NCBI RefSeq assembly: GCF_964204645.1
Contig: NC_134025.1
Span: 31,166,299 to 31,230,298, forward strand
From: Tubulanus polymorphus
Lineage: Eukaryota > Animalia > Nemertea
Direction: 5' to 3'
Length of the DNA stretch: 64,000 bases
The translations under genes were made by a program, and so were the position numbers. Positions 1 through 64,000 of the stretch are shown here, one piece after another. Positions within the stretch are counted from its first letter, which is position 1. Each line of letters starts with the position of its first letter. Below the pieces are notes generated by a model that was given only the letters and a program-made list of their open reading frames with translations, was not told where the DNA came from and did not search any database.

Positions 1-40234
<40,234 letters not shown>

Positions 40235-40573
40235 GTTTCCGCCTTGTGATAGTGTGAGCGTTTGTGTATGTGTATCGTAGTGAATTATGGGAATTGATGC
40301 GGCGTTCGCAGCCGACACGCGCGCCTTTAGAAAATCCACGCAGACGACACTGTTTCTGAAAGATTCAAAATTCGACCCTCCAGCTTTTGAATATCATTAA
40401 TCTTTTACAAATAAACTCAAAAGTTCATTTTTGATTTAAAAATGGAAGCGTTTGATGTAATTAACGCGTACTATGATGTTGTTCACAGTCAGCTGTGGAC
40501 GCGCGCGCATCGCCACCATAGCAGACGATCGAAACAGTTCTCGATACCGCCGCCAGGTGTCAGCGCGCTCGGC

Positions 40574-40610
40574 TTTTAAAATACGTCATTCGGAAACGCT
40601 GATGACGTCA
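40574..40610 (-). promoter_or_regulatory. Candidate PDE3 promoter with palindromic CRE
   Basis: TGACGTCA at 40603-40610, half site TGACG near 40588-40584, TTTTAAAA 40581-40574, in a CpG-rich patch about 370 nt upstream of the ATG. Confidence 0.4.
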
Positions 40611-42244
40611 GAATGTGACACAAAAGGGCAAATGAAAATGAATTCACCTGCGCGATTCGTAGAAAGTGAACCAATCTCCGGATGAGGTGTTATTACTGCA
40701 AGCAAACAGGAGACAATAGATTCTACCCAGAAACCGAATATCCTAACGAATCCTTGGAAAAATTCACAGTGGCGTATTAGTTAGGGGTGAACCAAAGGTA
40801 GAGCTTGGATCCTAAAATATTCCTGCAACTATATACCAGGGTGGTACGACTTACCTGGGAATCAAGAATTTCCTTTTCCTTAAAAAATTCGGGGAATTTT
40901 GTAAAAAAGCAAAAAATCAGGCGAGTCATGGATATCTGATTAGATTGCGCGTAAAAATAAAAAAGTTTTCGTCTACGTTTAACGCGGTACTCGACTGTGT
41001 TAATCGATTGGATTCTTAGCAGATTAAATCAGCGAAAACAACGTACATGTCAGGAAATAAATAGTCAGGGAAAAAGCAAGTCAAAAAATAGCTGCAAAGC
41101 AGCGATAACGGGTTTTCTGGATGCATGTGATCGAAAGGAAAAATTAATTACCGGGTATTCGATGGAAAAAATAAAATGAGATGATTTGGATATTATCGGA
41201 GCAATCCTCTTTTTGGTTGAATGGTCTAACCCCAGTATAGTCCCTGTGATTTGGAAATTCTCGGAGCCCTCCTTTATTCACTTAATAAAAGTGGCCACTC
41301 TTGATATATACTTAAGAATTGTCTTCATATTTTGCTTGGTATTAGAGGCTGCGAGCTACTGTTTCAGCCCTGCAAACTTCAACGACTTTTGACTTGACAG
41401 AAAAAAAATAACCAACTCCGGAGACAAACAAAATTAAACACATATCTGATTATTCAATAAACATAATTATAATAATAATTTAACAATTATCATAAAGAAA
41501 AAGGCAAAGTATGAAAGAATAATAATTCACTTTCACAGTGGAAAAAAAACTAACTCTTTTTTTACAAGGGTTAGAATTATACGAACTTTCGTCACAACAA
41601 CAAATAACTATAAAAATTTACAACAAATTGTTCGGGGATTTTCTGGTATCTTACAGTTTTAACATTGAATCCGTTTGAAATTCGGGCATCAATTTGATGA
41701 TGATTTGTGAGAAAACTGATTTCAGAAGGAACTCACTATCAGGTGCTGAAGTTCAGCTCAAAGTTGGTTAAAGTTAACCAGTGGATAGTTGACATTGTGA
41801 CAATTGAAATTGCATTATAACCACATATTACCTATCCACCAGAAACTCTAACCAACTTTTGATGAACTGCCGCACACCTGGACGTGAAGATTACAATCTG
41901 CTATATACAAATCTACTTAGACTAAAAATGAAATTTCTTTATTGAGAAATAAAATTGAAAGACAATGTTTCAGACTCTTGTCTTTAGAGACCAACATCAG
42001 GTGCGTCTTCATTCTATTTATATATAGTGGGTTTTAATCTTCTAATCTATTCTCCACGTCCAGTGAACAAGGGCTATTCTACAACAAATCTCTCTGGAAT
42101 TGTCTGGAATGGTTTTTCATCAATATTAAAAAGTAAAGAGTAGAACAAGAATATTGGAATTTGATCAAATGAAATGCATTTTGTTGGGAATGACAATTCT
42201 TCGCGTCAGACAGCAGATTGTCTGATTCATGAGGGATGGGGGTG

Positions 42245-42452
42245 CAGACAGCAGATTGTCTGAGGGGCCGCAAGGTACAGACAGCAGATTGTCTGACGGG
42301 CTGCAGGATACAGACAGCAGATTGTCTGTGGGGCTGCAGGGTACCGACAGCAGGCTGTCCGATGGGCTGCAGGGTACAGATAGCAGGCTGTCCGAGGGGC
42401 TGCAGGGTACAGACAGCAGGCTGTCCGAGGGGCCGCAGGGTACAGACAGCAG
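42245..42452. repeat. 33-bp minisatellite, about 6 units
   Basis: cagacagcag(a/g)(t/c)tgtc...gggctgcagggta. Confidence 0.88.
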
Positions 42453-44462
42453 GTGGTTTGTTGATTTTGCAGAGATATTTTTGTAAAATATAAAGTAACA
42501 ACATCAGTGATAATTTTCACTACTTTGTACATAAACCTTAATTAATATTATCACAATCAGAATAAATATATACAATTTAAAAATAATACTGGATTAGTTT
42601 TTTAATGTATGGATTAATTGTTGTTCCAGCTCATTGAATCTCGGAGTAGAATATGAAATAATAATTGGACTCCAGTCGGGCACATAAACATAAACCTTTC
42701 AAATAAACAAACATAAACCTTCTTAAAAAACATCTCAGTTTAAATATTAAATATAAATGCAAAGAAAACAGTTGAACACATAAATATTAAATAGAAAATG
42801 CAGTTCACAATTGTGGACCCGGTTTTACAGTTCACATTTGACTCCAGATTTGACTCATCGAAAATGAAATGATTAAACTTTTGAGTCAACTTTGAAGTCA
42901 ATTGTGGAACCAAAAGCTGTGGAACCGGATCTGTGGAACCGGATCTGTGGAACCGGATCTGTGGAACAGGTCCTGAATCAGACATAGAAAATCATCACAA
43001 CAGAATTAACAATAAATTCAGGAGACCCAAACCAAGTTCCACACTCTTGTGTACCTCATCCTCACTCGTCAACAAAAAATGTCACGTTACGCGAGGCGAC
43101 TGAGCCCTGGCAAGCGAGGATGAGTTAACCCTTTGGTTGTGGTCTACAACAAGTCAGTAACCGGACTGAAGTTCAGTCCTTACGATAATAATTCTATCAA
43201 AATATTCAATACTACTTGAAGAAAATCTCAAAATCTGACAATATAAAGCACACTCATTCGCCACCTATTGGTCATCAGTAATAAAATTTGAAACATGATT
43301 TATGGAATAAAGTTTTAAGGAATGATATTTGGAATGTGATTCAATAAACCTTTAACTGCTAAAAGATCTAACTCTCTAACCTTATAGGCTAAATATACGT
43401 GATTTAAAACCTACTTCAAATAAATAACTAATTTGCAATGGAACAATTACAAAAACATTTCACAAATATTTGTTTCTTAATTGTAAGAAATATTCCTCCC
43501 AGGGCCAGGTTTACACTTGACAAAACAAGAGGTTAAGTTAAAACTGGTCAGTAAAACCTGGTCCAAGTTGCACATTCGTTGAATCTAACAAGTTGTTAGA
43601 TTGGTTATAGAACCAAAATGAGCTGAGGCTGGTTGTTATATTGACTATAGAATTTGGGCTTAGACTGACCTAAACTCTTAGCCACAACTCTGTACAACTG
43701 ACCACTGGTCCTGGAATTTCTTACTAATTTAGCAATGTAATACATTATACACCTGCCGTACATATTGACGCACATGAGTTCCAACCCTGGCAAGCTAGGA
43801 TGGTTAATGAAATCGTACACAGAATTAGCTGCCTGTAAAACATGAACAAATGAAGCAGTTTATTATTTATAGTCTTTACTTAAAAACTGTGACTATAGGA
43901 ATAGATCGATAAATTCAAATCAAATTAAATTCAGCCCTATTTGAAAATCAGCACAGAATTATTTGTGGAACATTTTTTCGCAACGCTGTAAACAGTTCAC
44001 TAGTCCAGTCGGTGTATGGCTATAATCTATCTTCTGGTATCAAACCTCACCCGTGCGTCAGAGGTCACTACCCCTAACGTAGTAGTGTACTCTGCTAATG
44101 AAACACACACGTCGATTCTTACACAATTTTGCAGACTTAAAACATTGGAATACAACAGAATTTTACAAATTAATACTTTTACAGATTTTACAGAGTTTAG
44201 ACATTTATGATAACATCGACAATATCTGGTTAAACAAACAAAGCTTCCAGATATATTGTATCTACGTTCCTAGAGGAGTCTTACAAGACCATAAAGTACC
44301 TTACAGGACCTTATGCAATCGTGAAAGACCGGCCTAGAGGACCCTATACAGGGCCCTGAAGGTTGTTAGATTATAGCAATAGTATTTAACATCTAGCTTA
44401 TAAGCTATGATGGCATTTACTCAAGTCAACCCTGAACAAAAGTTGACTATTAGTGTAACCCA

Positions 44463-44643
44463 TGACTAGGATAGCCAGGGACTAGCAGGGTATCCACTGA
44501 CTAGGATAGCCAGGGACTAGCAGGGTATCCACTGACTAGGATAGCCAGGGACTAGCAGGGTAGTCACTGACTAGGATAGCCAGGGACTAGCAGGGTATCC
44601 ACTGACTAGGATAGCCAGGGACTAGCAGGGTATCCACTGACTA
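44463..44643. repeat. 35-bp minisatellite, 5 units, downstream of TULP4 stop
   Basis: gactaggatagccagggactagcagggtatccact. Confidence 0.92.
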
Positions 44644-44880
44644 TAAGGATATCCACTGTTTAGAATATAAACCACCAAAAGCATGCAATCACACATACAT
44701 CATGTATCTATCAATATCATTCTATAATCTGACTAGTTAAAACAGGTTTGAACCCGGGACCTCCAGTCATTCATATATACATACATAGATGAATTAGGCT
44801 GGAGACAATGAGAAGGTGTCAGCGGTTTATGAGACAGTTAAATCCTCCTTCTTCTCCTCCTTCTCCTGTTCACAGTCAGT

Positions 44881-44997
44881 TTATTTCAGACGTTGCGTAA
44901 CGTTAGCGAGGGCGACAGCGAATGCTTGTATAGCAGTGAATGGATACTGGAAATCTAGCGTGTAAGCATTACTGTCAATACGTCCAAACTGCATCAC
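44881..44997 (-). CDS. TULP4: TULP4 terminal coding exon
   Basis: [41 protein letters not shown]; AAG acceptor. Confidence 0.94.
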   Translation of the reverse strand: MMQFGRIDSNAYTLDFQYPFTAIQAFAVALANVTQRLK

Positions 44998-47900
44998 CTT
45001 TAATACAATACAAACTCACCATTCAGACTGGTAAACTCAACTGTAATATTCTCAGTATTTTGAAGTTGATAAGTAAAACTTACAGTTCATGATATAACAG
45101 TTTTGAGTTTCTAACTAAACTTCATCATCACAGAAACCGAAATATCAAAATGATTTTAACCTTCATTTCTCTGATGATGAAGTTTAGTTGGAACATCAAA
45201 ACTGTTAGAATAAACATTTACATCATCATCAACTGTTAGTTTTGCTAATCAATAATAGAGTAGTTTCAAACAGAAAACTAATTCAAATATTGCGGTCACT
45301 TTACTTTACTCTTTGTTGTTCTAGATTTAATACAACAATCGCTTGTTTTCCTAATGTAGAATCTAATTAAGATTGAAACACTTTTTTCAAAATTCTTTCA
45401 AAATATTTCCAGATCATAAACGATAATCACAAATACCGGTATTAAAACCAGCGGAACATGATTAAAACGTACCTGTTTTCCTCTAAATTCAATCTGGAAA
45501 TTTTTAGCAGATTCCTGAGTAACTCTTCCGCCGAAGTCTAACTGATAAACCTGACTATTTTCGTTCCATAGAGGAGCTTTATTGTGCATGACGAACTGTT
45601 TCATACCAGCCATACCTCTATCAACACTTCTTCTATTCTTACGTATCTACAATTCAAATCAAAGTTATCAATTAAACAATTGTAATACAAGTGCTCAATC
45701 TGCAGCCTGTACCCTGAAACCCTCAGCCTGTACCCTGAAACCCTCAGCCTGTACCCTGCACCTCTACTCAGCCTGAACCATGTACCCCTACTCGGCATGA
45801 ACCCTGCACCCCTACTCAGACTGGATCCAAATTATACATTTTATCAACAAAAACTGATCTTTCAGACACTGATATGATTATATACCTGGATAGGATAGTT
45901 CTAGTCAGAAAGGATAGTTCCAGGCTGAAGGGAGGGTAGTTCCAGGCTGAAGGGAGGGTAGTTCCAGGCTGAAGGGAGGGTAGTTCCAGGCTGAATGGAG
46001 GGTAGTTCCAGGCTGAAGGGAGGGTAGTTCCAGGCTGAAGGGAGGGTAGTTCCAGGCTGAATGGAGGGCAGTTCCAGGCTGAATGGAGGGCAGTTCCAGG
46101 CTAAATGGAGGGTAGTTGCAGGATGAATGGAGGGTAGTTGCAGGATGAATGGAGGGTAGTTGCAGGATGAATCGAGGGCAGGTTCCAGGATGAATGGAGG
46201 GTAGTTGCAGGATGAATGGAGGGTAGTTGCGAGATGAATGGAGGGTAGTTGCAGGATGAATCGAGGGCAGGTTCCAGGATGAATGGAGGGTAGTTGCAGG
46301 ATGAATGGAGGGTAGTTCCAGGCTGAATGGAGGGTAGTTCCAGGCTGATAAGGGTAGTTGCAGGCTACAGATGAACTCACTAAACTAATCCAATACCTTT
46401 AATCTAAGTTGAGCTTTCTGAAATGTTTCTAAGTCTTTATAATTGTGACTATAAGTCATTATTTCATCGCCGCTGCATAAATATTCCTCATCTGAAGATT
46501 CTACGATGTTCTTTACGTTTTTCCACCGCCGATGGAAGAGCGGACTCTGTATTTTATGTTTACCGATGACGTCAGTTCGATTAAGACGTTTCCTCGCGAG
46601 TTTAGTCGGAGTAGCGGGTAATGAGGTACTCTGAGGTCGAGGGTGGATGATCGAACTGTTAAAACCCTCCGGTTCTCGCGAGTCTAACGACCCTCGTTTC
46701 ACGCACAGGTAGCTGTCGTTAGGCGTCGCGTGTTTCGGCGAATTTTCCGCTGATTTTTTGCCTTTTCTCAAATCTATAAAAATCTCTTCTAAACTTCGAC
46801 TTTTCCCTTGAGTTTTTAAGCAGTTTTTCGGCGCGCCTCCAATCGAACTCTTCGGCCGCGATTTATACTTAACGACTTTTTCGACGGTTTTTTCTAATTG
46901 TTTCAGCGTTTCGAGATTCAATTCGTCGTCGTCGACGATATCGTTCTCCGTTTGCTCAATAGATGGCGTAGCAGTAGCGACAGCAGATGTAGAAGGTTGA
47001 ACGTCGGAGTTCTCGTGTTTAGTTAATAGTAACCGATGTCTTAACGAATATTCCGACGTACTCGAACGTTTTAAATCGACTATAGATGGCGTTGTTAGCG
47101 TATTATCGGATTCGCACGTAAACGCGGCGTGGTTTTCCACAACGACCGGACCGCTAACGAATCCCGGACTTGGAATTCCGATGGGGCTTTGCGTTATTTC
47201 AGGAGCTATAGGTATAACGTTATCAGCTGAGAGAAAGTTCGGACGATTAGTTCCATTCGTAATCGGTGCAGTTTGACCTGAAAATAAACCTCAACATTCA
47301 AACTCGCTCAATAGAATATAGATGGCGTACCATGTCAACTGGATAGCAGGTATCTGGAGTCATTATTGAGACACCTACCGATGGACATATTTCATATTGG
47401 ATTATATATGATTATTCCTCAGATGAAAATTTTAAAAAACAGTAACTTTGTTGAAACAAATTCTCTTAGTTTCAACTTTAACCGAGTAAGAGACAACTAT
47501 ATTTCCATCAGTAAAACAGTTGCTCAAAAGGCGGCCGTTTAAATTAACCAGTGGATAAATGCCAGTGGAATTACACCGTCACCATTAACTCAAAACCATG
47601 GGCCCTCAAACGAATTTAGAGTTTATTTTTGAGTCTGTGCTCAAACCAACATGTTCCAGCACCCATAACTGGATCGAGGTGACTTACACATTTTGAGAGA
47701 GAATGATAAGAAGAATGATGATAAATACCTTGATCTTCATCTTCATCTTCACTGAAACTATGAGGACTAAAGTTCATATCTCTAGGTTGGTGTTGCATGT
47801 CGTGACTGAGTTCAGTAATCGTTACAGTCATTTGTCGCGGTTGTAAATGTAATAAACTAGTTTTATAAACTACTTGTCCTAAATCTACCGGTAAATACGA

Positions 47901-50900
47901 CGCTAGTCCGTGAATCTTAAACTTCGTTCCCCAAATATTCGACGTTACTTCAACCAGTTTATGATTCTACAAAATACAATACACAAAATGTGAATTAGTA
48001 GCTGAAATATTGCTGTAGATCTGTGGAACTGAACTGAGTCTAGAACTGGATCCAGAACTGTGGAGTTAGACTGTTAGAATTTTACTCTTAGAATTATGAT
48101 TAGCTCATTTCAAATGCCTTCACCCTAGAATCAGATCTTAACCGACAACTCTAGAACTGGATCCTGAGTATCAGAGAGGAAGAGGGAACTACGAAGAGGA
48201 AAGGGGAGAGGGACCGGGAGAAGAGAGAGGGAGAGGACGGAATGAGGAGAGGGAGAATTAGAGGAGAGAGAGGGAGGGAGAGACAGAGAGAGAGGAAGAT
48301 GAGAGAGGGAGAGATGGAAGGAAGAAGGAGCCAGGGAGAGGGAGAGGAGTGATAGAGGAAATGGGAGATAGAGAAAGAGGGAGCAGGAAAGGGAACAGGA
48401 AAGGGAGAGGACAGAATGAGAGAGGGAGAATAAGCGGAGAGGGAGGAGAGACGGAGAGGGGGAGAGAGAGGAAGATGGGAGGGAGAGATGGAGAGAGAGG
48501 GAGGGAGAGAAGAGAGAGGGAGGGAGAGAGAGATGGAGAGAGAGGGAGGGAGAGGAGGAAGGAGGTATATATATGTTACCTCTGGTAAGTTATCATCATA
48601 CAGCAGTTCATCAACTGTTTTATAAGTTTTTTGTTCAATTCGTTCGTTACGACAGATTTTAAACCGACGTCTGCGCCTCATCCTCGGAGAACCACATCCG
48701 CCGTCTGCCGGTAATTCACAATCAGAGTCTGTTTCACAACTACTGGAACTACTCGCAAATATATCTACATCAACACCTGAAAAACATCCCGTCAAAATCT
48801 CCGTCAAAAATCATAAGTTAGATAAATTAAGGATCTATAAATCTAACTAAGTCTTGGCCTTGAAATTTGGAATAACTGTAATAATTGGACCGGTCATTTA
48901 TCCAACTCGGAGGACACTAGGGGGCAGCACTAACCTGTTTTCTGGTTCGATTTGATTTTCGGATCGTATATGACGAATTCAGGACGTATTTTACTGGCTC
49001 GTTTACCCCGGAGTAACGGTATTAATCCTCCGAGATACTCCAGGTATAGAGTATAATATCCTCCGGAATTCTCTTCACCGTGACGTATCATTGTACAGTG
49101 TAATCTCTCGTTGTTAATAGGTGGCAGGCTGACGAATTCCCTCAGTTTAAACGGGTTTGGTATATATCCCTAAAACATTGAGAAATAACCATCCTTTATT
49201 CATTGCCAGTAAAAAACAGAATCCAGCAGCCAGTTCTACAGTTGTGAGTTGAGAATTGAATCATGAAAATAAACTGATTCTAACTCAGAGTTAACTATAA
49301 CTCACAACTGTGGAACTGGCTTCAGTTCTACAGGGATGTAATGTGATGTAATTTATTTCATCATCAATTATAATTACAAATAAATTGTATAACAAATAAG
49401 TAGATTGATGATGAGGGACCTGAACAGAGCCTTAAAGGCTGTACAATCACTCGGATGTTCAGGCCCCCGTGAGAAAAAAGAAGAAGATTGATGGTAATGA
49501 TAAAATGTGAGAGGATGTTTGAATATTGACATGAGTTGACTCTCACTCACAACAGTTGAAATGGGAATTACAAAGCCAGAAGTCAGTTATAAAGATGAGA
49601 ATCCAGTTCCACAGATAAGATTTGAATTTAGAGTTAATTCATCGCAAATGAACTTATTCTAACTGTATCAGAGTCTGAGAAATTGTTCAGTTTAAGTTAA
49701 AATAGGTCTTTAAAACGATCTCCCGAGTATTGATTCTATAAAACCACAACACAATCACAAACTATTACAAAACTCATACTTGAAAATAATATATTACAGC
49801 ACGATCAATTTTGCTGAGTCTCGGAATATTGAAATTGAGATGTGATATAAATCACTCTGAACTGAAACATTAAACCTGAAGAGACTGAAGAGACTCAGCA
49901 AAATCAGTTATACTGAAATATACCATTTTCAATGATGAGTTTTGCAGTTATTGTGATTCTGATGTGGTTTTATCCTCTCTCTACCAATAGTTTACAATGA
50001 TACTTACTTTAACAGTTGGAACGTATAAAGCAGATACTTGATCCATTAAAGCTTGTGGCAGTGGTGTCTTTTTAATACTAGCTTCATCAGGCATATAGCG
50101 ATTAATCAATTTTGAGCAGAGGAATTGAAGCATGACGATGTTTTTAGTGACCCATGCTGTGTGTATGTAACATCCTGTAGCTATAAACAGACGTTTGTCG
50201 TTGTGACCCCAGGTTAAAGCAGTCAGTGGTTTACCCTGAAAATAGAATAGATATCATTTCTACAAATCAGCAATAAAATCATATTTAATGAGATCCCTAG
50301 ACCCCACCGAGCAGGTTTGAAGTTTCTTGTACTCCTCAACCCACTGAGCACCACCACTCAGCAGGTTGGAGGTTTCTTGTACCCGTCAACGCATTGAGCC
50401 CAACTCAGGGTATCATTAGCAGGTTCAAGGTATATTATTCCCTCAACCCACGGAGCTTCACTCATTATAAGCATCTGTGGCACAAAAGTAAACTGCGTCT
50501 AACAATTTAAGATGATTTTTTGACTTAACACAGCAACTTGGCCACGGGTTGGAAGTCCCAATGTTACCTGACCTGATAGCTATTACATATCTCCCAGGAA
50601 TAAATGAAACCTTTTCAAGACCCATTTCTGCTGTTGTGGATGAATTTAAGGTCCTCTCTTGAAACGGGTGGATTCACAATGTGCTAGCTGTTTGGAGATA
50701 CAAGCAGGGATTACTGCAGCGTCACTGTGTTTGTCCACAATAATAAAACAACTCAATATCATATATCATATTATAATTTATTTATTCACAATGATATCTA
50801 TAAAATACAAGTTTTATACAAATTGAATAAACTTTGAAAATCTTTAAAAATCTTAACAAATTAGAGCTTTGGTAATATATATATATATATACACAATCAA

Positions 50901-53900
50901 TATATCTATAGTTCATATCACTACAAGGTATTGTTACTGAGGAATCCACCAGGTGGCGGTAGTGGTCATCCACTAGGTGGCGCTGTTCTCGTTGCTATGT
51001 TTAATTAGTTTAACGATCATGCTAACGACGTACGGAGCTGTAAGATTCATCCACTAGACGGCGCTGTTCTCGTTGCTATGTTTAATTAGTTTAACGATCA
51101 TGCTAACGACGTACGGAGCTGTAAGATTCATCCACTAGATGGCGCTGTTCTTGTTGCTATGTTTAATTAGTTTAACGATCCTGCTAACGACGTACGGAGC
51201 TGTAAGATTTAGACGTTTATTTGGTTGCATCAATTCCTCGCAAAGCGTCAGTAAATGTTCCTCCAATTTACGTTTTTCAGTTTTAGCTCGAGTTGTAAAC
51301 GATCGATTTCGTTTATTAGCGAACCACGACTTCACCTGAGCGACGGTTATTTCACAATCGACAGAGATCTGTTGTAATTGTTCGGTTGTCGGGTATGGGT
51401 TTTCGCGGTGCGATTCGAACCAGTCTAACATTGTTGTAACGGCTTTCTGCGGTAACCCCGCGTTACGAGGTTTAACCTCGTTATTCTGGTAAACTCGACG
51501 ACATCGGACGATACGACGAGTTGTCATCGGTTTCTTCGCTTTTACTTTCGGAGTTGTTGTTGCCATGGTAACGTCGCTCGTTTCAGGCGGAGTTTCGTTC
51601 ATTGTTGAGTAGCCGGATGAGTTCGCCGAATTTACAGTAGATGGCGTTGTGTTCGGTTTTACAGGTGGCGTTGCCGGCGATCTTGCTGGGATCAGCGGTG
51701 AAAACATAAACGGAGACATCGGCAGCACACGAGGCGCCATCTGTGGTAGATGATGGTAACTTATCGGTGTCGACCAGTTCAACGGTGTTGACCAGTGTCG
51801 TGGTGGTGTCGACCAGGCTGTAGGAGGCATCGACCAGGCAGCTGGTGCTGGTATCATATACGGTACTGGTTGATACGACGGAGGCATTACTGGACTATAA
51901 CGTGCTGCTGGACAGACGGCTGGGTGACCTTGACCTCGTGCTGCTGTAGTAGTGGTTGTAGACATGTTTGTTCTATCTGGTGTCAATAAGACTCAATGTG
52001 ACACTTACACCAAATCACACCATTTAAATACCCTGTACACTCTCTTATCTCTTCTCTCATTGGCTACAATCATAATTATCAGCTCAGTAATTAGTATCGA
52101 GGGTTGTGATTGGCTGCTGGTTGATACTGACTAGATCTAGTATAATCATCACTCACTCTGTAATTACTAGTATTCACAATACAATACACCACACACTATC
52201 AGACACGTACACACAAACTGACTGATCTTACTTCACTTCAATTAAGTTTGAGAAAAATTAAAGTTTCATGGTTTATAGTTACATAAAACCTATAGAATAT
52301 AGATTAAAAAAGTTCCTTTAAAAAGTATTTTTCTGAAAAACTGTTACAAGATATGATACAAAGATTTTTCAATCGAGCATTTCCAAGTGTCTAGTTACTT
52401 CTACACAGTTGGGTCAACATACTACGCAGTGTCTGCACAAAATCCTACAATAAAGTCTCCTCGAATAAGAATTATTCCATTTACTCATTCACCTGATGAT
52501 GCTATTTAGTACTTCAAATAAAAACAAGTTAACCTATAAAGTACTATCCGTCTCTCATCGGCTGTGGAGATATTTCAGGCGCGTTTCATGTTTTATCTAA
52601 TAGCCATCATCAGCCGTAGTTCTGATACATGTCCAGTATGCCTGATGATGGACTAGTTTATACGTCCATGGTTTGATGGTGGCTGAAACCTCAGTATATT
52701 CACAGCTATCAGAACATTTCATCTTTTCGTTTTCTGAATATAGAGGGATTTTCTACTGTAAATTCTAGCAGTAAAATCTGATGATAATCGACTATTCAAT
52801 ATATATTGTTAATTATAAAAAACTTTTTTGTGGAGAAAATAAATCATATCATATCATATCATATCTGATCTATAAAAATCTTGTGTCTGTGAATGTTTTA
52901 TTCAGCGTATATGGTGCGATACATCAAGGTCAATTTTTCAGAGCTAGTATCCATTTTCATTTTGGAATCTTTTAAAATTTGATGTTCAGTGCTTAAGGGC
53001 GTTGTCCAAATATGGTGTTTTTAGTCTCACAATGTATTTACTACCAATATGAAATGAGTTCAAAAATAGACCAAATACTTTATATCAATTTACTAAATAT
53101 GGACAGAAATATATTTTGTGCATTAAAAGAACAAATTATGTAATGATTCAATGAATGTACGAATAGACAGCACCAGCAGCAGCAGTGGCACCAGCAGCAC
53201 CAGCAGCTGCAGTGGCCGCCGCACCAGCACTAGCTACAGCTATCTGTAACAATCAATCAGCTCTCCAGTGATCAATAACAATGATTGACTGATCAATGAT
53301 CTATAATCTATTGATTTTATTGATTTATTGACCACTGGTCTCAGGGTTTATTGCTCTATTATAAACTTTAGTTACACTTTCGCCTCAAGACTCATAAACA
53401 GATTCTACAGTATAAAATCAGTGCACCGCAGAAAACTAATGAATTCTAGTCTCATTACACACTTAAAGATCTGCAGAACTTAATCAAAGGGATAATTAGT
53501 GATGATCTTTGTTTACTTAAGATCATCAGTAATTAGTGGGTAATTGCTCGTTTGATTAACTAGATAACTCCAATCATCTGATCAAAGGCTAATTAGTGAG
53601 CTAGATAGGTTAGTTAGTGAACTAAACTCTAACAGTAATTAACCAATTACTGATTCTAATTAGTATCAGTTCTGAATCCCTCTCAACGAGTGAAATGTGT
53701 GCGATAAGATTTTTGACAAATTTGGCAACCGACATTTTGAGAAAATCTCTGTCAAAATGTAGATTTTAATATAAATAACCAGGTTTTCCATGGAGAAATT
53801 ATCAGTGTTTTCAGAAACAACCGAGACAAAGATTAAACATGAATTTCGAAGAGAATTTCTACTTCAATATTCCATCTCCGGATGTGCAATATTTCACCGG

Positions 53901-56900
53901 CGAAACCAGTTTCCAATCACCGACAATAGATGGCGTTCAACATCAAATTCTATACGATTCTGGATTCTACAATTTAGACGAATCGAGCGAATCAAGCGAG
54001 AATCATCAACAGACGTCAGAGATCAGCGTTCTGGATCATCATTCTACGTCAACCCGGCTCGGCGCTCTGTGCGACGACCTTCCGAAATTAGACCTCGACG
54101 ATTTAATGGTTAACGATGAAATAGAAAAATGCGTCGATTTACGAAACGTTGATTTACGAGAACTTTCTCGTTTAGATCAAGAAATTCTATTCGTCGAAAA
54201 TGAAAATACAGATTTCTCAGCGTTATTGGATTGCGTCGATAATCCAACCGAGGATAATCCAACCAGGGATAATCCGTCCAGTGATAATCCGTCCGTCATT
54301 CTGCGAAAACTGAAAAAACCTTCAAAAACTCACCGCAAGAAGAGATCGTCACCATTATCGGAGGAAGCTATCGAATTGATGACCGCGTGGTACAATGAAC
54401 ACATCGATAATCCGTATCCGACGGAGACCGAGAAACAGTCGTTAGCCGCGTCCGCTTCTATCACCGTTCATCAAGTGAAAGTTTGGTTTTCAAATAAACG
54501 TTGTCGTTCTAACAATACGAACGCGTTCACGCGGAAACGTAAACTCGAGGATCGGCTGGTGAAACTGTGTCAGGAGTTTATACGCGACGGCAAACACAGG
54601 AAACTCGATAACGAGTATGTAGCGAATAAAATCAAAAACATTCTTCAACGTGAAACTTAGAACTGAATGAACTATAAATAACTGTGTTTATTATTGATGT
54701 TACCGTTTATAAAATTCTATAAATCACGTAAATAAAAGTTAATTTAATCGAAAATTATATTCAGTTTTATCATTCATTTTTCTGGTTTTCCTAAAGCCTG
54801 AGGTCAGAGGAGACAGTGAGGCCGAGGTCAGAGGAGACAGTGCTGAGGTCAGAGGAGACAGTGAGGCCGAGGTCAGAGGAGACAGTGCTGAGGTCAGAGG
54901 AGATAGTGCTGAGGTCAGAGGAGATAGTGAGGCTGAGGTCAGAGGAGATAGTGAGGCTGAGGTCAGAGGAGACAGTGCTGAGGTCAGAGGAGATAGTGCT
55001 GAGGTCAGAGGAGATAGTGAGGCTGAGGTCAGAGGAGATAGTGAGGCTGAGGTCAGAGGAGACAGTGCTGAGGTCAGAGGAGATAGTGAGGCTGAGGTCA
55101 GAGGAGATAGTGAGGCCGAGGTCAGAGGAGATAGTGAGGCTGAGGTCAGAGGAGATAGTGAGGAGGTTAGAGGAGACAGTTTGAGTTAACTCTGAACTTA
55201 TGATTCAGTTCCACAGAACGTGAGTTAGAGTTAACTCTGCGAGTTGAAATTAGTTCCCCTTCATCAATCTGAGCCGGGAACCTACACTACCCCCCTCAAG
55301 ACATTTGCTATCGTAGTGTGAAGTGTGGACGATCACAAATTGGAAGAATGAAAACAAGTATCAAATGTCAGAGGTTGTACAACTGTTAGCAATATCATCA
55401 CCATATAGCAAAAACATATGAACATATGATATGAACAGCAGCTCAGACTACCACTCCCTCACAGGGGAAAAATCAGATTCATACTAGACAGTTTATGTAA
55501 TAAATGGTCTGACCTATGATTAAGAACCAAGGTGTTATAGTTAATGGTACGTTACCTGAGAAGGGATTGGTTGAGTATAACACAGGTCACCAGCAGGAGT
55601 ATAAAACTGTAAACTATTGTTACATTCTAAATTTGGTAGACGTATGAATCCCCCGACTGCCAGGGCTGCTCCGTCGTTTGACCATTCCATCTTAACACCT
55701 GCAATACATAAAACAATACAACTAGGTATATAGACTGCTAGGTTCTAGGTTAACGGAAAAGATTTATGGATAGTTTAGAGTTAGGGGATGGTTTAGACTA
55801 ATTGGGGGAGGGGGGGTACCACCACTGTCCACTATCTACAAATTCCCTGAGTGAATCTGCTGCAGGGGATTGGAGAAATTTCAAGGTTAAAAATTCTAAA
55901 ATTCATTCATTTTTCATGAATCACATATTGATTAAGAAATTGTACATCCAAATTCCCTGAGTTTTTCAGGTTTTTTGGAAAATTTGTCAAATTTCCTGAA
56001 TTTTCCAAGTTTTCCGTTTCAGTGGTTGTCAGCCCGTTCAGGGTTATGGGAAGGGGTTTGGTTGCTCGGTTACCTGTCAGTCTTGTATCGATAATTCTCG
56101 GACAAACGTCGTCGTAACTCAACATCAAGTAAATGAGTCCCTGTTTAAAACTAACAGCTAACAGATACCCATCATTATCATCTGAAAATATCATCATCAA
56201 ATATCATCATCATCATCATCGTCACAGTGATATATCAGTGAGCTAGTGCTGCCATCTAGTGTTGATTATACCGTATGACAGTCAATTAGTGTATGATTTA
56301 TTTGTAATGACAAATCTCTACACGAGACTAAACATCCTTGACCTTCATCAGTGATATTTACAGCTCTATCTCTCGAAGTGTAATCTGATATATCTATTTG
56401 AGAATCTCACTCACTGTATTCGATATTCTCATTTCTTACCGATAAACTCCACATCACTGATGACTAATTTACATTACATTTTATCGGTGAAATTTCAATT
56501 CTTACATCAAACTTTGAAATAACGAAATACCTTTAAGTTCATCTTTATCATCAGCGGTAGATTCGTCCATTTTGAATTTTTCGCACGACCATGACATGGA
56601 AGTAATCTCAGAACCTTCTAATACTGATTCCTGACCGATCATAGCTCCAGTAGAACTGATCACTATTACATGACCATCTGAGATTCCTATTAATACCTAA
56701 AACAAACATATTACTGATTCTCTTTATACTGAACACACTGAGTGAGTGGCTGAGAGACAGGGGGAGAGGGGAGTGGCTGAGAGACAGGGGGAGAGGGGAG
56801 TGGCTGAGAGACAGGGGGAGAGGGAGTGGCTGAGTGAGATAGGGGGAGTGAGACGGGAGAGGGGAGTGAGTGGCTGAGAGTGACAGGGGGAGTGAGACAG

Positions 56901-59525
56901 GGAGAAGGGAGTGGGTGAGAGAGAGAGGACAGAGGCAGACAGGGGGAGAGTTGGTGTGGTTGGTCTGGGTGCAAGCGATGTAGAAGTGAGACAGTTGGCC
57001 CGGGGGGGGGGGGAGGAGGGCGACTGATTGAGAGAAGGTAATAGATTATTGATTAAACATCTGTTCATATATACGTTTCACACAATTTCACTGAATCGAT
57101 TCATTTAAACAAATCATCGAAATCATGTGCTGCTGTTCTTATTGGTTTAAAAATGAATAGAAGAGCAGGCAGAGGAGAAGGGAGAGAGGAGAGGAGATAA
57201 TGAGAAGGGAGAGAGGAAAGATGGAGATGGGGGGAGGAGATGGAAGAGAGAGAAAGAGAGAGAGGAGAGAGGGGAGAGGAAAGAGAAAGAAGAGAGAGAG
57301 GAGATGAGAGAGAGAGGAGAGAGGGGAGAGGAGAGGAAAGAAGAGAGAGAGGAGATGAGAGAAAGGATGTATAGTTTGTATACTGGTAGACTGTAGACTG
57401 AGAGGAAAGAGACAGGAAGTTTGTACAAAAATCAATACTAGTTACAGTTGTAATCATCAAATCACTTTATATTCATAACATCATCATGTACCACAATATA
57501 CACGGGTATATACCCATCAAACGGCCGGCCTACCCACGATACAGCGGATTCTGTCTGCCCACGGAGCTGATCAGTACCTGCCTACCAGCCCACGCAGCTG
57601 ATCAGTACCTGCCTACCAGCCCGCGGAGCTGATCAGTACCTGCCTACCAGCCCACGTAGCTGATCAGTACCTGCCTACCAGCCCGCGGAGCTGATCAGTA
57701 CCTGCCTACCAGCCCACGTAGCTGATCAGTACCTGCCTACCAGCCCGCGGAGCTGATCAGTATAATTTACCTTTGTATCATTAGGAACCCAAACACCACA
57801 CGTTATAGTCGTATTTTCTAAGTTTAACATTGTTGACCAATAGCGTTGCCCGGCAACTGAACCGACCAATACGAATCCATCCTGATAACAGATCAGAGCC
57901 ATTCGACCGTCATGTGACCACGCGAAATCAGTCACCTGTAAAAACAATCAGACAATCAGGGGAACAATATCACAATCAGGGGAACAATATCACAATCAGG
58001 GGGACAATCTCATAATCAGGGGAACAATATCACAATCAGGGGGATTAATTTGACAATCAGGGGCACAATCCCACAATCATGGGGATCAATCAGACAATCA
58101 GTGGATCAATCTCACAATCAGTGGAACAATCTCGCAATCAGGGGCACAATCCCACAATCATGGGGATCAATCTCACAATCAGTGGAACAATCTCACATTC
58201 ACTAATATAACCCCTGATGTACTCGTAAAATATTCAATTTTATATCTTTTTTATATCTTGTGATATTGTAATAAGTTTTATTTGCACTGACATTCCACGG
58301 TTATAGTGAAATTACAATTCATGGTCTCTGTTTGACAGTGAATGGGAGGAGAGGGGAATGTGCACTCGCATTCTTGTACTGTGAGATTCTCAATATTTCT
58401 CTTCTGTTTTATTGAAACCTGTTGACGGGATCGGTGATATATCAGATTTCTGATATTTGATGATCTCAGAGATAAACGACTTCCATTAAAAGATCAACAA
58501 CTTCTACTTAAGATTAAAGAGGACTTGTGTAAATATATCAAACTAAGTGATTAACCCTTTCAACTTCGCCATCCGATGTGTGTTTGTTTAAATATTAGAT
58601 ATCTCAACAATCAAGAGCCTGCCCGATCCAGAGATCAGGGTACAGTTCCACAGTTCAGAGTTAAAAAACTGGGTCCTGGGGTCACAGTTGCTTAAACGTT
58701 GGTTAAATATAACCAGTGGATAAATGCCATAGTAACAATGAACTTTTAATTGTCACTATGTCAGCTATCCACTGGTTAACAGTAACCAACTTTTGAGCAA
58801 CTGCAGCCCCAGGTGCTCTATATCTGACCCTCAGGTTTGGGCAGTTTCATATTGACTTGTATACATCAGGTGACCATCTCTAGACCAATCAGAATAGGGT
58901 TAGCCCATTCTTACCCAAACTCTAGGGTAGCCAGAAGTGATCAGCTAGGGTGAGTCCATTATAACCCTAACCCTAGGGTAGCCAGAAGTGACCAGCTAGG
59001 GTTAGTCCATTCTAACCCTAACCCTAGGGATGATGAGTTGAAGACCTGAGGTTAATCCATTCTAAACCTAGGAGAGGCACGTTGTTTGTTTACATCAGGT
59101 GACCAGCTCTAGACCAATCACTGGTGGCCCCTGAGTACTGTAGTGAAATGGTTGGGTAGTAAAGAGTTAATCCCAATAGGATAATGATAATAACTTGCAT
59201 GAAAAAGCTGCTGTATTTATTCAATACATGTATTAACTCTTCATACATATACTATTTAACAGACAATCTGAAACTGGGCGACTCTTTAATTCTCCCTTAT
59301 TCCTTTCCCCTTCTCAGAGAAAAATGTTATTCTGTCTAGATTCCATCATTGCTCTTCTCCTTCTGTTCTATCTCCCCCTCTCTCTACTCACTGTCAGCCC
59401 CTTTCCACTCTCCACTCTCTCCTCTCTTATTCCACTCTCCTCTCTCCTCCCTCTCCTCTCTCATTCCTCACTCCTCTTTCCTCTCTCCTCTCTCATCCCT
59501 CTCTTCTCTCCCCTCCTCTCTCCTT

Positions 59526-59560
<35 letters not shown>

Positions 59561-61062
59561 ACTCTCCCCTTTCTCCCTCTCTTCTCTCTCCTCTCCTCTC
59601 TCTTCACTCCTCTCTCTCTTTTATACCTCTCTCTCTCCTCACTGTCAGCCTCTCTCTCTCTCTCTCTCTCTCTTCTCTCCTCTATAATCTCACTGTTCGC
59701 TTCGTAAATCAAAAATTTAACAAATCGCATTGACAGAAATAATGTGACCGATTCTCAAAGAGAATCAGCAGGGAATCCATCGTTACTGATATGACTGATA
59801 CTGCAGCAGCAGCAGCAGCAGCAGTAGTAGCAGCAGCAGCAGTAGTGAGGCAGGAAGGGAGAGAGAAGAAAAGCAACTAGTCTCATGTTACAAGAAACAT
59901 TGATAATATGAGTCATTATCAGAATATATCAGATCAATTGATCAATAAAATACAATCCATCAACCGTCAAACTAGCATCCACTTCTACTCAACTCCTGGA
60001 CCATCAAACCAGCAACCACTTCTACTCAATCTCAGAACCATCCAAATAGCAAACTTTTACATTTTTTCCCCAGTAAGCTCAAGTTGTACCGCCCTGCTGC
60101 CCCTGACATATCTGTGCACTTGCAGAGTATTAACCAGGGAGAAACTGTGACAGACACAAATACAAACTGATCAACAGATTACAGCTTCATATTAGATTAG
60201 ATCATGCACTGAATCAATTAGAAGTTGTATGAGTAACAAATTAATCCTCTGTCTCTCTCCTCTCGCCTTCCTCTGTCACTCTCCTCATTCTCTCCCCATT
60301 CTCTCTCTCCCCTCTCCCCCTCTCTCCCTCAACACCGGGGGTCATACAGAAATCAAGGATAAACATTCTATAATCAATCCTTCAAATCACTGTCACAAAT
60401 TTATCAATAGTTTTTCTATATAAAGAGACATTGAATAGATTGATGCATTAGACTGTGTTTGCCTTTGATCTCACGGGGACCGATAGATTCTCTCTGAGGC
60501 ATGCTAACACTGGGGTAGTCTGAGTTATTACACACAGGGCTAGAGGTCGGGGGGGGGGAGGGTTAGTTTAACTTTGTTGAACATCGATGAGAACAGTTAC
60601 ACGCAACAACTGAAACTGAGGCTAACTGAATTAATAAATCTATAACAATGATTCAATGTGACAAGTGTAGAGAATAATGTGTGATCCCAGTGGTCCAATA
60701 ACCCGAACACTGAGACTGCTGCTGCTGCTGCTGATACATCTCTACATCGTGAAATATCTACTGGATTCGATTACACTTGACAAGTTAAAAATTCAAGATC
60801 CAGTTCTTCACAGTAAGATCTAGCAACAACAGTTCAACAGTTCCGAGTGAGGTTTAACTGAACTAATTGTAACAGTGGAATCTGAAAATGTTGCCCCCTG
60901 TGTTTGGTGCTATAGAGTATTAGAGTGACTTACCGGACTATTTCTATCATTAATCAGTTCTACAGACCACCTTCCTTCATGTTTAATCCATACAAATATA
61001 ACTCCATTAGCGTCACACGTTGCTAGTTTCTGATACGGTTCGTTCCATTTCACTAGAATTAT
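44881..61062 (-). CDS. TULP4: Tubby-related protein 4 (WD40 repeats, SOCS box, C-terminal Tubby domain), multi-exon, 5' end beyond window
   Basis: Phase-consistent exons 60934-61062, 57771-57935, 56531-56696, 56074-56181, 55556-55698, 50008-50235, 48935-49169, 48580-48776, 47729-47966, 46397-47277, 45473-45646, 44881-44997. Motifs [25 protein letters not shown] box [38 protein letters not shown]-terminus [14 protein letters not shown]. Confidence 0.95.
45473..45646 (-). CDS. TULP4: TULP4 exon (Tubby domain)
   Basis: [41 protein letters not shown]. Confidence 0.94.
45910..46365. repeat. ~22-bp minisatellite (ggagggtagttccaggctgaa)
   Basis: About 20 degenerate units in a TULP4 intron. Confidence 0.9.
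46397..47277 (-). CDS. TULP4: TULP4 large low-complexity linker exon
   Basis: 881-nt open frame, phase 1-0, ending [15 protein letters not shown]; joins the flanking exons in frame. Confidence 0.87.
47729..47966 (-). CDS. TULP4: TULP4 exon
   Basis: [45 protein letters not shown]. Confidence 0.92.
48580..48776 (-). CDS. TULP4: TULP4 exon
   Basis: [11 protein letters not shown]...SPRMRRRRR...YDDNLPE; phase 1-0. Confidence 0.85.
48935..49169 (-). CDS. TULP4: TULP4 exon
   Basis: [10 protein letters not shown]...[34 protein letters not shown]. Confidence 0.93.
49230..49320. mobile_element. Short MITE with ~22-bp TIRs
   Basis: ccagttctacagttgtgagtt ... aactcacaactgtggaactgg. Related ends near 12686, 49603, 55206, 58643. 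Confidence 0.6.
50008..50235 (-). CDS. TULP4: TULP4 exon (SOCS box)
   Basis: [20 protein letters not shown]...[13 protein letters not shown]...[11 protein letters not shown]. Confidence 0.92.
50946..51145 (+). promoter_or_regulatory. Cluster of four CTCF-like motifs
   Basis: CCACCAGGTGGCGG (50946), CCACTAGGTGGCGC (50970), CCACTAGACGGCGC (51051), CCACTAGATGGCGC (51132), compared with the CTCF core CCASYAGRKGGCRS. Confidence 0.5.
50971..51208. repeat. 81-bp tandem triplication of the 3' end of homeobox gene A
   Basis: Units start at 50971, 51052, 51133; the third is the coding copy containing the stop codon. Confidence 0.93.
51135..51965 (-). CDS. Intronless TALE-class homeobox gene A (SPILE-like), 276 aa, nested in TULP4 intron, same strand as host
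   Basis: Homeodomain [51 protein letters not shown] with the TALE loop (NPYP). First ATG 51965; TATA-like TATTTAAA at 52030-52023; AATAAA at 50786-50781. Confidence 0.9.
   Translation of the reverse strand: MSTTTTTAARGQGHPAVCPAARYSPVMPPSYQPVPYMIPAPAAWSMPPTAWSTPPRHWSTPLNWSTPISYHHLPQMAPRVLPMSPFMFSPLIPARSPATPPVKPNTTPSTVNSANSSGYSTMNETPPETSDVTMATTTPKVKAKKPMTTRRIVRCRRVYQNNEVKPRNAGLPQKAVTTMLDWFESHRENPYPTTEQLQQISVDCEITVAQVKSWFANKRNRSFTTRAKTEKRKLEEHLLTLCEELMQPNKRLNLTAPYVVSRIVKLIKHSNKNSAI
52023..52113 (-). promoter_or_regulatory. Putative core promoter of homeobox gene A (TATA-like plus two CCAAT boxes)
   Basis: Minus strand: AGCCAATC (CCAAT 52113-52109), AGCCAATG (CCAAT 52063-52059), TATTTAAA (52030-52023), about 60 nt before the ATG. 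Confidence 0.55.
53490..53806 (+). promoter_or_regulatory. Putative promoter of homeobox gene B: TAATTA cluster, TATA box, Inr
   Basis: TAATTA at about 53493, 53530, 53590, 53637, 53657; TATAAATA 53770-53777; TCAGT 53802-53806. Confidence 0.55.
53839..54660 (+). CDS. Intronless TALE-class homeobox gene B (SPILE-like), 273 aa, nested antisense in TULP4 intron
   Basis: Homeodomain [59 protein letters not shown] at 53770, Inr-like TCAGT at 53802, AATAAA at 54731. Confidence 0.92.
   Translation: MNFEENFYFNIPSPDVQYFTGETSFQSPTIDGVQHQILYDSGFYNLDESSESSENHQQTSEISVLDHHSTSTRLGALCDDLPKLDLDDLMVNDEIEKCVDLRNVDLRELSRLDQEILFVENENTDFSALLDCVDNPTEDNPTRDNPSSDNPSVILRKLKKPSKTHRKKRSSPLSEEAIELMTAWYNEHIDNPYPTETEKQSLAASASITVHQVKVWFSNKRCRSNNTNAFTRKRKLEDRLVKLCQEFIRDGKHRKLDNEYVANKIKNILQRET
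54798..55181. repeat. 21/24-bp minisatellite (tgaggtcagaggaga(c/t)agtg)
   Basis: About 17 units just downstream of the gene B polyA signal. Confidence 0.92.
55556..55698 (-). CDS. TULP4: TULP4 exon (WD40)
   Basis: [16 protein letters not shown]...[10 protein letters not shown]; its donor opens the intron that hosts the homeobox pair. Confidence 0.9.
56074..56181 (-). CDS. TULP4: TULP4 exon (WD40)
   Basis: [28 protein letters not shown]; phase 1-1. Confidence 0.9.
56531..56696 (-). CDS. TULP4: TULP4 exon (WD40)
   Basis: [19 protein letters not shown]...[15 protein letters not shown]. Confidence 0.9.
57558..57761. repeat. 31-bp minisatellite, about 6.5 units
   Basis: agctgatcagtacctgcctaccagccc; abuts the TULP4 donor at 57770. 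Confidence 0.92.
57771..57935 (-). CDS. TULP4: TULP4 exon (WD40)
   Basis: [34 protein letters not shown]. Confidence 0.94.
57945..58197. repeat. ~20-bp minisatellite (acaatcaggggaacaatatc)
   Basis: Degenerate units next to the TULP4 acceptor. Confidence 0.85.
58675..58813. mobile_element. MITE with long imperfect TIRs
   Basis: cctggggtcacagttgcttaaacgttggtta ... taaccaacttttgagcaactgcagccccagg. Second copy in the opposite orientation at about 41740-41880; fragment at about 47517-47565. Confidence 0.7.
60934..61062 (-). CDS. TULP4: TULP4 exon (WD40), most 5' exon visible
   Basis: [40 protein letters not shown]. Confidence 0.94.
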
Positions 61063-61255
61063 CTGAAAAATAAAAATCATTTTGAATCTGTTCAACGACA
61101 GCCACAGATACAATTCTTCACATTTGTTTCAAAGATCAACAATGGTTGATGGTCAGTTGCGCAGTTGTGACTTAAATCCATAAATGGTCTTAAATATTAA
61201 AACTGATGAAGTTGTTAGATTGGCTATAGAACAAAAATTAGTTTAGACATATCAA

Positions 61256-61447
61256 TCTTAAGTTGTTATATTGGTTATAGAACTAAGATGAGCTTAGACT
61301 GGTCTTAAGTTGTTAGATTGGTTATAGAACTAAGATGAGCTTAGACCGGTCTTAAGTTGTTAGATTGGCTATAGAACTAAGATGAGCTTAGACTGGTCTT
61401 AAGTTGTTATATTGGTTATAGAACTAAGATGAGCTTAGACTGGTCTT
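61256..61447. repeat. 47-bp tandem amplification of MITE internal sequence
   Basis: cttaagttgttagattggttatagaactaagatgagcttagactggt, 4 units. Confidence 0.88.
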
Positions 61448-62480
61448 GAAAGGAATCTAAGCTTTGCCTGTGCTGCCGCTACTGGTTCCATAGAATGAGG
61501 ACCCAGTTACACATTAAAAGCTTTATAAGATTTATAGGACCAGTCTAAGACCATCTTGGTTCAATAGCCAATCTATCAACTTCAGATCAGTCTTATAAAA
61601 TATCGAATTGAATCAAAAAGTCGTTTTAAAACTTGAGACTGGTCTTGAGAGTGGTATAGATTCACTGTAGAAGTAAGCTCTGCTCTTGAGCTGGTCTTAC
61701 ACGTCGTGACTGTGCAACTAATCATCAGTATTTATTTAGTCTAAGTTCTCAGATTGGATAAAGAACCAGGGGCCAGAGTTGTAGGCCTACAGTCAAGGTT
61801 TAGATTTCAGACCAGCCAAAGATCATTTTGGTCCTTTAGCCAATCTAACAACTTAAGACCATTGAGAAAAGACCAATTTTGGACTGAAGTCACGACTATG
61901 GAACTGGACGTGAGGGTGTGTAAGATAAATCTAACTCATGACTGCGCGACTAATCACCAGTAGTGTGGTGTATTTATACTGTTTATAATGAGTCAGTGAA
62001 TGAACTAATGCAAGTATCATCAGATATCAACAGATAGAATTAACTAGAATCTCCTCTTCACTCTCCTCTCCTCTCATCTAATCTCTAACAACACAAACAT
62101 TATCTTCATTCAATCATCTACAGCTATTAATCAGATCTCCTGAATGTGTAATTATAAACTGGGACAGACGGATCGTGAGGGATCGTTAGGGGTCGTGAGG
62201 GATCGGGAGGGTTCGGACTACGATTCACTAAAACAACAGTTTATACTCGATCTAATCAATAATAAATACTTCATCCTGACAATTACTGCATCAATTCAAA
62301 CTTAAACCTCTTTCTTAAAAAAACTGGGCCAAGTTCTGTTTATAGTTATCCTTGAAATGAGATGTTCAATCTGAGATCGTTCTTTTCTGTTTATCTACAA
62401 GGTCCCAGAGTAGCAACAAATTGTTTTACAATTGGCTATGTCAGAAACTTATCATTTGTTCTCGCACTGGATTCAGTAAC

Positions 62481-63731
62481 AGTGAGGTTAGAATGATAAG
62501 TGAGGGGAGGTCTCACTCACGAGGGGATCCTGCTACAGCTCAGTAAGGTTAGAATGATGGATGAGGGGAGGTCTCACTCACGAGGGGATCCAGCGACAGC
62601 TCAGTGAGGTTAGAATGATAGATGAGGGGAGGTCACACTCACGAGGGGATCCAGCTACAGCTCAGTGAGGTTAGAATGATAGATGAGGGGAGGTCACACT
62701 CACGAGGGGATCCAGCTACAGCTCAGTGAGGTTAGAATGATAGATGAGGGGAGGTCTCACTCACGAGGGGATCCAGCTACAGCTCAGTGAGGTTAGAATG
62801 ATAGATGAGGGGAGGTCTCACTCACGAGGGGATCCAGCTACAGCTCAGTGAGGTTAGAATGATAGATGAGGGGAGGTCTCACTCACGAGGGGATCCAGCT
62901 ACAGCTCAGTGAGGTTAGTGATGAGGTAATCTCACTCACGAGGGGATCCAGCTACAGCTCAGTGAGGTTAGTGATGAGGTAATCTCACTCACGAGGGTAT
63001 CCAGCTACAGCTCAGTGAGGTTAGTGATGAGGTAATCTCACTCACGAGGGGATCCAGCTACAGCTCAGTGAGGTTAGTGATGAGGTAATCTCACTCACGA
63101 GGGTATCCAGCTACAGCTCAGTGAGGTTAGTGATGAGGTAATCTCACTCACGAGGGTATCCAGCTACAGCTCAGTGAGGTTAGTGATGAGGTAATCTCAC
63201 TCACGAGGGTATCCAGCTACAGCTCAGTGAGGTTAGTGATGAGGTAATCTCACTCACGAGGGGATCCAGCTACAGCTCAGTGAGGTTAGTGATGAGGTAA
63301 TCTCACTCACGAGGGTATCCAGCTACAGCTCAGTGAGGTTAGTGATGAGGTAATCTCACTCACGAGGGTATCCAGCTACAGCTCAGTGAGGTTAGTGATG
63401 AGGTAATCTCACTCACGAGGGGATCCAGCTACAGCTCAGTGAGGTTAGTGATGAGGTAATCTCACTCACGAGGGTATCCAGCTACAGCTCAGTGAGGTTA
63501 GTGATGAGGTAATCTCACTCACGAGGGTATCCAGCTACAGCTCAGTGAGGTTAGTGATGAGGTAATCTCACTCACGAGGGTATCCAGCTACAGCTCAGTG
63601 AGGTTAGTGATGAGGTAATCTCACTCACGAGGGGATCCAGCTACAGCTCAGTGAGGTTAGTGATGAGGTAATCTCACTCACGAGGGTATCCAGCTACAGC
63701 TCAGTGAGGTTAGTGATGAGGTAATCTCACT
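62481..63731. repeat. Satellite array: about 7 units of 61 bp, then about 15 units of 53 bp
   Basis: gtgaggttag(aatgatagatgagggga / tgatga)ggt...ctcactcacgaggggatccagctacagctca. Confidence 0.96.
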
Positions 63732-63848
63732 CTGCTGCCGCTGTGCGTTGTGTATGGTTTAATGAAGCCATTGATATACTCCATTGAACACTGACGATTA
63801 ATGACAAATTGCTAAATATGGAAAGAAACTGAGACTAGTAAGACTGCA

Positions 63849-63883
<35 letters not shown>

Positions 63884-64000
63884 GGCATTTAGATACTGAT
63901 TACAAGAACAATTCAATTTATCAGAGTGTACAACCGCACTGCACTGACTTGAGAGTGATATCTGAGTTGGCTGATACAGTAGACCCCGTTCAAGTCGGAT

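What the first reader, a model, noticed from the sequence alone, without database searches (positions are those of the whole stretch)
50236..55555. Divergent pair of intronless, atypical TALE homeobox genes nested in one TULP4 intron
Seen: TULP4 exons at 55556-55698 and 50008-50235 splice in frame across a 5.3-kb intron that contains two intact single-exon ORFs of about 275 aa, head-to-head and 1.9 kb apart. Each has an NPYP TALE loop and its own TATA-like box and AATAAA. Known: canonical TALE families have helix 3 WFGNKR (PBX), WFINAR (MEIS/PKNOX/TGIF) or WFANAR (IRX/MKX) and mostly carry extra family domains. These read WFANKRNR and WFSNKRCR with no PBC/MEINOX/IRO box that I can recognise, which fits the spiralian-specific TALE expansion (SPILE genes) linked to early blastomere specification. 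Inference: this is a compact, lineage-specific early-embryo homeobox mini-cluster housed in a host gene, one copy sense and one antisense, possibly from retro- or inverted duplication.
Basis: partly seen in the sequence, partly recalled or inferred. Interest (0 to 1): 0.88.

Follow-up and report, generated by a model that had tools for sequence, protein, structure and literature searches.

The report
Twin SPILE-E homeobox genes inside TULP4
One intron of the TULP4 gene, in what is probably a ribbon worm, holds two intact, back-to-back, intron-free homeobox genes of the spiralian SPILE family, whose mollusc relatives act in the first embryonic cell divisions, so these two likely work as short-lived, jointly switched regulators of early embryo cell fate.

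Summary
A 5,320-bp TULP4 intron carries two intact single-exon TALE homeobox ORFs (276 and 273 aa), head to head and 1,873 bp apart.

The SPILE guess is right and can be narrowed. Both proteins have a conserved helical tail after the homeodomain that marks SPILE clades D and E. Both lack the PADRE domain of clade D. They are therefore E-type (TALE-III-like): ORF-A by tree and architecture, ORF-B by architecture only. Clade E is single-copy in five molluscs, so this is a lineage-specific expansion.

New details:
- A DSG motif like the beta-TrCP degron occurs in 24 of 41 PADRE-less relatives (1.15 expected).
- TAATTA clusters sit in both promoters.
- ORF-B has a recognition helix unique among 47 family members.
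- A heterodimer prediction gave weak support.

Retro-duplication is not needed and sisterhood of the pair is unresolved. No RNA, synteny or dN/dS data were obtainable, so early-embryo function is inferred from the family. Verdict: real, new members of a known family, moderately interesting.

The parts
50236..55555 (-). TULP4 intron (5,320 bp; longest of the 11 introns in my in-window exon model) that hosts both genes
   Evidence: GT/AG ends and in-frame join; intron lengths; Pfam hits of exons
55556..55698 (-). TULP4 exon upstream of the host intron (WD40 propeller)
50008..50235 (-). TULP4 exon downstream of the host intron
   Evidence: no relevant Pfam hit of its own
51135..51965 (-). ORF-A: single-exon SPILE E-type TALE homeobox gene, 276 aa, same strand as TULP4; Pro/Ser/Thr-rich N-terminus
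51288..51476 (-). ORF-A homeodomain (aa 164-226); S47 A50 N51 N54 R55, the family consensus
51156..51287 (-). ORF-A D/E-clade tail, predicted extension of helix 3 plus a further helix
   Evidence: tail HMM 33.6 bits; AlphaFold2 model
51603..51620 (-). SSGYST, variant of the DSG degron-like motif in ORF-A
   Evidence: degron function inferred
53839..54660 (+). ORF-B: single-exon PADRE-less SPILE gene, 273 aa, antisense to TULP4; acidic N-terminus (21% D/E)
54334..54522 (+). ORF-B homeodomain (aa 166-228); V47 S50 N51 C54 R55, unique among 47 family rows
54523..54648 (+). ORF-B D/E-clade tail, predicted extension of helix 3 plus a further helix
   Evidence: tail HMM 34.3 bits; AlphaFold2 model
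53956..53973 (+). DSGFYN, degron-like motif in ORF-B (lacks the second Ser of DSGXXS; acidic and Ser residues follow)
   Evidence: degron function inferred
52022..52030 (-). TATA-like box of ORF-A
   Evidence: sequence; X1 differs at 52022
52073..52166 (.). Three TAATTA sites upstream of ORF-A, with two CCAAT matches nearby
53493..53662 (.). Five TAATTA sites upstream of ORF-B, the densest cluster in the window
53770..53777 (+). TATA box of ORF-B
   Evidence: sequence
50781..50786 (-). AATAAA downstream of ORF-A
54731..54736 (+). AATAAA downstream of ORF-B
50966..51209 (.). Three tandem 81-bp copies spanning the last codons and stop of ORF-A; each copy keeps the stop codon

Best explanation
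These are two intact, long-diverged SPILE genes of the PADRE-less E type inside a TULP4 intron, and they likely encode short-lived transcription factors that are switched on together in the oocyte or cleaving embryo. Shown: intact ORFs, TALE homeodomain, D/E tail, no PADRE, degron-like motifs, TAATTA clusters in both promoters. Inferred steps: (1) a homeodomain factor binds the TAATTA clusters and fires both TATA promoters outward from the shared spacer; (2) the short intron-free mRNAs are made quickly; (3) each protein binds DNA through helix 3, ORF-A with the family's specificity and ORF-B with an altered one; (4) the helical tail is a protein-contact surface, possibly joining A and B; (5) phosphorylation of the DSG/SSG motif recruits SCF-beta-TrCP and clears the proteins. 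TULP4 is most likely a passive host, and the pair most likely arose by old DNA-level duplication of an already intron-poor SPILE-E gene.
For: Tail HMM built from 45 relatives without the window proteins scores them 33.6 and 34.3 bits; best B-type protein 5.4, PBX 1.0. PADRE HMM scores -0.8 and 2.1, against 114 for a held-out D protein. ORF-A falls with E-clade anchors at 95/92 and 96/92; the D set (97/98) excludes both. Anchors: the homeodomains of P0162 and P0080 match the published Pv_TALE-III exactly and Cg_III_3 but for one residue (compared by eye). Clade E lacks PADRE, is single-copy in five molluscs and is maternal in limpet and mussel (PMC8524836). Oyster TALE3 is expressed egg to blastula (PMC5322547). 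DSG plus a hydrophobic residue occurs in 24 of 41 PADRE-less members against 1.15 expected, and 0 of 6 D members. TAATTA ranks first of 2,080 hexamers shared by both promoters. X1 differs at 22 places, none in 1,608 covered coding bases and 21 in the central spacer. AlphaFold2 gives a continuous helix 3 and a further helix in both (mean pLDDT 87). Heterodimer prediction: 0.56 against best control 0.01, runs agree in at least 84% of contacts, partner pLDDT at least 78; the tool rates this weak.
Against: No expression data of any kind were obtained. ORF-B is unresolved within SPILE in all three trees. AU tests do not reject placing the pair with the D set (p 0.119), and are borderline for the mollusc-like E set (0.0508) and for PBX (0.0505). 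The only two coding differences seen, in sample S2, both change ORF-A amino acids (R187P, M134T). The X1 differences cluster into about 6 blocks, which lowers the coding-depletion result to p about 0.03. 75 of 2,000 random window pairs share some hexamer as strongly. Neither degron-like motif is a perfect DSGXXS. Among complex passes at 0.60 or under were only 5 of 78 solved complexes and all 4 mismatches that passed; the interface was not given. Relatives were retrieved with a profile made from the two window proteins, which favours tail-bearing hits.
Confidence: 0.6

Rival explanations
1. Both are real SPILE genes but act independently: two paralogues of different age or clade (for example ORF-B a D-clade copy that lost PADRE) that ended up side by side and are expressed at different times or in adult tissue.
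For: The free tree puts ORF-A with P0043 and P0112 (93/89), not with ORF-B. No DNA similarity between the two genes (best blastn E 0.07). N-termini differ completely in make-up. D-set placement is not rejected. Some novel oyster TALE genes are expressed late.
Against: Sisterhood is not rejected (p-AU 0.18). Both promoters share TAATTA clusters and an identical 12-mer. Both lack PADRE and carry a DSG-type motif, which none of 6 D proteins has.
Confidence: 0.25
2. One or both ORFs are silent or decaying duplicates (for example retrocopies) that happen to remain open.
For: No transcript evidence is on hand. Long terminal branches (1.01 and 1.06, median 0.33). Two amino-acid-changing differences and no silent one in ORF-A in sample S2. 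The 3' end of ORF-A lies in a tandem repeat.
Against: Both frames are fully open although the two proteins are only 39% identical over 127 aa. All 12 invariant family columns are kept, as is the hydrophobic pattern of the tail. Coding and proximal promoter DNA is depleted of differences in X1. No A-tract follows either AATAAA.
Confidence: 0.1
3. The genes are fast-evolving offshoots of a canonical family (PBX) and not SPILE members.
For: Best PDB sequence hits are Exd/PBX1 (48 bits). A clade of both with PBX is only borderline rejected (p-AU 0.0505). Only one PBX and no named animal MEIS, IRX or TGIF were in my trees.
Against: No SPILE protein was among the named PDB hits, so the ranking reflects the library. 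Identity over 83 columns is up to 43 and 41 with SPILE proteins and 25 with PBX. No PBC domain. The D/E tail is absent from PBX. Helix 3 matches published SPILE rows, not Pbx, Pknox, Tgif or Mkx rows.
Confidence: 0.03

Closest known systems
SPILE clade E / TALE clade III (NfSPILE-E, MvSPILE-2, CgTALE3; PMC8524836, PMC6118893, PMC5322547)
   Same: Single TALE homeodomain near the C-terminus, [12 protein letters not shown] helix 3, no PADRE, the same helical tail and a DSG-type motif in a low-complexity N-terminus (tail and motif seen in retrieved relatives).
   Different: Single-copy in the five molluscs tabulated, two adjacent copies here; about 275 aa against roughly 480-600 aa for most mollusc-like E proteins retrieved; ORF-B has a changed recognition helix; both lack the P-K start of the tail kept by most relatives; nested in a host intron.
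SPILE clade D / TALE clades II and XVIII (NfSPILE-D, MvSPILE-1, CgTALE1)
   Same: The tail after the homeodomain aligns without gaps from W48 to the conserved Cys and Leu.
   Different: D proteins carry a PADRE domain and no DSG motif; both window proteins lack PADRE and lie outside the D set in the trees.
Ribbon-worm SPILE proteins P0043 and P0056 (named by their source as uncharacterised proteins of Tubulanus polymorphus and Lineus longissimus)
   Same: Same homeodomain-plus-tail, PADRE-less build; P0043 groups with ORF-A in the homeodomain-plus-tail tree and lies on a contig of the same recorded length as ORF-A's.
   Different: Only about 40% identical to ORF-A over the compared region; P0043 is 601 aa; genomic context unknown.
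ceh-10 nested in polq-1 of nematodes (PMC12274878, passages read)
   Same: A homeobox gene lying antisense in an intron of an unrelated host gene; there the nested gene's enhancer induces a short host transcript.
   Different: One nested gene of another class (Vsx); here two divergent TALE paralogues, one sense and one antisense, with nesting shown in one genome only.
PBX / Extradenticle
   Same: Nearest canonical family; sister to the SPILE set; NPYP loop and R55.
   Different: PBC domain, G50 and WFGNKR helix; no D/E tail.

Membership tests
TALE class | Homeodomain with three-residue loop extension (PYP loop) | tested here: met
   Homeobox_KN above cut-off; best structural matches Meis2 (Z 11.8, rmsd 0.6, 55 aligned) and Exd (Z 11.6, rmsd 0.7, 58 aligned)
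SPILE (spiralian TALE) | Homeodomain groups in the SPILE clade apart from canonical families | tested here: met
   53-row SPILE set 96/81 excluding one PBX and 9 unnamed NARRR-type TALE domains; bootstrap not settled; named MEIS, IRX, TGIF, PKNOX not in the tree; AU for pair plus PBX 0.0505
SPILE (spiralian TALE) | Found in a spiralian genome | tested here: inconclusive
   Named relatives are all spiralians; P0043 shares the recorded contig length; earlier AI notes say ribbon worm; the window itself is unnamed
SPILE (spiralian TALE) | Expression in oocyte or cleavage-stage blastomeres | not testable with these tools
   No RNA run was available to test it
SPILE clade E / TALE-III | Single homeodomain, no PADRE domain | tested here: met
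   PADRE HMM -0.8 and 2.1 bits; profile comparison with 7 D proteins aligns only homeodomain and tail
SPILE clade E / TALE-III | Homeodomain groups with E-clade anchors (ORF-A) | tested here: met
   18-row set with P0080 and P0094, 95/92 and 96/92; in the homeodomain-plus-tail tree it lies outside the 22-row mollusc-like set
SPILE clade E / TALE-III | Homeodomain groups with E-clade anchors (ORF-B) | tested here: inconclusive
   No starred set of up to half the rows holds it; open position
SPILE clade D / TALE-II, XVIII | Conserved tail after the homeodomain | tested here: met
   the tail is shared with E-type proteins, so it does not separate D from E
SPILE clade D / TALE-II, XVIII | [quoted passage not shown] | tested here: not met
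SPILE clade B / TALE-IV | Two homeodomains in one protein | tested here: not met
   One homeodomain each; no further homeobox in the window by tblastn
PBX | PBC domain and WFGNKR helix | tested here: not met
   No PBC hit, whereas control P0173 scores 263.6 bits
MEIS / PKNOX / TGIF / IRX / MKX | N-A-R-R-R helix 3 and family domains (Meis_PKNOX_N; IRO box) | tested here: not met
   Helix 3 has NKR; no Meis_PKNOX_N hit; Pknox, Tgif and Mkx rows compared by eye; IRO box itself not tested
beta-TrCP substrates | Phosphorylated DSGXXS or variant bound by beta-TrCP | tested here: inconclusive
   Motif enriched in the family, 16 of 41 with full DSG..[ST] against 1.01 expected; the window proteins carry variants only; semi-canonical degrons bind well (PMC13097077); phosphorylation and binding untested

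The most novel reading that the evidence does not exclude
The pair is a self-contained early-embryo switch: a shared homeodomain-driven spacer fires both genes, the two proteins form a heterodimer through the SPILE D/E tail with one ancestral and one new DNA-reading helix, and a beta-TrCP degron sets their lifetime to a cleavage cycle or two. This would give the first molecular mechanism (dimer domain plus timer) for SPILE proteins, in a phylum where my searches found no study of them.
Probability: 0.15. Interest if true: 0.75.

Novelty: new member of a known kind. Interest (0 to 1): 0.47.

Why it matters
SPILE genes are among the few transcription factors tied to the conserved spiral-cleavage programme, and their lineage-specific duplications are proposed to reshape blastomere fates. 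Published surveys cover molluscs, annelids and a brachiopod and ask for ribbon-worm sampling (PMC6118893). This locus shows an expansion of the E type, which is single-copy in the molluscs tabulated. It also yields three cheap tests of how SPILE proteins work: a conserved helical tail, a degron-like motif, and a shared promoter motif. The nesting in TULP4 is curious but has precedent and no shown function.

Tried and rejected
Whole-genome search: no genome is held for this window, so copy number, other paralogues and synteny could not be examined.

RNA: no RNA holder listed. X4, a guessed RNA run, laid on neither the ORFs nor the TULP4 exons in 48900-58000, so it says nothing either way.

Single-sequence homologue searches gave 1 hit among 36 candidates and only the self hit among 19. 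The Atlas gave only sub-0.9 homeobox leads for ORF-A (best 0.87). Fold searches matched the homeodomain only; the tail was not searched alone and its matches (Z about 6) are at the level of common helical hairpins.

TULP4-homeodomain fusion by splicing into ORF-A: no strong acceptor found on that strand of the intron, and by reading, the two AG sites just before the ATG are out of phase with the upstream exon; rejected as unlikely.

The 107-aa overlapping ORF at 53790 starts 20 bases from the start of the TATA box, probably before the transcription start; treated as incidental. CpG content and 3'UTR element scans were uninformative. PBX/MEIS-type TGATTGAC occurs once and TGATT is only marginally enriched (p 0.049); not pursued.

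AU tests did not settle sisterhood or D versus E. Earlier scan notes held nothing on these genes. Luo et al. 2018 is not held and Morino et al. 2017 was seen only as cited by others; either may list ribbon-worm SPILE genes.
Full report
Observation. Two single-exon ORFs lie head to head in one intron: ORF-A at 51135-51965 (-), 276 aa, and ORF-B at 53839-54660 (+), 273 aa. Both score above the Pfam cut-off for Homeobox_KN and hit no PBC or Meis_PKNOX_N model. The flanking exons have AG/GT ends and join in frame; seven consecutive exons give 391 codons without a stop. Of 7 exons scanned, 3 hit the WDR35/TULP4 propeller model and 2 the Tub model, so the host is TULP4. DNA contigs of run X1 cover ORF-B and all of ORF-A outside its terminal repeat, at depths like the host exons. 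This argues against an assembly artefact, although X1 may be the assembly's own sample.

A shared tail. The two proteins are 39% identical over 127 aa, and the match runs about 45 aa past the homeodomain. A profile of this region was searched against 1.84 billion representatives: 7,917 hits at E up to 0.001, best 150 listed. Of the 149 non-self hits, 45 carry the same tail by a seven-position pattern. Named members are from ribbon worms, an annelid, limpets, scallops and a blood fluke. An HMM of the tail built without the window proteins scores them 33.6 and 34.3 bits; the best B-type protein scores 5.4 and a PBX 1.0. The supplementary alignments of PMC6118893 (parts 1, 3 and 22 of 26 read) and PMC8524836 (part 1 of 6 and search passages) show this tail in SPILE-D and a different one in SPILE-B. 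Retrieved proteins whose homeodomains match published TALE-III rows carry it too.

Which clade. PMC8524836 (parts 1-2 and section 7 read) defines clade D by a modified PADRE domain and clade E by its absence, each single-copy in five molluscs. A PADRE HMM from 6 D-type hits scores ORF-A -0.8 and ORF-B 2.1, against 114 for a held-out D protein. Three trees were built. Homeodomain plus tail, 47 rows: ORF-A groups with P0043 and P0112 (93/89), ORF-B is unresolved, and both lie outside a 9-row set holding the PADRE proteins (96/94) and a 22-row mollusc-like E set (96/88). Homeodomain only, 76 rows (12 tail rows thinned out; 10 of 48 B-type first domains, 14 of 49 second domains, 17 unnamed outgroup domains; 76 other domains unused): ORF-A falls with the E anchors at 95/92. 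With one PBX and two more relatives added and 16 rows dropped (63 rows): the SPILE set excludes PBX (96/81), the D set excludes both window proteins (97/98), ORF-A stays with E (96/92) and ORF-B stays open. Bootstraps had not settled in the last two. AU tests reject nothing firmly: sister pair 0.18, pair plus P0043 and P0112 0.459, with the D set 0.119, with the mollusc-like E set 0.0508, with PBX 0.0505. The fair reading is SPILE with high confidence, E-type by architecture for both, and E by tree for ORF-A only.

Organism and copy number. Earlier AI notes on this genome call it a ribbon worm (a lead only). P0043, named by its source as a ribbon-worm protein, lies on a contig of the same recorded length as the one carrying ORF-A. 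If it is the same genome, there are at least three E-type genes, against one in the molluscs tabulated.

Protein anatomy. AlphaFold2 with 47 and 50 aligned sequences gives mean pLDDT 87 for both. Helix 3 runs on for about 40 residues and a further helix follows. Fold searches on the ORF-B model match only the homeodomain. The tail has a strict hydrophobic pattern. A two-chain prediction scored 0.56 against a best control of 0.01, with at least 84% contact agreement and partner pLDDT at least 78. The tool calls this weak: only 5 of 78 solved complexes, and all 4 mismatches that passed, passed at 0.60 or under, and no interface was given. Positions 47, 50 and 54 set the 3' part of the bound site and K3 with R55 favours G at base 2 (PMC3460184, passages). 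ORF-A has the family consensus S47 A50 N54, shared by 26 of 47 rows; ORF-B has V47 S50 C54, found in no other row. The N-termini are unalignable: Pro/Ser/Thr-rich in A, acidic in B. DSG plus a hydrophobic residue occurs in 24 of 41 PADRE-less members (ORF-B included) against 1.15 expected by shuffling, in 0 of 6 D members, in 14 of 51 B-type proteins against 1.66 and in 0 of 10 non-SPILE controls. The pattern was chosen after seeing the sequences and relatives are not independent. It resembles the beta-TrCP degron DSGXXS, whose semi-canonical forms also bind tightly (PMC13097077, passages). ORF-B has DSGFYN and ORF-A has SSGYST, both variants.

Promoters and constraint. The densest 250-bp TAATTA windows in the 64 kb are upstream of ORF-B (5 sites); upstream of ORF-A there are 3, and the two share an identical 12-mer. 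TAATTA ranks first of 2,080 hexamers enriched in both 350-bp promoter windows; 75 of 2,000 random pairs do as well, and in a sliding control most such hits were tandem repeats. TAATTA is the preferred site of Engrailed-type homeodomains; the actual factor is unknown. X1 differs from the window at 22 positions: 0 in 1,608 coding bases, 1 in 723 proximal promoter bases, 21 in 1,106 central spacer bases. Counted as about 6 blocks, the coding depletion has p about 0.03. Against this, sample S2 shows two coding differences, both amino-acid changes in ORF-A.

Function and origin. E-clade genes are maternal and ubiquitous to the 16-cell stage in mussel and limpet. Oyster TALE1-4 and 7-14 are expressed from egg to blastula (PMC5322547, section 12), and over ten unclassified TALE genes rise at genome activation in Owenia (PMC12550047, passage). 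That short, intron-free TATA genes suit early zygotic expression is recalled knowledge, not a result here. Early-embryo function is therefore an inference from family. No DNA similarity remains between the two genes, so any duplication is old. Bivalve E-clade homeoboxes are listed as unbroken 189-bp spans (read from a PDF tree layout) and no A-tract follows either AATAAA, so retroposition at this site is not required. Nesting is not rare: 567 opposite-nested pairs in C. elegans, including the homeobox gene ceh-10 (PMC12274878, passages). No link between TULP4 function and these genes is evident.

Literature gap. Searches for nemertean plus TALE/SPILE (11 papers listed), SPILE terms (9), TULP4 with intron, homeobox, nested (none of the 15 listed of 893 holds TULP4), the genus with homeobox (1 listed) and SPILE with degron or TrCP (0) showed no description of these genes or of the degron-like motif, judged from listings. 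Luo et al. 2018 is not held and Morino et al. 2017 was not read; their supplements may list ribbon-worm SPILE genes.

Verdict. These are new members of a known, duplication-prone family, with an unusual address and several testable new details. Expression, selection and synteny remain untested. Interest 0.47.

Noticed in passing
window 50966-51209: Three in-phase 81-bp tandem copies cover the last codons and stop of ORF-A; each copy ends in TAG, so read-through is not implied. Probably a by-product of this minisatellite-rich genome (101 TRF rows in 64 kb).
   Followed up: partly
proteins P0123, P0076 and other D-type hits versus P0173: The last helix of the PADRE domain aligns in one piece with the end of the PBC domain of PBX and runs into the homeodomain, hinting that PADRE is a diverged PBC/MEINOX domain. 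Pfam PBC does not hit 7 D-type proteins, so this is weak.
   Followed up: partly
proteins P0168, P0169, P0025 and other two-homeodomain hits: The DSG motif is also enriched in B-type SPILE proteins (14 of 51 against 1.66 expected), so it may be a wider SPILE trait.
   Followed up: partly
window about 985-40393, minus strand: Exons of a cyclic-nucleotide phosphodiesterase gene, PDE3-like by recalled motifs, start about 4.5 kb downstream of the TULP4 stop codon.
   Followed up: no
window 49264-49319: A short element at very high summed contig depth in the three DNA-like runs, with related copies near 55178-55240; a likely high-copy interspersed repeat or MITE end.
   Followed up: no
window 51406 and 51565: Sample S2 differs at two ORF-A codons (R187P in the TALE loop region, M134T), seen in both of its runs.
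   Followed up: partly
window 51741-51813, minus strand (ORF-A N-terminus): Several W-S-T-P-like repeats and 11 S/T-P sites, with a TPPET motif right after SSGYST; possible phosphorylation-dependent control.
   Followed up: no
proteins P0121, P0127, P0140, P0150: The D/E tail is also present in a blood-fluke protein and in three divergent unnamed proteins, so it may span Spiralia.
   Followed up: partly
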